Below are positions 1 to 64,000 of a stretch of 64,000 bases of DNA, piece after piece; positions within the stretch are counted from its first letter, which is position 1, and every line of letters starts with the position of its first letter. Source of the DNA: Gammaproteobacteria bacterium (lineage in GTDB: Bacteria > Pseudomonadota > Gammaproteobacteria > GCA-001735895); contig JBNKUM010000008.1 of the NCBI GenBank assembly GCA_050298595.1, forward strand, positions 139,017 through 203,016. The letters run 5' to 3'. The position numbers were made by a program, and so were the translations under genes. The notes under the pieces were generated by a model. It ran no database searches, was not told where the DNA came from, and saw only the letters and a program-made list of their open reading frames with translations.

Positions 1-85
1 GGTGCCGATGGCCGGAGTCGAACCGGCACAGCCTTAGGCCACTACCCCCTCAAGATAGCGTGTCTACCAATTCCACCACATCGGC
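1..85 (-). tRNA. leuU: tRNA-Leu, anticodon GAG; the final A of the 3' CCA is cut off by the window edge
   Basis: The reverse complement reads GCCGATGTGGTGGAATTGGTAGACACGCTATCTTGAGGGGGTAGTGGCCTAAGGCTGTGCCGGTTCGACTCCGGCCATCGGCACC. It has a 7-bp acceptor stem, a D arm, an anticodon loop TTGAGGG (anticodon GAG), a long class II variable arm and a TPsiC arm GGTTCGACTCC. It lies directly downstream of secG, as leuU does in E. coli. Confidence 0.85.
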
Positions 86-95
86 TTGTATATTA

Positions 96-500
96 TTACT
101 CTGAAGGAGGCAGATCTGTTTGAGCTGGCGCAGTGTCAGCAGCCGGATCTTCAACCGTAGGAGGTAAATCTGTGGTTGCCTCAGTCTGTTCCATCATGGG
201 AGCAACCTGTTCAACAGCCTGAGTTTCTACGATGGAGTCAACCAGACTAGTCGGACCTTCTCGATGGCTAGACATATAAGCCAGAGCAAGGCAGGTCAGA
301 AAAAATAATGTCGCCAGAATCGCCGTGCTTTTGGTCAGAAAATTTCCTGAGCCTTTTGCACCGAAAACAGTCGCTGATGCACCACTACCAAACGCAGCAC
401 CGGCATCAGCACCCTTACCATGCTGTAACAGAATAAGGGCAATTAATGAAACAGATAACAATACCTGCGCGATTAGTAATAAAGCATTTAAGTTTTGCAT
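96..500 (-). CDS. secG: preprotein translocase subunit SecG
   Basis: The 134-aa ORF has two hydrophobic helices and the motif LLQHGKGADAGAAFGSGASATVFG typical of SecG. The secG-tRNA-Leu arrangement is conserved. Confidence 0.85.
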   Translation of the reverse strand: MQNLNALLLIAQVLLSVSLIALILLQHGKGADAGAAFGSGASATVFGAKGSGNFLTKSTAILATLFFLTCLALAYMSSHREGPTSLVDSIVETQAVEQVAPMMEQTEATTDLPPTVEDPAADTAPAQTDLPPSE

Positions 501-520
501 AAAACTCTCAAATTAAACAA

Positions 521-1270
521 TCAGGCCGACTTGCCAATAGCAAGAAAATCAGCCGCCTTTAAAGATGCCCCACCGATTAAACCACCATCAATATCGGGCT
601 GAGATAATAAATCTGCCGCATTCGCTGCATTCATACTACCTCCGTATAAAATCTGTACCTTGTTCGCAACATCAGCACTCAAAGCAGCCAGTTTGCTTCG
701 TATAAAAGCATGTACTGCCTGTGCCTGTTCTGGTGAAGCTGTTTTACCGGTACCTATTGCCCATACAGGCTCATAAGCTATAACACATTGGCTAATAGCA
801 TCAATACCCTGTGTATCAATAACTGCATCCAGCTGACGTGAAACAACCTGCTCGGTTACACCCGACTCACGTTCTTCCAGAGTTTCACCAATACATAAAA
901 TCGGGGTCACTCCAGAGGTTACCGCCATCGCAAAACGTCGAGCTACCAGATCATCGCTCTCACCATACAGTGAGCGTCGCTCAGAGTGACCAATTATTGC
1001 ATACTTACAGCCCGCTTCTTTTAACATTGCAGGAGCAAGCTCACCGGTAAAGGCACCACTTTCCTGATCACAGATATTCTGCGAACCCAGACCGATAGCA
1101 GCATCACCAATATGCGATTTCACTTTCATCAGATAGATCGCTGGTGGGCATACCACCATATCTGCATTCGTCACTTCTGCTAAACCTGCCTTAATGCCAT
1201 CCATTAACTCACCAATACTCTCTAGTGAGCCATTCATTTTCCAGTTCCCAGCTATCAGTGTCCGACGCAT
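521..1270 (-). CDS. tpiA: triosephosphate isomerase
   Basis: 249-aa ORF with AGNWKMNG near the N-terminus and the AYEPVWAIGTG and GGASLK motifs of TIM. Confidence 0.9.
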   Translation of the reverse strand: MRRTLIAGNWKMNGSLESIGELMDGIKAGLAEVTNADMVVCPPAIYLMKVKSHIGDAAIGLGSQNICDQESGAFTGELAPAMLKEAGCKYAIIGHSERRSLYGESDDLVARRFAMAVTSGVTPILCIGETLEERESGVTEQVVSRQLDAVIDTQGIDAISQCVIAYEPVWAIGTGKTASPEQAQAVHAFIRSKLAALSADVANKVQILYGGSMNAANAADLLSQPDIDGGLIGGASLKAADFLAIGKSA

Positions 1271-1386
1271 ATCCAGTTCCTCTGTTTAACTATTATTATG
1301 TGTATTAAAAATGGGCGCAAAGGGTACTTGTGTCCGGCCTATAAATCAATGGTTATATACTGGCTTTTAATAAAATATCACCTATT

Positions 1387-2730
1387 TCAGTCTGCTCCAG
1401 CAGATTCCACCACCGCATCAGCGATTCGATGCGCAAGTGACTCTACCTGATCAGCATCCTGCCCCTCAACCATAACCCTGATCAGGGGCTCGGTACCAGA
1501 AGGTCTTAATAGTACTCGGCCCTTACCAGCTAATTCCTGCTCAGCCTTTTCTACAGCTTTTGAAATCAGAGGGAAGTCTCCAGGATTTATTTTCGAGGCA
1601 ATAGGCACATTAACCATACATTGAGGGTATTTGCTCATACCTTGCCGTAATTCGGCCAATGTCTGTTTATTATTCACCATTGACTCGAGAACCTGTAACG
1701 CCGCAATAATGCCATCGCCGGTAGTGGTTTGATTTAGAGATATAATATGCCCGGAAGACTCTCCGCCCAGATACCAGTCATTTGCCTTGAGTTTTTCCAT
1801 CACATATCGATCACCAACATTAGCGCGTTCAAATGGAACTTTGAGTTCTGCCAACGCATGTTCCAGACCCAGATTCGTCATCAGGGTACCAACGACCCCC
1901 CCTTCAAGTTGACCACTCAATTGTTGTTTACGCGCGATAACAAACAGTATTTCGTCACCATCCATGACTTCGCCGCAGGCATCCATCATCATCACCCGGT
2001 CTCCATCACCATCGAAGGCAATACCCAGATCGGCCTGATTTTCCAGCAGCAGTGAACGCATATTCTGCGGATATAGTGCGCCACAATCCTTGTTGATATT
2101 CAAACCATCAGGAGACACGCCCATCTCAATAACTTCTGCGCCTAGTTCGCGGAATATGTGCGGCGCGACATGATAGGTTGCACCATTAGCACAATCTAAT
2201 ACAACCTTCATTCCCCTCAGGGTGGTTCGAAATGGAATCGAGTTTTTGCAAAATTCAATATAGCGACTTCTGGAATCCTCCATCCGATAAACCTTACCCA
2301 AATCCTTGGATTCCACCATCAGCATGGGCTGATCCATCATATCTTCTATTTCATGCTCCACCGAATCGGGTAACTTATAGCCATCTCCGCTAAAGAATTT
2401 AATTCCATCATCGTAGTAAGGGTTATGCGATGCACTAATCACGATACCTGCAGTGGCACGCTGCGCCTGAGTCATATAAGCAACTGCCGGTGTCGGCATA
2501 GGCCCCATCAAGGTTACATCCAGTCCGGCTGCCGCCAGACCTGCTTCCAGCGAAGCCTCAAAAATATAGCCTGATATCCGGGTATCCTTGCCGATTACCA
2601 CATGGCCTTCACCCTGCTTGCCAAGCACCTTACCAGCAGCCCAACCCAGCTTCATAATAAAATCAGCCGTCATAGGTTCCTGACCTACACGACCACGAAT
2701 GCCATCCGTTCCAAAAAATTTACGCGCCAT
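1387..2730 (-). CDS. glmM: phosphoglucosamine mutase
   Basis: 447-aa ORF with FGTDGIRG at the N-terminus, the phosphoserine loop SASHNP and the GGESSGH motif. Its position between folP and tpiA fits. Confidence 0.9.
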
Positions 2731-2738
2731 CTTAATCC

Positions 2739-3572
2739 TCAGTATTCTATAGCTGTCTGCTTAAGTGTCTGCACTATAGCCAATGCCTGTCGGGTTTCTG
2801 TGACATCGTGCACACGGATAATATGCGCGCCAAGCATGGCACTGATCACTGCCGCAGAGACACTGCCATACACCCTTTCATCAACAGGTTTATCTAGCAC
2901 CAGTCCGACCATGCTTTTACGCGACAAGCCCACCAGCAAGGGGTAACCCATCTCGACAAACTCTGGCAACGCTTTCAGTAATTGATAATTTTGATCCAGA
3001 GTTTTACCAAATCCAAACCCGGGATCAATGATTAAGTTTTGTTTTTTTATACCTGCTGCCTGAGCGGCAAATAATCGATCGTGCAGAAAACGCTTAACCT
3101 CTTTGAGCACCGACTCATACTCAGGGTTTTGCTGCATATTATCGGGACTGCCCTGCATATGCATCAAACAAACAGGTAATCCAGAGTCGGCCGCAGCCTG
3201 CATAGCACCCTCGCGACGTAAGGCCCACACATCATTGATCATATTTACCCCAGCAGCACTAGCTACACGCATTACCTCGGCTTTGCTGGTATCAATTGAA
3301 ATAGGTATGTCTGAAAATGCACGAATACTTTCAATAAGCGGGATAGTGCGACTGATTTCCTCATCCACCGAAACATCTGCTGCGCCAGGACGCGTTGACT
3401 CACCGCCTATATCGAGAATATCCGCCCCCTCGTCAATCAGCCTGCGCGCCTGCTCTAGCGCTTTATCATGGCTAAGGAAATGCCCGCCATCGGAAAACGA
3501 ATCCGGTGTTGTATTGATAATACCCATGACTGACAGGGCTTTTAAATCGAGGATAGATGATTTGCTGAACAT
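2739..3572 (-). CDS. folP: dihydropteroate synthase
   Basis: 277-aa ORF with the [14 protein letters not shown] and [10 protein letters not shown] pterin-binding motifs. It lies downstream of ftsH as in E. coli. Confidence 0.9.
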
Positions 3573-3658
3573 TGAATTAAGGCTGAGATTGAATTGATTA
3601 CGCCTAATTTTAAACCACTAAAAAAGATGGCGTAAGTAGTTATTTGCAGTGCAATTGA

Positions 3659-3683
3659 AGAAGGCCGGTCACCCGGCCTTCAT
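3659..3683 (-). terminator. weak hairpin (GAAGGCCGG-TCAC-CCGGCCTTC) just 3' of ftsH; possible partial terminator or attenuator before folP
   Basis: A perfect 9-bp GC-rich stem 8 nt after the ftsH stop. The following U-tract on the minus strand is poor. Confidence 0.3.
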
Positions 3684-3690
3684 TTAAGTC

Positions 3691-5628
3691 TTAATGCAAA
3701 CTTGCTGGATCAGATAAATCCGCTTTTTTCTTATCCTTTGATTCAGCCTTGGTAGCACCCGCACCACCACTATCGGAAGGATCATCCGAGCCATTGCTGG
3801 TCCAGTCCTCTGGAGGACCTGGCACATGGCCTTGCATAATGGCATCGATCTGACTGACATCAATAGTTTCATACTTCATCAAAGCATCCGCCATCAAATG
3901 AAGCTTATCTTCATTTTCTGTCAGGATTTTCAATGAACGCTCGTAGTTTCGATCAATAATGCCGCGAATCTCAGAATCTATCGCCTGAGCAGTTTCATCC
4001 GAAACCATTTTATTTTTGGTGACAGACTTACCCAGAAAGACCTCTCCCTCTTCCTCAATATAGGTCAATGGACCCATACGATCTGAAAGCCCCCATTTGG
4101 TCACCATATTCCGCGCCAGGCTGGTAGCACGTTCAATATCATTGGAAGCACCTGTGGTGACAGCATCTGCACCAAAGATTATTTGCTCGGCAATACGCCC
4201 ACCGAACAGACTGGAAATATTACTTTCCAGATGTTGTCGACTAGCACTATAACGGTCATCCTCTGGCAGGAACATAGTCACACCCAGAGCACGTCCACGC
4301 GGAATGATTGACACCTTGTATACAGGATCGTGATCCGGCACCAGACGTCCGACAATAGCATGCCCAGCTTCATGATAAGCGGTCAGCTTTTTCTCATCTT
4401 CTTTCATGATCATAGACTTGCGCTCAGCACCCATCATGATCTTATCCTTAGCACGTTCAAATTCGGCCATGCTAACAAGTTTTTTATTGCCACGTGCAGC
4501 AAACAGTGCGGCTTCATTCACCAGATTGGCTAGATCAGCACCAGAAAATCCAGGGGTACCACGCGCAATCACCATCGCATCAACATTGTCTGCAGCAGGA
4601 ACTTTACGCATATGAACCTTCAGGATATGAGCACGACCACGAACATCCGGTAATGGCACCACGACCTGACGATCAAATCGACCTGGACGAAGTAGCGCAG
4701 GATCTAGCACATCAGGACGGTTAGTTGCGGCAATTACAATAACACCTTCGTTGCCTTCAAAACCATCCATCTCAACCAGTAACTGGTTCAGGGTTTGCTC
4801 GCGCTCATCGTGACCACCACCCAGGCCAGCGCCACGATGACGACCAACCGCATCAATTTCATCGATGAAGATAATGCAGGGACTATGCTTCTTGGCCTGT
4901 TCAAACATATCACGAACACGTGATGCACCGACACCAACAAACATTTCCACAAAATCGGAACCGGAGATAGTAAAGAAAGGTACCTTGGCCTCACCTGCAA
5001 TCGCTTTTGCTAACAGAGTTTTACCAGTACCGGGTGAGCCCACCATTAATACGCCGCGAGGAATCTTGCCACCCAGCTTCTGGAATTTGGCTGGGTCGCT
5101 TAGGAATTCAACCAGTTCAGCCACATCTTCTTTGGCTTCATCAACACCGGCCACATCATTAAAGGTTACATTAACCTGATCTTCACCCAATAAACGGGCT
5201 TTGGATTTGCCAAAAGACATAGCACCACGACCGCCACCACCGCCCTGCATCTGGCGCATGAAGAAAATCCATAAACCGATCAGAATAATAAATGGGAACC
5301 AGCTAATAAACATATGAGCCAGCAAGGAAGGCTGTTCGGGTGGCTTGGACATAATCTGTACGCCAGCCTTCTCAAGATCACCTATGAGTGGAGAGTTATT
5401 AGTTTCTGGACTATAGGTCGAAAAAGTAGCCCCACTGATCAATTTTCCGTTGATCTGCTGCCCTTCGATCAACACCTCACTAATCTGCCCGGCACGAACC
5501 TGAGACAGAAATTCGGAATAGATCATATTTCTACCGGATGTACTGCGGTCACCAAAATTCTGAAACACTGATAACAGAACTACCGCGATCACAACCCATA
5601 GGATTAAATTCTTTGCTACGTCATTCAC
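3691..5628 (-). CDS. ftsH: ATP-dependent zinc metalloprotease FtsH
   Basis: 645-aa ORF with two N-terminal TM segments, Walker A GPPGTGKT, an SRH region and the HEAGH zinc site. Confidence 0.95.
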
Positions 5629-5730
5629 GTTGTTTTCCTATCGTAATCGATACTTTATTTAAACAATCAACTGTATTCTGGCACACAAGACCAATTGAAT
5701 ACAGTTATTATAAGCTATCTAAACTATAGC

Positions 5731-6348
5731 CTATTTCAATCCCTGGCACACAGCGTATACTTCTGGAGAGCGAGGTCTGGAAGCTTTTGGCTTGCGAAAC
5801 TTAACTACTTTAAAAGCTTTACGGAACTCTCTGACCATTTCATCGAAGCCCTCACCCTGAAATATTTTGACAGCAAAAGATCCTTTTTTATCCATAACCT
5901 GCAGAGTGAGATCAAAGGCCAGTTCAACAAGATACATCGATTTTGGCTGATCAACTGTCTCAATACCACTAATATTGGGGGCCATGTCCGATAATACAAG
6001 ATCAACTTTTGCGTTATCTACCTGACCCAGTATCTCTTCAAGTACCGATTGTTCAGTAAAATCACCTTCTATGATGACTGCATCGGCAACCGGGTCCATA
6101 GGAAGTATATCTACCGCAATCAAACGCCCTTTATCCCCACAGAACTGACTGGCATATTCAGTCCAGCCTCCAGGAGCCGCCCCCAGATCAATCACAAACT
6201 GGCCTGGCTTGAGTAAACGATCTTTTTCCTGCAGCTCCATTAACTTATACACTGCGCGCGAACGGTAGCCCTCACGACGCGCCTTTTGCACGTAAGGATC
6301 AGCATGATGTTCCTGCAACCAGCGTTGACTACTTTTAGATCGACTCAT
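5731..6348 (-). CDS. rlmE: 23S rRNA (U2552) 2'-O-methyltransferase RlmE/FtsJ
   Basis: 205-aa ORF with RSRAAYKL and the DLGAAPGGW SAM-binding motif. Conserved position upstream of ftsH. Confidence 0.9.
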   Translation of the reverse strand: MSRSKSSQRWLQEHHADPYVQKARREGYRSRAVYKLMELQEKDRLLKPGQFVIDLGAAPGGWTEYASQFCGDKGRLIAVDILPMDPVADAVIIEGDFTEQSVLEEILGQVDNAKVDLVLSDMAPNISGIETVDQPKSMYLVELAFDLTLQVMDKKGSFAVKIFQGEGFDEMVREFRKAFKVVKFRKPKASRPRSPEVYAVCQGLK

Positions 6349-6417
6349 CTAGATACTCGTTTGAAAAAACCTATGTTACAATCCGCGCCCTTTTAGCACA
6401 TGAACTGCGAGCCACCC

Positions 6418-6747
6418 ATGCCACTTTCCAATGCTCAGATTCGAACCCTGCGTTCTGAAGCCCATCGCTTAATGCTGAAACCGGTTGTTATGATTGGACA
6501 AAATGGGTTAAGCGAAAACGTAGTTATTGAATTGCAACAGGCACTCGAACACCACGAATTAATCAAGGTTCGCATTCCCGCCGCGGAAAAAAACGAAAAA
6601 TCAGCGATGATTGAAGCTATTTGCCAGCAACAACAGGCGGACCTGATTCAAAGTATCGGCCATGTGGTCGTAATTTACAAACTCAACCCCAAGATTGGTC
6701 GATTCAAGAAATTACTTGCCAGCAAAAAGCAGTCAGCTACAGACTAG
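6418..6747 (+). CDS. yhbY: YhbY/CRS1-type RNA-binding protein; start probably at the internal Met (MPLSNAQ)
   Basis: Matches E. coli YhbY across [34 protein letters not shown]. It is divergent from rlmE as in E. coli. The ORF track begins 18 nt earlier at 6400. Confidence 0.75.
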
Positions 6748-7220
6748 CGGTAATGCACCGCAGTAATTTCGTACTCCTTATCACCACCTGGTGCCTGTAC
6801 CGTAATATCTTCCCCCTCTTCCTTGCCAATTAGAGCTCTTGCAATAGGAGAGCTGATTGCGATTCGATTGTGATTGATATCTGCTTCAACATCACCAACA
6901 ATCTGGTAGGAAACCTCTTCTTCAGTTTCAACATTAATTAAATCGACGGTACAGCCAAATACTACTCGGCCAGTTTGTGGAAGCTTGGTAACATCAATGA
7001 CCCGCCCATTGGACAGCACCGACTCAAGCTCCTTGATTCGACCTTCGATAAAACCCTGTTGCTCACGCGCCGCATGGTATTCTGCATTTTCTTTCAGATC
7101 ACCATGTTCACGAGCTACTGCAATAGCTTCGATAACCTCTGGACGTTTTACCGATTTAAGTTCTTTTAATTCCAGTCTCAGGCGTTCAGCGCCGGAAACA
7201 GTCAAAGGAGTCTGACTCAT
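6744..7220 (-). CDS. greA: transcription elongation factor GreA
   Basis: 158-aa ORF with an N-terminal coiled coil and a C-terminal FKBP-like domain. Conserved position next to carB. Confidence 0.9.
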
Positions 7221-7265
7221 AGTTTACCCATTTATTAATTTCTTCAAAAAGTATGCTGATACAGT

Positions 7266-10200
7266 TCAGGAATGCAAACCTTGCAAACTGTACACTTCTT
7301 TAACCTTGCGATGATCCATCGCCATACAGGTGGCTAAGCCACCCGCCAATGTGGTGGTATAGGTCACACCCTGCATCAGGGCTTCACGCCGGATGGCGTA
7401 GGAATCTGCGATAGCTGCACGACCTTCAGTGGTATTCACAATCATATCAATTTCAAAATTCTTAATCATATCAACAATATGTGGACGACCTTCTTTCACC
7501 TTATTGACCTGCTGACAGGGGATTCCAGCCTGCTGAATCGTTCTTGCAGTGCCACCGGTTGCAACCAGCTCAAACCCTTTGCTGACAAGATCCGCCGCCA
7601 GCTTATGTACGGCCGGTTTATCATGATCGCGCACACTGAGAAAAACTTTCCCTCTTTCAGGCAACATAGTTCCTGCTGCCAGCAGGCCTTTGGCAAAGGC
7701 TTCGGCAAACGTCTTACCTATACCCATAACCTCGCCAGTAGACTTCATTTCAGGCCCCAGAATCGGATCAACACCCTGAAATTTTGCAAATGGGAAAACG
7801 GATTCTTTTACTGCAACAAAATTCGGTATTACCTGTTTAGAGTAGCCCTGTGACTTCAACGTTTGCCCTGCCATGCAACGGGCAGCTACCTTGGCAAGAG
7901 GCACTCCGGTTGCTTTCGAAACAAAGGGCACAGTACGCGAAGCGCGAGGATTGACTTCCAGAATATAAATATCGCTGCCCTTGATAGCAAACTGGGTATT
8001 CATAAGACCAACAACATTCAACGCCTTCGCCATCGCCTCGACCTGAACACAAAGTTCCTGCTGAATCTCAGCGGATAAGGTATAGGGTGGCAATGAACAC
8101 GCTGAGTCGCCTGAATGCACACCAGCCTGCTCGATATGTTCCATCAAACCACCGATAAACACATCCTGTCCATCGCATACGGCATCTACATCAACCTCTA
8201 CCGCATCATCCAGAAATCGATCCAGTAACACCGGTGAGTCCTTGGTGACCTTAACGGCTTCGGTCATATAGCGAGCCAGATCTTCCTGATCGTATACGAT
8301 TTCCATTGCGCGACCACCCAGTACATAGGAAGGACGCACTACCAGTGGGAAACCCACCTCTTCTGCCAATGCTGCTGAAGATGCGACATCAAAAGCGATG
8401 CGATTGGGTGGCTGACGTAATTTCAAACCGTGAATCATCTGCTGGAACCTTTCACGATCCTCTGCCAGATCAATAGAGTCTGGAGTGGTACCTATAATCG
8501 GCACACCTGCAGCTTCCAATGAGCGCGCCAGATTCAGCGGGGTTTGTCCTCCAAACTGTACAATCACGCCTTTAGGCTGTTCCAGATGGATGATTTCCAT
8601 AACATCTTCAAGCGTCAACGGTTCAAAATAGAGCCGATCGGAAGTGTCATAATCGGTAGATACGGTTTCTGGATTACAGTTGACCATGATGGTTTCATAG
8701 CCATCTTCACGCATTGCCATGGCCGCATGCACACAACAATAATCAAATTCTATGCCCTGGCCAATACGGTTTGGCCCACCACCCAGAACCACAATTTTAT
8801 CGCGACTTGTAGCTTCGGCTTCGCATTCCATTTCATAGCTTGAGTATAAATAAGCGGTAGAGGATGCAAACTCAGCGGCACAGGTATCTACGCGCTTATA
8901 CACCGGGCGAATATTTAAATCGCGACGAGCTGTTGAAACGGCCAGCTCATCGGCATTCAGCAACTCGGCCAGTCTTCTGTCAGCAAACCCTTTACGCTTA
9001 AGCTGGAAGAATTCATCCGCAGTAATGGATTCGAGAGCACGGCCTTTCAGGGATTGCTCGATACTGACCAGTTGTTCTATTTGTACCAGAAACCAGGGAT
9101 CGATTGCAGACATATCAAAAATCTGCTGGACGCTATAACCCGATCTAAATGCATCTGCTACATACCAGATGCGATTTGCGCCTGGTAACCTGAGCTCAGT
9201 GCGATATAACTCTTCTTGCTGCTCGGCGGACAATTCGTCCTGCTTGACGATTTCTTCCAGGCCGAAAATGCCAATCTCCAGACCGCGTAGTGCCTTCTGG
9301 AAAGACTCCTGAAAACTGCGCCCAATTGCCATCACTTCGCCCACCGATTTCATCTGGGTACCCAGACGATCATCCGCCTGCGAGAATTTCTCGAAGGTAA
9401 AACGAGGGATTTTGGTTACGACATAATCGATAGAGGGTTCAAAAGATGCAGGAGTGGCACCACCGGTAATATCATTCTGAAGCTCATCCAGTGTATAACC
9501 TGCAGCCAGCTTGGCGGCCACTTTAGCGATTGGGAAACCCGTCGCTTTGGAAGCCAGCGCTGATGAGCGTGACACCCGTGGATTCATTTCAATGATGATC
9601 ATTTCACCATTTTCCGGATTGATCGCAAACTGCACGTTTGAACCACCGGTTTCCACACCAATCTTACGCAGCACCGCCAGCGAGGCATCACGCATGATTT
9701 GATATTCTTTATCGGTCAGGGTTTGAGCAGGCGCAACGGTTATCGAATCGCCGGTATGTACTCCCATCGGGTCTAGATTTTCTATCGAACAGATAATGAT
9801 GCAATTATCATTTTTATCACGCACCACTTCCATTTCGTATTCTTTCCAGCCAAGTACCGATTTTTCTATCAGAACCTCGCTGGTAGGGGAAAGATCCAGA
9901 CCGCGCTTGATAATATCTTCAAACTCATCACGATTATAGGCAATTCCGCCACCACTGCCGCCCATAGTAAAAGAGGGACGAATAATGACGGGGAAACCAA
10001 TCTGGGGGTGACCCTGCCAGGCTTCTTCCAGACTATGCGCAATAAATGATTTTGGTGTATTAAGCCCAATTTCAGCCATCGCCTTTCTAAACTGGTCACG
10101 ATCTTCTGCCATATCAATGGCTTCCCGGCTGGCGCCAATCATTTCTACGCCATGCTTTTCCAGAACGCCTTCGCGCACCAGATCCAGTGCGCAGTTGAGT

Positions 10201-10484
10201 GCTGTCTGTCCACCCATCGTTGGCAGCAGAGCATCAGGCTTTTCTTTTTCGATGATCTTTTCCACTGCCGTCCAGTGAATCGGTTCGATATAAACCGCAT
10301 CCGCTGTATCCGGATCGGTCATGATGGTGGCGGGGTTGGAATTGATCAGAATAACTCTAAAGCCTTCTTCCTTTAAAGCCTTACAGGCCTGAGCACCAGA
10401 ATAATCAAATTCGCAGGCCTGCCCGATAACAATAGGACCTGCCCCTATGATCAGAATGCTTTGAATATCTTGTCTACGTGGCAT
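7266..10484 (-). CDS. carB: carbamoyl-phosphate synthase large subunit
   Basis: 1072-aa ORF with duplicated ATP-grasp halves and an MGS-like C-terminal domain. Begins [30 protein letters not shown]. Confidence 0.95.
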
Positions 10485-11626
10485 CAGGCTTGCCCTCCCT
10501 GTGCTTTAAGCTCTATTAGCTCAAAGAAATGATCGAATAAGGGAGACACATCATGCGGGCCAGGACTGGCTTCAGGATGCCCCTGAAAACTAAAAGCTGG
10601 CTTATCGGTGCGATGGACAGCCTGTAGTGAGCCATCGAATAAGGAGCGATGGGTTGCTTTTAAATTTGCAGGTAAGCTTTCTTCATCTACAGCAAACCCA
10701 TGGTTCTGACTGGTAATCATCACCACGCCAGACGCCAGATCCTGCACAGGATGGTTAGCACCATGATGACCGAACTTCATTTTCACCGTTTTGGCTCCAC
10801 TGGCTAATGACAATAATTGATGCCCCAGACAGATACCGAAAATAGGTATTTCTGTCTGTAAAAACTGCTGGATAGCTTCTATCGCATAATCGCAGGGCTC
10901 TGGATCACCTGGGCCATTGGATAGAAAAATGCCATCTGGCTGCATTGCCAGAACATCTGTTGCTGGGGTTTGTGCGGGTACCACGGTGACACGAGCACCA
11001 CGTTCGCAGAGCATGCGTAAGATATTCTTCTTTACACCATAATCGTAAGCGACCACATGATAAGGGGTAGATTCAGCCTGCTGATGTCCCTCAGTCAAAG
11101 ACCAGACAGTTTCTGTCCATGGATATTGTTGCTGGGTTGTGACTTCTTTTGCCAGATCCATTCCCGCCAGACCTGGAAAATCTTGTGCTGCTGCAATAGC
11201 CTGAGCTTCATCTATATCTTCGCCCGCCATAATGGCACCATTTTGCGCACCCTTTTCTCTTAACAGTCGGGTTAACTGTCTGGTATCGATATCTGCAATG
11301 GCTACAACATTGTTTTGTTTGAGATAATCTCCCAAAGACATTTCGCTGCGCCAGTTACTCGCCAAAAGCGGTAAATCTCGAATCACCAGGCCACTGGCGT
11401 GGATTTGATCGGCCTCTTCATCTTCACGAGTTACCCCGGTATTACCGATATGTGGATAGGTTAAAGTAATTATCTGGCGAGCATAGGATGGATCGGTCAA
11501 AATTTCCTGATATCCAGTCATCGAGGTATTGAAAACCACCTCCCCCTGGGTCAGACCATTTGATCCAATCGCTATACCCTTAAAGATGGTTCCATCTTGC
11601 AGGGCGAGTATGGCAGGTACCGTCAC
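10484..11626 (-). CDS. carA: carbamoyl-phosphate synthase small subunit (glutaminase); GTG start preceded by a GGAG Shine-Dalgarno
   Basis: 380-aa ORF with the class I glutamine amidotransferase triad context GICLGHQLL. Its stop overlaps the carB start by 1 nt. Confidence 0.9.
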
Positions 11627-11828
11627 AATTTCTCCGCTGTTAAATTAATGACCCAGACTGAAATGGGCGCGCACAAAAATGGGATGAGCCACTGGTTCAC
11701 CCCACTTACTGAAAAATTTTATTGAGATAATACTGAGGAAACAGCATTTTCCTGAGTGCGTATTCTAGGGTATAACCCCCAGGAGTGTCTATGAATGAAT
11801 GGATTTTATGCAAATCTTGTCACTCTTA

Positions 11829-12069
11829 AACCTAGAATCCGCAGTTGGACGATCGGAAGTGTGCGTTTGCGGTGGTGTAGATCAAGGCGTGACGACGCGG
11901 AATAGCGGGCTATTCCAGGGAGTTACAACGCAGAGATACACCGCCGCAAACGTGCAATTCAGCTCGTAGCGGGATTCGCCTGTTGGGTGAAACAGATAAA
12001 TCGAGTTTAATGGTTTACGAAACAGAGGGTTACACTTTAATGCGAGCGGTTAACTGCGGAATCTAGGTT
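11829..12069. repeat. nested inverted-repeat structured element of about 240 bp (candidate structured RNA or MITE-like repeat)
   Basis: Outer arms AACCTAGAATCCGCAGTT (11829-11846) and AACTGCGGAATCTAGGTT (12052-12069) match 17 of 18 as reverse complements. Inner arms are 11861-11879 and 11937-11956. A central hairpin GGAATAGC-GGG-CTATTCC sits at 11899-11916. Confidence 0.5.
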
Positions 12070-12108
12070 AAAAGTAACTCCCCTGAATAGTAAGCGAAAA
12101 AATTAGAG

Positions 12109-13659
12109 CTATCCGGCTTTTTTAGTCAAAGCCTTTTTGCATCTTCTGACTGCCTGCAACATCTGGTTTGCATCGGCATAGCGTTGATAAGGCTTTTTGG
12201 ATAATGCTTTTTGCAGTATTTGCTTGATGGAATCAGGCACGGTAAGAATACTGAGATCTACCTTCTGGGTGAGTACATTTTTTTTCATCTCAGACAACTT
12301 TTCACCATAAAAGGGTTGATTGCCGGTTAATAGGTGATAAATAGTTACCGCCAGCGAAAAAAGATCTGACCGACCATCAATTCTTAATCCATTCAACTGC
12401 TCGGGGGACATATAGGCGGGGGTTCCTATGATCTTTCTCTCTTCATCTTTATGTCGAAAATCGCTATAAGCAGCACCAAAATCAGTAAGTATGTAATGTT
12501 TGAGTTTATTGTCATACATGATATTGGCTGGTTTTATATCACCATGCACAATGTTTTTTTCATGCGCTGCAGTGAGCGCATCGAGCACTGATTCCATTAT
12601 GCGCAAACTCTCCCCCGAGGTAATAAATTTTTTACGCCGCAACCTTTCCGACATGGGATAACCTTCGACATAGTCCATTGCAATAAAAGCTCGGTCATCG
12701 ATGATATCGGCATCGTGAATCTTGACTATATTCGGATGATCAAGTTGAGACGCAGTCAGCGCCTCATGCAAAAAAGTCATCACATCACGCGCACCAGTAT
12801 CATCATTTAACTTATCGTTAAGAATTTTGAGTGCTATTCGTTTATGGGTATGTAAATCGTGAGCGTCATACACAGTTGCGGTCGCTCCTCGAGCCTTTTT
12901 ACCCAGTAATTGATACTGGCCGAACTGTTTCGTTTTGGTTGTATCGGAGCTGTCAGTCTGGCTTACACTTTTCTCCTGTTCCATTGAATCAATTCTTTCT
13001 ACAAAGTCCTGCATCCCCGGATCAAACTTGACCAGCCAGGCATAGAGACTGCGCGCTGTCACCCAGTCCTGCTGCTCCTCTAGCTGCATACCCAGATCGT
13101 AAGCCAGCTCGAACATTTCATCTGAAAACGGGCAGTTTTTTAAGATTAACAACGCCGTCTTGAAATCCTTTTGCTGTATATACTGATTAATCACTTTCAC
13201 CTGACATACCTGTTCGGGTAATACGAAATTTTTAATCTGTGGAAAACGAACCCACACAAAAAGCACCACCACGGTCAAGCTGAACATGATTACCGACCAA
13301 ACCATAGGCAACCAGATCTGCTGTAACACCGCCAGCAATACTTCGAGCATCAACATAGCAGAAATGATCGGAATTACAAAGATCAGGGTCAGATGTTTAC
13401 AACTGCGCAGCAACAAGCACAGGAATACTGCGCCGAACATGAGGCATATCACTAGCCGCTGTAAAAACCAGGGATACCCCTGCTCAGTGACTGACACTTC
13501 CAGATTGAACCTGGGTGTTAAATCTATTAACTGTTGATAAAAAGCGCTTTCCAGACCGATAATAGCAGCATGAAAACTCAGTAAAATACTGAGTAACAAC
13601 ATACATCCTGTATAAATGAGCATCCATTTGCGTGTTTGAACATCAATCCACATGCCCAT
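12109..13659 (-). CDS. membrane-anchored Hanks-type Ser/Thr protein kinase: N-terminal TM region of about 4-5 helices, a helical linker and a C-terminal kinase domain
   Basis: Gly-rich loop LGKKARGATATVY, beta3 lysine in IALKIL, catalytic loop HGDIKPAN (non-RD), DFG in TDFGAA and SPEQ for APE. The first 150 aa or so are strongly hydrophobic. Confidence 0.75.
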   Translation of the reverse strand: MGMWIDVQTRKWMLIYTGCMLLLSILLSFHAAIIGLESAFYQQLIDLTPRFNLEVSVTEQGYPWFLQRLVICLMFGAVFLCLLLRSCKHLTLIFVIPIISAMLMLEVLLAVLQQIWLPMVWSVIMFSLTVVVLFVWVRFPQIKNFVLPEQVCQVKVINQYIQQKDFKTALLILKNCPFSDEMFELAYDLGMQLEEQQDWVTARSLYAWLVKFDPGMQDFVERIDSMEQEKSVSQTDSSDTTKTKQFGQYQLLGKKARGATATVYDAHDLHTHKRIALKILNDKLNDDTGARDVMTFLHEALTASQLDHPNIVKIHDADIIDDRAFIAMDYVEGYPMSERLRRKKFITSGESLRIMESVLDALTAAHEKNIVHGDIKPANIMYDNKLKHYILTDFGAAYSDFRHKDEERKIIGTPAYMSPEQLNGLRIDGRSDLFSLAVTIYHLLTGNQPFYGEKLSEMKKNVLTQKVDLSILTVPDSIKQILQKALSKKPYQRYADANQMLQAVRRCKKALTKKAG

Positions 13660-13686
13660 TCAATCGGTTTGTGTCATTTAATATTT

Positions 13687-16600
13687 CTAAGCATCATAGT
13701 TAAGAACTGGCGCTAACCAACGCTCCGTGACTGACTGCCCCATACCTTTACGCTCGGCATAATCCAGTAACTGATCTTTTTCGATTTTACCCACAGCAAA
13801 GTAATTTGCCTGCGGGTGAGCAAAGTAAAACCCTGATACCGATGCCATCGGCAGCATGGCATAAGACTCGGTGATGGTGATACCAATATTTTGATCTGGC
13901 TGAATTAACTCCCATAGCAAGGCCTTCTCAGTGTGATCTGGACAGGCTGGATAACCCGGTGCTGGACGTATGCCCTGATACGATTCCCTGATCAGCTCAC
14001 TGTTTTGCAGATTTTCATCGTTGGCATAACCCCAGGCCTGCTTGCGTATCTTTTCATGCAGCCATTCGGCAGCCGCTTCGGCAAGACGATCAGCCAGCGC
14101 TTTTGCCATGATAGCATTGTAATCATCGTGCTGAGCTTCAAATTGCTCTACGATTTTTTCCAGACCGATGCCTGCAGTAACTGCAAAAGCCCCCAGGTAA
14201 TCCGGTAATCCAGTAGACTCGGGGGCAATAAAATCTGACAAACACTGGTTTGCTTTACCAGGAGGCTTCTGGTTTTGCTGACGCAGATGATGCAGCACCA
14301 TTAACTCTTCACTACGCTGCTCGGACTGATAAAGCACAATATCATCATCTCTGCTATTCGCAGGGAAAAATCCATACACAGCTTTGGCGCCCAGCTGTCC
14401 CTGATCGACAATACTCGATAATTGAACCTGCGCATCTTCAAATAATTGCTGAGCTTCTTTGCCAACAATCTCATCCTGCAAAATTTTCGGATAGCTACCC
14501 GCCAGCTCCCAGGCATGGAAAAAAGGCGTCCAGTCAATATACTCAACCAGTTCATGCAGATCTATTTCATCAATCACTGACACCCCTGTTGAAGCAGGCT
14601 TTGGTGGCTGGTAACCACTCCAGTCTATAGGCGTACGATTTTCACGTGCCTGTGCCAGGGTGAGGAATTTCTTATTAGATTGCCTGCCGGCATGCAGTTC
14701 GCGCACCTGTACATATTCATCACGAATACCTTTTCTAAAATCATCACCCTGATTATCACTCAGCAGCGCTGATGCCACACCGACCGCACGCGATGCATCT
14801 TTTACATACACCACGCTATCGGCATCATAATGCGGTTCAATCTTCACCGCCGTATGAACTCGGGAGGTAGTCGCCCCCCCTATCATCAGAGGAATACTAA
14901 AACCTTGACGTTTCATCTCTTTAGCAACATGCACCATCTCATCCAGCGACGGAGTGATCAGGCCTGAAAGCCCTATGATATCGACGTTTTGTTCGCGCGC
15001 AGTTTTTAAGATGGTTTCTGCAGGCACCATGACACCAAGATCGATAATTTCATAATTGTTACACTGCAGTACAACGCCGACGATATTCTTACCGATATCG
15101 TGCACATCGCCTTTAACCGTCGCCATCAGTATCTTGCCATTGGTAGACAGATCATCACTGCTTTTCTCAGCTTCCAGATAAGGCATCAAATACGCCACTG
15201 CCTGCTTCATGACACGCGCAGATTTAACCACCTGAGGCAGGAACATCTTACCATCGCCAAATAGATCACCCACTACATTCATACCATCCATCAAAGGACC
15301 TTCAATCACATTCAATGAAGCAGGATAATGCTGACGTGCCTCTTCCGTATCAACCTCGATAAATTCGGTTATACCCTTAACCAGTGCATGCTCCAGACGT
15401 TTGTTGATATCCAGACTACGCCACGCCTGATCTTCCTTGTTTTCCAGCGCCTTGCCATCACCCCGGTATTTTTCGGCAATATCCAGCAATGCCTCAGTCG
15501 CTTCGGGATTGCGGTTAAGCACGACATCCTCTACCCGTTGCTTTAATTCTTCGGGTATATCGGAATAGATGGCCAGCTGACCGGCATTGACTATACCCAT
15601 ATCCATACCCTGCTGAATCGCATGATATAAAAACACCGCATGGATCGCTTCGCGAACCGGGTTATTGCCTCTGAAGGAGAATGAGACATTTGATAACCCC
15701 CCACTGACCAGGGCATGGGGCAGGTTCTGCTTAATGAATTTTGTGGCCTCAAAAAAATCGACGGCGTAGTTATTGTGCTCATCTATGCCCGTTGCAATCG
15801 CAAAGATATTGGGGTCGAAAATAATATCTTCAGGAGGAAAACCTAACTGTTCGGTTAATATCTGATAGGCGCGTTGGCAGATTTCAATCTTACGTGCCGC
15901 CGTATCAGCCTGCCCATGTTCGTCGAAAGCCATAACGATAGCCGCTGCACCATAACGTCGAACCAGACGCGCCTGCTGGATAAACTTCTCTTCACCCTCC
16001 TTAAGACTGATCGAATTCACTACACCCTTGCCCTGGATGCATTGCAACCCGGCTTCGATGATGTCCCATTTGGATGAATCCAGCATGATCGGAACACGAG
16101 AAATATCAGGTTCACTGGCGATCAGATTCAGAAAGCGCACCATCGCCTCTTTCGACTCCAGCAGACCTTCATCCATATTGATATCGATAATCTGCGCGCC
16201 GTTTTCTACCTGTTGCCTGGCTACATCCAGTGCAGTTTCGTAATCGCCTTCCATGATCAGGCGTTTAAACATGGCAGAGCCAGTAACGTTAGTTCGTTCG
16301 CCAACATTCACAAACAGACTGTCGGCGGAAATGGTACAGGGCTCTAATCCAGCCAACTGACAACTGACAGGTAACTCAGGAATTTTACGTGGCGCGAGGC
16401 CTGAGACCTTTTGCACTATAGCCCTGATATGATCGGGGCTGGTACCACAGCATCCACCCACAATATTCAGAAATCCATTCTCCGCCCATTCGACGATTTC
16501 ACCCGCAACATCTTCAGGAGTTTCATCGTATTCACCGAATTCATTGGGCAACCCGGCATTGGGGTGAGCTGACACATGCGTATCCGCAATATTCGACAAG

Positions 16601-17382
16601 GTTTCTACATATTGGCGTAATTCCTTCGGCCCTAGCGCGCAGTTAAGCCCGATAGATACAGGCTCTGCATGGCGCAGGCTATTGTAAAAGGCTTCGGTGG
16701 TTTGCCCGGACAGGGTGCGACCGGATGCATCAGTAATCGTGCCCGAGATCATGATAGGCAGTTCTTTCTCGCGCTGATCAAATACCTGTTTAACAGCAAA
16801 AATTGCGGCCTTGGCATTCAAGGTGTCGAAGATGGTTTCGATCAGGATGATATCGGACCCACCATCGATCAAACCTTCAGTTGCTTCGCTGTATATCTCT
16901 ACCAACTCATTAAAGCTGGTATTGCGATAACCGGGATCATTCACATCAGGTGATAAAGAAGCTGTACGACTGGTTGGCCCCAGTACACCGGCTACAAAAC
17001 GGGGCTTAGCTGGGTTCTGCCGGGTAAAGTCATCGCAGATTGCTCGCGCAATCTCACTGGATGTTTTATTGATTTCGTATGCCAGATCCTGCATCGAATA
17101 ATCCGACATGGAAATTCGGTTGGCATTGAAGGTATTGGTTTCGATGATATCCGCACCAGCTTGCAGATAGGCTTTATGGATATCACTGATAATCTGTGGC
17201 TGAGTCAACGACAAAAGGTCATTATTGCCCTTGAGCGGGCTTTCCCAGTCAGCAAAACGTTGTCCTCGATAATCTGACTCTTCCAGCTCATAAGATTGAA
17301 TCATGGTGCCCATAGCACCATCGAGAAATAAGATTCGCTGCTTCAGGGCATCTAGAAAAACTTGCGGGTCAGAGGAACTCAC
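13687..17382 (-). CDS. metH: cobalamin-dependent methionine synthase
   Basis: 1231-aa ORF with Hcy-binding, pterin-binding, B12-binding ([11 protein letters not shown]) and AdoMet reactivation domains in canonical order. Confidence 0.95.
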
Positions 17383-17489
17383 TTAAATTACCAGTTTAAA
17401 ATGGACGCACATTCTACACAATGAAGCGTTAACTCCCAATCACTGTCTGCTAAACTTGACCACTAATATTTTTTATCCGAAGAAAAGCC

Positions 17490-18047
17490 ATGGGAAATCG
17501 ACTTAGCTCTATAATTACACGAACGGGTGATGACGGCAGCACAATGCTGGGGGATGGCAGCCGATTGTTAAAAAACGATATTCGCATTCAATGTCTGGGT
17601 GAAACTGATGAATTGAATTCATTATTGGGCTTATTGAGAAGCCTGATCGATGACGTCGACATTTCTCAGATACTATTCCAGATTCAACATGATTTATTTG
17701 ATATCGGTGCCGAGCTTAGCCAGCCAGCAAAGTCGTTGATTACTCAGGAATACGTTGAGTTCCTGGATCATAAAGCACAGTCTTATAATGAAAAACTACC
17801 AGCTCTTAAAGAGTTCATTTTGCCAGGAGGCAGCAGCGCTATTGCCTACCTACACCTCGCCAGAACACTATGTCGCCGTGCTGAACGTAGCCTGGTCACT
17901 CTAGATCAACAGCAGGCTGTTAATCCGCAAAGCCTGCATTATATGAACAGGCTTTCCGATTTATTGTTTATCCTGGCGAGATATTGCGCGCTTCAGGATG
18001 GGCAGGAAGAAATCTACTGGCAGTCCAAATTTTCCAGACAGAGTTGA
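17490..18047 (+). CDS. PduO-type ATP:cob(I)alamin adenosyltransferase
   Basis: 185-aa ORF with the N-terminal signature TRTGDDGST of the PduO/MMAB family. It is divergent from metH. Confidence 0.8.
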   Translation: MGNRLSSIITRTGDDGSTMLGDGSRLLKNDIRIQCLGETDELNSLLGLLRSLIDDVDISQILFQIQHDLFDIGAELSQPAKSLITQEYVEFLDHKAQSYNEKLPALKEFILPGGSSAIAYLHLARTLCRRAERSLVTLDQQQAVNPQSLHYMNRLSDLLFILARYCALQDGQEEIYWQSKFSRQS

Positions 18048-18079
18048 TTGCAGCAATAACCAGCTTTGCAGAATATAGC

Positions 18080-18517
18080 TTAACCGTGGCTTCGTTGATA
18101 CTGCCCCATCATCCAGCCAAGAAACGCTGTCAGGGTTTGCTTCTGCTTACGGTCACAGTCTTTTTGCATCGCTTCAAGCCGGCTTCGGGTTTCCATTAAT
18201 AAGCTTTCGTATTCACGAACCTTTTGCTGAGACTCCTGTAATTTCATCTGAAGTCTATTCACCTGATCGGCCATCACTCTTTCAGAAGGAATAGAATCAG
18301 CCTGAATCTTGAAAATAGCATTGTGCTGAATGCGCTCTACACGATCCAGTTCCTTTTCATTTTCAAGCCTGACCTGTGGATAGAACTTGAGCAGTGAATT
18401 TACACTCACATCACCTTCAAAAACTTCAAGATTACCCGCTTTGATTTCCTGCTGGATCTGCCTTCTGCTGATGCCGGCCATTTTGGCTGCGGTCGAAATG
18501 TTTAAATGGTGTTGCAT
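18080..18517 (-). CDS. hypothetical protein: N-terminal MerR/excisionase-like HTH followed by a long coiled coil
   Basis: 145-aa ORF. The N-terminal motif AAKMAGISRRQIQQEIKAGNL resembles an HTH_17/MerR helix-turn-helix. The remainder is heptad-rich and charged. Confidence 0.5.
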   Translation of the reverse strand: MQHHLNISTAAKMAGISRRQIQQEIKAGNLEVFEGDVSVNSLLKFYPQVRLENEKELDRVERIQHNAIFKIQADSIPSERVMADQVNRLQMKLQESQQKVREYESLLMETRSRLEAMQKDCDRKQKQTLTAFLGWMMGQYQRSHG

Positions 18518-18603
18518 GATGTCCTCTTGGTTGTTTACAAGAAAACTTATACCTAATTCGGACAGGCATTACAATAGAAATATATCACTAATGGGATATA
18601 CGG

Positions 18604-19008
18604 TTAGACCGATGAGCCAGAGGTATGCCAGGCAAAAGAGCAATCTAGTTGTGAACGTACCTGTATAAGTCCGGCCAGCCCCTTATTGATCATGACACTG
18701 ATAGGAGGTTCGTTATTGAATCTTTTATGCGGCTGCTTCATCCATCTTGCACACATTTCTACATTGCGAGGATAAGAGGTTCTCAGGGCATCAGCTATAC
18801 CCAGAAGATGTTCCAGGTGTTGATTAATCAGCTCGGTATCCGGTAAAGGCTCATCCTGACGATAGCGTTCCAGCTTGCGGGTACGCATGTCTTCGGGCAA
18901 ACCAAGCAGGATGATTTTCTGCTCACCATTGGTACCCCAGCTATCGAGCAGCTGCATGATGTGATTGCTTAATAAGACACGCTGATCTTTGCTGCCGGTT
19001 AATCTCAT
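18604..19008 (-). CDS. DUF2384-like protein (ParS/MbcA/Xre-type antitoxin toxin-binding domain), apparently orphan
   Basis: 134-aa ORF. The C-terminal half (HLLGIADALRTSYPRNVEMCARWMKQP...PPISVMINKGLAGLIQVRSQLD) follows the DUF2384 pattern, A-x-x-W-L/M-x-x-P ... P-hydrophobic ... G ... V ... L. This is a by-eye match only. Confidence 0.4.
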   Translation of the reverse strand: MRLTGSKDQRVLLSNHIMQLLDSWGTNGEQKIILLGLPEDMRTRKLERYRQDEPLPDTELINQHLEHLLGIADALRTSYPRNVEMCARWMKQPHKRFNNEPPISVMINKGLAGLIQVRSQLDCSFAWHTSGSSV

Positions 19009-19085
19009 GCCACCCCCGGGGAAGTAATAATTGATGGCTTAGTATAGATTCAGCTTAGCTGCGAATACCCAGCTTAAAGATAAGG

Positions 19086-19412
19086 TTAATCATCTTCCAG
19101 ATTAAAATATCCGCGTTGTAATGCGTGTTTGAGCTGATCGAAGCCTTCGATTGCCTCCAGATAGGCATTGCGCCATTTTTTTGCTTCTTCGCAGAGTTGA
19201 ATATCAAGATTCGATTCATCAGCATGCGCCATCTGCAGCACATACTTCAGATATCTTGCACGTAAAACAGCTATGGATTGCGCCAAATGCAGAAAATCTG
19301 ACTTCTTGATGTTACCAGCAATTTTAGTAATTGTACTTGAATTCATTAACGAGATTTGATGCTCAAATTGTTGCATCAAACGACGTATCTCTGTTTCATT
19401 TTCGCCAGCCAT
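19086..19412 (-). CDS. hypothetical all-helical protein
   Basis: 108-aa ORF with no family recognised. Its start context and codon usage look gene-like. Confidence 0.4.
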   Translation of the reverse strand: MAGENETEIRRLMQQFEHQISLMNSSTITKIAGNIKKSDFLHLAQSIAVLRARYLKYVLQMAHADESNLDIQLCEEAKKWRNAYLEAIEGFDQLKHALQRGYFNLEDD

Positions 19413-19497
19413 TAGGTTCCCCCTGATCCATCCTTTAACTTAAGATAGTTATAGACAAGAAATATACAGTTGTCAGCGATCAGATGAAACAATTTTA

Positions 19498-20406
19498 TCA
19501 ACGATATAAAGTCACACTGACCCGCCGGTTAAGTGCCCTGGATTGATCATCCTTCCCTTTTACCAGGGGCTGGTTTTCGCCATAAAATTCTACATGTAGC
19601 ATTCGTGGATCAATATCACTCTGCACCAGATAATCATAAACGTACCAGGCACGCCGCGCTGAGAGCGAATCGTTGTAGCATTGGCTTCCTTTAAAATCTG
19701 CATGCCCAGTTATCTTCACTGTTTTAACTGTAGGATCCACTTTTAGATAAGCCAGTATTTTCGAAAGCGCCCTTTCCTCTTCTTCCTCCAGCGGAAATTC
19801 ATCGTCAAACTCAAAATGTACTAGAGCGCGCTTTATATCTTCGAAATTATAGGGGTGTAGCTGACTTATACATTCTCCAAAATCAGCCTCAACATCACGA
19901 AACCTCACGGTAGAGAGAATAACCGAAACCGAGTTGAAACCATCTTCATCATCAATAAAAAACAGACTGGGCTGCTTTCCTTGCTGCAGCTCAAAATAGG
20001 CATATCGCGCCGTACTGGAGTTAATATCAACTACTGGATCGCTTAATCCAGATGTTTTAAGGTCAGCCAGGGTTGACTGAGTCTGTATGCCTTTCCAGTT
20101 AGCGGTTACTGATTGAAAAGCGACAGCCATATCTTTTTTATAGTTATGCTTCGATACAAACTTCAATTTCAGCGGGCGCCCACTCTCCTGATAGAACAGC
20201 GCTTTACCAAAGCGTGGGATGATATGCTCTATCTCACAACGCGTAGGGGTATTTACCGATAGCGTCCATCGTGACTTTTCCATAGGAGACATATAGATAC
20301 GGTCGGGAGCCGCCTGTACAGCGGGACCCCACATAACTATCAGGCAAATAAGAATCAAATAGCGCATAACGGGCAAAATTGAAGACATACCTCCTGTATC
20401 GTTCAA
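19498..20406 (-). CDS. OmpA-family peptidoglycan-associated protein with signal peptide
   Basis: 302-aa ORF with an N-terminal signal peptide. The C-terminal OmpA-like domain carries ITGHAD...NDSLSARRAWYVYDYL...NRRVSVTL. Confidence 0.75.
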   Translation of the reverse strand: MNDTGGMSSILPVMRYLILICLIVMWGPAVQAAPDRIYMSPMEKSRWTLSVNTPTRCEIEHIIPRFGKALFYQESGRPLKLKFVSKHNYKKDMAVAFQSVTANWKGIQTQSTLADLKTSGLSDPVVDINSSTARYAYFELQQGKQPSLFFIDDEDGFNSVSVILSTVRFRDVEADFGECISQLHPYNFEDIKRALVHFEFDDEFPLEEEEERALSKILAYLKVDPTVKTVKITGHADFKGSQCYNDSLSARRAWYVYDYLVQSDIDPRMLHVEFYGENQPLVKGKDDQSRALNRRVSVTLYR

Positions 20407-20426
20407 AACAGCAAAAGCTTGAGCAA

Positions 20427-21206
20427 TTATTTGTTTTCGGTTAGAAAATCATTGGCCTCATCATAAAACATTTGTGGCTGCTCAGCATGTAGCCAGTGAC
20501 CCGCATTTTCAATACATCTAAATGAGGCCCGACTAAAATGGTTTGGAATCAGTTCTCTGACTTCAGTATTCAGGTAATTAGACTGGCCGCCGTAGATAAA
20601 CAGTGTGGGCGTTTCGATATACCAGTCGCTGATATCATCAAAACCGATAATTTGGGAGATATTGTCTTTTAGCGCCTTCCAGTTGAGTTTCCATTTCAAT
20701 CCATTTTCAGCAACCACCAGATTCTGCAGCAGGAACATGCGAATTCTGGAATCAGGAATACTATCAGTTAATTCAGTATCAGCCTGCTTTCGATTTCTAA
20801 GCGATGCCAGATCCAGACTCAATACTGCGTCAATTAAGTCATTATAATCATGTCGATAAGTCACGGGGCCAATATCAGCTACCACGAGCTGGTTAATCCT
20901 GGCTGGTTCGAGCTGGCCAAGCTTCATCGCAACCTTACCCCCCATGCTATGCCCGATTACCGACGTATGAGATATCTGTAACTGATCCAGCAACTGGATC
21001 ACATCCTGCCCCATAACCTGATAATTCATCTCATCCAGATGAGGAGAGTCGCCGTGATTTCTTAAATCAACACTGATCACAGTAAAGTTACTGGCAAATT
21101 GCTGACTTAGAGTTCGCCAGTTACGCGATGAACCGAACAAACCATGAATAATTAGCAAAGGAGGCCCTTCGCCCATCAATGTATAATTTAAAATTGCGAT
21201 GCTCAT
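20427..21206 (-). CDS. ybfF: alpha/beta hydrolase, YbfF-like esterase
   Basis: 259-aa ORF with LLIIHGLFGS and the nucleophile elbow GHSMGG. The C-terminus carries HWLHAEQP and the sequence is collinear with E. coli YbfF. Confidence 0.75.
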   Translation of the reverse strand: MSIAILNYTLMGEGPPLLIIHGLFGSSRNWRTLSQQFASNFTVISVDLRNHGDSPHLDEMNYQVMGQDVIQLLDQLQISHTSVIGHSMGGKVAMKLGQLEPARINQLVVADIGPVTYRHDYNDLIDAVLSLDLASLRNRKQADTELTDSIPDSRIRMFLLQNLVVAENGLKWKLNWKALKDNISQIIGFDDISDWYIETPTLFIYGGQSNYLNTEVRELIPNHFSRASFRCIENAGHWLHAEQPQMFYDEANDFLTENK

Positions 21207-21256
21207 AGATGAATACGTTATAATTTTTGACTCTCGATTCCTACAAAGAATAAATC

Positions 21257-23704
21257 ATGCAGAACCTCAAGAAGAGCGCACAAGTGTACTGGAATACCCG
21301 CTGGTTAAGAAGATTAGTTATTAGTGCTGTCAGCCTTTTTATCATTTTGCTGCTCATCCCTGTCGGCATTCAACTGGGCATAGCCTATGTGCTGAAAGAT
21401 CAGGGTGCGAGTGAAGCACATGTTGAAGATATTAACCTTAACCTTTTCTCAGGTAGCTTCGAACTCACCGGCTTAAGCATGCAAGTTGCCGAAAACGATA
21501 GTGCGCAGATTGGGCATATATATGCCAATATCAATATGCTGGATTTAATCAGCAGTCGTGTGGTGCTTGATGAAGTCACCCTGCAGGATGTCAAAGCCCA
21601 GGTATATCGCGGTGATGATGGTAGCATCAGCCTAAATGGGTTGCAGCTAGTAAACAACAAAGCAACCGCAACTCACAACGAAGAAACTCAAACCATCTCA
21701 GAAAAGCCTCTGGCGTTTGCGATCAATAAACTGTTAATCAAACAGGTTTCAGTATCCTATCAGGAAGAGGACTTCCAACAACAGCTAGTAGTAAACGAAC
21801 TGACATTAAACAATATAAAATCCTGGCAACCCGAATCAATTGCAGCTGTTGAAATTGATATGACATTGAATAAATCCCCAATGATACTGACTGCACAGTT
21901 GAATCTATTCGACAAAATCAGAAAACTCAAAGGTCAGGCTTCTATCAAGTCACTGGCATTTACCCCTTTTGCAAAATATTACCGCGACTATTTAACAGAC
22001 CTGCAGGGAAAACTGACGGTTTCCAGCCGATTTGATATTGCAATGGATGGCCAGATTAGTGGGCATGTTGAGAATGACGTAGAGATTGCTGGACTTGATT
22101 TACAGTATCAACATATCCAACAGCAAAACGAAGTCATCCAGTGGAAGGGGAAAACTGAACTTATGGCCAATAGTCTGCCCGTTATTCATGGCACCTTGCA
22201 GATAAAAAATAGTACAACAACAGATAGCGAACAAAAATATGAAGTTGCATCTTTTAGCTCGTTAGCCCTGCAAGAGCTTGCATTTAAAGCAGGCAACATC
22301 ACGCTGGATAAAATCAATTTACAGGATATGAAGCTGGCCACTCAGAGCAAGGATCATCAACTTCTGGAGCTGGGACAGTTGAATATTAATAAGGTAGATT
22401 TTCGTCAGTCAGCCCAGTCTGTAGCCATTGAACTGATTACGCTAAACAAACCCATACTACAGGTCACGCTGGATGAGAAAAAACAACTCCGACAAATAAC
22501 ACCCCTTCTGGCGACTATCCAGGCTTTCTCAAAAAGTAATGAACAGGCAGAAACCGAAACCAGCACAGCCATCTCAACAGAGCAGGACAAAAAGCCACTC
22601 GGCATAAAAATAGCAAAACTAATATTAAAAGAACCGGGCAAGCTGGACTTTTCTGACCTCAGTGTTTCACCCAATTATGCGACCACGATCCACTTTAACC
22701 AGATTGAAATGGATAATATCTCATCAACTGAAGCAGCAGATTTCCAGTTGGCATTGAAGCAAGGTGACTACACAACTCTGGATATCAAGGGCTCTGGTTT
22801 ACTGTTAGACATAACCCGCCAGATAGCTTTCAAAGCAAAAATCAAACAACTCGACCTGCCACCAGTAACTGCCTACACCAGCGAGGCCATAGGCTATGGG
22901 ATGAAAAGTGGAGTCATTGATTCGGATATTAGTGTCAAAATCGATAATCGAAATATTGACTCCCTGGTAGATTTAAAGATTGATTCGATTGAGGTCGTCG
23001 AAACCCAGGCAAAAACCGCCGAACAGGTGACCAGTGCATCCGGCATGTCAATTGATCTTGCCGTTTCAACCTTGAAAGACGATAAAAACATAATCGATTT
23101 AAAACTACCCGTGAAAGGTAACCTTGACGAACCCGATTTCGATCTCAGCCTCGTAGTTAACAAGGCACTAGGTAAAGCAATGCAGTCAGCATCTTTATCC
23201 TACCTTAAATATGCCCTGCAGCCTTTTGGTTCACTGGTTTCATTATTCAATCTGGCAAAAGCAGCTGCCGAACATATATCCTTGCCACCAGTTCTGTTCA
23301 AACCCAACAGCGTGGAATTCGCAGAAAACCAGCAAGACCTTCTGGAAAAAGTGCTTAAGGTACTGAAACAACGACCCGCACTCAAAATCAAAGCTTGCGG
23401 TATTAGCGCACTCGAAGACTATAACTCGATAAAACAGGAGTTAATGACTGCCGAAATCGAACGCATAAAGCAACAACAGAAAACAGAAAATAAAGAAGCA
23501 GACCCAAACAAACCAAAGGAAGAAATCATCATTGCTGAAGAAGTGATCCGGCAACACATGAAAGACCTGGCGGATAAGCGATCCGCCAGGGTTAAGAATT
23601 ATTTTCTGGAGAAAGGCGATTTGAAATCAAATCGGATTTTGAATTGTCTGAGCTCCTCTAGTATGGATGAGAAATCTCATGCTGCGGTTGAATTGCAGAT
23701 ATAA
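21257..23704 (+). CDS. DUF748/AsmA-like large envelope protein with a divergent C-terminal OmpA-like domain
   Basis: 815-aa ORF with one N-terminal TM anchor and a long beta-rich repetitive body. The C-terminal 130 aa resemble an OmpA-like fold (KIKACGIS...SARVKNYFLEKG). Confidence 0.55.
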   Translation: MQNLKKSAQVYWNTRWLRRLVISAVSLFIILLLIPVGIQLGIAYVLKDQGASEAHVEDINLNLFSGSFELTGLSMQVAENDSAQIGHIYANINMLDLISSRVVLDEVTLQDVKAQVYRGDDGSISLNGLQLVNNKATATHNEETQTISEKPLAFAINKLLIKQVSVSYQEEDFQQQLVVNELTLNNIKSWQPESIAAVEIDMTLNKSPMILTAQLNLFDKIRKLKGQASIKSLAFTPFAKYYRDYLTDLQGKLTVSSRFDIAMDGQISGHVENDVEIAGLDLQYQHIQQQNEVIQWKGKTELMANSLPVIHGTLQIKNSTTTDSEQKYEVASFSSLALQELAFKAGNITLDKINLQDMKLATQSKDHQLLELGQLNINKVDFRQSAQSVAIELITLNKPILQVTLDEKKQLRQITPLLATIQAFSKSNEQAETETSTAISTEQDKKPLGIKIAKLILKEPGKLDFSDLSVSPNYATTIHFNQIEMDNISSTEAADFQLALKQGDYTTLDIKGSGLLLDITRQIAFKAKIKQLDLPPVTAYTSEAIGYGMKSGVIDSDISVKIDNRNIDSLVDLKIDSIEVVETQAKTAEQVTSASGMSIDLAVSTLKDDKNIIDLKLPVKGNLDEPDFDLSLVVNKALGKAMQSASLSYLKYALQPFGSLVSLFNLAKAAAEHISLPPVLFKPNSVEFAENQQDLLEKVLKVLKQRPALKIKACGISALEDYNSIKQELMTAEIERIKQQQKTENKEADPNKPKEEIIIAEEVIRQHMKDLADKRSARVKNYFLEKGDLKSNRILNCLSSSSMDEKSHAAVELQI

Positions 23705-23738
23705 AAAAGCCCTTAATTTTATATCAAGGGCTTTTTTT
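23705..23738. terminator. bidirectional rho-independent terminator between convergent genes
   Basis: AAAA-AGCCCTT-(11 nt loop)-AAGGGCT-TTTTTT. The stem has an A-run on one side and a T-run on the other, so it serves both the plus-strand 815-aa gene and the minus-strand lipoprotein gene. Confidence 0.6.
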
Positions 23739-23741
23739 ATA

Positions 23742-25787
23742 TTACTCGACAACCGGAAAATAAATTATAGTTTGATTATTTTTAGGCGTTGAAACAGTTA
23801 TTGTTAATCTACCTGATTTACTATATGCGGGATCCGGATTACTAGGGTCTGGATTTGGATTAGAGTCAGAAATAGAAAAAAGTATATCAGTAAAGCCTGA
23901 GCGCTGAGTATTTTCCACAGTATATGAAGTTGTACCAACTAACTTACCGACAGTCGAAGCAATACTGATAGTCGTTCCGACAGGTAAAGGCTGCCCATGT
24001 CTATCTGAAAAGGAAACTACAACATCCTTATCAGTAGTATCAACAATGTTTAATGTATCAAGTGCATCGGTATCTTGATTAGCATATGTGATATCACCAC
24101 TTGTTGCACTTATGTTGGCAAACGAGTCAGAAAAAACTATTACAAAAGATCTAGAGATATTTAATGTGGTTTGAGATGAGCAACGAGAAGTATCGTTACA
24201 TAAATTCCCATTATATTCAGTATCTGCATCATCATAGGTATGATTTTCATTAAAATCAGCAAAATACTCATCATCAAATAAATTGTTTTCGTTATCGTCC
24301 CTGAATGCCTCGGGTAATTGAGCTTTAATAGCCTCACCATCGCTCAAATAACCATCACCATTTTTATCAGAAAACGATTCAACTCCTTGAGTATAAGCCA
24401 AAATTGTTGACCGGCCATCAGCGGGGCGAGGATTAGCTGAGACCCAGATAACTGAGCAATAACCTGTTGAATCCGTAAAACATTTTGCACCAATTGAACC
24501 GCCCTCGGCCGTAAAAAACACAGGTGTACCAGCTGGAGGGGGATTATTATAAACGTCTGCTAACCGTACATATACATTCACCTTTTCCCCATCGTAGAGC
24601 CAACCTTCTACATTATGTATATCAGGGCTTAATGTAAAACTATCATCATCAGGTAACCCTGCATGAATAACCAGCCCAGTAGACTGTGTAGATATTTGTT
24701 TTGAATTAACAGTAGCTGTAGCTGTGATTTTAACTACTGCCGGAACACTCCCAGATTGAACGACAGTCCTAACCTGTCCAGTACTATCGGAAACTTCTGT
24801 AGTAGGGCTAAATGTTATCCCTCCAGCTGTACCATTGTTGCTGAAAGTAACAGTTTGCCCACCCAGAGGCTGACCCGTAGTATCCAGTACCTGAAAAAGT
24901 AATTCTGAGGTTTCCTGTAATCCTGCACCACCACCTCCAAGTAAGGTAATTGAATCAGGAGTAGCCGAAATAAATTTAATAGTACCAGCCTGAATGGGTG
25001 AAACGGTCACAGTACCTGTTGCAGTAAATTCAGTTCCTCCAAATGTGGCTGAGGCAGTCACTGTATCAGGACCAACACAGCCTCTTGCCTGATATGTAGA
25101 AGTAGCTACACCAGAAGCAGTAACAACTGACGTATCCAAAGAGGCTGACGGAGTAGGTGATGTAGCGCATATCGATGAAAAACTAACCGCAATTGGAGTA
25201 TCAAAAGCGGCTCCATTGCTGTCAACAAAATATGCACTTACAGAAGTAGTACCATTTGCAGATAAAGTTGAAGTTGCAACCTCTAACTGCCCAGAAACAA
25301 ATGAAGCCCCTGAGTTATCACCTAAGTCGACATCAGGTGAAACAACAGCATAGTTAATGGTATCAGTATAATCGGATTGATCGAGGGATGTTGAAACGGT
25401 GACAGTATCCGCACCTGTGCTAGATAAAAACTCTAATGTAACAAAAGCATTACCCGATGCATCAGTCAATACTGAGGACGGAGTGGCTTTTGCTAATGAG
25501 GTAGTAATTGTAACCACACTACCAGCCGCTGCTGCGTCATCCTGATCAGCCACATGAATTAAAATATATCCTGGCTGATCCGCAGAAATTGAAGTTATAT
25601 CATTATCTGTAGAATTGGGACCATCCTTCAAAGCCATTGTTACTGTAAGGCTTGTAGGTGTAGTTGTCCCCCCTTCAGCTGTAGTTGGATTTTCATCGGG
25701 GTTGGTTCTATTAGAATCACTACAACCAACCACACCCATAAAAGCTATAGAAAAAAAAGTGGATAAAATTAGTTTTGACATCTTCAT
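23742..25787 (-). CDS. large surface lipoprotein, Thr/Ser/Gly/Asp-rich, with Ig-like (Big-type) repeats and an acidic Ca-binding-like segment
   Basis: Signal peptide with lipobox MGVVGC, then a long low-complexity T/S-rich beta-repeat region. The acidic stretch DDEYFADFNENHTYDDADTEYNGN is present. Start taken at MKMSKL. Confidence 0.6.
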   Translation of the reverse strand: MKMSKLILSTFFSIAFMGVVGCSDSNRTNPDENPTTAEGGTTTPTSLTVTMALKDGPNSTDNDITSISADQPGYILIHVADQDDAAAAGSVVTITTSLAKATPSSVLTDASGNAFVTLEFLSSTGADTVTVSTSLDQSDYTDTINYAVVSPDVDLGDNSGASFVSGQLEVATSTLSANGTTSVSAYFVDSNGAAFDTPIAVSFSSICATSPTPSASLDTSVVTASGVATSTYQARGCVGPDTVTASATFGGTEFTATGTVTVSPIQAGTIKFISATPDSITLLGGGGAGLQETSELLFQVLDTTGQPLGGQTVTFSNNGTAGGITFSPTTEVSDSTGQVRTVVQSGSVPAVVKITATATVNSKQISTQSTGLVIHAGLPDDDSFTLSPDIHNVEGWLYDGEKVNVYVRLADVYNNPPPAGTPVFFTAEGGSIGAKCFTDSTGYCSVIWVSANPRPADGRSTILAYTQGVESFSDKNGDGYLSDGEAIKAQLPEAFRDDNENNLFDDEYFADFNENHTYDDADTEYNGNLCNDTSRCSSQTTLNISRSFVIVFSDSFANISATSGDITYANQDTDALDTLNIVDTTDKDVVVSFSDRHGQPLPVGTTISIASTVGKLVGTTSYTVENTQRSGFTDILFSISDSNPNPDPSNPDPAYSKSGRLTITVSTPKNNQTIIYFPVVE

Positions 25788-25866
25788 AACGTATTCCATA
25801 TTACTGTTAGTATCTTATTGATCGAATTTTATTTTTGTTCCTATCGAAGTATGAGCCTTCAGTAAA

Positions 25867-26420
25867 ATACTATGTAAAGCTTAACCCAAGAGTATCAAAA
25901 ATGAGGTTCCTATTATCCACAGACTTATCGAATCTGTGAAGGTATTCAAGAATAAAGGTGAAATACTTACCGCCAAAAAATTTAATGCCAACACCATTTG
26001 AAAACCCGCTCCCAGATTGATCATTGGTGACTTCATCATACAAATACAATCCGCCAAATCCCAGAAGAGTATAGGGATTGTATTTATCTAAATCTTTACC
26101 AGCTTTTAATTAACCACCATAAGTAACTACTCCGTGGTCTGACTTGATTCTAGATATCAAACCAAGTTGTCCTTCAATCGAAACAATTTCATTTAAGACT
26201 ATCCCATACTTCCCCTTAGCATATATCCCCAACCATGGGACTCATCATTGCCAGCATCGACTTTTAGATCATATATACTGCTTGAAAATTGGCATCCGTA
26301 AAACTCACCAGATAGATTCATCTCCGCAAAAACCAGGTTCTGGAAAGTAATACCAAAAATAAAAATCAATTTCACCGGGAATTGATTTAAAAGAATTTTA
26401 TTGATGCTTTTCATGAGCGT
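25867..26420 (-). pseudogene. pseudogenised paralog of the outer-membrane beta-barrel protein at 27811-28416 (one frameshift plus one internal stop)
   Basis: Three-frame reading of the minus strand gives a signal peptide, then EMNLSGEFYGCQFSSSIYDLKVDAGNDESHGWGYMLRGSMG*. A frameshift follows into IVLNEIVSIEGQLGLISRIKSDHGVVTYGG*LKAGKDLDKYNPYTLLGFGGLYLYDE... This is collinear with the intact 208-aa paralog. Confidence 0.65.
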
Positions 26421-27116
26421 CCTATGCAACTTCAAGTTTATCGAGATTGATTCCAATCTGTGCCTAATATTACAAATACACATTATCAGGATAAACAAAT
26501 GTGACAAAAAATTTTCCAAAACTCATTTCCCAAAAACGTCCACCACATGACAACTATTAACCACACCTGGAAAAGAAAGTATCTTGTCAAAAAAACATAT
26601 CAGGCCTTTGAAGTGAATTGAAAATTGAACGTAAAACTAAGCTCGGATATCCATGTATTTATCAAATAAACCACCCCATCAAGACGGTTTCGATATCAAA
26701 ACATCCTACGAAGCAATATTAACTGATTTAATATAAATAATAGTCAGCATTCTTACAATAAGTAAAATAGCGTAGGCAAGAAAACCATATAAGCTGTTTA
26801 GCGTACGACTCCATAAGCTCTTAATGTGCTACACATAGTCATCTCTACCATATCCCAAAGAAAACCATAGCTATTCATTTTTTAATCTATATTACAATAA
26901 TACGGTAATGTCGTAATGGACTACAAAATGGACCATCTATTAAGGATACATAATTGTTGGCGATCACAGTCTTATCAAAACAGAAAAAAGTTAGATTTAC
27001 AAAACCTGAATAAAAAAATCAAAATTTGACTTTTGAGAAGCGCCGACATAGGTAGGTGTTCCATCCGCAGCAAGGGTTGATCCAACCATTCCCTTTACCA
27101 CTCCGCAACAAAATGT

Positions 27117-27248
27117 TTAAAAGTCGGAGTGAGCAGAACTTATATCACGTATTTTTGCATCAAGGTTTATAATTGCTACACTAACAGTGGATGCAGCTAC
27201 CAGCGATAAAGCGCATGTAAGAGTAGCCAATTTGGATTTCAGTTTCAT
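27117..27248 (-). CDS. candidate small secreted peptide (43 aa)
   Basis: MKLKSKLATLTCALSLVAASTVSVAIINLDAKIRDISSAHSDF has a clear signal-peptide-like N-terminus. A strong GAGGTG Shine-Dalgarno lies 7 nt upstream of the internal ATG. It sits in an otherwise ORF-free AT-rich spacer. Confidence 0.25.
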   Translation of the reverse strand: MKLKSKLATLTCALSLVAASTVSVAIINLDAKIRDISSAHSDF

Positions 27249-27810
27249 TTTTTTCACCTCGTGAAATCGAAAAGGTGAATATAACAACGCATCAATCAAT
27301 CCATTTTTTAATGAACTTTATTAATACAATGACTTAATAAGTTATCAGCAATAAATACGTCATAAACCGTAAAAAAGGCTGGCATCATGAGTCTTTTGAG
27401 TGTGAAAACTTTATACACAATTTTTCACAATTGTGAGCTGCTAGCTCTATCCTTTATGAAAAATATAAGTAACGACTCAGCGTAAAAACAAATGATAGCG
27501 GATAGCTCAATGAATAAACGCAGACAACTCACCTTCAAAAACAAACTTAAAAGTTGCGAAGCATTTCTCTTTTTCTTGCGGCAGATAGAAACATAACCAT
27601 GAACCCGGCAGAATATTTTAGCGTCCTATTCACTACGAAAACAGCCAGATATTTTCTGCTGCACTTTGGTCATACACCAAGCTTTTGTTAATTACGATCA
27701 TTGACCAGAAAAATTTTCAAAAAGAAGTTGCTTTTCTCGTAATTATGTAACAAAGAGGAAAGAGCTTTATCACAAACTTTATTTCTATTTTTCAGAAGAT
27801 CGTTTACAAC

Positions 27811-28416
27811 TTAATATCTGATGGACTTAATTTTATTTCTGTTTTTATTGAAATAAGACTTATCTTCTACGAAATAGTAGGTATAACCGATTCCAAGCGA
27901 ATCAAAAGTTAAATCTCCAGCATCGACAGATTTATTCAACACGGTTAAATATTCCAGTGTAATTGCGACCTCTTTACTGCCTAAAATCTCTAAACCCAGT
28001 CCGTAGGATCCACCAGCCTCCGATTCATTATTTTCAGCATCATAGCTATAGATTCCACCCAAACCGAGTAAACCATATAGTTTGTAATCTCCAAAATTCT
28101 TGCCAGCACGTAGATATGCCCCGTAAACCATAAGACTTTCTGCACCCTCTGGGCTGTTTGTAAATCCTAACTGCCCCTCCAACGATACAGTATCATTCAT
28201 AACCCAGCCATACTTGCCTTTAAGATGGCCATAACCAGTTTCTGTCGATCCTGAATTATATTCTAATTTATAATTACTGTTGGAAAACTGAATTCCGTAA
28301 TAAGACCCCGTAAGTTCAATCTCAGCCTGTGCTGAAAAACTGAGTATTATTAAAGCCAGTGTAAGTGTTAAAAACCTGGCTGCAGATAGTAAGTTAGGTA
28401 GAGTTTTATTTTTCAT
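27811..28416 (-). CDS. small outer-membrane beta-barrel protein (OMP_b-brl/OmpA-TM-like family)
   Basis: Signal peptide ending SAQA-EIE. The mature protein has alternating aromatic/Gly beta-strand patterning and aromatic-rich strand ends. Start likely at MKNKTL rather than the upstream Met. Confidence 0.65.
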   Translation of the reverse strand: MKNKTLPNLLSAARFLTLTLALIILSFSAQAEIELTGSYYGIQFSNSNYKLEYNSGSTETGYGHLKGKYGWVMNDTVSLEGQLGFTNSPEGAESLMVYGAYLRAGKNFGDYKLYGLLGLGGIYSYDAENNESEAGGSYGLGLEILGSKEVAITLEYLTVLNKSVDAGDLTFDSLGIGYTYYFVEDKSYFNKNRNKIKSIRY

Positions 28417-28673
28417 GAGTACCTCTGTGCAACTCATATTTGAATTGGGTTGATTATAGCCGAGACCTATAGCTTACCTTAAGAATATAGAATAAATTTT
28501 TGACTTACAAGCCTATTCTAAAGTCATCAACCTTGGGACCAGTATTCAACAAACAATAACTTTAGCGTATGGAAGTACGCTTCAAGAAATTAGATTGAAA
28601 AGACGGAAATTCAACCCAGTATCTGGCTGAATTTCCATTCTTCTTTTTGAGCAGAAAGCTTTCAACCAGTGAA

Positions 28674-30110
28674 TTAATTTTTCCTTGGGATATATAGATC
28701 AGTAATCGTTCCCTCAGCCATTTCCGCTGCGAAATTGAAGGTTTCAGATAATGTTGGATGTGCATGGATGGTCAACCCAATATCCTCAGCGTCGGCACCC
28801 ATTTCCAGAGCTAGTACCGCTTCAGCAATCAACTCACCTGCATTTGGACCTACAATACCGGCACCGATAATTCGTCTGGTTTCCTTATCAAACAATACCT
28901 TGGTCATCCCTTCATCGCGATCAAGACCTAGCGAACGTCCGCTAGCAGCCCAGGGGAAAGCGCCTTTTTCATAAGCTATCCCCTGCTCTTTGGCGGCAGT
29001 TTCAGATACGCCCATCCAGGCGATTTCCGGATCTGTATAAGCTACCGAAGGTATAGTCATAGGCTCAAAGTATGATTTCATTCCCGCGATAACTTCAGCC
29101 GCTACCTTAGCTTCGTGGGTAGCTTTGTGCGCCAGCATAGGTTGCCCGACGATATCTCCAATGGCAAAGATATGAGGGACATTGGTGCGCATTTGCGAGT
29201 CAACGTTGATAAATCCACCTTCATCTACGTTAACACCCGCTTTATCAGCGCCAATTTTATGGCCATTTGGACGTCGTCCAACAGCAACCAGAACCTTATC
29301 GTAAACCTGCGGACCGGGATCATTCTTACCTTCAAAAGTCACTTTTAATCCACTTTTCTGGGCTTTGATGTCAGATACTTTGGTACTTAGAAGAATGTCT
29401 TTATACCTGCCTTTTAGTATTTTCATTAGAGGGCGTACCAGATCCTTATCACAGCCAGGTATCAGTGAATCCATGAACTCAACCACTGTGATTTCAGAAC
29501 CAAGCGCATCATATACTGTTGCCATTTCCAGACCAATGATTCCACCGCCAATAATCAGCAGCTTTTTAGGTACTTCTTTTAATTCCAGAGCATCGGTTGA
29601 GTCCATCAAACGATCGTCATCATTTGGAAATACTGGAATTTGAGTAGCCTGAGAGCCCGCTGCGATAATACAGTTTTCAAATGAGACGATAGTATCAACG
29701 CCATCTTTAGTGACCTTTAATTGATGGTCATTGATAAACTCACCGTAGCCATTAACCACCTCAACCTTGCGTTGTTTGGCTAACTGTTTTAATCCCCCCG
29801 TCAATTTGGTCACAACACGAGACTTAAAGCCATTGATGCCATCGAGATCAATTTTGGGTTTGCCAAAACTCACACCATTTTTTTCCATGTGAGCGGCTTC
29901 ATTAATGATTTGCGCCGTATGCAACAATGCCTTGGACGGAATACAGCCCACATTCAGGCATACGCCGCCGAGTGTATCGTATCGTTCTACCAAAATGACC
30001 TGTTTGCCTAAATCTGAGGCACGAAATGCTGCAGTGTATCCACCAGGACCTGAACCCAGAACCAGCACTTCGCAGTGCATATTAGAATCGATAAGATCTT
30101 GTTTACTCAT
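28674..30110 (-). CDS. lpdA: dihydrolipoyl dehydrogenase (E3)
   Basis: 478-aa ORF with FAD-binding GSGPGGY, the redox disulfide GGVCLNVGCIPSK and the C-terminal HAHPT motif. Confidence 0.95.
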   Translation of the reverse strand: MSKQDLIDSNMHCEVLVLGSGPGGYTAAFRASDLGKQVILVERYDTLGGVCLNVGCIPSKALLHTAQIINEAAHMEKNGVSFGKPKIDLDGINGFKSRVVTKLTGGLKQLAKQRKVEVVNGYGEFINDHQLKVTKDGVDTIVSFENCIIAAGSQATQIPVFPNDDDRLMDSTDALELKEVPKKLLIIGGGIIGLEMATVYDALGSEITVVEFMDSLIPGCDKDLVRPLMKILKGRYKDILLSTKVSDIKAQKSGLKVTFEGKNDPGPQVYDKVLVAVGRRPNGHKIGADKAGVNVDEGGFINVDSQMRTNVPHIFAIGDIVGQPMLAHKATHEAKVAAEVIAGMKSYFEPMTIPSVAYTDPEIAWMGVSETAAKEQGIAYEKGAFPWAASGRSLGLDRDEGMTKVLFDKETRRIIGAGIVGPNAGELIAEAVLALEMGADAEDIGLTIHAHPTLSETFNFAAEMAEGTITDLYIPRKN

Positions 30111-31423
30111 TACAATAGTACCCTTCTGATATCCGTCATTAGTCGACTGAGATAGTTAGTAAAGCGCGCGCCCTGAGCACCATCGATAACTCGATGATCA
30201 TAGGACAGCGCTAATGGAAGAATGAGCCCTGGTTTAAAGGTCCCATCCGATTGATAAACTGGTTGCATTTTTGATCGTGCCACTCCAAGGATTGCAACTT
30301 CAGGTGCATTTACAATCGGCGTAAACTGTGTACCGCCGATACCCCCAAGACTGGAAATCGAGAAGCATCCACCCTGCATATCTGCAGGTGAAATTTTACC
30401 ATCACGGGTTCGGGCTGCTACCTGGGCCAACTCAGCTGAAAGTTCATAGATGCCTTTTTTGTCGACATCACGAATCACTGGCACCATTAATCCATTCGGC
30501 GTATCGACTGCAACTCCAATATGAAAATACTTTTTAAGAATCAGGTTTTCACCAGTAGCATCCAGTGAAGCATTAAACTCGGGGAATTCCTGCAAAGCAG
30601 ATACAACTGCTTTCATGATGAATACCAGTGGAGTCAATCTAACCCCTTTTTTTTCGGCTTCTTTCGCAAGAGATTTTCTAAAAGCTTCCAGATCGGTAAT
30701 ATCAGCTTCATCAAACTGCGTGACATGCGGAACAGTCACCCAGCTTCTATGCAAATGTGCACCAGAGATTTTTTTGATCCGACTTAGTGGCTGGTTTTCG
30801 ATTTCACCAAATTTACTAAAATCTATCACGGGTGCGGCAGGTACGTTCAATCCACTTCCTGTTGCTGCTGGCACCCCGGCCTGCAGGGTAGACTTGACAT
30901 ACTGTTGAACGTCTTCCTTAAGGACGCGCCCCTTTTCTCCCGAACCATTAACCTTAGAAATATCTACCCCAAGCTCACGCGCAAAGCGTCGAATTGACGG
31001 GCTTGCATGCGCCATATTCCCCGGATGCATAGTTTCGTTTGAATCCGGTACCGGTGGTGGTTTTATAGACGAAGCTAATGAAACCTCTGACTCTGTCGCC
31101 TTTTCAATAATTACAGCTGTATCTTCTTCAGCAGATGCTTTTTCAAAAGTCTCGATTCCTGCTGTACTTTCAGATGACGAGGAATCAACTTCAATCACCG
31201 CTATCTCTTTTCCTTTTGAAATTCTATCCCCTACTTTTACTGCTACCGAATTGATTACACCTGCAAAGGGTGTAGGAATTTCCATCGTTGCCTTATCCGA
31301 TTCCAGGGTGATTATGGAATCTTCAGCTTCTACCTTATCACCCGCCGAAATCAGTACTTCGATGATTTCAATCTCATCAAAGTCTCCAATATCCGGTAAT
31401 ATTATTTTTTCTGTGTTAGCCAC
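30110..31423 (-). CDS. aceF: dihydrolipoamide acetyltransferase (PDH E2), single lipoyl domain
   Basis: 437-aa ORF with a lipoyl-lysine motif (LESDKATMEIP), a peripheral subunit-binding domain and the catalytic C-terminus with DHRVIDG. Confidence 0.9.
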   Translation of the reverse strand: MANTEKIILPDIGDFDEIEIIEVLISAGDKVEAEDSIITLESDKATMEIPTPFAGVINSVAVKVGDRISKGKEIAVIEVDSSSSESTAGIETFEKASAEEDTAVIIEKATESEVSLASSIKPPPVPDSNETMHPGNMAHASPSIRRFARELGVDISKVNGSGEKGRVLKEDVQQYVKSTLQAGVPAATGSGLNVPAAPVIDFSKFGEIENQPLSRIKKISGAHLHRSWVTVPHVTQFDEADITDLEAFRKSLAKEAEKKGVRLTPLVFIMKAVVSALQEFPEFNASLDATGENLILKKYFHIGVAVDTPNGLMVPVIRDVDKKGIYELSAELAQVAARTRDGKISPADMQGGCFSISSLGGIGGTQFTPIVNAPEVAILGVARSKMQPVYQSDGTFKPGLILPLALSYDHRVIDGAQGARFTNYLSRLMTDIRRVLL

Positions 31424-31456
31424 GTTGTGCTCCGCTCATATCCGCTGCTAAAAAAA

Positions 31457-34114
31457 TCAAACCGTTACAGGGTTTGGTTTTTCTGCATCAATGTTATATT
31501 TTTTAATCGCCTGTTGGACGACTTTTGTTTCCAGTTCACCTTCATCTGCTAAAGCTTTTAGTGCGGCAACTGTTATGTAATATTTATTTACCTCAAAAAA
31601 TGTTCTCAAATTTGCACGTGTATCACTTCGACCAAAACCATCAGTACCCAGGGTAACGAGTTTCATCGGCACATGTTCACGAATTTGATTGGCGTAGGTT
31701 CGGGTATAGTCAGTAGCAATTACCGCTGGCCCCTTGCGTCCTTCCAGCATTTGTTCGATGTAAGACTTTCTGGCTTTTTTAGTGGGGTGCAACTGGTTCC
31801 AGCGAACCACATCAGTTGCTTCCCGAGCCAGTTCATTAATACTGGTCATACTCCAGATATCAGAATCGATATCAAAATCCTGCTTAAGCAGTTCTGCCGC
31901 AGCTATAACTTCACGTAGAATAGTGCCAGAGCCCATCAATTGAACCTTCTGGCCTTTAAACTGACTCTCCTGCAAACAATACATCCCCTTTATGATGCCC
32001 TCCAGGGCTCCTTCAGGCATGGCAGGGTGGTGGTAGTTTTCATTCATTGCCGTGATGTAATAAAACACATTATCCTGATTTTGATACATGCGTTTCATAC
32101 CCTCATGAATAATGACCGCCATTTCATAAGCATAGGTAGGATCGTAAGAGATACAGTTGGGTATAGTGCCCGCAACGATTAGACTGTGACCGTCCTGATG
32201 CTGTAGACCTTCACCAGCCAGTGTTGTACGACCTGCAGTACCACCAATGAGAAAGCCACGTACCTGCATATCTCCAGCAGCCCAGGCAAGATCGCCAATA
32301 CGCTGAAAGCCAAACATGGAGTAATAGATATAAAAAGGAATCATATTTACACCGTGGGTAAAATACGATGAACCCGCAGCTATCCATGAGGACATAGCAC
32401 CGGCTTCATTAATCCCTTCCTGAAGTATCTGCCCCTTTTTATCCTCACGGTAATACATGACCTGATCCGCATCCATAGGCTTGTATAACTGACCACTATG
32501 AGAATAGATCCCCAGTTGACGAAACATACCTTCCATACCAAAGGTACGTGCTTCATCAGGTACGATCGGTACCACATTCTTACCAATATCTTTACTTCGT
32601 GTCAGCGCTGATAACATACGAACAAAAGCCATCGTAGTTGAAAAATCGCGCTCGCCACTGTCTTTAAGTAAGGCATCAAAAATATCAAGATCAGGGATTT
32701 TCAGTGGTTCTGCCGTATCTTTTCTTACTGGCATATATCCACCTAAAGACTCCCTTCTTTCGCGCATATATTTCATTTCTTCACTGTCTTCAGGGAAGCG
32801 GTAAAAAGGCACTTGTGATATCTGGCTATCGGTAACAGGTATATTGAATCGATCACGGAAGGCCTTAAGTGCTTCCTCACCCATCTTCTTTTGCGAGTGA
32901 GTTACGTTTTGACCTTCACCCGCTTCCCCCATGCCGTATCCCTTAACCGTTTTAGCAAGAATAACCGTAGGCTGATCTTTATGCTCCATTGCTGCCGCAT
33001 ACGCTGCATAAACCTTGTGGGGATCATGACCGCCACGATTCAGGCGCCAGATATCGGTATCCGACATATTAGCAACCATGGCTTTTAATTCTGGATATTT
33101 ACCAAAGAAATGTTCGCGCGTGTAGGCACCACCATGTGCTTTGTATGCCTGGTATTCACCATCAACAGCCTCTTCCATACGCTTTTGCAATAGACCATCT
33201 TTGTCACGATCCAGTAACGCATCCCAGTAACCGCCCCAGATCACCTTCAACACCTTCCAACCAGCACCACGAAAGTTTGCTTCCAGCTCCTGAATAATCT
33301 TGCCATTACCACGTACAGGTCCATCGAGGCGTTGCAGATTACAGTTCACCACAAAAATTAAATTATCCAGTTTTTCGCGTGAAGCTAACGAAATAGCCCC
33401 CAGAGATTCTGGCTCATCCATTTCGCCATCACCCATGAAGGCCCAGATTTTTCGATCAGACGGTTCAAGTAATCCGCGATTTTCCAGGTACTTCATAAAT
33501 CTTGCCTGATAGATCGCCATCAGCGGACCAAGCCCCATGGATACCGTAGGAAACTGCCAGAAATCGCGCATCAACCAGGGGTGAGGGTAAGATGAAAGTC
33601 CATTCTCATTTAAGGCCTCCTGTCGAAAGTTGAGTAATTGTTCTTCGCTAAGACGGCCTTCCAGAAAGGCTCTGGAATAAATACCGGGGGCAGAATGTCC
33701 CTGGAAAAAAATCAGGTCACCCTGACTTTTTTCGTTAGGTGCTTTAAAAAAATGGTTGAAGCCAACATCATACAGCGTGGCAGCAGATGAAAAGCTCGCT
33801 ATATGCCCACCAAGTTCGCTGGTCTTTCGATTGGCCTGCACTACCATAGCCGCCGCGTTCCAACGGATGACCGAACGAATACGGCGTTCAATCGCCATAT
33901 TACCGGGGCTTGGTTTTTGATGTACTACAGGAATGGTGTTCAGGTAAGCAGTATTCGCGCTATAGGGTAGATGAGCACCAGATCGGCGCGCTTTATCGAT
34001 TAACTTTTCCAGTAAAAAATGCGCCCTTTCAGTGCCTTCAAATTGAAGTACCGAATCAAGAGCTTCAATCCACTCCTGCGTTTCCTGTGGATCAGAATCA
34101 TGATTTTCTGTCAT
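31457..34114 (-). CDS. aceE: pyruvate dehydrogenase E1 component (homodimeric type)
   Basis: 885-aa ORF collinear with E. coli AceE and carrying ThDP-binding motifs. It is upstream of aceF-lpdA. Confidence 0.95.
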   Translation of the reverse strand: MTENHDSDPQETQEWIEALDSVLQFEGTERAHFLLEKLIDKARRSGAHLPYSANTAYLNTIPVVHQKPSPGNMAIERRIRSVIRWNAAAMVVQANRKTSELGGHIASFSSAATLYDVGFNHFFKAPNEKSQGDLIFFQGHSAPGIYSRAFLEGRLSEEQLLNFRQEALNENGLSSYPHPWLMRDFWQFPTVSMGLGPLMAIYQARFMKYLENRGLLEPSDRKIWAFMGDGEMDEPESLGAISLASREKLDNLIFVVNCNLQRLDGPVRGNGKIIQELEANFRGAGWKVLKVIWGGYWDALLDRDKDGLLQKRMEEAVDGEYQAYKAHGGAYTREHFFGKYPELKAMVANMSDTDIWRLNRGGHDPHKVYAAYAAAMEHKDQPTVILAKTVKGYGMGEAGEGQNVTHSQKKMGEEALKAFRDRFNIPVTDSQISQVPFYRFPEDSEEMKYMRERRESLGGYMPVRKDTAEPLKIPDLDIFDALLKDSGERDFSTTMAFVRMLSALTRSKDIGKNVVPIVPDEARTFGMEGMFRQLGIYSHSGQLYKPMDADQVMYYREDKKGQILQEGINEAGAMSSWIAAGSSYFTHGVNMIPFYIYYSMFGFQRIGDLAWAAGDMQVRGFLIGGTAGRTTLAGEGLQHQDGHSLIVAGTIPNCISYDPTYAYEMAVIIHEGMKRMYQNQDNVFYYITAMNENYHHPAMPEGALEGIIKGMYCLQESQFKGQKVQLMGSGTILREVIAAAELLKQDFDIDSDIWSMTSINELAREATDVVRWNQLHPTKKARKSYIEQMLEGRKGPAVIATDYTRTYANQIREHVPMKLVTLGTDGFGRSDTRANLRTFFEVNKYYITVAALKALADEGELETKVVQQAIKKYNIDAEKPNPVTV

Positions 34115-34372
34115 TCTATTCTCTCTTATTTATTTTAATATTTTGTAAAGCCCCTTAAATACCTTCAGGGTGCTGGTGCCATATACATCCAGGGTATACA
34201 TGCCCAGGCATTAGATATCTCTATGTCCGACGGGGTCTTTTGAAGTTAAGTTATGTCGTGAAATCAAACAGTAACTCACTCAGGATGGCGGGCATTATAC
34301 GTTATATTTAGAGTTAATCAGCTATTCATGAGATAATAAAAATATATAACCTTAGGACTATCACCTATATTT

Positions 34373-35410
34373 ATGACCTCATTAAAAATCATTCAACCCG
34401 ACGACTGGCATTTACATCTGCGGGACAATTTATCATTGCAATCAGTAGTTAATGACTCTGCCAGACAGTTTGCCAGAGCGATTATCATGCCCAATCTGGT
34501 CCCACCTGTAACCACCTGTGAGCAGGCCTGTGCCTATCGCGAACGCATAATGGCTGCAGTAGATAAAGACCTCAGTTTTGAACCTCTGATGACACTTTAT
34601 CTAACCGATAATACGAGTACTGAAGAAATCCGCCTGGCCAGCGAGTCACCCTTTATTCATGCTGCCAAGCTGTATCCTGCTGGAGCCACCACAAACTCGG
34701 ATGCAGGGGTTACGGGCATCAAGCGAATTTACTCGGTACTGGAAGCCATGCAACAATATGACCTGCCCTTACTCGTGCATGGTGAAGCAACAGCTAACGA
34801 TATTGACATCTTTGACCGGGAAAAAGTCTTTATTGATCAAACCCTGAGTCAACTGCGTCAGGATTTCCCACAGCTTCGTATCGTGTTTGAACACATCACA
34901 ACATCTGATGCTGTGAGTTTTGTGCTAGAGCATAAATCTGCTTACACTGCAGGAACGATCACCGCTCACCATCTTTTGATCAATCGTAATGCCCTTTTTA
35001 AAGGTGGTATGAATCCTCACCATTATTGTCTCCCAGTTGTTAAGCGCGAAACTCACCGACTTGCACTACTAAAAGCAGCCACCCAACATGCTGATCGATT
35101 TTTTTGCGGTACCGACAGCGCGCCCCATGCACAGGGAGCAAAAGAATCAGCCTGTGGTTGTGCCGGCATTTATACCGCACATGCGGCCATAGAGTTATAT
35201 GCCGAAGCATTCGAACAAACCAACGATTTCTCACAGTTTGAAAAATTCATGAGCCTTTCAGGACCTGCTTTTTATCACTTGCCTGTAAATACTCGACAAA
35301 TAACCCTTAATAAACAGGACTGGACCATAGCCAATTCAATCCCTTTTGCGCATCAAACCTTAATCCCCTTTCGCGCCGGACAAACCCTCAGCTGGAAACT
35401 GGAAGCTTAA
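34373..35410 (+). CDS. pyrC: dihydroorotase (class II, E. coli type)
   Basis: 345-aa ORF with DDWHLHLRD metal-binding histidines at the N-terminus. Collinear with E. coli PyrC. Confidence 0.9.
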   Translation: MTSLKIIQPDDWHLHLRDNLSLQSVVNDSARQFARAIIMPNLVPPVTTCEQACAYRERIMAAVDKDLSFEPLMTLYLTDNTSTEEIRLASESPFIHAAKLYPAGATTNSDAGVTGIKRIYSVLEAMQQYDLPLLVHGEATANDIDIFDREKVFIDQTLSQLRQDFPQLRIVFEHITTSDAVSFVLEHKSAYTAGTITAHHLLINRNALFKGGMNPHHYCLPVVKRETHRLALLKAATQHADRFFCGTDSAPHAQGAKESACGCAGIYTAHAAIELYAEAFEQTNDFSQFEKFMSLSGPAFYHLPVNTRQITLNKQDWTIANSIPFAHQTLIPFRAGQTLSWKLEA

Positions 35411-35413
35411 TAG

Positions 35414-36031
35414 ATGACTGAACACACCCTTATGGAAAAACGTTTTCGAGGCTTTTTGCCTGTAGTAGTCGATGTAGAAACCGGCGGGTTCAATGAACAA
35501 ACGGATGCCTTACTGCAGATTGCTGCAGTAATACTGGATATGCGTGAGGATGGCACACTGTACTGTCAGGAAACCCATACCTGTCATGTAACCCCTTTTC
35601 CTGGAGCAAACCTCGACCCCAAATCGATGGAAATCAATGGCATAGACCCCGACCACCCACTACGTATGGCTATGGACGAGAAAATCGCCCTGCCGCATAT
35701 CTTTAAACCCATTCGAGCTGCGCTCAAGCATCAAAATTGCAAAAGGGCTATCCTGGTGGGGCATAACGCCAATTTTGATTTGAAATTCTTCAATATTGCG
35801 GCAGAAAGAACTGGCATAAAGCGTAACCCTTTTCACCCATTCAGCACCTTTGATACCGTCTCTTTAGCGGGACTGGCTTACGGGCAGACCGTTCTTTCTC
35901 GTTCGGTTCAGGCTGCAGGATTAGGCTGGGATAATAGTGAAGCGCATTCAGCAATCTATGATGCAGAAAAAACAGCTGAACTGTTTTGCACCATAGTTAA
36001 TTCGATGCCATTTTTAGCTGCTAAAAACTGA
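35414..36031 (+). CDS. rnt: ribonuclease T (DEDDh 3'-5' exoribonuclease)
   Basis: 205-aa ORF with [14 protein letters not shown] and the HNANFD and YDAE motifs. Close match to E. coli RNase T. Confidence 0.9.
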
Positions 36032-36138
36032 AGACAGTGCGTGATTTAGATAACCTGAGCCGCATAAAAGTGCATTTTAACTCTAGAGTATTTTCACCTT
36101 AGTAGTCTATACTCAAAAAAACTCAAAAAAGCCATCTC

Positions 36139-37074
36139 ATGTTACAAAAAGAAGATATTTCCATCATAGTCGTCGACGACCTTCAGTTTAGTTGTGAAGT
36201 CGTCAAATCAGGCCTCAAAAAATCGGGTTACAAAGACATACGTACCGCCAACTCTGCTAATAAAGCGATGCTTTTATTAAACGAAAGGCGTGCCGATGTC
36301 ATACTGGCTGATTTCTGGATGCCTGAAATGAACGGACTTGAATTAACCGATCTGATAAGGCGCTGGGATGGAAAAAATAATCGTTATACCGGTATTATTT
36401 TGCTAACAGCGGAGGATACAACCTCCAGCATAGTGGTTGCTTTCGATCACGGTGTAGATGACTTCATTTCAAAATCAGCCAATCAGTACGAGCTAGCCGC
36501 TCGTGTCTACGGTGCCGGCAGGATTTCCATCACGCATAATAATATCTATAAATTAAACAGCGACCTGACCACACAATATCTAAACCACAACCACCTGAGG
36601 CTGATTGATATGGACACAGGGCTATCAAACTATAAGCAGTTTGAAAGAACCCTGGAGTCAATGATTATTCATTGCGAAACTCGAGGTGGCGGAATCGCTA
36701 TTGGATTGATTCGGGTGGATGTTAATGAAGATGATGAGGCTGAAACCAGGCTTAGACCAGGAACCTTGAGAACTATTTCAAATGCGCTACAGCTGGTACT
36801 CAGGCCAATGGATGAAATAGCGCGTATTGACAGCAATACATTTGCAATTGCTCTGATATACGCTGACCAGAATATGTTCAACACTGATATGTTTAAGCGC
36901 AGTACCTCAAGCATACTCAAAAACACACATATGCTTACCGATCAGGGCAAAAAACTAAAGCTATCTATAGCCTGCTGGAATACAGACGAGTTTGATCCAT
37001 TACCCAGCGTACCCTATGTGCTTGAACAAGCAGAAGCCCTGTTTGCCCCACTGAAACTGGAAAACGAAAGTTAA
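36139..37074 (+). CDS. response regulator with receiver domain fused to a degenerate GGDEF-like domain
   Basis: The N-terminal REC has a DD acid pocket, the phospho-acceptor D in ILADFWMP and K in the FISK context. In the C-terminal domain the GG[DE]EF position reads DSNTF (EIARIDSNTFAIAL), so it is probably not a cyclase. Confidence 0.7.
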   Translation: MLQKEDISIIVVDDLQFSCEVVKSGLKKSGYKDIRTANSANKAMLLLNERRADVILADFWMPEMNGLELTDLIRRWDGKNNRYTGIILLTAEDTTSSIVVAFDHGVDDFISKSANQYELAARVYGAGRISITHNNIYKLNSDLTTQYLNHNHLRLIDMDTGLSNYKQFERTLESMIIHCETRGGGIAIGLIRVDVNEDDEAETRLRPGTLRTISNALQLVLRPMDEIARIDSNTFAIALIYADQNMFNTDMFKRSTSSILKNTHMLTDQGKKLKLSIACWNTDEFDPLPSVPYVLEQAEALFAPLKLENES

Positions 37075-37140
37075 AAAAGCCCCGCATGTGGCAATGCTGT
37101 TCACTTAAGCATTTGAGTTTACATAAGGCTTAATAGAAAA

Positions 37141-37170
37141 TCCGGTGATGGAAACATCATCGGATTTTTT
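37141..37170 (+). promoter_or_regulatory. stem-loop immediately 5' of the transposase-remnant start codon; candidate translational fold-back control typical of IS4-family elements
   Basis: TCCGGTGATG-GAAA-CATCATCGGA followed by TTTTTTATG. The stem overlaps the putative ribosome-binding region. Confidence 0.35.
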
Positions 37171-37731
37171 ATGGCCGTTCAACAAGACCTTCTCAACCTT
37201 AGTGACCTCTTTAACTTCTCAGATATCAGTTCATTGACTCAAAACATCCCCATCAAGTGGGTTGAGTCTGCGCTGCGCTTGAGCGCCAGTACAACGATTA
37301 GGAGGCGTCGGTTGCCATCGGAACAAGTACTTTGGCTTATGTTGGGGATGGCGATGTTTCGAAATGAGCCGGTACATGAAGTTGCCAGGCGTTTAAATAT
37401 ATGCGCGCAAGACCTGGCCTCAGACAGTCTTTTAGCTCAAAGCGGTGTCACTAATGCTCGTAAACGACTCGGCTCAGACCCCGTAGAAGGGTTATTTCGA
37501 CAAACAGGTACGCACTGGGGGAACGAACGTTATCCTGAAGATGAATGGAACGGGTTGAAAGTGATGGCCGCTTCTAACCCGATATCTGGAATGGGTCGAC
37601 GACTGTCGGAGCTGAGGTCTGGTATTGGAAGTTTGTTTTTGGAAAGACGTCCGAGGCCAGCAAAGCCTCGGACGGTAAAGATATCAAAGACCCGATATCC
37701 GGTGGATCGTTATGCTGCTCCGCTTAAGTGA
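37171..37731 (+). CDS. IS4-family transposase remnant: N-terminal DNA-binding region fused in frame to the C-terminal tail, with the DDE catalytic core missing
   Basis: RRRRLPSEQVLWLMLGMAMFRNEPVHEVARRLNI and ARKRLGSDPVEGLFRQTGTHWGN match the IS4 (E. coli) transposase N-terminus. The tail ERRPRPAKPRTVKISKTRYPVDRYAAPLK matches the IS4 C-terminus (TRRERAFPRVVKERPWKYPTAPKK). IS4 is about 440 aa; this ORF is 186 aa. Confidence 0.7.
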   Translation: MAVQQDLLNLSDLFNFSDISSLTQNIPIKWVESALRLSASTTIRRRRLPSEQVLWLMLGMAMFRNEPVHEVARRLNICAQDLASDSLLAQSGVTNARKRLGSDPVEGLFRQTGTHWGNERYPEDEWNGLKVMAASNPISGMGRRLSELRSGIGSLFLERRPRPAKPRTVKISKTRYPVDRYAAPLK

Positions 37732-37780
37732 ACAGCATTGCCCGCATGCGGGGCTTTTTAGAATTGGTAAGGAATTAAGC

Positions 37781-38107
37781 CTAGTCAACCTTTTTGGCCA
37801 CAGCTTCCTTGATTATTTTCTCTAATTCGCCTGACTCTTTCATTTCAAGTGTGATATCGCATCCACCGATCAACTCACCATCAACATACACCTGCGGAAA
37901 GGTAGGCCAGTCTGCATAACGCGGTAAATTCTGGAAAATTTCAGGGTCAGTCAGGACATTCACATAAGCGAATTCAACGCCCAGTGAAACCAGTGCTTCG
38001 GCAGTACGACTGGAAAATCCACACTGTGGTAACTGCGGAGTGCCTTTCATATAAATCACTACCGGATTTGATTCAACCTGTTCTTTAATGCGTTCTAAAA
38101 CGTCCAT
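37781..38107 (-). CDS. grxD: monothiol glutaredoxin (Grx4/GrxD, CGFS type)
   Basis: 108-aa ORF with the CGFS active site and the WPTFPQ and GGCDI motifs. Confidence 0.9.
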   Translation of the reverse strand: MDVLERIKEQVESNPVVIYMKGTPQLPQCGFSSRTAEALVSLGVEFAYVNVLTDPEIFQNLPRYADWPTFPQVYVDGELIGGCDITLEMKESGELEKIIKEAVAKKVD

Positions 38108-38200
38108 CGTGTTACCTCAACAATAACTTACTAAATTAGTCGGGTATTATAGACGCTATTTAAAATAAAAATAAAGCCCTAATCGTTAAAGTTATTCCGA

Positions 38201-39976
38201 TTAATTCGAAAGGTGTGTCTGCAACCAAAATTCAAGAAGTGCGCAATGCCATAACTTACTCCCATTTAGGCGAGTGAAATGCGATTCAGGCTCTGCCAGA
38301 AGCTTATCAATATACTGCCTTGAGAAGATCCCTCGCTCCCGGCTTTGCTGAGAATTCAGGATATCCGCCATAAATTCATAAAAGTCACCTCGCACATATT
38401 TTAGCGCAGGCATGGGGAAGTAGCCTTTGGGGCGATCAATCACGCTATCAGGTAGGATACCTCGCGCAATCTCTTTCAGGATACCTTTGCCCTGATGTAA
38501 TAGTTTCAGCTCAGGAGGACATTGCGCTGCCAGCTCAACCAAATGATGATCCAGAAACGGAACCCTGGCTTCCAGCCCCCAGGCCATCGTCATATTGTCC
38601 ACGCGTTTAACCGGGTCATCTACGATCAACGTGGTCACATCAAAGCGTAGCACGGCATCCATAAAGGTATCCGCATGTTCGCTATTGAGCTCTGCACTGA
38701 CCAGTTCAGAGGTAACGTCCTGGATATGATAGGCAGGATTAACCGTTTCCAGGTATTCCTGATGATCCCGGTCGAAATACCAGGGCGCAAAACGCTGCAA
38801 AGGCGTGCCAGCCTGCGCCAGCATGCGCGAATACCAGAAATAGCCCGCGAATACTTCATCCGCACCCTGCCCGCTCTGTACCACCTTCACCGATTTGGCA
38901 ACCTGCTCCGACAACAGATAAAACGCTACCGCATCCTGCCCGAACATGGGCTCCGACATGTTAGCAACCGCTTCCGGTAATCGTTTAAGTACCTGTTCAT
39001 TTGGAATGAGAAATTTATGATGATCGGTTTGATACATCGCAGCAACAGGGTCAGAGTATTCAAACTCACTACCCTTTTCTTCCGGCTGATCTTCAAAGCC
39101 AATACTGAAGGTTTTGATATCCTGAACACCCGCCTGATCCAGTAGCGCAACCAGTAAACTGGAATCCAGCCCGCCCGAGAGCAATACGCCCACTGGAACA
39201 TCCGCAATAGTCAGACGTTTTCTCACCGACTTTAGCAATGCAAGATGTACCTGCTCGCGCCATTCCCGGTCACTCAGGGCATGCTCAGGACGCACCGCCG
39301 ATAATTCCCAATAGCGTTTAAGGGATAACTGCCCCCTGGCATTCAGATTCATGAAGTGTGCTGGTGGACATTTTCTTGCGCCATTAAATAAGGTACGCGG
39401 CGCTGGAACAACAGCATGCAAGGTATACAGATGATGCAGGGCGACAGCATCAATCTCCGTATCACACATGCCGGTTTCCAGTAACGCCTGAATATTCGAG
39501 GCAAAAAAGAAATGCGTATCGGTTTTCAGGTAATACAGTGGCTTGATTCCCATCCTGTCGCGAGCCAGGAACAAATGCTGAGTCACCCGATTCCATATCG
39601 CAAAAGCGAACATGCCATGTAATTTTTCGACACAGGCCTCTCCCCAATGCGCATAGGCATTTACGATGACTTCGGTATCGCTATGCGAATTAAACCGATA
39701 ACCTTTAACGATCAACTCATCACGCAACTCAGGGTAGTTATAAATCGTGCCATTAAATACAATGGTCAGGTCACCCTGTACACTGGCCATAGGTTGATGC
39801 CCATTGGCTGATAAATCGATTATTGACAGTCGCCTGTGTCCCAGGACAACAGGCCCGTCATAAAATTCACCTCTATCATCTGGTCCGCGCCGTGCGACCT
39901 GTTTCGACATTTTTTCAACAATATCCCTTTCGACGCTCTGATCAGTAAAGCTTAATCCACCAAAAATCCCGCACAT
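38201..39976 (-). CDS. asparagine synthetase (glutamine-hydrolysing) family amidotransferase
   Basis: 591-aa ORF. The N-terminal MCGIFG gives a Cys2 nucleophile Ntn-glutaminase domain. The C-terminal PP-loop synthetase domain carries SGGLDSS. Confidence 0.8.
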   Translation of the reverse strand: MCGIFGGLSFTDQSVERDIVEKMSKQVARRGPDDRGEFYDGPVVLGHRRLSIIDLSANGHQPMASVQGDLTIVFNGTIYNYPELRDELIVKGYRFNSHSDTEVIVNAYAHWGEACVEKLHGMFAFAIWNRVTQHLFLARDRMGIKPLYYLKTDTHFFFASNIQALLETGMCDTEIDAVALHHLYTLHAVVPAPRTLFNGARKCPPAHFMNLNARGQLSLKRYWELSAVRPEHALSDREWREQVHLALLKSVRKRLTIADVPVGVLLSGGLDSSLLVALLDQAGVQDIKTFSIGFEDQPEEKGSEFEYSDPVAAMYQTDHHKFLIPNEQVLKRLPEAVANMSEPMFGQDAVAFYLLSEQVAKSVKVVQSGQGADEVFAGYFWYSRMLAQAGTPLQRFAPWYFDRDHQEYLETVNPAYHIQDVTSELVSAELNSEHADTFMDAVLRFDVTTLIVDDPVKRVDNMTMAWGLEARVPFLDHHLVELAAQCPPELKLLHQGKGILKEIARGILPDSVIDRPKGYFPMPALKYVRGDFYEFMADILNSQQSRERGIFSRQYIDKLLAEPESHFTRLNGSKLWHCALLEFWLQTHLSN

Positions 39977-40284
39977 ATCGCCTCAATTTATGACTCATAA
40001 AAAATCTATTATCCTTAATCGGAGAAAAAAAGCGCGGCTTTTTACGCTAAAACTCTACCCAAAGAAATCCACAAAGTTTACAAAGCACGCCTTGATATAG
40101 AGAACAATAACACTATATAGTTTGCGTTAATCGTCAAATTGTTTTGTGATATAAACATATCGATTCTCAATTATTGCCGACCTCAGACATCTGAAGCTCA
40201 GTAACCAGATGTCAGTCATATTGGCAAAATAAGTATTAAAAATTTAAACCCTACATTCATCTTAACCAAGAAAGAGAGGCTCAT

Positions 40285-40860
40285 ATGGCTTTTACACTAC
40301 CAGAACTACCCTTCGCCAAGGACGCTTTGGCTCCTCATATTTCCGCTGAAACCCTGGAATACCATTACGGTAAACATCACAACGCCTATGTTGTGAACCT
40401 GAATGGCATGATAGACGGCACTGAATTTGCTGATATGTCACTTGAAGACATTATCCTGAAATCCAGCGGTCCGATTTTCAACAACGCTGCCCAGGTTTGG
40501 AACCACACTTTTTACTGGAATTGCCTGAGCCCTAATGGTGGTGGCGAGCCTTCAGGTGCTCTGGCTGACGCTATTAATGCCAAATTTGGGTCATTTGAAG
40601 ACTTCAAGAAAACCTTCAGTGCTGATTGTGTTGGAAATTTCGGCTCTGGCTGGACCTGGCTGGTCAAAAACAATGCAGGCGAACTGGAAATCGTAAAGAC
40701 TTCTAATGCAGGCTGCCCCTTAACTAACGGTGTTACACCTTTGCTAACCTGTGATGTATGGGAACATGCATACTATATCGATTACCGCAACGCTCGCCCT
40801 GACTACGTAGCGGCTTTCTGGAATCTGGTTAACTGGGATTTCGTCGCCAGCAACCTGTAA
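40285..40860 (+). CDS. sodB: Fe/Mn-family superoxide dismutase
   Basis: 191-aa ORF with the motifs HHxKHH and DVWEHAYY. Confidence 0.9.
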
Positions 40861-41033
40861 TCTCGCAGTTTTAGCTATTAGTTTTTACGGGTCTATTCGT
40901 CATGCGATTAGACCCGTAAAACAACAGGAAAATGGCCTTAACCCGCTAAAACCAGCTGTTTTAAGGTATTCCTTACAAAATTCTTGTATTCATTTAAAAA
41001 ATAAGTATTGTTGATCGCTTTTTTGCGGAAAAG

Positions 41034-42212
41034 ATGATGGACAATCACTTGATGTCTACTTATAAGCCACTGCCAGTCACCTTTGAAAGAGGCGACGGTA
41101 TATTCCTCTACGATGACCAGGACCAGCAGTACCTGGATGCGCTCTGTGGCATCTCTGTAACCAGCCTGGGTCATAATCACCCGGCAGTAACTGAGGCCAT
41201 CACACGACAGGCTGCAAAACTTTTACATACTTCCAATCTTTATCACATCAGAAACCAGAAAAAGCTCGCCGACCTGTTATGTGAAGCTTCTGGAATGGAG
41301 CAGGTGTTTTTTGGCAACTCTGGCGCAGAAGCCAATGAAGCTGCGATTAAATTAGCACGCTTATACGGCCACAAAAACGACATTCAAAAACCCGAAATCG
41401 TAGTCATGGAAGGTAGCTTCCACGGGCGTACCATGGCAACACTATCAGCCACCGGCAACCGCAAGGTTCAGGCCGGTTTCGAACCTCTGGTATCAGGTTT
41501 CGTTCGGGCTCCATACAATGACATCGAAGCACTTAAGATTATTGCACAAAATAACCGCAATGTGGTTGCTGTACTGGTTGAGGCGGTGCAGGGAGAAGGC
41601 GGTATCATTATTCCTGACAGCGGTTATCTAAAAGCAATCCGCGCCATCTGCGATGAACATAACTGGCTCATGATGCTGGATGAGATTCAGACAGGCATGG
41701 CCAGAAGTGGGAGAATGTTTGCCTTTCAACACGAAGGCATTACTCCCGATGTAATGACCCTTGCCAAGGCTCTGGGGAATGGAATACCTATCGGTGCCTG
41801 CCTGGCACAGGGTAAGGCCAGCAATGTTTTCCAGCCCGGCAATCATGGTTCAACCTTTGGCGGTAATCCTTTTGCCTGTGAGGTTGGATACACCGTCCTG
41901 CAAACCATGCTACAGCAAAACATTGCCGAAAATGCAAGGTTGCGGGGTGATCAACTAGCCAGTTACCTGAAACAAGAACTCGCCAATCAGGTAGCCATTA
42001 AAGAGATCAGAAATCTCGGTCTTCTTGTAGGCATTACATTGGATCGAGACTGTACCGAACTTGCCAAAATCGCTCTGGATAATCAGTTATTGATCAATAT
42101 CACCGATGGCAGTGTCATCCGACTGTTACCGCCCCTGATCATTAATGAAGCCCAGATTACTGAGCTTGCGGACCGTCTGATCCTGTCCATCAATCAATTT
42201 ATCAATCAGTAA
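41034..42212 (+). CDS. argD: acetylornithine aminotransferase (class III PLP aminotransferase)
   Basis: 392-aa ORF with the PLP-lysine context in DEIQTGMARSG. It is followed at a 4-nt gap by argF. Confidence 0.8.
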   Translation: MMDNHLMSTYKPLPVTFERGDGIFLYDDQDQQYLDALCGISVTSLGHNHPAVTEAITRQAAKLLHTSNLYHIRNQKKLADLLCEASGMEQVFFGNSGAEANEAAIKLARLYGHKNDIQKPEIVVMEGSFHGRTMATLSATGNRKVQAGFEPLVSGFVRAPYNDIEALKIIAQNNRNVVAVLVEAVQGEGGIIIPDSGYLKAIRAICDEHNWLMMLDEIQTGMARSGRMFAFQHEGITPDVMTLAKALGNGIPIGACLAQGKASNVFQPGNHGSTFGGNPFACEVGYTVLQTMLQQNIAENARLRGDQLASYLKQELANQVAIKEIRNLGLLVGITLDRDCTELAKIALDNQLLINITDGSVIRLLPPLIINEAQITELADRLILSINQFINQ

Positions 42213-42215
42213 GTT

Positions 42216-43127
42216 ATGCATACACGTCACTTTCTTAGCCTGTTAGATTTGTCTGGTGATGAGCTCAGATCGCTGATCGCACATGCGATAGATGTAAAAA
42301 ACAGGCTCAAACAAGGCATTGCTCATACGCCACTAGCAGGCAAGGTTATGGCGATGATCTTTGAAAAATCTTCAACCCGTACGCGAGTTTCATTTGAAAG
42401 CGGGATGAGTCAACTGGGTGGACATGCTATGTTCCTCGCTCCCAGAGACATCCAGTTGGGGCGCGGTGAACCCATCGAAGATAGCGCCAGAGTTATTTCC
42501 AGCATGGTGGACTGCATTATGATCCGGACATTTGGACATGATCGACTGGAGGCCTTTGCAAGCGCCTCCAGGTCTCCTGTAATTAACGGCCTTACCGATA
42601 AGCTACACCCCTGCCAGCTTCTGGCAGACATGCAAACCTGGTTTGAATGTCGTGGCGATATTAAAGGCGCCACCGTAACCTGGATTGGCGATGGCAATAA
42701 TATGTGCCATTCATATATCAATGCGGCACGTCAGTTTGACTTTCAATTACAGATAGGCTGTCCAGAGAACTATCAGCCCGACTCTGATGTTCTTGAAGCT
42801 GCCGGAGACAGAGTTAAAATTTTCCACAGTACTGAAGAAGCCGCTAAAGATGCTGACCTTATTGTGACCGATGTATGGGCCAGTATGGGACAGGAAGAAG
42901 AACAGGAAGACCGTGTGAATGAATTCGCTAACTTTCAGGTTAATTCCGACATCATGCAAAAGGCACATAAAGAGGCCCTGTTTATGCATTGCCTGCCCGC
43001 ACATCGTGGCGAAGAAGTGACTGCAGAAGTGATTGATGGAGAACAAAGTGTGGTATGGCAGGAAGCTGAAAATCGTCTGCATGCGCAGAAAGCATTGCTG
43101 GAATTATTGATGCTAGGCCATTTCTAG
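42216..43127 (+). CDS. argF: ornithine carbamoyltransferase
   Basis: 303-aa ORF with the carbamoyl-phosphate binding STRTR motif and the HCLP ornithine-binding motif. Confidence 0.9.
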
Positions 43128-43168
43128 CCCAGCAAGCATATTCCCATTTATATTAGCTACAGCAGATA

Positions 43169-44500
43169 TCAACTTGCGATAATTTCAATTCGATCGCGCC
43201 CCTTTTTCTTGGCCTGATGCAGTGCTGTTTCAGCACGAGATATCAGATCTCTAGCAGAAATATTTTCATTCATAGGCGCGCAGCAAAGCCCTATCGAAAT
43301 GGTTACCCATGGGCTAATTAAAGATTTTTCGTGTTGAATCTTTTGCTCATTCAATTTGCTGCGTACATTTTCCATCAGCATTTTTGCGCCTTCGCAAGAT
43401 AATCCCGGCATTAAAATGCCAAACTCGGCCCCATTTAAACGAGCAACAACTTCATTCGATTTAATCACTTCACCCATTAATAAATGAGCGATACTGGTAA
43501 TCGTTCGGTTACCCATATCGTGACCATAGTGCAGGTTATATTCGCTGTAATAATCGACATTCAGCATCGCGATAGAAAGCGGTAATTTATTATCAATATG
43601 TTTGCGACGCTGGATTTCAATCCCGACGCGAAAAGCACGAAAATTTGATGCCCCGGTTAATTCATCGGTCGTCGACAGGTTGTCCAGTTCCTTATTCGAG
43701 GATGCAACTGCATTCAAAAGACGCTGCAGATCATTCACCAGAATTTCATTATCAAATCTCAGATGCATGGTTTCAGCTATCATGGACTGCATACTACGCA
43801 CACCCAGATAATAAGCACCAATCATAAACAGGTACATGCAACCAAGTACGATACCATCCGGGGTTCCTACCCAGAATAAATACAGCGTGACGGGCAGGAT
43901 CATCAACAGTAGATAACTGCCATAGACAAGCATAGAGGTTGATAAATAGGCGATCGCCCCAGCACCAAGGCCCAGCAGAAAGACGTGAAAAATAAACTGT
44001 AAATCATCGCTGATATAGGGCATCGCCAGAAGCGCGCCCATGCCCTGCCAGAATCCAACCAGATAAACCCCTAAGACAAATCGTTTTTTCCAAAAGCGAT
44101 GGTTCAGATAGTCTTTGTTTTTAGCTCGGTCAAAAGATACCTTTAACCTGTACCTCAATGCCTGAAAGATTAACAGGCCAGCAACCCAGGCATATACCCA
44201 GTTTTCCCGGTCCTGTAGCTGTAACTCATAAGAAGCCAGCAGCATGGCGACAACCGCAACCACCAGGGTAAATACCATCCCCACATTAAAACGGTCGTAT
44301 AGGAATTTAACCAACTCGTGCTGCAGCAGATGGTAAGTACTGATGCTAAATTTTTGTTCCTGATTATTATTCATCATTCCATACAATATTTTGATATGAA
44401 GATCAGACCATTGTAGTCCAATCGATAATTGTAAAACCACAGGAAACTGAATACTTTTAAAAAATTGTCTGGTACATTCAGCAATTATTCTGGATATCAT
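43169..44500 (-). CDS. membrane-anchored GGDEF-domain protein with non-canonical NGAEF signature
   Basis: The N-terminal half is polytopic membrane. The C-terminal GGDEF fold (DELTGASNFRAF...VVARLNGAEFGILM) has NGAEF in place of GG[DE]EF. The true start may be the internal MMNNNQ near 44377. Confidence 0.7.
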   Translation of the reverse strand: MISRIIAECTRQFFKSIQFPVVLQLSIGLQWSDLHIKILYGMMNNNQEQKFSISTYHLLQHELVKFLYDRFNVGMVFTLVVAVVAMLLASYELQLQDRENWVYAWVAGLLIFQALRYRLKVSFDRAKNKDYLNHRFWKKRFVLGVYLVGFWQGMGALLAMPYISDDLQFIFHVFLLGLGAGAIAYLSTSMLVYGSYLLLMILPVTLYLFWVGTPDGIVLGCMYLFMIGAYYLGVRSMQSMIAETMHLRFDNEILVNDLQRLLNAVASSNKELDNLSTTDELTGASNFRAFRVGIEIQRRKHIDNKLPLSIAMLNVDYYSEYNLHYGHDMGNRTITSIAHLLMGEVIKSNEVVARLNGAEFGILMPGLSCEGAKMLMENVRSKLNEQKIQHEKSLISPWVTISIGLCCAPMNENISARDLISRAETALHQAKKKGRDRIEIIAS

Positions 44501-44527
44501 AATTTTTCTACTTAAAAAGTTTCAACT

Positions 44528-45823
44528 ATGACAACTACCGACTACATTCAATGGTTCAGAAGTGCTGCACCCTATATCAATGCATTTAGAAAGAAAACTT
44601 TCGTCATTGTGTTATCGGGTGAAATGGTTAAATCTGACCTGTTTGATAACCTGATTCATGATATTGCTTTGTGCCACCACCTGGGCATTAAACTGGTACT
44701 GGTGCATGGTAGCCGATTTCAAATAGATCAGTTACTCAATCAGCATCAAGTAGAGCAAAAGCTACACAATAATATTCGTATTAGCGAAGTAAAACACATG
44801 CCATTGATTTTGCAGGCTATCGACCAGGTTAAAAACACCATCCTGGCTCGCCTGTCTATGGGACTGCCCAATACACCAATGTCGGGTTCGGATATATCCA
44901 TCATAAGCGGTAATTTTATAATCGGTATGCCGCTAGGTATTATTGATGGAGTTGATATGCAACACAGTGGCAAGGTGCGCTCTGTTGATACGCAGTCAAT
45001 AACCCAGCTTCTGGATCAACACATCGTCTTATTATCCAATGTTGGCTACTCAAAAAGCGGAGAGATCTTTAACCTCCAGGCTGAAGAGCTTGGTGAAAAA
45101 GTGGCTACAGCGCTGGCAGCAGAGAAACTGATTTATTTTAACCAGGACTACATAAGCAACCCGGTATCCGATCAGTTCTCCACCGATGATTGCATCAGCT
45201 TTATCAATGAAGAAAGCACATCAGACGCTTTGAAAGCATTACTGCAACATGCAGTTTCTGCGGTAACACATTCTGTAAACCGGGTACATATCATCGATGA
45301 AACATTGGATGGAGGCCTGTTGCAGGAGCTATTTACGCGAGATGGTGCCGGCATGATGGTAACCAACCTGTTCTACGAAGGCTTACGTAAAGCCAGCATT
45401 GAAGATATCGGCGGCATACTTGAATTGATACAGCCTCTAGAGCAGGCTGGCGCCCTGATCAAACGCTCACGAGAACAACTAGAGCTAGAAATAGATGCAT
45501 TTCTGGTTATTGAAAGGGATGGGATGATAATAGCCTGTATCGCCTGTATCGCTGACCTTGAGAATAAAATTGCCGAAGTCGCCTGCGTTGCTGTACACCC
45601 TGATTATCGTAAATGCGGCTATGGCGATCAGCTATTGACTGCGGTTGAACTTACCGCTCGTAAACTCAAATTAAATCATTTATATATCCTCACTACCCGA
45701 ACCATGCACTGGTTTCTGGAAAAGGGGTTTGTAGAAAATACCCTGCAATTTTTACCCGACTACAAGGCCAGAAACTATAACCAGCAAAGGAAATCCCGCA
45801 TCATGACCAAGGCGTTAGGTTAA
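44528..45823 (+). CDS. argA: amino-acid N-acetyltransferase (N-acetylglutamate synthase; amino-acid kinase plus GNAT domains)
   Basis: 431-aa ORF collinear with E. coli ArgA (TFVI..GGE, LVLVHG, GGLLQELFTRDG-GM, CVAVHPDYR). Confidence 0.9.
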   Translation: MTTTDYIQWFRSAAPYINAFRKKTFVIVLSGEMVKSDLFDNLIHDIALCHHLGIKLVLVHGSRFQIDQLLNQHQVEQKLHNNIRISEVKHMPLILQAIDQVKNTILARLSMGLPNTPMSGSDISIISGNFIIGMPLGIIDGVDMQHSGKVRSVDTQSITQLLDQHIVLLSNVGYSKSGEIFNLQAEELGEKVATALAAEKLIYFNQDYISNPVSDQFSTDDCISFINEESTSDALKALLQHAVSAVTHSVNRVHIIDETLDGGLLQELFTRDGAGMMVTNLFYEGLRKASIEDIGGILELIQPLEQAGALIKRSREQLELEIDAFLVIERDGMIIACIACIADLENKIAEVACVAVHPDYRKCGYGDQLLTAVELTARKLKLNHLYILTTRTMHWFLEKGFVENTLQFLPDYKARNYNQQRKSRIMTKALG

Positions 45824-45830
45824 TTAGACT

Positions 45831-46760
45831 ATGGCATATGACTTAAGTAATTATCTGGTCATTGGTATTTCATCTCGCGCCCTTTTTGATTTGACCGTTG
45901 AGAATGAAATCTACGAAAAGCAGGGTCTGGAAGCCTACTGTAAGTACCAGCTCGAACACGAAAACGACATTCTGCATCCAGGCACCGGCTTCGCGTTGAT
46001 CGAAGCCATGCTCAAAATCAACCATATAGATGCTGCTAAACGACGCACTGAAGTGGTCATCGTCTCACGTAACTCAGCCGATACCAGTTTGCGCATCTCC
46101 AATTCTATCGACCACTATAAGCTGGACATCACCCGGGCAGCTTTCACCGGTGGTGAGCCGGTGGCGAAATATCTGAATGCCTTTGATGTCGATCTATTCC
46201 TGTCGGCCACCGAAGAGGATGTTCAGGCAGCTGTTGAGTCAAATGTTGCTTCCGGACTGATTTACGACGCGCCGTCAAAAAATGCCGCCAAGCCACTGGA
46301 ACAGATCCGCATTGCTTTCGACGGTGATGCGGTATTGTTTTCAGAAGAATCAGAGATAATCTATCAGGAACAAGGACTGGAAGCCTTTATCGCACACGAA
46401 AAACTTAACGCAACACTTCCCTTACCCGAGGGACCGTTTGCCAAACTACTGAAGACACTATCGTTTCTTCAATTCGAACTGGATGGCACTTTTGAGGGCC
46501 CACCACCCATACGTACAGCACTGGTAACCGCGCGTAACAGTCCGGCGCACGAACGCGTAATTCGCACATTACGTGCATGGAATGTCAGAATAGATGAAAC
46601 ATTCTTCCTTGGAGGGGTTCCTAAGGATCGAGTACTAGCCTCTTTTTTGCCGCATATCTTTTTTGATGATCAACATCGTCATTGCGACGATGCTTCCAGG
46701 GTGGTACCCACAGCGCGGGTACCCTACCCCAAAAACGGCGCTAAAACAGCAGAATCGTAA
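45831..46760 (+). CDS. HAD-like 5'-nucleotidase family protein (PF06189-like)
   Basis: 309-aa ORF with IAFDGDAVLF (a DxD HAD motif I-like) and a C-terminal FFDDQ. The family assignment is by recollection only. Confidence 0.5.
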   Translation: MAYDLSNYLVIGISSRALFDLTVENEIYEKQGLEAYCKYQLEHENDILHPGTGFALIEAMLKINHIDAAKRRTEVVIVSRNSADTSLRISNSIDHYKLDITRAAFTGGEPVAKYLNAFDVDLFLSATEEDVQAAVESNVASGLIYDAPSKNAAKPLEQIRIAFDGDAVLFSEESEIIYQEQGLEAFIAHEKLNATLPLPEGPFAKLLKTLSFLQFELDGTFEGPPPIRTALVTARNSPAHERVIRTLRAWNVRIDETFFLGGVPKDRVLASFLPHIFFDDQHRHCDDASRVVPTARVPYPKNGAKTAES

Positions 46761-46763
46761 CAA

Positions 46764-47180
46764 TCAATCGTCGCGATGCTGTTTCTCCAGTCTTTCATGC
46801 TTTTCCTGTGCTTCGATAGTTAACGTAGCAATAGGACGAGCTTCTAGCCGAGATAAACCAATTTCATCTCCTGTATCATCACAATAGCCATAAGAGCCAT
46901 CTGAGATACGCGACATGGCTGAGTCTATCTTATTCACCAGCTTACGATAGCGATCACGAGTACGTAACTCTAAAGCCGCATCGGTTTCAAGGCTTGCACG
47001 ATCATTGATATCAGGCTCCTGCCAGTTCTCTTCTTTCAGATGAGAAATGGTGTTTTCAGATTCCTGTAACAATTCTGCTCGCCACTTAAGCAGCTTACGA
47101 CGAAAATATTCTAGTTGCTGCGGAGACATGTATTCTTCATCAGCAGAAGGCTTATAGCCTTCCGGCAGTTCAATAGTCAT
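46764..47180 (-). CDS. dksA: DksA-family RNA polymerase-binding regulator with a degenerate zinc-finger region (single Cys)
   Basis: 138-aa ORF with a coiled-coil N-terminal region with acidic tip. The C-terminal region YGYCDDTGDEIG...ATLTIEAQ reads C-x2-T...T-x2-A where the canonical pattern is C-x2-C...C-x2-C. Confidence 0.8.
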   Translation of the reverse strand: MTIELPEGYKPSADEEYMSPQQLEYFRRKLLKWRAELLQESENTISHLKEENWQEPDINDRASLETDAALELRTRDRYRKLVNKIDSAMSRISDGSYGYCDDTGDEIGLSRLEARPIATLTIEAQEKHERLEKQHRDD

Positions 47181-47324
47181 CCAGAGTCCTCCTGTGAACC
47201 CAAGGTGGGGAAAAACGGCAGGAAGTATAGGCAGGTTTCGACTTCACGGCAAGCTGATGATGAATTTAAATCAATTCATCACCAGGGTTTGCGGAAAAAT
47301 ATCGAATTTACCAGCTGTTATTAA

Positions 47325-48194
47325 TCAGCCCAGTAACTTTGCCATAGCTTCACCAATACGCGACGGTGAGTTTACAGTAGTCACACCAGCCGCCTGTAAT
47401 GCAGCAAACTTTTCGTCTGCTGTACCCTTGCCCCCGGCAATGATAGCGCCTGCGTGCCCCATACGCTTGCCTTTAGGAGCCGTAACTCCAGCAATATAGG
47501 AAACCACAGGTTTGGAGAAATGCTTACTGATGTATTCAGCAGCCTGCTCTTCAGCATTACCACCGATTTCACCAACCATAACAACACCTTCCGTTTCTGG
47601 ATCTTGCTCAAACAATTCAAGACAATCGATAAAGTTCATGCCCTGGATAGGGTCACCACCTATACCGATACAGGTAGTTTGGCCAAGTCCATTCTGTGTA
47701 GTTTGATGTACCGCTTCATAAGTCAGGGTGCCAGACCGAGAAATGATCCCGACTCGACCTTTTTGATGGATTGCACCCGGCATGATACCGATTTTGCACT
47801 CACCTGAGGTGATAATACCAGGGCAGTTAGGACCGATCAGATAACTGTCAGAGCCATCCAGCACCGCCTTAACCTTCAGCATATCCTGCACAGGAATATG
47901 CTCAGTAATACAAACAATGACCTTGATGCCTGCATCAGCAGCTTCCAGTATGGCATCCGCACAAAATGCGGCGGGCACATAAATCATGGTAGCTTCTGCA
48001 CCGGTTTGCCTGACCGCATCGGCTACCGTATCAAATACCGGCATACTCAAATGGGTCTGACCACCTTTACCAGGAGTCACACCACCGACCATCCTGGTAC
48101 CATAAGCAACGGCTTGCTCAGAATGAAATGTACCCTGCTTACCGGTAAAACCCTGGCAGATCACTTTAGTGTCTTTATTGATTAAGATACTCAT
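47325..48194 (-). CDS. sucD: succinyl-CoA synthetase alpha subunit
   Basis: 289-aa ORF with the CoA-binding N-terminus and the phosphohistidine loop GHAGA context. Confidence 0.95.
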
Positions 48195-49360
48195 GCCACA
48201 CCTCCGATTGAAGCAACAGCCTTTTTAGCGCCATCCTCCAGATTATCCGCAGAAATAATTTCAACATCGCTTTCTGCCAGCAAAGCCTTACCCTGTTCAA
48301 CATTAGTACCTTCCAGTCTGACTATTACCGGGATACTGACCCCTACCTCCTTCACTGCACGGATAATGCCGTCAGCAATCAGGTCACAGCGAACGATGCC
48401 ACCAAAGATATTCACCAGAATCGCTTTTACATTGGTATCTGAGAGAATCAGTTTAAAGGCTTCCGCCACTTTCTCAGCCGTGGTACCACCCCCTACATCA
48501 AGGAAGTTGGCCGGATCACCGCCCTGTAGCTTAATTTCATCCATGGTTGCCATAGCCAGCCCAGCACCATTTACCATACAGCCGATATTGCCATCCAGAG
48601 ATACATAGTTAAGACCATGTGCATCGGCTTCCAGCTCGCGTGCATTTTCCTGAGTAGTATCACGTAATTTGACGAGTTCAGGTTGGCGATACAGCGCATT
48701 GTCATCTATACCCACCTTGGCATCCAGCGCCATAAGGTCACCCTGTTTGGTCACGATTAACGGGTTGATTTCGATCAGGCTGACATCGTGCTGAGTAAAA
48801 ATCTTGTACAGGCCATGCATAATTGCAGCCAGCTGTTTGATCTGATCACCTTGCAGCCCCAGGCCAAAAGCAATCTGACGGGTTTGGTAGGGTTGCAGGC
48901 CAGCAATAGGATCAACCTTAACCTTAAGGATTTTTTCTGGTTGAGTTGCTGCCACCTCTTCTATATCCATACCGCCTTCGGCTGATGCCATAAAAACAAT
49001 ACGACGACTGGAACGATCGATCAGAGCCCCCAGATAGATTTCACGCTCGATATCAGATAACGATTCAATCAACACTCGGCTAATAGGAAGGCCATCACTG
49101 TCAGTTTGATGAGTTACCAGAGTGGTGCCCAGATAACCTTTTACGATTTCAGCGAGCTCAGCCTCACTCTTGACGATTTTTACCCCCCCCGCTTTGCCAC
49201 GGCCTCCAGCGTGAACCTGAGCCTTAACAATCCAGCTTTCACCGCCGAGTTGTTTTGCAATAGCTTGAGCTTCATCCACATTGAATGCAGCCTTGCCGTC
49301 TGGCACAGGGATATTAAATGTTCTAAATAGGTCTTTAGATTGATGTTCGTGTAAATTCAT
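48191..49360 (-). CDS. sucC: succinyl-CoA synthetase beta subunit
   Basis: 389-aa ORF beginning [12 protein letters not shown] with an ATP-grasp fold. Its stop overlaps the sucD start by 4 nt. Confidence 0.95.
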
Positions 49361-49464
49361 ATGGCGATTGATCCCTTTTAGGATTGTTGAAGGATTATTG
49401 TTATGAGTTCGAATTAATCATAGACTAATGACCTGAAACGCAACAACCAATAATTTTTTCTTAT

Positions 49465-49698
49465 GTGTATATGATTTTTAGACTACTGCTACTGTTCCTT
49501 ATTGTCTGGTTTCTGATCTGGATGTTTAAAAAACAATTCTCCCAGAAACCATCAGATAACTCGTCTTCCAATCAACAGGAGGCTGAAGACATGCTGGCTT
49601 GCCACCACTGTGGTACGCACGTACCCAGATCACTGGGGCTTACAGAGAATGGAAAATTTTACTGTTGTAAAGAACATGCTGAACTAGATGAACGATAA
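49465..49698 (+). CDS. small membrane-anchored zinc-ribbon protein, translationally coupled to pilS
   Basis: 77-aa ORF with an N-terminal TM helix, then CHHCGTHVP...YCCKEHAE giving a CxxC...CC pattern. Its stop overlaps the pilS start by 11 nt. Confidence 0.45.
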   Translation: MYMIFRLLLLFLIVWFLIWMFKKQFSQKPSDNSSSNQQEAEDMLACHHCGTHVPRSLGLTENGKFYCCKEHAELDER

Positions 49699-51268
49699 GT
49701 CACACGTTCATTTTGGCTATAAACAGCGTTCCTCCAACTGGACCTCACTCAGATTACTGAATATTTTCAGGGTTGCTGTCGCGGCGATTTTTTTCGCACA
49801 AAGCTTCCTAAGCAATTCACCACTGATATATATCCAGAATTTGTCACTGTATGCATGGACCAGTTTTGCCTACCTTTTACTATCACTGGTGATGACACTG
49901 GCAGCCTGGATAGACCGGCGCAACTTTCAACTTCAGATCAGTCTACAAACTTACACCGATATCATCGCCATCATTTTATTGATGCATGCATGCGGGGGGA
50001 TTAGCAGTGGTTTGGGCACGTTATTAATCATTTCAATAGCGATTAGCGGCTTGCTTGGAAAGAACTCCCTGGCAACCATATTTGCTTCCCTTGCATCGGT
50101 TTTACTGTTATCCGAGTACAGCTACTCTTCATTTCATTCAATTTCGAGCGGGTCTTCTACACAGGTTGGGTTACTGGGTGCAGCACTTTTCGCTACCGCG
50201 CTGGTCACTCAAACCTTAACCAAACGCATAAGCTCATCTGAAGAGGTCATCAAACAGCAGAAATTAGATGTCGCAAACCTGGCCGCATTAAATTCAGAAA
50301 TACTGCAAAACATGCAATCCGGTGTCATTGCTCTGGACAGTCTTGACCAGGTGAGGCACATCAATGATATCGCTCGTAACATGTTACATATAAAGGATGA
50401 TATTAAAATTCCTTTTAGTTTACGAAAACATTTACCCGATATTTATCAGTCACTTAAACTCTGGCATGGCGATATTACAGAGTCCAAGATTCTGCTACCC
50501 ACTCAGAGTGGTGACAATAATATTCAGGTCTATTTTCAGGACATGCACTCCACATCGCACAACGGCACACTGATATTCCTGGATGATATCTCCAAAATCA
50601 GACACCAGATGCAGCAATCCAAACTGGCATCACTCGGACAACTCACCGCAAATATCGCGCATGAAATCCGCAACCCACTGGCTGCCATTTCGCACGCAGC
50701 CCAGTTGATCGCGGAAAATGAAGGCCTGCCCGATTTGGAAAAACGACTCACACAAATTATCAGCCAGCACTCGGAGCGAATTAACGCCATCATTGAAGAT
50801 ATCATGCAAATATCACGTGGCAGGATCGCCAGTCAGGATAAAATCGTACTAAAAGACTGGCTTCAACACTTTGTAGATGCCTTTTACCAGACTGGGGAAA
50901 ACAAACAGGAATGTTTTGATTTACAGGTAGAAAGTGAACAGTTAGAAGTGATATTTGACAGCGGTCATCTTAATCGTATTCTGACCAATCTTTGTAATAA
51001 TGCCAAAACACATGGCAAGGCCGATTTTCCGATAACCATTAAAATCTCTCAGGACGAACACCAGACAACGCATATCGAGGTAGCAGACAGGGGTAAAGGC
51101 ATAAGTGATAAGGAAATGGACAAAATTTTCGAGCCTTTCTACACCACTAGCCACAAGGGATCAGGTTTGGGTCTATATATAGTCAGCCAGCTATGCGAGT
51201 TGAACGACGCTCAGATTAAGGTAAGCCGAAATGAGTTCGGTGGTACCAGTTTTATCATTTCAAAATAA
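49688..51268 (+). CDS. pilS: sensor histidine kinase PilS
   Basis: 526-aa ORF with about 6 N-terminal TM helices, a HisKA H-box (ANIAHEIRNPLAAI) and an HATPase_c domain. It is immediately upstream of pilR. Confidence 0.85.
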   Translation: MNDKSHVHFGYKQRSSNWTSLRLLNIFRVAVAAIFFAQSFLSNSPLIYIQNLSLYAWTSFAYLLLSLVMTLAAWIDRRNFQLQISLQTYTDIIAIILLMHACGGISSGLGTLLIISIAISGLLGKNSLATIFASLASVLLLSEYSYSSFHSISSGSSTQVGLLGAALFATALVTQTLTKRISSSEEVIKQQKLDVANLAALNSEILQNMQSGVIALDSLDQVRHINDIARNMLHIKDDIKIPFSLRKHLPDIYQSLKLWHGDITESKILLPTQSGDNNIQVYFQDMHSTSHNGTLIFLDDISKIRHQMQQSKLASLGQLTANIAHEIRNPLAAISHAAQLIAENEGLPDLEKRLTQIISQHSERINAIIEDIMQISRGRIASQDKIVLKDWLQHFVDAFYQTGENKQECFDLQVESEQLEVIFDSGHLNRILTNLCNNAKTHGKADFPITIKISQDEHQTTHIEVADRGKGISDKEMDKIFEPFYTTSHKGSGLGLYIVSQLCELNDAQIKVSRNEFGGTSFIISK

Positions 51269-51277
51269 ATATCAGCG

Positions 51278-52603
51278 ATGAATAAACAAACAGTATTGGT
51301 AGTAGATGATGAACCAGACATCCTTGAACTGCTGGAAATCACCCTGATGCGTATGAATCTGCAGGTGAAATGCGCCGAAGATTACAGCTCAGCCACACGC
51401 CTGATTCATGAAAACCGCTTTGACTTTTGCCTTACCGATATGAAACTACCGGATGGTGATGGGATATCGCTGGTGCAATACATTCAGCAGCATCGCCCGA
51501 ACATGCCGGTCGCCGTCATTACAGCACATGGTAATATGGAGCTCGCGATCAAGGCCATGAAAGCAGGCGCTTATGACTTTGTATCCAAACCGGTATCGCT
51601 GGATAAACTCAGAAACCTGATTGAAAAAGGCATCCAGACCTCTCAAACCGAAGAGATCACTACTGATCCACAGGCCCGTTTCCAGATTATCGGCCAGTCA
51701 AAACAGATCCAGACCCTGCGTGAAACCATCAAGAAATTTGCTCGCAGCCAGGCACCGGTTTTCATTGAAGGCGATTCCGGTACAGGTAAAGAGCTGGTCG
51801 CACGTCAGATACACCAACACAGTGCACGTAATCATTACCCTTTTATTGCTGTCAACTGCGGCGCCATACCAGGTGAACTCATGGAAAGCGAACTGTTTGG
51901 CCATCTGAAAGGTAGCTTCACCGGCGCGATACAGGATAACCCTGGGTTATTTCGTGCCGCAGAAGGCGGCACATTATTTCTGGATGAAATTGCCGATTTA
52001 CCCTTAGCCATGCAGGTCAAGCTATTGCGTGTAATTCAGGAAAAAAGCATACGTCCAGTGGGTGGGCAAAAAGAAATCAGCATCGACGTCAGAATCATCA
52101 GTGCTTCGCATAAAAACCTGCAACAATTGGTGGCTTCAGGAGAATTTCGCCAGGATCTCTACTATCGAATCAATGTAATCGGCATACAGGTGCCCGCTTT
52201 AAAGCAACGTAGCGAAGATATTCAGCTATTAGCCGAGCATATACTGAAACGCCTAAGTCAGGAAAATGGGATGCAATACACTTTGGGGCAAAGCGCAATT
52301 AACGCATTTCAACATTACGGCTTTCCCGGCAATGTACGTGAACTGGAAAACATACTGGAACGTGCCTGTGCATTGGCCGAAACCAATCAGATCAACGAGC
52401 AGGATCTTCAATTACCCCAAATACCTGTCCCACCATCAAACCAGATCAGCCTGTTAGACCAGACCACTGAACTTGAAGCCAATGCTCTGGAAAAAGCCCT
52501 GATAGAGAATAAATGGAATCAATCGGCTGCCGCCAGACAGCTCGGTATCACCCTGAGACAACTCAGATACCGCTGCGAAAAAATGGGAATACTGGGTAAA
52601 TAA
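51278..52603 (+). CDS. pilR: sigma-54-dependent response regulator PilR (NtrC family)
   Basis: 441-aa ORF with REC, an AAA+ sigma-54 activator domain (GDSGTGKE, GSFTGA for the GAFTGA motif, ESELFGH) and a C-terminal Fis-type HTH. Confidence 0.9.
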   Translation: MNKQTVLVVDDEPDILELLEITLMRMNLQVKCAEDYSSATRLIHENRFDFCLTDMKLPDGDGISLVQYIQQHRPNMPVAVITAHGNMELAIKAMKAGAYDFVSKPVSLDKLRNLIEKGIQTSQTEEITTDPQARFQIIGQSKQIQTLRETIKKFARSQAPVFIEGDSGTGKELVARQIHQHSARNHYPFIAVNCGAIPGELMESELFGHLKGSFTGAIQDNPGLFRAAEGGTLFLDEIADLPLAMQVKLLRVIQEKSIRPVGGQKEISIDVRIISASHKNLQQLVASGEFRQDLYYRINVIGIQVPALKQRSEDIQLLAEHILKRLSQENGMQYTLGQSAINAFQHYGFPGNVRELENILERACALAETNQINEQDLQLPQIPVPPSNQISLLDQTTELEANALEKALIENKWNQSAAARQLGITLRQLRYRCEKMGILGK

Positions 52604-52604
52604 A

Positions 52605-52639
52605 TGACATGAATGTCAATATTTGACAAAAATGTCAAA
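52605..52639 (+). promoter_or_regulatory. two palindromic TGACA-N4-TGTCA sites; candidate PilR enhancer (UAS) for pilA
   Basis: TGACATGAATGTCA (52605-52618) and TTGACAAAAATGTCAA (52624-52639). They lie about 100-130 bp upstream of the sigma-54 promoter and immediately after the pilR stop. Confidence 0.5.
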
Positions 52640-52737
52640 TATTCGCTTTTTTTGTAATACCGAACAGTCTTCATACAAACAAACCAAAATCAAATAACTC
52701 ATTGTTTTAACAGCGTTATTCAAAATAAAATCGACTT

Positions 52738-52753
52738 TGGCACAGCATCTGCT
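52738..52753 (+). promoter_or_regulatory. sigma-54 (-24/-12) promoter for pilA
   Basis: TGGCAC-AGCAT-CTGCT matches TGGCAC-N5-TTGCW at the correct GG/GC spacing. The pilA start codon is about 78 nt downstream. Confidence 0.6.
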
Positions 52754-52830
52754 ATACCTAAGACATGAATCGGCTGTCCCGCTTCTGGCAAGCTAAGGCT
52801 TAACCTTTTAATTTAATAGAGGAAACAATC

Positions 52831-62109: not shown

Positions 62110-63822
62110 ATGACAGCTTCTAATTTACCTCCATTAACCGGACTGGCACGAAAACTTGTGCAAGACCAGATCATTACACAGGAAGTTGCTTATGATGCGA
62201 TCCGCCTTGCTCACGAAGAAAAGATCAGTTTTAACCGCTATTTAATCAATCACAATATCGTATCTCCGAATGTTATTGCTATGACCTGTTCTATGGAATT
62301 TGGTCTACCTGTTTTTGACCTTTCATCTATGGATACAGAGCAGGCTCCCTTAACTTCTGTTGATGAAAAGCTTATAACAAAGCACCACGCCGTACCGATA
62401 TATAAGCGTGGAAATCGTTTATTTGTTGCTATTTCTGATCCCACCAACATGCAAGCCCTGGATGAATTCAAGTTTAATACAGGATTATCCACCGAAGCTG
62501 TTTTAGTACTTGAAGATCAGCTGGATAAATTTCTCGAAAAAGTAATCTCCGCCATGGATACCGGCATGGAGGACATGCTAGATGATGATCTCGGCAATCT
62601 CGATATAGAAGGCGAAGTAGAAGAAGAACAAGCTGCCCCGACTCGAAGTGACGCTGAAGATGCTCCAGTCGTCAAATATGTAAATAAGATCCTGGTTGAT
62701 GCTATTAACAAAGGTGCGTCTGACATTCATTTTGAACCTTACGAAAAGAGATATCGCGTACGATATCGTATAGACGGACTACTTTCTGAAGTTGCTTCTC
62801 CTCCGATTAATATTGCGGCTAAGCTTACCGCTCGCGTCAAAGTTATGTCTCGTATGGATATATCAGAACGCAGGATACCCCAGGACGGCAGGATAAAATT
62901 AAAACTGTCAAAAAAAAGGGCCATAGACTTTCGCGTAAACACCCTGCCTACACTGTTCGGCGAAAAGATTGTATTGCGTATTCTTGACTCATCCAGTGCC
63001 AAATTAGGCATTGATGTTTTAGGTTATGAACCAGAACAAAAAGAACTGTACATGAATGCACTGGCCAATCCTTATGGCATGATACTGGTCACTGGCCCAA
63101 CCGGTAGTGGTAAAACAGTATCACTTTATACTGGTTTGAATATTTTGAACACCCCTGAAACCAATATCTCTACTGCCGAAGACCCAGCTGAGATCAACAT
63201 GGAAGGGATCAATCAAGTCAACGTAAATACCAAGGTTGGACTTACCTTCGCTGAGGCCTTAAGGGCATTTCTGCGCCAGGATCCAGATGTGGTCATGGTG
63301 GGCGAGATACGTGACCTGGAAACAGCTGAAATAGCCATCAAGGCCGCTCAAACAGGACACCTGGTTTTATCAACCCTGCATACCAATGATGCGCCGCAGA
63401 CCTTGACACGTTTAATGAATATGGGGGTTCCTCCATTCAATATTGCGACCTCAATTTCCCTGATCATAGCCCAAAGACTGGGAAGAAAACTTTGTGTACA
63501 TTGTAAAAAGCCTGATGACCTTCCTCGAGAAGTTCTTCTAGAAGAAGGGTTTACAGAAGATGATCTTAATGAAAACTTCACTATCTACAAATCAGTAGGT
63601 TGCGATCAATGCATCGGCGGATATAAAGGTCGAGTAGGGATTTATCAGGTCATGCCTGTTTCTGAAGAAATGGGAAGAATAATCATGTCTGGTGGCAACT
63701 CGATAGATATAGCCGATCAGGCAAAAAAAGAAGGTGTAGACGACCTCAGAAGATCAGCCTTGAAAAAAATCAAACAAGGCATCATAAGTCTAGAAGAAGC
63801 TAACCGGGTCACGAAGGATTAA
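62110..63822 (+). CDS. pilB: type IV pilus assembly ATPase PilB (GspE family)
   Basis: 570-aa ORF with an N-terminal GSPII-like domain, Walker A GPTGSGKT, Asp/His boxes and the tetracysteine CxxC...CxxC motif (CVHCKK...CDQC). Confidence 0.9.
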   Translation: MTASNLPPLTGLARKLVQDQIITQEVAYDAIRLAHEEKISFNRYLINHNIVSPNVIAMTCSMEFGLPVFDLSSMDTEQAPLTSVDEKLITKHHAVPIYKRGNRLFVAISDPTNMQALDEFKFNTGLSTEAVLVLEDQLDKFLEKVISAMDTGMEDMLDDDLGNLDIEGEVEEEQAAPTRSDAEDAPVVKYVNKILVDAINKGASDIHFEPYEKRYRVRYRIDGLLSEVASPPINIAAKLTARVKVMSRMDISERRIPQDGRIKLKLSKKRAIDFRVNTLPTLFGEKIVLRILDSSSAKLGIDVLGYEPEQKELYMNALANPYGMILVTGPTGSGKTVSLYTGLNILNTPETNISTAEDPAEINMEGINQVNVNTKVGLTFAEALRAFLRQDPDVVMVGEIRDLETAEIAIKAAQTGHLVLSTLHTNDAPQTLTRLMNMGVPPFNIATSISLIIAQRLGRKLCVHCKKPDDLPREVLLEEGFTEDDLNENFTIYKSVGCDQCIGGYKGRVGIYQVMPVSEEMGRIIMSGGNSIDIADQAKKEGVDDLRRSALKKIKQGIISLEEANRVTKD

Positions 63823-63828
63823 TATCAT

Positions 63829-64000
63829 ATGGCTAAAAAACCAGTAGAAAAGATTGAATTCCTGTATGAAGGTACAGATAGAAACGGAAAAAAGCTAAAG
63901 GGCGATATATTTGCTTTAAATGAAGCTCTTGCAAAAGGCGAGTTACGTAAACAGGGAATCAATCCTTTACGCCTCAGAAAAAAACCGAAGCCTCTCTTTG
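63829..64000 (+). CDS. pilC: type IV pilus inner-membrane platform protein PilC (N-terminal fragment, continues beyond the window)
   Basis: MAKKPVEKIEFLYEGTDRNGKKLKGDIFALNEALAKGELRKQGINPL matches the PilC/GspF N-terminal cytoplasmic domain. It starts 6 nt after pilB. Confidence 0.75.
   Translation, partial: MAKKPVEKIEFLYEGTDRNGKKLKGDIFALNEALAKGELRKQGINPLRLRKKPKPLF

Follow-up and report, generated by a model that had tools for sequence, protein, structure and literature searches.

Inverted repeats upstream of carA as a probable copy of a MITE family with ISEcp1-like ends and an interior arm folded on one strand

The nested inverted repeats between a Ser/Thr kinase gene and carA in the window (i.e., the whole 64-kb stretch of DNA that was analysed) are, taken as a whole, best explained as a copy of a MITE with ISEcp1-like ends and an interior arm folded on one strand, a reading to which we assign a probability of roughly 0.8. 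The element covers 237 nt (11831-12067), with a direct copy of TTAAA on each side. As in other MITEs, we found terminal inverted repeats, a fixed 5-bp duplication with an empty site, many dispersed copies, and no transposase gene. As in structured non-coding RNAs, we found a secondary structure supported by covariation, with G-U tolerated and A-C avoided on one strand. The family is widespread and was found neither in the searched literature, where no description of its end sequences turned up, nor in Rfam.

A preliminary description of this DNA had reported nested inverted repeats between carA and the kinase gene, and these are present in the sequence. The outer 18-bp pair is complementary at 17 of 18 positions (11829-11846 with 12052-12069) and extends to 30 nt at 80%, and the inner pair (11849-11879 with 11937-11967) spans 31 nt at 81%, including a 16-nt core at 94%. 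The perfect apical hairpin is there too, with 8 pairs (11899-11906 with 11909-11916) rather than the 7 originally given. The extra sequence on one side amounts to about 85-95 nt and lies on the 3' side (11968-12049), and the distances to the neighboring genes were given correctly (carA start at 11626, kinase stop at 12109). Both ends carry 16-18-bp terminal inverted repeats, CCTAGA(A/T)TCCGCAGTT. The features of the element are collected in Table 1.

The predicted fold of the + strand of the element has an energy of -109.1 kcal/mol (z = -6.9), equalled by none of 200 shuffles, and that of the - strand -91.4 kcal/mol (z = -5.6); judged by folding against shuffles, so stable a structure is far from what chance would give. 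Of the ORFs of at least 50 aa, just one overlaps the element; it encodes 56 aa (11799-11969), starts outside the element, and has no Pfam match. A blastn comparison of the element with plasmid and phage collections gave no match.

Table 1 Features of the element at the locus (positions in the window).
Feature	Position	Strand	Remark
Left target-site duplication, TTAAA, 5 bp	11826..11830	.	Identical 5-mer beyond the opposite end
Terminal inverted repeat, "A-type" end, CCTAGAATCCGCAGTTGG	11831..11848	+	5' strand of closing helix P1
P2 5' strand, ACGATCGGAA	11849..11858	+	Partner is 11958-11967
Long arm	11860..11956	+	Helix P3, two internal loops, 5-bp helix, apical hairpin
Tandem U.G/G.U wobble in P3 of the arm	11862-11863 with 11953-11954	+	Conserved
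Lower internal loop of the arm	AAGGC 11884-11888 / AACGCA 11927-11932	+	
5-bp helix of the arm	GTGAC 11889-11893 / GTTAC 11922-11926	+	
Upper internal loop of the arm	GACGCG 11894-11899 / CAGGGA 11916-11921	+	
Apical hairpin of the arm	11900-11915	+	
P2 3' strand, TTCAGCTCGT	11958..11967	+	Family alignment and covariation
Conserved unpaired motif GTAGCG	11966..11971	+	Nearly invariant in the family alignment
Subterminal palindrome TTCGCC-TGTTG-GGTGAA	11975..11991	.	~77-93 nt from the right tip in the window copy
AT-rich region, sequence differs among subfamilies	11992..12045	.	Kept in short deletion variants
Terminal inverted repeat, "T-type" end, reverse complement CCTAGATTCCGCAGTTAA	12050..12067	-	3' strand of P1; IRL-like end
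Right target-site duplication, TTAAA, 5 bp	12068..12072	.	Matches the left 5-mer

Comparison with related genomes showed the element to be an insertion specific to one lineage, 237 + 5 nt long, which separates the kinase stop codon from the carA promoter. The metH-kinase-carAB gene order is shared by four relatives, and none of these has the element. The kinase-carA spacer is 482 nt in the window vs 222-230 nt in three of these relatives, and the alignment contains a single ~240-nt block found in the window alone. L009, the fourth of them and the nearest (its kinase is 89% identical), has an empty site with one GTTAAAT, and excising 11831-12072 (the element and one TTAAA) restores colinearity with it. 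The predicted carA -35 box is at 11791, with the element 40 nt upstream of it, and the carA leader is nearly unchanged in the four relatives without the element. The insertion was probably neutral at this locus; the true carA control region, i.e., the conserved promoter and an attenuator-like leader with a terminator-like hairpin, adjoins the element and is intact. An apparent third copy of the end sequence (11757-11771) is not counted with the element; it is the predicted carA -10 box region and is kept in the element-less relatives, so we read the resemblance as chance.

The preliminary description had offered three options, of which the small mobile repeat is borne out by the terminal inverted repeats, the 5-bp target duplication, the empty site in relatives, and the copies in many genomes, while a carA leader and a structure in the kinase 3' UTR are not. 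Under either of the latter, the element would be a cis-regulatory RNA for its neighbors, as a leader or riboswitch of carA or as a stabiliser or terminator in the kinase 3' UTR, in line with its position between both genes and the very stable fold on either strand; given read-through from the kinase gene, the - strand would be transcribed with it. This is very improbable and is already contradicted by the evidence at the locus: the element is missing from four relatives whose carA leader persists, it lies upstream of the predicted carA promoter and thus outside the predicted carA transcript, and the selected, better-folding strand is opposite to both carA and the kinase gene. Moreover, members of the family adjoin unrelated genes in either orientation, and no T-run follows the hairpin on the - strand. 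The structure at this locus is therefore not a pyrimidine or arginine regulatory RNA, which removes a false lead, and the strand-specific covariation of its interior is a property of the mobile element, not of carA or the kinase gene.

To profile the family, the contigs of one genome per species were scanned with a 21-nt end pattern, CCTAGAWTCCGCAGTTRRMCG, which matched at least 119 genome stretches vs ~4 expected by chance on our own estimate. The end sequence of the family is CCTAGAWTCCGCAGTT. Among the matches listed, both ends could be paired in 94 elements, for which the modal length is 235-237 nt; the hosts were Gamma- and Betaproteobacteria, plus single matches in one alphaproteobacterial MAG and one Verrucomicrobiales MAG, and one MAG gave 22 loci. 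At least six copies are carried by a 1.43-Mb long-read contig and two by a cultured host, Rhodoferax sp. OV413, at about 146188-146422 of NZ_FNJA01000007.1 and about 527017-527251 of NZ_FNJA01000003.1. The search for further copies proposed in the preliminary description thus had a split outcome, i.e., abundant copies in other genomes and none elsewhere in the 64-kb window (blastn-short and covariance model). In the window's own species, three assemblies break at or inside the element; the multi-copy state is indicated there indirectly, by these contig breaks, and the window has a single copy. Such elements break short-read assemblies and can pass for riboswitches or small RNAs in genome scans.

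Identical 5-bp flanks were found in 52 of 93 copies, with one mismatch in 17 more, as compared with 1 of 93 when the adjoining outer 5 nt are taken, and the consensus of the target duplication is W-T-N-A-W. All copies of the family are intergenic, the ORFs beside them are unrelated housekeeping genes, and there is no orientation bias relative to the flanking genes (21 co-directional vs 21 opposite). Deletion variants and truncated remnants are present among the copies. The shorter variants (104-156 nt) occur in several copies, keep the AT-rich region, and are missing the arm; the ~110-nt arm is therefore not needed for a minimal element.

The arm was studied in an alignment of 60 copies from 19 subfamilies. 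RNAalifold predicted 51 pairs, of which 32 had compensatory changes; double changes were counted in 32-38 pairs, and 93% of the cells were paired vs 76% in shuffles. The covariation score was 0.44-0.48, against 0.18 in shuffles and at most 0.12 with slid partners, and in the comparison with 500 shuffles it was 0.483 vs 0.183 (0 of 500 as high); related copies in the alignment make the shuffle control overstate the significance, which is mitigated by the slid-partner control and the 19 subfamilies. Double changes were found in 0 of 16 pairs of helix 1 (the terminal repeats) and in 29 of 31 pairs of helices 2-4. The terminal repeats are nearly invariant in sequence across the 60 copies and have no compensatory double changes, which indicates a constraint on sequence and not only on pairing. 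Both sides changed across the family in 9 of 10 pairs of P2, and there were double changes in 27 of 30 pairs of the P2-P3 helix and in all six of the 5-bp helix. The first wobble column is UG in 36 and GU in 9 of the 60 copies, and the second is GU in 43 of 60. The two internal loops (AAGG/ACGC) are one motif in opposite, mirror-image orientation, conserved in the family alignment. The G-C/C-G pairs of the GTAGCG motif with 12046-12047 are present in 60 of 60 copies, and the subterminal palindrome (family consensus TTCACC-N4-5-GGTGA) is conserved mainly in sequence.

Several measures point to one strand. In total there are 216 G-U pairs to 34 A-C pairs, with the excess invariably on one and the same strand, and G-U is the commoner of the two in 59 of 60 copies and 19 of 19 subfamilies. 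The sense strand folds better by 18.8 kcal/mol on average (true of 59 of 61 copies), and the covariance model scored ~150-240 bits on the sense strand vs 27-56 on the antisense strand. Most subfamilies have thus retained the arm, folded on one strand, the + strand in the window. Homologous arms also occur without the terminal repeats of the family; the same arm lies behind at least two kinds of terminal repeat, and also alone. With interior covariation this strong and strand-specific, the earlier comment linking a closing helix that surrounds internal helices to structured RNAs was apt. The suggested scan with Rfam covariance models gave no match in the whole window at gathering thresholds, and at E values up to 10 the window copy and two diverse copies had only weak, unrelated, and inconsistent matches.

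Template switching that "corrects" long quasi-palindromes is an established mutational mechanism, and the covariation could in principle be its by-product, with the arm as junk filler. This would agree with the dispensability of the arm in the short variants and with the largely palindromic nature of many MITEs (PMC3184786). We nevertheless regard it as improbable, as such correction would erase internal loops and wobbles, and the two asymmetric conserved loops and the tandem U.G/G.U persist across 19 subfamilies, as well as in arms that follow another type of terminal repeat. Nor would a strand-symmetric process, with elements inserted in both orientations, be expected to yield 216 G-U pairs to 34 A-C pairs on one strand. 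Selection might instead act on the host, if a beneficial small RNA gene had come to lie by chance between transposon ends; the covariation, conserved wobbles, and conserved loops are as in functional small RNAs, and every copy is intergenic. The dozens of copies per genome, the deletion variants and truncated remnants, the patchy distribution across genomes, and the empty orthologous site in close relatives make this improbable, and a conserved promoter or terminator was not found.

The ends connect the family to ISEcp1, an insertion sequence that is clinically important because it mobilises beta-lactamase genes. The IRL of ISEcp1 is CCTAGATTCTACGT, and its insertion generates 5-bp AT-rich repeats, e.g., TAATA, TAAGA, and ACTCA (PMC6061673); in pC15-1a the duplication is TCATA. 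A 5-bp AT-rich target duplication is thus made by both, and the terminal CCTAGATTC is common to ISEcp1 and the ends of the element. The T-type end agrees with the ISEcp1 IRL in all of its first 9 nt and the A-type end in its first 6 nt, and the terminal repeats part company after position 9 (CCGCAGTT vs TACGTCAG). Like the element, ISEcp1 and its environmental relatives have a palindrome, TTCACCC-N-GGGTGAA, ~70-75 nt from the IRL-type end. In pC15-1a this palindrome, TTCACCCATTGGGTGAA, lies 75-92 nt from the IRL tip; as TTCACCC(A/T)(A/T)TGGGTGAA, ~74 nt inside the IRL, it is carried by ISEcp1 itself and, of 80 metagenomic ISEcp1-clade loci, by 69, and the distance from the MITE palindrome to the T-type end is ~68-85 nt in typical copies. 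That ISEcp1, its environmental relatives, and the MITEs have this palindrome in common suggests a functional site at the left end. ISEcp1 differs from the element in its length (1.66 kb vs 237 nt), the element is without a transposase gene, and the structured arm is absent from the ISEcp1-clade ends examined, right ends included.

We infer that a DDE transposase of the ISEcp1 clade (IS1380 family) moves the element in trans. It would recognise the invariant ends and probably also the subterminal TTCACC-N-GGTGAA palindrome; the end at 12067 would then correspond to an ISEcp1-type IRL with ~100 nt of left-end sequence, and the end at 11831 to the bare IRR of an ISEcp1-like insertion sequence. 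Within the limited sampling of loci, we found no autonomous element with the same terminal repeats and no full-length partner whose matching ends enclose a DDE_Tnp_1_4 transposase gene. A tblastn search with the ISEcp1 transposase detected no IS1380-type transposase in the window or in the 119 loci, and clustering and Pfam scanning of the ORFs near all terminal repeats returned housekeeping functions only and no partner transposase. One exception among these ORFs was an IS3-type integrase ~1.2 kb from an unpaired repeat. A scan with the ISEcp1-clade alignment found CCGCAG-type ends in 0 of 80 metagenomic ISEcp1-like loci. The relatives that a protein search found with the ISEcp1 transposase were all at least 83% identical to it; their ends have the palindrome and have neither the CCGCAG repeat nor the arm.

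How the sense strand might be produced was considered at the window copy. The promoter scan predicted no sigma-70-like promoter on the + strand, leaving the sense strand there without a predicted source of transcription, and neither a conserved promoter nor a terminator was found for it in this copy. By our own reading, TAGAAT in the A-type repeat is -10-like and has no -35 in the window copy. SD-like or CsrA-type GGA motifs in the loops were dismissed, as they are not conserved across subfamilies on reading of the alignment.

The strand asymmetry fits single-stranded DNA as well as RNA. The folded strand could act as single-stranded DNA during transposition or replication, drawing the two ends together or providing a priming or recognition structure, as in attC, IS200/IS605 ends, and single-strand initiation signals. 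Strand-specific pairing with G-T tolerated suits this equally, the lack of a detected sense-strand promoter at the window copy agrees with it, and, since a 237-bp duplex is stiff, a P1 fold that juxtaposes the terminal repeats could, as we see it, help synapsis. The GTAGCG beside the hairpin is also reminiscent of REP and ssoA-type signals. An orientation bias is usual among elements that exploit the lagging-strand template, as established for IS200/IS605, and here there is none relative to the neighboring genes (21 vs 21). In addition, the terminal repeats, fixed 5-bp duplication, and ISEcp1-like ends indicate a DDE transposase acting on duplex DNA, and arm-less variants are also present in several copies. 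We therefore consider a single-stranded DNA role unlikely.

With somewhat less than even odds, we favor a role of the arm as RNA made by read-through transcription, where it may serve as a binding platform for a dimeric protein. Candidates for this protein are the cognate transposase, a host RNA-binding protein, and a ribonuclease, and selection on the element rather than on carA would retain the arm. More tentatively, and on balance doubtful, the arm may represent an undescribed class of transposon-borne structured RNA, i.e., a ~110-nt hairpin with the two mirror-image loops and the tandem wobble, bound by a dimeric protein (candidates being an IS1380-type transposase or a host factor) that influences the spread or persistence of the element. 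If so, the arm would be a portable RNA module common to MITE families of Gamma- and Betaproteobacteria. In any case, this covarying, strand-specific arm offers a concrete candidate for a structured RNA carried by a transposon.

Among known repeats and RNAs, the RAYT-associated REP/BIME sequences (a 20-40-nt palindrome with 5' GTAG and no duplication) were rejected, as the element has 237 nt, terminal repeats, and a 5-bp duplication. GTAGCG is present next to a hairpin in the element, in an architecture that differs from REP/BIME. A retron non-coding RNA was likewise rejected, as no reverse transcriptase gene is adjacent, the neighbors being the kinase gene and carA, and other family members lie beside housekeeping genes. 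The attC and riboswitch readings were rejected on context and target duplication. Closer in kind are Correia/NEMIS of Neisseria and ERIC of Enterobacteria, which, like the element, are short, highly palindromic, and intergenic; they form long hairpins when transcribed and can affect neighboring genes. Correia elements differ in their 26-bp terminal repeats, TA duplication, and IHF site, ERIC is without a clear duplication, and both lack ISEcp1-like ends and the loop motifs of the element.

Terminal repeats of the Tn3 type are 38 bp long and start with GGGG. The ends of the element start with CCTAG and match ISEcp1, not the Tn3 type, which sets it apart from the Tn3-derived TIMEs. The miniature size and 5-bp duplication are shared with TIMEs, which are non-autonomous elements of ~250 bp with a 5-bp target duplication (PMC4133298). 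A parallel in structure is bcr1 of the Bacillus cereus group (~155 bp, non-autonomous, transcribed), which is also a small intergenic mobile repeat with 5-bp direct repeats at its flanks and compensatory changes by which a multi-stem fold is preserved (PMC3184786). In sequence, terminal repeats, and host phylum, bcr1 is unrelated to the element. Unlike bcr1, the family described here is distributed over several classes of Proteobacteria, and it has twofold loops and a tandem wobble that are conserved.

Alignment of the spacer between the Ser/Thr kinase gene and carA with the same region of four relatives revealed a single block of ~240 nt unique to the window. This element, a MITE with ISEcp1-like ends and TTAAA on both flanks, is an insertion. 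The spacer is 482 nt long in the window versus 222–230 nt in three relatives with the same metH-kinase-carAB order (kinase orthologues 82%, 71% and 71% identical), and the closest relative, L009 (a short contig, kinase 89% identical), also lacks the element. Once the element and one TTAAA are excised, the window aligns colinearly with L009, whose sequence there contains one GTTAAAT, and the extra length relative to L009 is 242 nt, i.e., 237 + 5. The spacer is 100% identical in five same-species MAG assemblies that span it entirely, and three same-species contigs (L004, L007 and L008) end at window position 11832 or 11996, at the edge or in the interior of the element. Assembly breaks of this sort are typical of repeated DNA, and those in these independent assemblies illustrate how a repeat fragments short-read MAGs. 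Solely from the breaks and from related MAGs, we infer multiple copies in the window's own species.

Positions of the element, its parts, neighboring features and related arms (window coordinates unless a retrieved comparison stretch, L-number, is named)
Feature	Position	Strand	Remark
Element	11831-12067		237 nt
Helix P1	11831-11848 / 12050-12067		A-type / T-type end, the two terminal repeats (RNAalifold)
Helix P2	11849-11858 / 11958-11967		RNAalifold
Long arm	11860-11956		RNAalifold
Two-pair helix			adjoins GTAGCG motif (RNAalifold)
Outer inverted pair	11829-11846 / 12052-12069		80% at 30 nt
Inner inverted pair	11849-11879 / 11937-11967		31 nt, 81%
Apical hairpin	11899-11906 / 11909-11916
Tandem wobble	11862-11863 / 11953-11954
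Element palindrome	11975-11991
17-nt stretch / arm 3' side	12074-12090 / 11910-11926		CTATTCCAGGGAGTTAC / GTAACTCCCCTGAATAG
metH	13687-17382	-
Ser/Thr kinase gene	12109-13659	-
carA	10484-11626	-
carB	7266-10484	-	greA, ftsJ, ftsH and folP beyond
carA promoter (predicted sigma-70)	11791-11762	-	TAGACA-18-TAGAAT
carA leader hairpin	~11708-11676	-	GUGGGGUGAACCAGUGGCUCAUCCCAU, then UUUUUG
carA control region (predicted)	11627-11791	-
tRNA gene	3-85	-
Three small genes	~18.1-19.5 kb		108, 134 and 145 aa
ISEcp1 palindrome (pC15-1a)	L135:871-888
Arms in CTTAGG-type elements	L061:2443-2560; L061:6695-6811; L133:1686-1801
Extents of these elements	L061:2421-2583; L061:6673-6835; L133:~1660-1825	second and third -
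Plain hairpin arms	L079:147-253; L123:4376-4468

The order along the - strand is metH, kinase, element, carA and carB, a gammaproteobacterial arrangement in which all flanking genes share that strand. A preliminary description had considered a carA leader or a 3'-UTR structure of the kinase gene; neither holds, as the predicted carA promoter lies downstream of the element, which is absent in relatives with a conserved carA leader. Across five aligned sequences (the window and four relatives), the 170 nt preceding carA hardly vary, and the actual control region of carA is predicted to lie there. It includes an intrinsic-terminator-like leader hairpin that could be a pyrimidine-sensitive attenuator. 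Since this hairpin and the predicted promoter are both downstream of the element and kept in relatives, the insertion is probably neutral for carA. The kinase gene itself lies between metH and carA in 4/4 relatives examined; its Pfam kinase domain covers residues 257–502 only, and the N-terminal ~250 residues are without a Pfam match. Elsewhere in the window, three small genes adjoin a cobalamin adenosyltransferase gene (L001 gene table); one has a weak Xre_MbcA_ParS_C antitoxin-domain match, and they may include a toxin-antitoxin pair.

No second copy was found inside the 64-kb window, but at least 119 stretches of a one-genome-per-species collection contain matches to a 21-nt pattern that fits either end (CCTAGAWTCCGCAGTTRRMCG), against an estimated ~4 by chance. 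This recurrence, the 5-bp duplications and the empty site in L009 bear out the earlier suggestion of a small mobile repeat, and the element has every generic hallmark of a MITE. Among the matches listed, 94 elements had both ends paired, their lengths peaking sharply at 235–237 nt; the 5-nt flanks were identical in 52/93 copies and differed by one mismatch in 17 more, and the adjoining outward 5 nt, as a control, were identical in 1/93. The duplicated target has the consensus W-T-N-A-W (e.g., TTTAA, TTAAA, ATAAT, TTCAA and ATCAT). Short variants (104–156 nt) retain just the two ends and the ~100 nt on the T-type side, and have no arm, the long hairpin inside the element. The hosts among the matches listed are mainly Gammaproteobacteria MAGs (Thiodiazotropha, Sedimenticola, Ectothiorhodospiraceae, Chromatiales, Thiohalomonadales, Pseudomonadales and Cellvibrionales), with Burkholderiales and other Betaproteobacteria, including the cultured Rhodoferax sp. 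OV413, and single matches in one Parasphingorhabdus and one Verrucomicrobiales MAG. One MAG accounts for 22 of these listed loci, and a 1.43-Mb long-read contig has at least six copies. All listed copies with ORFs called on both sides are intergenic; 21 are co-directional with and 21 opposite to neighboring genes, 14 lie between convergent and 10 between divergent genes, and there is no orientation bias.

The ends point to the ISEcp1 clade of the IS1380 family. The first 9 nt of the T-type end are identical to the ISEcp1 IRL, CCTAGATTCTACGT (PMC6061673), which was also read directly in the pC15-1a sequence, and ISEcp1 likewise makes 5-bp, AT-rich target duplications (PMC6061673). A palindrome, TTTCACCCATTGGGTGAAAG, lies 75–92 nt inside the IRL of ISEcp1 in pC15-1a and is present in two further ISEcp1-like elements with diverged ends and in 69/80 metagenomic clade loci (L143–L222). 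In the form TTCACCC(A/T)(A/T)TGGGTGAA, ~74 nt inside the IRL, it is kept in ISEcp1 and its environmental relatives despite changed repeats (CCTAGATTC, CTGAGATTC and CTCGCATTC), and is likely a functional site of ISEcp1, a clinically important insertion sequence. Typical MITE copies have the palindrome TTCACC-N4-5-GGTGA ~68–85 nt from the T-type end. Given the IRL match, duplications and palindrome, the end at 12067 appears to be IRL-like, accompanied by ~100 nt from the left end, and the one at 11831 to be a bare IRR, an assignment drawn from the position of a palindrome that has no polarity. Neither CCGCAG-type ends nor the arm occurred in the ISEcp1-like elements sampled, and these included no full-length partner element with the same ends, the feature looked for as a mark of IS1380 membership. 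Among the matches listed, no transposase adjoins any copy, the ORFs by paired or unpaired ends being housekeeping genes, and tblastn with the ISEcp1 transposase had no match in the window or the family loci.

The nested inverted repeats first noticed in this spacer are present and far beyond chance: the outer pair is 17/18 complementary as described, and the apical hairpin, given as 7 bp, has 8 perfect pairs. On the 3' side there are an additional ~85–95 nt. Folding energies as RNA are -109.1 kcal/mol (z = -6.9) for the + strand and -91.4 kcal/mol (z = -5.6) for the - strand, and no shuffle was equally good for either. Just beyond the right target duplication, a 17-nt stretch is complementary at 15/17 positions to the arm's 3' side (estimated chance expectation ~0.01 in 600 nt); it could be the remnant of an earlier copy or serve for alternative pairing. 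An Rfam scan returned no family for the element, the tRNA gene being the sole match in the window at the gathering threshold.

Distinct ~235-nt copies, oriented by their asymmetric ends before alignment, share a single architecture with very different helix sequences. Compensatory double changes, proposed earlier as a check, occur in 32/51 pairs predicted by RNAalifold. The named structure had 93% paired cells versus 76% in shuffles and a covariation score of 0.483 versus 0.183 (0/500 shuffles reach 0.483), statistics that overstate significance because the copies are interrelated; stronger evidence comes from the occurrence in multiple subfamilies and from the control with partners slid by 1–3 columns (score ≤0.12). 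Double changes affect 29/31 pairs of helices 2–4 and none of the terminal-repeat helix, which indicates that the sequence of the latter is itself constrained, as expected of a protein-binding site. That the pattern is a mutational by-product of palindrome correction seems improbable.

The internal helices contain 216 G-U versus 34 A-C combinations, with G-U in excess in 59/60 copies and 19/19 subfamilies (defined at 75% identity). The sense strand (window + strand) folds better in 59/61 copies, by 18.8 kcal/mol on average, and a covariance model scores it at ~150–240 bits versus 27–56 on the opposite strand. With such asymmetry between the strands, a constraint on a symmetric duplex or cruciform is excluded, which leaves RNA or one DNA strand. 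We tentatively favor the arm acting as RNA (probability about 0.4–0.5), because RNA recognition typically involves conserved wobbles and internal loops of specific sequence. Of 60 copies, 36 have U.G and 9 have G.U at the first position of the conserved tandem wobble, and 43 have G.U at the next. The lower loop (5' AAGGC / 3' AACGCA) and the upper loop (5' GACGCG / 3' CAAGGA; CAGGGA in the window copy) are one motif in opposite orientation, flanking a covarying 5-bp helix, and this twofold arrangement suggests that the partner of such an RNA would be a dimeric protein. A single-stranded DNA role in transposition, the other strand-specific reading, is unlikely, as the absent orientation bias argues against a lagging-strand mechanism. 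The same lack of bias argues against regulation of host genes, as does the strand under selection, which runs opposite to both neighbors in the window. A promoter scan found no sense-strand promoter at the window copy. A host small RNA is improbable.

The covariance model also found arms without CCTAG ends. Some lie in elements with another terminal repeat (CTTAGG...CGTAAAA...), which form a separate MITE-like hairpin family with a homologous arm, and others are plain hairpins. They have the loop motifs of the family arm, and the L133 arm has the apical GAATAG-N4-CTATTC hairpin also found in the window family. Their outer stems show compensatory differences, even between CTTAGG-type copies in one genome. 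The arm thus appears to be a portable unit, and it may, though this is doubtful, represent a new structured RNA module carried by transposons.

The element is a MITE with a conserved fold. Its end sequences had no match in the literature searched, and titles and abstracts of papers mentioning IS1380 and MITEs described no comparable IS1380-derived MITE. Functionally, the element has its closest precedent in bcr1, a transcribed Bacillus cereus group repeat of ~155 bp with 5-bp direct repeats, in which compensatory changes keep a multi-stem fold (PMC3184786). Correia, ERIC and the Tn3-derived TIMEs are looser analogues.

Follow-up and report, generated by a model that had tools for sequence, protein, structure and literature searches.

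The reverse-strand gene that lies between carA and metH in the 64,000-nucleotide stretch analysed here (the window) encodes a membrane-anchored Hanks-type Ser/Thr kinase with HGD in place of HRD in its catalytic loop. It belongs to a family of conserved inner-membrane Ser/Thr kinases of uncultured Gammaproteobacteria, hereafter the HGD family, which is a variant of the known CHASE2 kinase architecture rather than a new kind of system. We consider it probable that this protein is a membrane-tethered, CHASE2-derived kinase which has lost its sensor, and whose output depends neither on an extracytoplasmic ligand nor on autophosphorylation of the activation loop.

The gene reads as a single uninterrupted frame of 516 amino acids plus stop, with an ATG start (Table 1). 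Pfam Pkinase (PF00069) matches residues 257-502 (E=5.1e-45; 154.3 bits, cutoff 31.7) with all catalytic residues in place, whereas the first 240 residues have no match in Pfam. In the AlphaFold2 model (mean pLDDT 88.2), residues 7-27, 64-83, 92-113 and 120-146 are helical and residues 31-47 form an amphipathic helix. Five further helices make up the juxtamembrane region (154-234), residues 232-242 are a disordered linker, and the kinase domain spans 249-515. Hydropathy, model and Pfam match agree with the order given in the original prediction, that is, a polytopic membrane region, a helical linker and the kinase last. The juxtamembrane helices form a TPR-like module in which A169, C176, D180, Y187, G190, E194, A202, Y206, D213 and P214 are conserved. 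The closest solved relatives of the kinase domain are those of StkP, PknE and PknB (E ~1e-33), and Foldseek gives target-normalised TM-scores of 0.81-0.86 against PknB and Stk1.

Fusion of an unrelated membrane-protein ORF to a kinase ORF, through an error of assembly or annotation, was a concern raised at the outset and has a practically negligible probability. Besides the unbroken frame, at least 120 full-length homologue clusters with a common architecture are listed (40-89% identity, ~98% coverage), and independent full-length copies come from many contigs in NCBI, JGI, ENA and Logan. The carriers are all uncultured MAGs of marine-type Gammaproteobacteria.

Table 1. Features of the kinase gene and its neighbours (positions in the window; residue numbers refer to the kinase).
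Feature	Position	Strand	Basis or remark
Membrane-anchored non-RD Hanks-type Ser/Thr kinase, complete ORF	12109..13659	-	ORF, Pfam, homologues
TM1, aa ~7-30, N-terminus predicted cytoplasmic	13570..13641	-	hydropathy; AlphaFold2 helix 7-27
Acidic periplasmic loop 1 (predicted), short, aa 31-63	13471..13569	-	amphipathic helix 31-47
TM2-TM4 cluster, aa 64-146	13222..13470	-	basic cytoplasmic loop 84-90
TPR-like helical module, cytoplasmic juxtamembrane, aa 147-231	12967..13221	-	
Disordered, weakly conserved linker, aa 232-246	12922..12966	-	pLDDT <50 at 232-242; 14% mean identity
Protein kinase domain, aa 247-516	12112..12921	-	Pfam Pkinase and PDB matches
Degenerate glycine loop A256-R-G258-A-T260-A261-T-V-Y264	12868..12894	-	
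beta3 catalytic Lys K278 (ALKIL)	12826..12828	-	alignment; codon read
Catalytic loop H372-G-D374-I-K-P-A-N379, non-RD	12523..12546	-	alignment; codons read
DFG (393-395), activation loop, P+1/SPE segment (418-420, to E420)	12400..12483	-	
metH	13687-17382		adjoins the kinase gene, 27 nt apart
carA	10484-11626		other side of the kinase gene from metH

Hydropathy analysis delineates four transmembrane segments, at about residues 13-35, 64-84, 90-113 and 117-138. Loop 1 holds one K/R against four D/E and loop 2 is basic, charges that fit an N-in/C-in topology; the kinase domain is accordingly modelled in the cytoplasm. Of the four or five helices originally proposed, four are found by both hydropathy and AlphaFold2. 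A fifth was rejected: the helix at residues 31-47 is amphipathic and scores low in hydropathy, and with an odd number of helices the kinase would end up in the periplasm. Mean identity within the family is only 28-30% in the transmembrane regions; nevertheless, E37 (112/113 aligned sequences), P49 and P118 (113/113 each) are conserved, and position 106, in the middle of TM3, is E or Q in all 113. These residues in or near the membrane hint at more than an anchor.

Relatives that share 27-35% identity have lengths of 840-890 aa and consist of TM1, ~350 aa, three TM helices and an HRD kinase. The Pfam CHASE2 domain (PF05226) was detected in three of these long relatives (E=5e-63, 1e-54 and 5e-58), whereas the kinase of the window gives no CHASE2 match in Pfam at E<=1. 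Its loop 1, of just ~27 aa, stands where the relatives have a CHASE2 domain of ~300 aa, and its TM2-TM4 are homologous to the three helices that follow CHASE2. Profile-profile alignment of the HGD family with the CHASE2 kinases gave a probability of 100% (E=7e-127) and was colinear from a P-x-W motif before TM2 through to the C-terminus. A profile of the N-terminal 240 residues retrieved 181 matches among 1.84 billion representatives. Outside the family and its fragments these were mostly proteins of 700-950 aa, aligned at their residues ~340-580; 93 of the matches of at least 700 aa carry HRD, and a sample of four included two with confirmed CHASE2. By these alignments the HGD family shares ancestry with the CHASE2 receptor kinases. 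For TM1 and loop 1, with an L-E..Y motif, homology to the beginning of CHASE2 is only suggestive, local hhalign of residues 2-59 with residues 1-56 on the CHASE2 side giving P=0.0036 and a probability of 9%. Pfam offers no dedicated model for the TPR-like module, and weak TPR_2 matches were obtained only in two long relatives.

In a neighbour-joining tree of kinase domains, the HGD clade forms its own long branch (99/100 bootstraps) and is not placed within the CHASE2 kinases; all kinases with the membrane region first are monophyletic in only 4/100 bootstraps of the same tree. Four other short forms (P0145, P0191, P0195 and P0227) keep HRD, and each has a place of its own among the long CHASE2 kinases, so that they apparently represent separate, more recent losses of CHASE2. 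P0145 is colinear with a relative of 818 aa over residues 306-817 of the latter and is thus ~290 aa short of it; its glycine loop is the canonical G-R-G-A-M-G, and its activation loop contains K-T-G. From the shared N-terminal module, and by analogy with these short forms, we infer that the HGD family descends by deletion of the periplasmic CHASE2 sensor. The original prediction stated that bacterial Ser/Thr kinases are mostly kinase-first, and this agrees with the Atlas of bacterial STKs (preprint): of its 42 families, only one is typified by a TM region ahead of the kinase. In this family, CCM1, the kinase is preceded by a TM region or an FHA domain, and members come from Chloroflexota, Cyanobacteria and other phyla. 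The inverted order, singled out in the original prediction, is nothing new in this protein: it is the standard layout of the CHASE2 receptor kinases, already noted as an exception with an extra domain N-terminal to the kinase in PMC2176072, which lists cyanobacterial examples (alr1869, all4838 and tll1205, with PF05226 and PF00069). The sensor-side-first order of the HGD kinase would thus be inherited from an architecture already known.

The catalytic core is under strong constraint. Across 113 aligned sequences there is no variation at K278, E299, H372-G-D374, K376, N379, D393-F-G, T413, P419-E420, D432 or R493, and K278, E299, D374, K376, N379 and D393 align with StkP and PknE. The beta3 Lys, DFG and SPE were therefore correctly recognised beforehand. 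A pseudokinase, envisaged in case the catalytic Lys or Asp were absent, was rejected as the main reading: according to the Atlas preprint, bacterial pseudokinase families are defined by loss of the VAIK-Lys, the HRD-Asp or the DFG-Asp, and none of these is lost in the HGD family. As every catalytic residue is invariant, the kinase is very probably catalytically competent and active.

The glycine loop is more divergent. The string GKKARG, originally taken for an atypical glycine loop, is present in the protein, but the aligned loop reads A-R-G-A-T-A. The GxGxxG positions correspond to A256-x-G258-x-x-A261; the canonical loop is absent and the middle Gly alone is kept (118/118). The family pattern is A-x-G-[AS]-T-[AS]-x-[VM]-Y, as opposed to G[RK]GAMG in the relatives. 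The glycine-loop Met, highly conserved across bacterial STKs (Atlas preprint), is replaced by Thr in 118 of 118 family sequences. Replacement of the first Gly by Ala and of Met by Thr could lower the affinity for ATP. Such a loop is a deviation and gives no reason to exclude the protein from the Hanks-type superfamily.

The non-RD assignment was borne out by the whole family: HGD occurs in all 123 members (120 homologue matches and three further sequences) and HRD in none. Changes at the other positions linked to the phosphorylation switch accompany it. The activation loop of the HRD relatives contains T-x-T-G, with the first Thr in 93/94 and the second in 86/94 sequences. In the HGD family the first position is Q, D, E or K and the second is E or D in 87/121; the mean number of Thr per activation loop is 0.46, versus 3.26 in the HRD relatives. 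The RF-Arg of alphaC, which touches activation-loop phospho-threonines (Atlas preprint), is R in 75/106 relatives and commonly H, T, S, Q or N in the 123 family members. With regard to the features of RD kinases, the HGD kinase thus has neither the HRD Arg nor a conserved phospho-acceptor Thr/Ser in its loop. Since HRD-Arg, RF-Arg, the T-x-T-G pair and the canonical glycine loop have all been lost, we infer from the alignments that the kinase is independent of activation-loop phosphorylation.

The kinase can be compared with several known systems. Like the CHASE2 receptor kinases, with which it is colinear from before TM2, it has TM1, a three-TM cluster, a TPR-like module with the common motif K-C-P..D...Y.LG..E....A..Y, and a C-terminal Hanks kinase. 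It differs from them in having a 27-aa loop instead of CHASE2, HGD, no T-x-T-G, no RF-Arg and a degenerate glycine loop. The short forms named above are likewise ~510-620 aa long with four TM helices at near-equal spacing, a TPR-like module, a C-terminal kinase and no CHASE2 match in Pfam, but those keep HRD. The PASTA kinases PknB, StkP and Stk1 provide the closest solved kinase domains and share the gatekeeper Met; they are arranged the other way round, with the kinase first, then one TM and an extracellular PASTA part, and they are RD kinases switched on by phosphorylation of the T-x-T loop. The NCBIfam model NF033483 (PknB_PASTA_kin) scores 218.5 bits on the HGD kinase against a cutoff of 450, over model positions 7-271, which cover the kinase part only. 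Intramembrane-sensing histidine kinases of the BceS/LiaS type are membrane kinases with minimal extracytoplasmic loops between their TM helices. The resemblance to them is by functional analogy alone, as catalytic fold and chemistry are unrelated and the HGD kinase has no linked transporter or partner gene. The non-RD receptor kinases of plant and animal innate immunity, for which regulation without activation-loop phosphorylation is implied, offer a further analogy, with an N-terminal membrane part, a C-terminal kinase and a non-RD loop. There is no specific kinship with them, the nearest relatives of the HGD kinase being bacterial, and they are single-pass whereas the HGD kinase is polytopic.

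The explanation that we favour starts from a CHASE2 receptor kinase in which TM1, a periplasmic CHASE2 domain and three TM helices precede a TPR-like module and, at the C-terminus, an RD kinase. The HGD family would have kept all four TM helices along with the TPR-like module and the kinase domain, with a loop of ~27 residues replacing the sensor. Coupling to phosphorylation would have been replaced at the same time, HRD-Arg becoming Gly, RF-Arg becoming H/T/S/Q/N and T-x-T-G giving way to charged residues. Output may then depend on how strongly the gene is expressed, on the four-TM bundle and the TPR-like module mediating oligomerisation or the binding of a partner or, alternatively, on a membrane-intrinsic cue. 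If this is correct, the family amounts to a natural experiment in receptor-kinase rewiring. The ligand-binding domain would have changed together with four elements of the phosphorylation switch (HRD-Arg, RF-Arg, the loop Thr pair and the glycine-loop Met and Gly), while strong constraint was retained on the catalytic core as well as on the membrane bundle and the coupling TPR-like module. To our knowledge, the ligands and signalling mechanism of CHASE2 receptors are largely uncharacterised; the HGD family provides a compact system for the roles of their three post-CHASE2 TM helices and juxtamembrane module, and also a route to how bacterial non-RD kinases are controlled.

Other readings of the membrane part and of the kinase have to be weighed. 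The four-TM bundle may itself be the sensor, for instance of an accessory membrane protein, of protons or cations or of the state of the membrane, much as in the intramembrane-sensing histidine kinases, and would switch the kinase through the TPR-like module. This is rather unlikely as it stands, and would refine the favoured explanation more than contradict it. The conserved E37, P49, E/Q106 and P118 argue for it, all the more as the CHASE2-kinase consensus is not conserved at the position aligned to E/Q106 and as the membrane part is retained over the whole range of 40-89% identity. However, the conserved Pro and Glu may merely serve helix packing, no partner gene is conserved beside the kinase in five orthologous loci, and no result points to a stimulus. 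A bolder version, which we regard as doubtful, would make the four-TM CHASE2 remnant an autonomous sensor and these proteins the first intramembrane-sensing Hanks-type kinases, matching the histidine kinases that sense within the membrane; E/D in place of the loop phospho-Thr would then keep the kinase in a phosphomimetic, always primed state gated only by the TM and TPR-like parts. A kinase of low activity or a pseudokinase-like scaffold, mainly binding nucleotide or partners and seldom phosphorylating, would account for the replacement of two of the three glycine-loop glycines and of the glycine-loop Met and for the loss of both HRD-Arg and RF-Arg. It is nonetheless improbable in view of the invariance of VAIK-Lys, alphaC-Glu, catalytic Asp, Asn, DFG-Asp, P+1 Thr and subdomain XI Arg, and of the Atlas definition of pseudokinases, which does not apply here.

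Two more readings concern the role of the gene in the cell. The kinase does lie between carA and metH, as originally stated, and a dedicated, co-transcribed regulator of carAB (pyrimidine/arginine) or of metH (methionine synthesis) might be suspected: it is upstream of carA-carB here and in orthologous loci whose kinases are 40-42% identical, and only 27 nt from metH. Among five orthologous loci, however, metH is absent in three, an opposite-strand EamA gene intervenes between kinase and carA in two, and carA is not adjacent to the kinase in one. Moreover, a conserved promoter-like site and leader belong to carA itself. Since synteny extends over the entire block from PDH to ftsH, the linkage of metH, kinase and carA is, on comparative grounds, lineage gene order and no operon. 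Such a regulator is accordingly very unlikely, and the context loses the unusual character first ascribed to it. A single-gene anti-phage defence kinase, PD-T4-6-like or related, is a highly improbable alternative. PADLOC models of PD-T4-6 do match (E down to 4e-68), as do those of mad6, MkoA and PglW, and the NCBIfam models of MAD6 and PglW match in part. All these matches are confined to the generic kinase domain (residues ~216-516), the NCBIfam scores are far under the curated cutoffs (138 versus 460 and 86 versus 990), and the neighbourhood is a conserved housekeeping one that persists down to 40% kinase identity, not a variable island. The strong match of PD-T4-6 HMMs to a kinase in a housekeeping context is a trap for automated annotation.

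The structured element beside the kinase is a palindromic insertion found in this genome only, in a single copy within the window. A functional tie to the kinase was rejected, as the insertion is missing from the orthologous loci, is single-copy and has no Rfam match. The nearest CarA from a cultured organism is that of Sinobacterium caligoides (78%).

The frame at 12109-13659 is unbroken over its 516 codons in the window sequence. Pfam Pkinase covers residues 257-502 of the product (E=5.1e-45), and residues 1-240 matched no Pfam family. NCBIfam matches were confined to the kinase domain, all far under their cutoffs (PknB_PASTA, 218 against a cutoff of 450). Among solved structures, the StkP, PknE and PknB kinase domains match best (E~1e-33), and an AlphaFold2 model built with a 113-sequence alignment (mean pLDDT 88.2) gave target-normalised TM-scores of 0.81-0.86 against PknB and Stk1. 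Many PADLOC HMMs for the PD-T4-6 defence system also match this gene, with E-values as low as 4e-68 and only across the generic kinase domain; for a kinase in a housekeeping context, such matches are a likely source of false-positive defence assignments by automated annotation.

Full-length homologues (497-577 aa, about 98% coverage, 40-89% identity) make up at least 120 of the 5.8 billion clusters searched; they come from NCBI, JGI, ENA and Logan assemblies. Only a few have an organism name, and those are MAGs labelled "Gammaproteobacteria bacterium" or "Proteobacteria/Pseudomonadota bacterium". Among the homologues listed (at least 120), the catalytic loop reads HGD in 120/120 and HRD in 0/120. 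Mean identity to the window protein is 62% in the kinase, 47% in the juxtamembrane module, 30% in TM1 and loop 1, 28% in TM2-4 and 14% in the linker. Residues invariant in 113 aligned sequences are K278, E299, H372-G373-D374, K376, P377, A378, N379, D393-F-G395, G412-T-P414, P419-E420, D432 and R493 in the kinase, and P49, P118, A169, Y187, G190, E194, A202, Y206, D213 and P214 outside it. The catalytic Lys and Asp of the original prediction (K278 and D374) are thus present, and a pseudokinase lacking either is excluded; a misassembled fusion of two ORFs is excluded by the full-length homologues, which come from several independent assembly sources.

Four hydrophobic segments were detected in the window protein. 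Loop 1 is acidic (1 K/R versus 4 D/E) and loop 2 is short and basic (RSCKH; family consensus YTRSRTT). Four TM helices and the positive-inside rule give an N-in/C-in protein, which puts the kinase in the cytoplasm. In the predicted topology extracytoplasmic exposure is tiny, with one loop of about 27 aa and one of about 5 aa. Topology prediction, Pfam and the family together confirm the proposed layout of a membrane-anchored, C-terminal kinase.

Coordinates of features in the window (nt) and in the 516-aa kinase (residues)
Feature	Position	Strand	Remark
carA	10484-11626		kinase ORF 482 nt upstream; carB follows carA
Hairpin	11681-11704	minus	T-run at 11675-11679
Sigma-70-like site TAGACA-18-TAGAAT	11791-11762	minus	followed by GGGGTGAACCAGTGGCTCATCCC and TTTTTG
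Palindrome arms	11826-11855/12043-12072; 11849-11879/11937-11967; 11910-11926/12074-12090
Kinase ORF	12109-13659	minus	
metH	13687-17382		kinase ORF begins 27 nt downstream
Hydrophobic segments	residues ~13-35, 64-84, 90-113, 117-138		Kyte-Doolittle
Predicted TM helices	residues 7-27, 64-83, 92-113, 120-146		AlphaFold2
Predicted amphipathic helix, loop 1	residues 31-47		AlphaFold2
Five predicted cytoplasmic helices	residues 154-234		AlphaFold2
Predicted disordered linker	residues 232-242		AlphaFold2
Predicted kinase domain	residues 249-515		AlphaFold2

Among the matches listed from a pattern scan across GTDB species genomes, only distant relatives (27-35% identity) appear. In about 20 of these the match begins at query residue ~50-175 (at ~50-80 in 10), long before the kinase domain. 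ORFs rebuilt from their loci are mostly 820-890 aa long and encode an extreme N-terminal TM helix, about 350 residues, a three-TM cluster and a C-terminal HRD kinase. Pfam assigns the stretch of about 350 residues to CHASE2 in three cases (Nitrospirae, Gammaproteobacteria and Terriglobia; E=5e-63, 1e-54 and 5e-58). In profile-profile alignment, the family and fifteen proteins of the CHASE2-kinase type are colinear from a P-x-W before TM2 to the kinase end, with a common juxtamembrane motif, K-C-P..D...Y.LG..E....A..Y.W...P. A profile of residues 1-240, kinase excluded, scored against 1.84 billion representative proteins, found only 181 matches. Besides the family, fragments and a handful of other short proteins, these comprise about 100 proteins of 700-950 aa, whose residues ~340-580 align with query ~58-228. 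HRD is present in 93 of the matched proteins of at least 700 aa. Two of four long matches sampled carry CHASE2 and weak TPR_2 matches exactly on the juxtamembrane segment; CHASE2 went undetected in the other two. The long relatives P0148 (749 aa) and P0157 (812 aa) possess the same TM/juxtamembrane/kinase unit, and their periplasmic region of about 300 aa has no Pfam CHASE2 match at E<=0.001; it may be a divergent or a different sensor domain.

The window protein thus belongs to the CHASE2-receptor-kinase lineage. The "inverted topology" of the original prediction is uncommon among bacterial STK families, a TM region lying N-terminal to the kinase in only 1 of the 42 families of the Atlas preprint (10.1101/2025.01.12.632604), but CHASE2 receptor kinases normally have this order.

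Short CHASE2-less proteins with HRD also occur in this lineage (P0145, P0191, P0195 and P0227; 507-624 aa), and their TM spacing converges on almost that of the window protein. A neighbour-joining tree built on the kinase domains scatters them among long CHASE2 kinases, as independent CHASE2-less forms. P0145 is colinear with an 818-aa relative over the latter's residues 306-817 (47% identity), and so lacks about 290 aa of periplasmic region; together with the scattered positions, this deletion indicates that sensor loss is recurrent in the lineage. The HGD family is monophyletic (99/100), with the HAD protein P0152 as sister (100/100), on a long branch whose attachment point this tree leaves unplaced. 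P0152 (502 aa) combines the short architecture with a second non-RD state. We infer an older deletion, like those of the other short forms, at the origin of the HGD family. CHASE2 and its flanking TM helices form a module common to other outputs, e.g. adenylate cyclases (PMC13001267). Residues 1-60 may be a remnant of TM1 and the beginning of CHASE2, on a match that is no more than suggestive (P=0.0036).

Activation loops have a median length of 16 in both the HRD/CHASE2 relatives and the HGD family. In the relatives the loop reads K-T-[KR]-T-G (T in 93/94 and 86/94, G in 93/94), whereas in the family Q/D/E/K replace the first Thr, E/D the second (87/121 members) and N/K the Gly; mean Thr per loop is 3.26 and 0.46, respectively. 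The glycine loop is G-[RK]-G-A-M-G-x-V-Y in the relatives and A-x-G-[AS]-T-[AS]-x-[VM]-Y in the family. The "RF" Arg at alphaC residue E-4 (R in 75/106 relatives) is replaced by H/T/S/Q/N; the adjacent aromatic (F in relatives, F/W in the family) and the Met gatekeeper are kept. According to the Atlas, the RF arginine touches activation-loop phospho-threonines and the G-loop Met packs on the RF phenylalanine (10.1101/2025.01.12.632604). With HRD changed to HGD, the whole basic pocket and its phospho-acceptors have been replaced, and the position of the second phospho-Thr is acidic, a probable signature of a kinase no longer using activation-loop phosphorylation. The novelty lies in a conserved non-RD sub-family that lacks the sensor and whose phospho-switch has been dismantled in a coherent way; it is known so far from MAGs alone. 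We somewhat favour an active kinase, tethered to the membrane and independent of activation-loop phosphorylation, whose gating could possibly proceed through the 4-TM/TPR-like module.

The window coordinates place the kinase between carA and metH, as described originally; functionally, however, the context is not unusual. Orthologous loci with kinases at 70%, 42%, 40% and 40% identity to that of the window share one conserved block: aceE-aceF-lpd, hydrolase, (motY), cob(I)alamin adenosyltransferase (opposite strand), kinase, carA-carB-greA, yhbY, rlmE and ftsH. metH is present only in the window and in the loci of family members P0006 and P0036, with a TonB-dependent receptor in its place in one orthologous locus. 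An opposite-strand EamA gene separates kinase and carA in two loci, and carA is missing downstream of the kinase in that of P0036. This variability rules out an operon of the kinase with metH or carA, and the linkage reflects inherited lineage gene order. No PP2C phosphatase or FHA gene adjoins the kinase in any locus compared. By CarA, the host is an uncultured gammaproteobacterium (best cultured match Sinobacterium caligoides, 78%). In orthologous locus L082, small ORFs lie between motY and the adenosyltransferase (2606-3010; window counterpart 18047-19498), one with a weak Xre_MbcA_ParS_C (antitoxin-like) match.

The 482-nt kinase-carA spacer comprises a carA-proximal promoter/leader of about 190 nt and a remainder with a nested imperfect palindrome of about 265 nt (11826-12090), situated after the kinase stop codon and before the carA promoter region. 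Single-copy within the window and without an Rfam match, the palindrome has no counterpart in the L082 and L084 orthologous intergenic regions, and it resembles a MITE- or REP-like insertion. The carA-proximal element (~11627-11815, minus strand) is strongly conserved among orthologous loci, even though kinase identity to the window protein there is only 42-70%. This element, which matches no Rfam family at gathering score, may be a leader or attenuator of carAB. Across the 64 kb of the window, Rfam matches only a tRNA gene at gathering score, at 3-85 (minus strand).

Follow-up and report, generated by a model that had tools for sequence, protein, structure and literature searches.

To our knowledge, every RES-Xre antitoxin described so far is the partner of an NAD-degrading or ADP-ribosylating toxin. 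The described systems are two-gene modules with a RES/ART toxin, such as MbcA-MbcT of M. tuberculosis, Xre-RES of P. putida, VPA0769-VPA0770 of V. parahaemolyticus and ParS-ParT of Sphingobium. Antitoxin genes found alone in genome surveys are mostly strain-variable leftovers. How an antitoxin of this family holds its toxin is seen in NatR-NatT of P. aeruginosa (PDB 8qnl). In NatR (PA1029), basic residues on helices a1, a4 and a7 hold the acidic flap of NatT, and the active site is plugged by a7 with its basic terminal tip (PMC11535050).

At 18080-19412 of a 64-kb stretch of gammaproteobacterial DNA (hereafter the window), three genes follow one another on the minus strand: g108 (19086-19412, 108 aa), g134 (18604-19008, 134 aa) and g145 (18080-18517, 145 aa). 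The open reading frames and the gaps of 77 and 86 bp between them are exactly those of the three-gene cluster described in a first-pass annotation, and a separate Shine-Dalgarno sequence precedes each gene. With 77-358 homologues apiece and signs of purifying selection, the three ORFs are real genes. The trio is a syntenic stretch of a core region, between motY and the genes for a pduO-type adenosyltransferase and MetH. The GC content of the locus is ordinary, and the order g108-g134-g145 is strictly kept in the close clade. Two further 134-aa ORFs of the window encode SecG and a pilin, so that the shared length was not taken as meaningful. PADLOC gave no match above a useful threshold for the locus, and membership in a defence system was dropped.

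The middle gene belongs to the antitoxin family introduced above. Residues 84-122 of g134 match Pfam PF09722 (Xre_MbcA_ParS_C), the C-terminal toxin-binding domain of Xre/MbcA/ParS proteins formerly called DUF2384, with 27.4 bits against a gathering score of 24.5 (E 3.5e-6). In tblastn, g134 also matches an annotated MbcA/ParS/Xre antitoxin on plasmid pTK9001 (33% identity, E 6e-13), and the DUF2384 antitoxin domain first proposed for this gene from the sequence is borne out by both matches. g134 is helical over its full length, with the N-terminal HTH-like module and C-terminal bundle of the NatR/MbcA/Xre fold, and all seven helices of the fold are kept. The N-terminal module stays below Pfam PF20432, and the NCBIfam subfamily model for type II RES/Xre antitoxins (NF049845) gives 18.4 bits against a cut-off of 90. 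The best-conserved part of the protein is the formerly toxin-binding C-terminal half, and residues H67, I71, L75, R76, P80, N82, W89, P102, G113, R118, L121 and D122 are common to g134 and its RES-linked relatives. This conservation fits the presence of a protein partner for g134.

The pTK9001 protein (WP_013006565), encoded with the RES toxin WP_013006566 in Thioalkalivibrio sp. K90mix, is the closest toxin-linked relative found, and its match to g134 covers 87% of the protein. Its host is a sulfur-oxidising gammaproteobacterium, as is that of g134. Unlike g134, however, it is encoded on a plasmid by a gene whose stop codon overlaps the RES gene, and its C-terminus (...VRAYLDRARGH) is of another class, called class R below. 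NatR is more distant, with about 15% identity to g134, and has a RES gene downstream, natT, the like of which g134 lacks.

Type II RES-Xre pairs have a RES (PF08808) or ParT-type gene directly downstream of the antitoxin gene, and none follows g134. In canonical RES-linked relatives the two genes overlap by 1 nt or stand 5 nt apart. Neither g108 nor g145 matches RES in Pfam at E<=1, and an hhalign-type profile-profile comparison of both with two RES toxins gave probabilities of <=0.1%. A RES toxin concealed in one of the neighbors is ruled out by these results together with NCBIfam and the structure model of g145, a small winged HTH followed by long helices, in agreement with the earlier statement that neither neighbor looked like a RES protein. 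Pfam found zero RES domains in 46 of the 50 gene calls in the window, and an HMM of the two nearest RES toxins, run against all six-frame ORFs of the window and 98 loci, matched the three positive controls only. These searches also rule out a RES gene elsewhere in the 64 kb covered in this genome or within the +/-5 kb covered around orthologues in others.

The lack of a toxin extends far beyond this genome. A profile search for the family yielded 340 clusters at E<=1e-10, which an alignment and a neighbour-joining tree, midpoint-rooted and without support values, split into class R and its sister, class O. g134 falls in class O, which comprises at least 83 clusters at 50% identity from about 250 GTDB species of Gammaproteobacteria, nearly all of its members being drawn from metagenome bins and the distant ones all being metagenome proteins. 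In class R, a RES gene lies directly downstream in all three cases checked, whereas none was found near class O in about 95 loci (+/-5 kb around each). The two classes also differ at the C-terminus. Class R proteins end in YLDxxRG[RH] and class O proteins in a Trp, as LDC-x-[FY]-x-W, and the former toxin-binding domain of g134 carries this new invariant end in the longer form LDC-x-[FY]-x-W-x-x-[ST]-G-S. Where a7 of NatR has its basic toxin-plugging tip, a7 of g134 ends in LDCSFAWHTSGSSV. D122 and C123 do not vary in any of 54 sequences. The net charges of a1, a4 and a7 are +1.1, +1.2 and +0.8 in class R, versus -1.3, -0.8 and -0.6 in the LDC subclade, and the HK pair of a4 is exchanged for A/D-E/D in the class of g134. 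The HTH segment stays basic, at about +2. Thus the three helices that are basic in NatR are acidic in the class of g134, and the basic tip is missing, the residue equivalence being that of an alignment and not of a solved complex. The toxin-contact surface therefore seems to be remodelled in class O, with a presumable loss of toxin binding.

Several observations point to class O as an old chromosomal lineage. Among 80 species kept there is one g134 locus per genome, including complete chromosomes of 1.57-2.67 Mb, and the identity of g134 across relatives tracks that of MotY and MetH. dN/dS is 0.06-0.08 for g134, 0.04-0.06 for g145, 0.07 for MotY and 0.08-0.36 for g108, and the three genes look like core genes. 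The reading frame of g134 is intact in more than 250 species, and 24 alignment columns stay the same even when sequences of as little as 45% identity are included. No phage matches to class O or g145 were found, g145 has no plasmid match, and the plasmid matches to g134 are distant class R antitoxins at no more than 33% identity, so that carriage of class O or g145 by phages or plasmids is ruled out. Class O appears from these sequence comparisons to be a deep, vertically inherited branch without toxins, in which g134 would not be a recently stranded antitoxin. The term orphan antitoxin, used in the first-pass annotation, holds insofar as no toxin is adjacent; g134 is better described as belonging to an old clade that lacks toxins and whose toxin-contact surface is remodelled. 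Genome surveys report antitoxin genes of this orphan or solo kind (for the term see PMC7192599 and PMC10790755), which share with g134 membership of an antitoxin family and the lack of a toxin. Unlike these genes, g134 is part of a conserved, deep clade that has a sequence signature of its own.

We consider it probable, if by no means certain, that g134 is a solo homologue of antitoxins that was domesticated long ago, probably as a small regulator that binds DNA, and not part of a toxin-antitoxin pair. It would descend from the NatR/MbcA/Xre antitoxin family through the old branch of class O, without an adjacent RES toxin, and would be inherited vertically, in one chromosomal copy, in Gammaproteobacteria of the sulfur-oxidiser type. 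The basic HTH segment would probably bind DNA. The old toxin-binding domain, with its new invariant end and with a1, a4 and a7 turned acidic, may be re-purposed, sensing or binding something that is not an adjacent RES toxin. Class O, with the toxin lost, the holding surface changed and the gene strongly selected as part of the core in several orders, symbionts with 1.6-Mb genomes included, would then be a clean candidate case of a component of a selfish module domesticated for a host function. Current annotation lumps both classes as "DUF2384 / MbcA/ParS/Xre antitoxin family protein". The C-terminal LDC-x-[FY]-x-W could serve as an annotation rule that marks toxin-less proteins, against the class R ending for true antitoxins. 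In practice this changes little beyond removing the locus from counts of toxin-antitoxin systems.

The alternative that survives best, although we hold it to be unlikely, is that g134 still acts as antitoxin or regulator for an unlinked RES or ParT-type toxin, as one half of a split pair working in trans. Retention for cross-regulation, suggested in the first-pass annotation, would likewise involve an unlinked toxin. The intact fold would be expected from such a protein, as would the strong conservation of the old toxin-binding domain and of many residues of the RES-linked relatives. However, wherever a type II pair of this family was seen in this analysis, its two genes adjoin or overlap, and the 64 kb of the window contain no RES gene. 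The altered a7 tip and the reversed charge of the three contact helices also speak against this reading, as does the persistence of the gene in 1.6-Mb genomes.

The AlphaFold model of g145 has a small winged HTH (residues ~4-45) followed by a long coiled-coil helical hairpin, and Foldseek gives weak matches (E 0.03-0.2) to Xis, MerR-family proteins, RacA and BldC. The earlier description of the downstream gene as HTH plus coiled coil is confirmed by this model and these fold matches; the Pfam family HTH_17 reaches 12.6 bits, below its cut-off of 27, and a PDB sequence search returned coiled-coil noise only. After the HTH there is the helical hairpin alone, the C-terminal effector-binding domain of the MerR family being absent. 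g145 shares a small winged HTH and a following long helix with the MerR-superfamily proteins without sensor domain (HiNmlR, 5d90; Xis, 4j2n; RacA; BldC), and differs from them in its hairpin tail and in its link by gene fusion to a ferredoxin-FNR reductase. In three loci of a second, divergent clade (L028, L037 and L038), a g145-like module is fused to Fer2 and FAD/NAD-binding domains, and in four further loci (L012, L013, L016 and L017) the ferredoxin-FNR reductase gene lies directly downstream of g145. g145 appears to correspond to the N-terminal module of an HTH-ferredoxin-FNR reductase, encoded as a protein by itself. It is best seen, from the model and gene order, as a predicted MerR/Xis-like DNA-binding protein that functionally belongs with this reductase, and not as a toxin. 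Since a g145-like gene is found near g134 in two divergent clades, a functional tie between the two is possible.

One more specific proposal, speculative and in our judgment decidedly unlikely, is that class O is a domesticated antitoxin turned housekeeping sensor-regulator of sulfur-oxidising Gammaproteobacteria, in which the reshaped old toxin-binding domain, with its invariant Asp-Cys and Trp, senses a thiol, persulfide or redox signal, or docks onto an Fe-S or flavin protein. Such a role would fit the g145/ferredoxin-FNR genes that adjoin g134 in both divergent clades, as well as the genes for CxxCxxCC, Rieske, Redoxin and TudS proteins that adjoin its orthologues in other clades. Either pattern may be due to chance.

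It is very unlikely that g145 or g108 makes up, together with g134, a new pair of the toxin-antitoxin-like or effector kind. The strict synteny of the trio in the close clade would be explained by such a pair, the downstream position of g145 is that of the toxin in canonical pairs, and in the three fusion-bearing loci named above no more than 1.5 kb separates the g145-like module from g134. On the other hand, g145 is the MerR/Xis-like protein with a coiled coil just described, has its own promoter-like element, is fused to a reductase elsewhere and is more conserved than g134; nor did PADLOC recognize such a pair above a useful threshold. Orthologues of g134 in other lineages have wholly different neighbors, or none on the same strand, and most lack both g108 and g145. 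Three proteins encoded beside distant orthologues, of 94 aa, 138 aa (with CxxCxxCC) and 154 aa (rich in Cys), were considered as diverged g108 or g145 and rejected (hhalign <1%). g108 is a small protein unrelated to g134. It may be helical, as first proposed, has no proline, is confined to the close clade plus a few relatives of about 42% identity, and has no match in Pfam, NCBIfam, PADLOC or PDB, where the sequence search gave coiled-coil noise only. The genes also come apart: g108 occurs without g134 in L087 and, entirely alone, in L089, it is missing from L010, and most of g145 is lost in L015. The earlier suggestion of a DUF2384 domain partnered with a new effector thus finds no support in the tie of g145 to the reductase, in the separate occurrence of g108 or in the changing neighbors of the orthologues.

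Still more improbable is a role of g134 as an orphan immunity factor against incoming RES toxins of plasmids, phages or secreted polymorphic toxins. Polymorphic toxins do include RES domains (PMC3482391), and the nearest toxin-linked relatives are on plasmids of the sulfur oxidisers Thioalkalivibrio and Acidithiobacillus. Immunity orphans are, however, usually variable and island-borne, whereas g134 is single-copy, syntenic and strongly conserved across orders, and is changed at the very helices that would contact a toxin. That g134 is the decaying remnant of a broken toxin-antitoxin module has next to no chance of being right, as the absence of a toxin beside it is outweighed by the selection data given above (dN/dS, intact frame and invariant columns), which refute decay.

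The intergenic regions also argue against tight operon coupling, as first supposed from the gap lengths alone, because both contain conserved promoter-like elements. A consensus scan for promoters and terminators found nothing on the coding strand, and the elements emerged only from the alignment of relatives; known RNA families are absent from both gaps. Upstream of g134, a block at 19041-19090 (minus strand; TTAACCTTA ... CTATT ... TATACT) has invariant columns across 7 relatives. Its -10-like hexamer (19046-19041) stands 32 nt before the ATG, and the block is kept in L010, where g108 is missing, which is compatible with a putative promoter. Palindromes upstream of g134 orthologues are not enriched over control upstream regions (Mann-Whitney p 0.93), which rules out a common autoregulatory palindrome there. 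The palindrome TATATC-N8-GATATA (18581-18600, minus strand) immediately follows the stop codon of g134 and immediately precedes the -35-like box of g145. A palindrome of different sequence occupies the same site in most relatives examined, for example ACTATTAC-N4-GTAATAGT in L011, and it may be an operator or a hairpin. The promoter-like element of g145 (18546-18574, minus strand) consists of TTGTAA (18574-18569), a 17-nt spacer and TATAAG (18551-18546). The -10 hexamer ends in a base other than T, for which reason the consensus scan missed this element. TTG and TATAA do not vary among 7 relatives, and the layout is found in 11 of 11 close-clade loci. g134 and g145 are thus likely to be transcribed separately, each from its own candidate promoter. 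In the leader of g145, a predicted hairpin (18522-18543, minus strand) pairs TTCTTG (18543-18538) with CAAGAG (18529-18524), overlapping the Shine-Dalgarno sequence AAGAGGA (18528-18522). This hairpin may have a regulatory role: 8 of 11 relatives can still form the CTCT...AGAG pairing, with changes between CTCTTG/CAAGAG and CTCTGT/ACAGAG that compensate each other.

Three small genes lie on the minus strand exactly where the first-pass annotation had placed a cluster of them: g108 (19412-19086), g134 (19008-18604) and g145 (18517-18080), named after the lengths of their products in amino acids. Each ORF has a purine-rich Shine-Dalgarno sequence before its ATG, and the intergenic gaps are 77 bp (g108-g134) and 86 bp (g134-g145). 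The trio is flanked by ordinary chromosomal genes, namely motY and those of an alpha/beta hydrolase and a DUF748 protein upstream, and those of a PduO-type cobalamin adenosyltransferase and metH downstream, and its GC content (0.42-0.45) is the same as that of its surroundings. The remaining genes of the window are of core metabolism and the pilus, including secG, tpiA, glmM, folP, greA, carA, lpd, aceF, pyrC, rnt, sodB, argD/F/A, dksA, sucCD and pilSR/pilB.

The DUF2384-type domain recognized earlier in the middle gene is borne out by Pfam, as the g134 product matches PF09722 with 27.4 bits (gathering score, 24.5). Its score against the NCBIfam antitoxin subfamily model is far too low (18 bits, cut-off 90). 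The AlphaFold model, built from family alignment A1 of 19 sequences, is confident (pLDDT 87.9, pTM 0.81) and has seven helices, and each of the ten PDB structures that it matches best in Foldseek is an antitoxin that counters a RES (NAD-degrading) toxin. By tblastn, g134 is 33% identical (E 6e-13) to an annotated antitoxin on the Thioalkalivibrio plasmid pTK9001, where a gene labeled 'RES family NAD+ phosphorylase' overlaps the antitoxin stop codon. Because of these Pfam, Foldseek and tblastn matches, homology of g134 to true antitoxins along its full length is secure.

As had been proposed earlier, neither neighbor is a RES protein: g108 and g145 gave no RES match in Pfam at E<=1, and their family profiles reached a probability of at most 0.1% against two RES toxins in profile-profile comparison. 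A RES HMM, built from the two RES toxins adjoining the nearest toxin-linked relatives, was applied to every stop-to-stop ORF of at least 40 aa, over all six frames, in the window and in 98 fetched loci; the three positive controls scored, and nothing else did. Pfam was also run on 46 of the window's 50 crude gene calls and detected no RES domain; the other four are the long proteins FtsH, CarB and AceE (read from the sequence) and MetH, whose domains were listed.

There are 358 close homologues of g134, and when 1.84 billion cluster representatives were searched with a profile, 936 matched at E<=1e-3, a number that falls to 340 at E<=1e-10. In a neighbor-joining tree of the best 150 aligned sequences, three contiguous blocks appear: class R, whose members end in ...VRxYLDxxRG[RH], and two subgroups of class O, O_W (...L[DN]G..W) and O_DC (...LDC[TSA][FYW]xW, often followed by D-x-[TS]-G-S), the latter including g134. 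A RES gene lies immediately downstream of class R members in all three cases with readable context, overlapping the antitoxin gene on pTK9001 and, by 1 nt, in L090, where IS66 adjoins; in L100, a 5-nt gap precedes a RES fragment (E 6e-21). Among about 95 class O loci, no RES gene was found. Relatives of g134 occur in 252 species-level genomes among those scanned, without exception Gammaproteobacteria; record titles name Acidiferrobacterales, Sulfuricaulis, Sulfurifustaceae, Thiohalomonadales, Thioalkalispiraceae, Ectothiorhodospiraceae, Chromatiales, Thiotrichales and 'Ca. Porisulfidus'. One contig binned as 'uncultured Mycobacterium sp.' (L062) shares its gene order, at near-identical coordinates, with a Thiotrichales bin (L060), and is probably mis-binned. 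No account of a conserved toxin-less branch of the NatR/MbcA/Xre family was found in full-text literature searches on DUF2384 and orphan antitoxins.

In the Pseudomonas aeruginosa pair NatR-NatT, the antitoxin is reported to hold the acidic flap of NatT through basic residues on its helices a1, a4 and a7, the last of which, at the C-terminus, extends into the toxin active site (PMC11535050). In our alignment, the net charges of the a1, a4 and a7 segments are +1.1, +1.2 and +0.8 in class R and -1.3, -0.8 and -0.6 in O_DC, and that of the HTH segment is positive in every class (+1.6 to +2.6). In a4, class R has a conserved His-Lys pair, which is replaced by Ala/Asp-Glu/Asp in O_DC, where D122 and C123 are invariant (54/54 sequences) and W127 is found in 51/54. 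This charge reversal, with the HTH still positive, suggests that toxin binding may have been lost or changed in O_DC while the DNA-binding module was retained.

g134 can be likened to NatR, MbcA and Xre in predicted fold and in way of working. It lacks three defining features of the RES-Xre system, an adjacent toxin, tight coupling and a basic toxin-contact surface, and thus should not be classed with toxin-antitoxin systems. Very probably, it belongs to the NatR/MbcA/Xre family as a toxin-less member that is inherited vertically and is not paired with its neighbors. We regard it as a probable solo, domesticated antitoxin homologue: it would act alone as a small DNA-binding regulator, its C-terminal, once toxin-binding domain turned to another use. 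That it regulates transcription has slightly less than an even chance. The main rival, that g134 is an antitoxin acting in trans on an unlinked toxin, is unlikely, as judged on 64 kb of this genome. Among 80 loci kept, three of them on complete chromosomes (1.57, 1.59 and 2.67 Mb), the g134-type gene occurs once per genome.

Less likely than this rival is a new pair of g134 with g145 or g108, which we consider quite improbable. Close-clade loci (65-100% identity) share the order hydrolase-motY-g108-g134-g145, except for single losses in L010, L014 and L015. Distant orthologues of g134 (43-53% identity) have different neighbors, and none is common to all g134 clades among the loci compared. The commonest distant order is a 94-aa protein of no known family, the g134 orthologue, a 138-aa CxxCxxCC protein (PF03692), HAD and CysQ, with HspQ/YccV and TerB genes upstream; other orthologues adjoin pta, or genes of an RluA-type pseudouridine synthase, Redoxin, TudS, a methyltransferase or a TPP enzyme, and some are solitary between opposite-strand genes. 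Genes for Fe-S/thiol proteins (CxxCxxCC PF03692, ferredoxin-FNR, Rieske, Redoxin, TudS + DUF1722) often adjoin class O orthologues across lineages (L018, L028, L029, L030; CxxCxxCC loci such as L019 and L075), at a frequency that by rough estimate is not clearly above chance.

An orphan immunity factor, also behind the main rival, is very improbable; g134 identity in the close clade tracks that of MotY and MetH. A decaying remnant, likewise behind it, is hardly credible with Nei-Gojobori dN/dS values of 0.06-0.08 for g134; MotY has 0.07, g145 0.04-0.06 and g108 0.08-0.36. Past the nearest relatives, synonymous sites are saturated.

No recognizable family was found for g108 in homology searches, which gave 77 homologues. 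It is missing from L010, where g134 and g145 are present; a 42% relative is solitary among metabolic genes (L087), and in 'Ca. Thiodiazotropha lotti' (L089, 5001-6752), a relative with 71% identity lies upstream of a gene with a Fic domain and is accompanied by neither g134 nor g145. The Fic-inhibitor motif [ST]xxxE[GN] was not found in g108 when read by eye.

g145 has 98 homologues, almost all of exactly 145 aa. In its model, residues 4-45 form a winged HTH (beta-alpha-alpha-beta-beta-alpha) and residues 54-73, 79-118 and 123-144 form long helices, and its best fold matches, all weak (E 0.03-0.2), are mycobacteriophage Xis, RacA, BldC, CbpM and MerR-family regulators, including the sensor-less HiNmlR. 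A gene for a 332-aa 2Fe-2S ferredoxin + FNR-type reductase directly follows g145 in four loci (L012, L013, L016, L017) and is absent from the window. In L028, L037 and L038, the g145 module and reductase are fused into one protein of about 493 aa, encoded on the other strand two genes upstream of the g134 orthologue; because of this fusion, some sources label g145 homologues 'CDP-4-dehydro-6-deoxyglucose reductase.' In L015 (5360-5520), the final third of g145 is joined by a deletion to roughly codon 127 of the g134 orthologue, which is either a natural g145 loss or an assembly artefact. g145 (18080-18517) is also the most conserved DNA of the neighborhood against three relatives (identity in 150-nt windows 0.93-0.97, 0.89-0.94 and 0.78-0.81; flanks 0.65-0.90), with a synonymous divergence to relative L008 of 0.30, compared with 1.9 for g134 and 1.05 for motY. 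This could reflect nucleotide-level constraint or a recombination tract.

The loose coupling of the genes read earlier from the gap lengths agrees with promoter-like elements in both gaps. Between g108 and g134, the alignment of relatives contains an invariant block, TTAACCTTA...CTATT...TATACT (19090-19041), which L010 keeps despite its g108 loss. In the g134-g145 gap, a palindrome is followed by TTGTAA-N17-TATAAG and then by a CTCT...AGAG hairpin that covers the Shine-Dalgarno sequence. All 11 close-clade loci have the promoter-like layout, mostly with a palindrome ahead, and palindrome and hairpin arms vary in compensatory fashion. These conserved blocks are candidate transcription signals. 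The anti-Shine-Dalgarno hairpin of the g145 leader, here TTCTTG...CAAGAG (18522-18543), is found in 8/11 relatives with compensatory changes and may control translation. Many distant g134 orthologues have an extended -10 (TGCTAGAAT) 50-60 nt upstream. Candidates for lineage-specific operators are, in L083 (~60-110), a perfect inverted repeat of 21 bp that lies upstream of the orthologue and, in L028, L037 and L038, an 11-bp palindrome (CAATTATTGTA-CAA-TACAATAATTG) over a -10-like TACAAT; upstream palindromes are not enriched across the whole g134 family.

Elsewhere in the window, a eukaryotic-type Ser/Thr kinase gene with a long hydrophobic N-terminal half (12109-13659) lies immediately downstream of metH. 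About 2 kb at 34% GC (25800-27810), nearly free of ORFs, is flanked by genes for a 685-aa secreted Ig-like protein and an outer-membrane beta-barrel. In a stretch that otherwise consists of core genes, a response-regulator gene and grxD flank an N-terminal fragment (186 aa) of an IS4-family transposase (37171-37731). Past the pilin gene, a low-GC block (32-38%; 53305-61838) contains two paralogous pairs, of the Sulfatase family (53305-55317 and 57001-59127) and Wzy_C O-antigen-ligase-like (55357-56778 and 59802-61217), followed by an IS200-type transposase fragment (61494-61838), and looks like an acquired, duplicated pilin-modification island.

Follow-up and report, generated by a model that had tools for sequence, protein, structure and literature searches.

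The window, a 64-kb stretch of DNA, contains a REC-GGDEF gene and grxD in convergent orientation, with the remnant of an insertion sequence (IS) between them. The element proper is an internally deleted IS of subgroup IS4, 649 bp in length, and occupies positions 37092–37740 on the plus strand, as delimited by its blastn span against full-length copies. Its ends are a left terminal inverted repeat (IR), CAATGCTGTTCACTTAAGC (37092–37110, plus strand; perfect repeat length 19 bp), and a right IR of 19 bp (37722–37740, minus strand). Outside the IRs lie two 11-bp copies of a target-site duplication (TSD), CCCGCATGTGG on the left (37081–37091) and CCCGCATGCGG on the right (37741–37751), both assigned by comparison with an empty site and with carrier strains. 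Native flanking sequence follows on both sides: an A-tract with an outer stem, AAAAAAGC (37073–37080), which overlaps the TAA stop codon of the REC-GGDEF gene, and an outer stem with a T-tract, GGCTTTTT (37752–37759). The left flank was assigned by direct reading and from the empty site in a related genome (L006) and the right flank from its colinearity with the same empty site; both are parts of a pre-existing bidirectional terminator. Within the element, a conserved 5′ hairpin (37136–37169, plus strand) precedes a remnant ORF (37171–37731, plus strand) that makes up 86% of the element and contains the deletion junction (37561–37568, plus strand). The G+C content of the element is 47.6%, compared with 43–45% in the flanks; composition is uninformative here.

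An earlier note on this DNA placed the element at 37074–37759 and assigned it 36-bp terminal repeats. The long inverted repeat is present (37074–37110 against 37722–37759, 36 matches in 38 columns), and it starts at the REC-GGDEF stop codon as described, its A-tract beginning within the TAA at 37072–37074. However, blastn homology to full-length elements is confined to 37092–37740, leaving a terminal repeat of 19 nt per side that belongs to the IS; the rest is TSD and native terminator, as the empty site in L006 indicates. Only over this span is the relic colinear with full-length elements of Acinetobacter (L001, 1422 bp) and Hahella (L011, 1440 bp), and its termini are the same as those of L001, L011 and L013. 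By these limits, the apparent 36-bp repeat is mostly duplicated host terminator lying outside the element. The repeat looks extended because the target was palindromic: the duplicated loop and inner stem, the outer stem and the A/T tracts mirror each other. Comparison with an empty site, proposed in the earlier note as a check for a TSD, revealed the 11-bp duplication, but at a position inside the claimed repeats. In strains L009 and L010 the left copy matches CCCGCATGCGG perfectly; in the window it has a single later C>T change, and the consensus across the window copies is CCCGCATGYGG (11 bp). The inner 21-mer of the IR occurs twice in the 64-kb window versus zero expected occurrences. A dispersed REP-like or shared terminator motif was considered as an identity for the IR and rejected, because within the window the 21-mer lies at the two ends only and the 16-mer of the host hairpin occurs once, at the right junction.

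The remnant ORF encodes 186 amino acids, comprising transposase residues 1–133 and the last 53 residues, and its TGA lies within the right IR. The Pfam domain Nterm_IS4 (PF13006) was identified in this ORF with an E-value of 4.6e-26 (91.3 bits against a cutoff of 25), so the proposed IS4 homology holds in a profile search. The same Pfam search gave no match to DDE_Tnp_1 (PF01609) in the 186-aa ORF. The NCBIfam model transpos_IS4_1 is matched over profile positions 1–110 of 332 only, with 59.9 bits against a cutoff of 115. Compared with the 449-aa transposase of Hahella, window residues 1–133 are identical to residues 1–133 at 115 of 133 positions, and residues 134–186 to residues 397–449 at 48 of 53. 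Relative to full-length elements, approximately 780–789 bp are deleted, corresponding to 263 codons (residues 134–396). D135, D212, E322 and the YREK motif (315–329; Hahella numbering) all fall within the deleted segment. The D(60-110)D(100-150)E triad and the Y(2)R(3)E(6)K signature are found in the Hahella relative and are missing from the relic. Pfam, NCBIfam and the Hahella alignment thus agree with the earlier description of an internally deleted IS4-family element with an in-frame fusion of N- and C-termini and without the DDE core. The N-terminal part had been estimated at about 135 aa, close to the 133 found, but the C-terminal part is 53 aa and not about 30.

An 8-nt microhomology, GTGATGGC (Val-Met-Ala), marks the deletion junction, where the blast blocks overlap at element positions 470–477. 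The corresponding contexts in Hahella are GLKVMA|VDG and QLIVMA|ASN, with both repeats encoding Val-Met-Ala in frame. The ORF is therefore in frame because the deletion joined two in-frame VMA-coding repeats, and not through selection. Deletion at this microhomology also accounts for the small size of the relic, which is below the IS4 range. Read from its sequence, the relic is a defective descendant of subgroup IS4 rather than a functional member.

Subgroup IS4 elements are 1400–1650 bp long with a single transposase ORF, have ends of the form -AATR--------WTW and direct repeats of 10–13 bp, and show marked conservation of the target arms (PMC2266710, Table 1). The relic resembles this subgroup (type element E. 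coli IS4; De Palmenaer et al., 2008, PMC2266710) in its N-terminal IS4 domain, its CAATG........TTA ends and its 11-bp TSD, which was checked against the L006 empty site and is within the range. The end signature -AATR--------WTW---- is present in CAATGCTGTTCACTTAAGC at both ends. The full-length relatives of the relic also agree with the subgroup, being 1422–1440 bp long with one ORF, D(76)D(109)E spacing, YREK and conserved target arms. A copy on an E. coli IncFIB plasmid (L135), annotated as IS4 family, has the same architecture, lies in a hairpin and carries a hairpin and T-tract before its ATG. This copy and the L001 and L011 relatives have CAATG...CATTG termini and perfect 11–12-bp TSDs. 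Unlike subgroup members, the relic is 649 bp long, lacks the whole catalytic core and shares 82% nucleotide identity with its nearest full-length element, with no copy that can be named. This nearest relative found is an unnamed IS in Hahella sp. CCB-MM4 (NZ_MRYI01000002.1; L011 2420–3859), with amino acid identities of 86% in the N-terminal part and 91% in the C-terminal part. The two have identical 18-nt termini and a nearly identical 5′ hairpin, and the Hahella IS has a 12-bp TSD within a terminator hairpin. In contrast to the relic, the Hahella IS encodes an intact 449-aa transposase, and its locus and host are unrelated.

The relic is very probably a decaying, internally deleted IS4-subgroup IS inside the terminator common to the convergent REC-GGDEF and grxD genes. 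A full-length IS of about 1.43–1.44 kb (IS4 family, subgroup IS4) would have inserted into a palindromic, bidirectional intrinsic terminator, and a staggered cut would have made the 11-bp duplication typical of this subgroup. The loss of the 263 codons, and with them of the entire catalytic triad, would have occurred between the two 8-nt direct repeats. We infer that this deletion came after the insertion, although it may possibly have preceded it. The resulting copy would be unable to move by itself, and would have been inherited vertically at one locus under neutral decay. Residual function or mobilization in trans stays formally conceivable, with the ORF open in seven of the eight listed carriers and both 19-bp ends perfect.

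The earlier note had favored a MITE-like, non-autonomous element still moved in trans by a full-length IS4-type copy. Like bacterial MITEs and other internal-deletion derivatives of ISs, the relic keeps both terminal repeats, flanked by a TSD, and has no transposase activity, and its ends match an intact element exactly. Elsewhere, the lineage does have short derivatives that are truly mobile. Metagenomes contain true MITEs of 133–211 bp with the same termini and terminator targeting, and an identical 206-bp element was found at three terminator sites (L054, L073, L127). The relic, unlike these MITEs, is 649 bp long, encodes a 186-aa ORF, and is found at a single locus in the window and the other collections searched, with no amplification seen. 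The identical 186-aa protein is encoded by seven contigs, all at this one locus; these contigs and that of sister strain L010 share the locus and the junction. Assemblies that carry the relic include GCA_050294575.1, GCA_050305375.1, GCA_050295615.1 and GCA_050306155.1. The 90%-identity protein cluster of the ORF has one member sequence. In the 64-kb window, the part of the host genome covered, no second copy of the relic, no full-length copy with the same repeats and no terminus beyond the two ends were found; a full-length helper may lie elsewhere in that genome. Among 185,579 species genomes and at least 120 metagenome stretches, the latter retrieved with the 18-nt terminus, no relative exceeded 82% nucleotide identity and none was closer than Hahella. 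A protein scan of genome contigs identified four loci, the best with 78% amino acid identity, and a plasmid search retrieved one full-length but frameshifted Acinetobacter copy with approximately 72% identity. A protein search returned no transposases of about 450 aa although Hahella has one, so absence there weighs little. The two TSD copies are diverging, indicating age and not recent movement. Ongoing mobilization in trans is therefore very unlikely.

Alternatively, the 186-aa fusion could be a domesticated DNA-binding protein, as the earlier note had suggested, or could bind IS4-type ends as an inhibitor of transposition or as an immunity factor. The whole N-terminal IS4 domain is kept, the C-terminal 53 aa are conserved (91% identical to Hahella), and the reading frame is uninterrupted in most carriers, seven of the eight carrier contigs for which gene calls were listed. 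Truncated transposases can act as inhibitors, as the Tn5 Inh protein does. Against this function, the L010 allele contains two premature stop codons, L48* and Q80*. The window allele has seven derived non-synonymous changes versus three synonymous ones, counted over only 15 variable codons in a recombination-mosaic locus. The seven include W107G, the loss of a conserved Trp in the PVEWLF motif, which is invariant in L001, L011 and L012. An intact ORF under purifying selection across lineages is thus not what this small sample indicates. IS-specific gene conversion was tried as an explanation for a 16-SNP cluster in the L010 allele and rejected, as similar SNP clusters occur across the whole locus between strains. 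The VMA-coding repeats already account for the in-frame state. The start codon sits at the base of a −30 kcal/mol hairpin, which covers the ribosome-binding region upstream with its 3′ arm. No promoter of the sigma-70 type was predicted, and the genome has no known target IS. With the stops in L010, the seven versus three changes and its single known locus, the relic looks like a decaying pseudogene, and neither like a member of a MITE family nor like a domesticated protein. We consider domestication very unlikely.

The decaying-IS reading also bears on the terminator of the two flanking genes. The related genome L006 has the same gene order and an intact empty site, AAAAAGCCCCGCATGCGGGGCTTTT. 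Its hairpin (GCCCCGCATGCGGGGC) folds at −16.5 kcal/mol (z −4.2), with a U-tract following in both directions. After the insertion, folding energies are −6.4 and −7.6 kcal/mol for the outward-facing half-hairpins and −4.1 and −7.5 kcal/mol for the inward-facing junctions, and z is close to 0 for all four; the inward-facing junctions have no U-tract and do not form intrinsic terminators. In an alignment with orthologues from empty-site genomes, the REC-GGDEF protein shares their final column, and its length of 311 versus 315 aa results from an internal indel and not from a different end. Judged against the empty site, the insertion split a pre-existing palindromic bidirectional terminator of the convergent REC-GGDEF and grxD genes; the repeats supplied no terminator and no codons were added. 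The earlier claim that the IS terminal repeats provide the terminators, and possibly the final codons, of both flanking genes builds on the hairpin remnants followed by T-runs at both ends and on the A-tract overlapping the TAA stop, but it is hardly tenable, because the same sequences are already in the empty site, every T-tract now lies across the IS from the gene it once served, the supposed outward-facing terminators are truncated half-hairpins that fold no better than shuffled sequence, and the REC-GGDEF C-terminus is unchanged. If the IS provides any terminator, it would be the internal 5′ hairpin and not the repeats.

The 5′ hairpin, recognized at the translation start in the earlier note, has arms at 37136–37150 and 37155–37169, a GAAA loop and a folding energy of −30.4 kcal/mol (z −7.9). 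It adjoins the ATG at 37171, encloses the ribosome-binding region and is followed by a U-tract (U6) that runs into the ATG. The structure is conserved across the lineage, and 7 of its 15 pairs show compensatory double changes across nine related elements. It has the hairpin and U-tract of an intrinsic terminator on the plus strand; a simple terminator scan missed it, since the T-run was counted as stem. No promoter-like site was found in a sigma-70 scan of 36900–37950, and no known RNA family in an Rfam scan of 36800–38000 (E ≤ 1). REC-GGDEF transcripts are now probably stopped at this predicted hairpin and U-tract, about 60–100 nt beyond the stop codon, and grxD is probably left without its terminator, with antisense reading into the relic. 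In IS200, a bidirectional left-end terminator and a start-sequestering stem-loop guard against impinging transcription and repress translation (PMC4513863). The relic is similar in that its transposase-proximal end bears a strong hairpin and U-tract, which precede the translation start and extend up to it. IS200, however, belongs to the HUH transposase family and has two separate structures, whereas the single hairpin of the relic may do both.

Terminator hairpins are characteristically the targets of this IS lineage, as far as its insertion sites can be read. Each of the 13 independent insertions with 11–13-bp TSDs lies within a GC hairpin, and z is below −2 for 10 of these hairpins; the target hairpins have a median of −17.8 kcal/mol and a median z of −4.75, and 11 of the 13 have an A- and/or T-tract. 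The literature already notes a target preference in subgroup IS4; no paper found in the literature searched says outright that terminators are the targets of IS4. An AAA-N20-TTT consensus for IS4 targets was reportedly described by Mayaux and colleagues in 1984. Other ISs insert into palindromes, and IS231A targets a GGG-N5-CCC site. IS1397/ISKpn1, IS621 and ISRm22 insert into REP sequences (PMC1525189). As in these elements, the target is a short GC-rich palindrome, so the TSD and flanks imitate longer IRs; the targets of the present lineage, in contrast, are unique intrinsic terminators (hairpin with A/T tracts) and not a repeated REP family.

The appropriate annotation for 37092–37740 is a pseudogene or IS fragment rather than a novel mobile element or regulator, and the importance of the relic for the locus is small. 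When an IS lies in a palindromic terminator, the TSD and flanks mimic long terminal repeats and outward-facing terminators, leading to inflated boundaries and wrong functional stories. We tentatively suggest, as a possibility short of an expectation, that the IS4-subgroup lineage and its MITEs are “terminator-swap” elements, which target terminator hairpins and bring their own covarying, bidirectional terminator-like hairpin, and that the relic persists because its 5′ hairpin terminates REC-GGDEF and, on the other strand, grxD. If so, insertion would replace the destroyed host terminator and shield the transposase from read-through. Hairpin targeting together with the covarying 5′ hairpin may help in annotating ISs and in explaining how elements limit harm to the host.

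A 186-aa ORF (37171–37731, + strand) lies between two convergent genes, a REC-GGDEF gene (36139–37074, + strand) on its left and the monothiol-type glutaredoxin gene grxD (37781–38107, − strand) on its right. In the REC-GGDEF response regulator, the GGDEF domain falls narrowly short of the Pfam cutoff (23.5 against 23.8 bits; profile positions 3–132 of 161) and may be degenerate and non-catalytic. Nterm_IS4 (PF13006; residues 18–110, E 4.6e-26) is the sole Pfam domain of the 186-aa ORF, and no DDE domain was found in it by the Pfam search. Full-length relatives were identified in Hahella sp. CCB-MM4 (L011, 1440 bp, with an intact 449-aa transposase) and on a plasmid of Acinetobacter seifertii (L001, 1422 bp, frameshifted). 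The NCBIfam IS4 transposase model matches the ORF at profile positions 1–110 of 332 (59.9 bits; cutoff 115) and the Hahella homologue at positions 1–330 (281.5 bits). Residues 1–133 of the ORF align ungapped with Hahella residues 1–133 (115/133 identical), and residues 134–186 align with Hahella residues 397–449 (48/53 identical). Absent from the ORF are Hahella residues 134–396, which span D135, D212, E322 and the Y315-R318-E322-K329 motif; the DDE and YREK spacing agrees with the published family definition (PMC2266710). The lost segment thus contains the entire catalytic core, and the relic is an ordinary defective IS4-subgroup insertion sequence. The earlier note had described such an element, with the transposase N-terminus joined in frame to its C-terminus and the DDE core wholly omitted, which is borne out; the C-terminal part is 53 aa rather than the ~30 aa that it gave.

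The A. seifertii copy (pAS74-1, L001 1502–2923) adjoins a mer operon and is unannotated in its record, and the frameshift splits its transposase into a 250-aa and a 235-aa ORF. Marinibactrum halimedae carries an independent internally deleted copy (L013 370–1528, 1159 bp) inside a terminator hairpin, where two extra, unexplained bases (TG) separate the right repeat from the duplication.

The repeat search returned an inverted-repeat pair at 37090–37110/37722–37742 (21 nt, 100%) and an adjoining pair at 37074–37091/37742–37759 (18 nt, 94%). Combined, they make up the ~36-bp terminal repeat reported previously (36 matches in 38 columns). The inner 21-mer occurs at only two sites in 64 kb (expected 0). 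Alignable homology to the full-length elements starts at 37091/37092 and ends at 37740. The A. seifertii element has the termini CAATGCTGTTCACTTAAG ... CTTAAGTGAACAGCATTG and a perfect 12-bp flanking direct repeat, AGCTCTATACTG; the Hahella element is flanked by a 12-bp repeat, CCCTATTAAGGG. Parsed likewise, the window reads AAAAAAGC[CCCGCATGTGG]CAATG...CATTG[CCCGCATGCGG]GGCTTTTT, an 11-bp duplication with one mismatch, which predicts the empty site AAAAAGCCCCGCATGCGGGGCTTTTT. This site was found in a related genome (L006), where it reads TTAATAAAAAGCCCCGCATGCGGGGCTTTTAGTATTGG without an insertion, so the proposed comparison with an empty site in a relative recovered the target-site duplication. 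L006 has the gene order of the window (pyrC-rnt-REC/GGDEF-grxD-asnB), with a REC-GGDEF orthologue 89% identical. In strains L009 and L010 the left copy of the duplication is perfect (CCCGCATGCGG) and the right copy is mutated, indicating that the ancestral duplication was perfect. The true element is thereby placed at 37092–37740 (649 bp), and all of the previously reported interval outside it is host DNA. The long inverted repeat is physically present, but only 19 bp of it form the perfect IS terminal repeat; the host flank mimics a longer one solely owing to the palindromic target.

The in-frame fusion can be explained by its breakpoints. In the Hahella transposase these are GLKVMA / VDGAL (AAAGTCATGGCGGTA) and QLIVMA / ASNPIS (ATTGTGATGGCGGCT), and the window junction reads GLKVMAASNPIS (AAAGTGATGGCCGCT). 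At 37561–37568 the pair of blastn blocks share 8 nt (GTGATGGC), the signature of a deletion between short direct repeats. Each repeat encodes Val-Met-Ala in the reading frame, so a deletion between them could only give an in-frame product, with no need to assume selection. The junction is identical in every carrier contig aligned.

A 5' hairpin (37133–37172; arms 37136–37150 and 37155–37169) precedes the ORF and reaches its ATG, as the earlier note had noticed. Its predicted folding energies are −30.4 kcal/mol (z −7.9) for the + strand and −18.3 kcal/mol (z −4.7) for the − strand, and its 3' arm terminates in UUUUUU directly before the AUG at 37171. No Rfam family matches it. The AATCCG...CGGATTTTTT-ATG base is kept in nine related elements while the inner stem and loop vary, and RNAalifold on these nine predicts 15 pairs, of which 7 show compensatory double changes; the conserved base and covariation argue that the hairpin is conserved as a functional component of this lineage. 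IS200 carries a left-end terminator and an SD-sequestering stem-loop (PMC4513863). On the model of these structures, the hairpin upstream of the transposase start most likely blocks outside read-through transcription or translation, which would be sensible because the element lands just downstream of genes.

The insertion had been thought to supply terminators, and possibly last codons, to both flanking genes. When intact, the empty site has a folding energy of −16.5 kcal/mol (z −4.2) and A- and T-tracts on its flanks, and is therefore a predicted bidirectional intrinsic terminator. After insertion, the junctions toward the REC-GGDEF gene and grxD fold at −4.1 and −7.5 kcal/mol, respectively, with no U-tract following and z ~0; the outward-facing half-hairpins reach −6.4 and −7.6 kcal/mol (z ~0). 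Thus, rather than donating terminators, the element split a pre-existing one and shifted each gene's U-tract to its far side, the reverse of the earlier proposal. Aligned with four orthologues, the REC-GGDEF protein shares their final column (311 vs 315 aa reflects an internal indel), and 17 nt separate its stop codon from the IS end downstream; the IS therefore gives no codons. Its contribution to termination may be its own 5' hairpin. The orthologous site of another relative (L005 3449–3513; REC-GGDEF orthologue 90% identical) has a different terminator hairpin (AAAAAAGCCCCATTCAGGGGCATTTTT), indicating that the position of the bidirectional terminator is conserved and its sequence turns over.

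The proposal of a MITE-like derivative mobilisable in trans is unsupported. Genuine MITEs exist in the lineage (e.g., a 206-bp element present at three terminator sites), but the copy in the window does not belong to them. The identical protein is encoded on 7/7 contigs with the same neighbours in all, hence one locus; its 90% protein cluster has one member sequence, the closest relative found has 82% nucleotide identity, and no further element terminus occurs within the 64-kb window, the part of the host genome covered. Among the 120 matches listed for the 186-aa ORF, all were ≤313 aa, with no ~450-aa transposase, but this absence is weak evidence since the Hahella ~450-aa homologue (86% identical in its N-terminal part) is missing from the same list.

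Domestication as a DNA-binding protein is likewise unsupported, given that the sister-strain L010 allele (3533–4093, equivalent to 37171–37731) of the same insertion carries the stops L48* and Q80*, and that of the derived changes of the window allele in the divergent tract, polarised on Hahella, 7 are non-synonymous and 3 synonymous (small counts), with W107G hitting a PVEWLF motif conserved in L001, L011 and L012. For the L010 allele the corresponding counts, also small, are 4 non-synonymous and 1 synonymous. The 16 SNPs of the L010 allele, both stop codons among them, fall within 254 bp. This clustering reflects a locus-wide strain mosaic: the pyrC-asnB locus shows clusters of between-strain SNPs, e.g., 14 in 35263–35351, a pattern that points to frequent homologous recombination or to assemblies of mixed strains. 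No sigma-70-like promoter was predicted, and the AUG sits at the foot of the 5' hairpin, with the ribosome-binding region upstream of it covered by the hairpin's 3' arm. Together with the single-locus distribution, these observations favour a neutrally decaying orphan relic.

Target preference was examined in 13 independent insertions (loci fetched by the 18-nt terminus plus earlier loci; duplications of 11–13 bp, ≤1 mismatch). For their reconstructed empty sites the median MFE is −17.8 kcal/mol and the median z −4.75, with z below −2 in 10/13 and an A- and/or T-tract at 11/13. The same targeting behaviour is shown by an E. coli plasmid-borne element with an IS4-family annotation. For IS4, an AAA-N20-TTT consensus was reportedly described by Mayaux et al. 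in 1984. At 25 sites of a second class, the duplications are 10 bp long and centred on YTAR, with a median z of −0.08; the elements of this class (L051, L118, L103, L126, L034, L026 and ~20 other loci) are 100–235 bp long, share the 18-nt terminus CAATGCTGTTCACTTAAG and lie outside hairpins. Identical ends are therefore associated with a different target rule. The 206-bp MITE, with IS4-type termini, occurs identically in three different terminator hairpins (L054 3128–3333, L073 9445–9650 and L127 8371–8576) with duplications of 11–13 bp. It has an internal hairpin and T-tract (AAAAAATGAGGGAGGCATGATGCCTCCCTCTTTCT), as if substituting for the terminator it splits. A mildly interesting by-product is that, at the level of the lineage, targeting of terminators goes together with carriage of a terminator-like hairpin.
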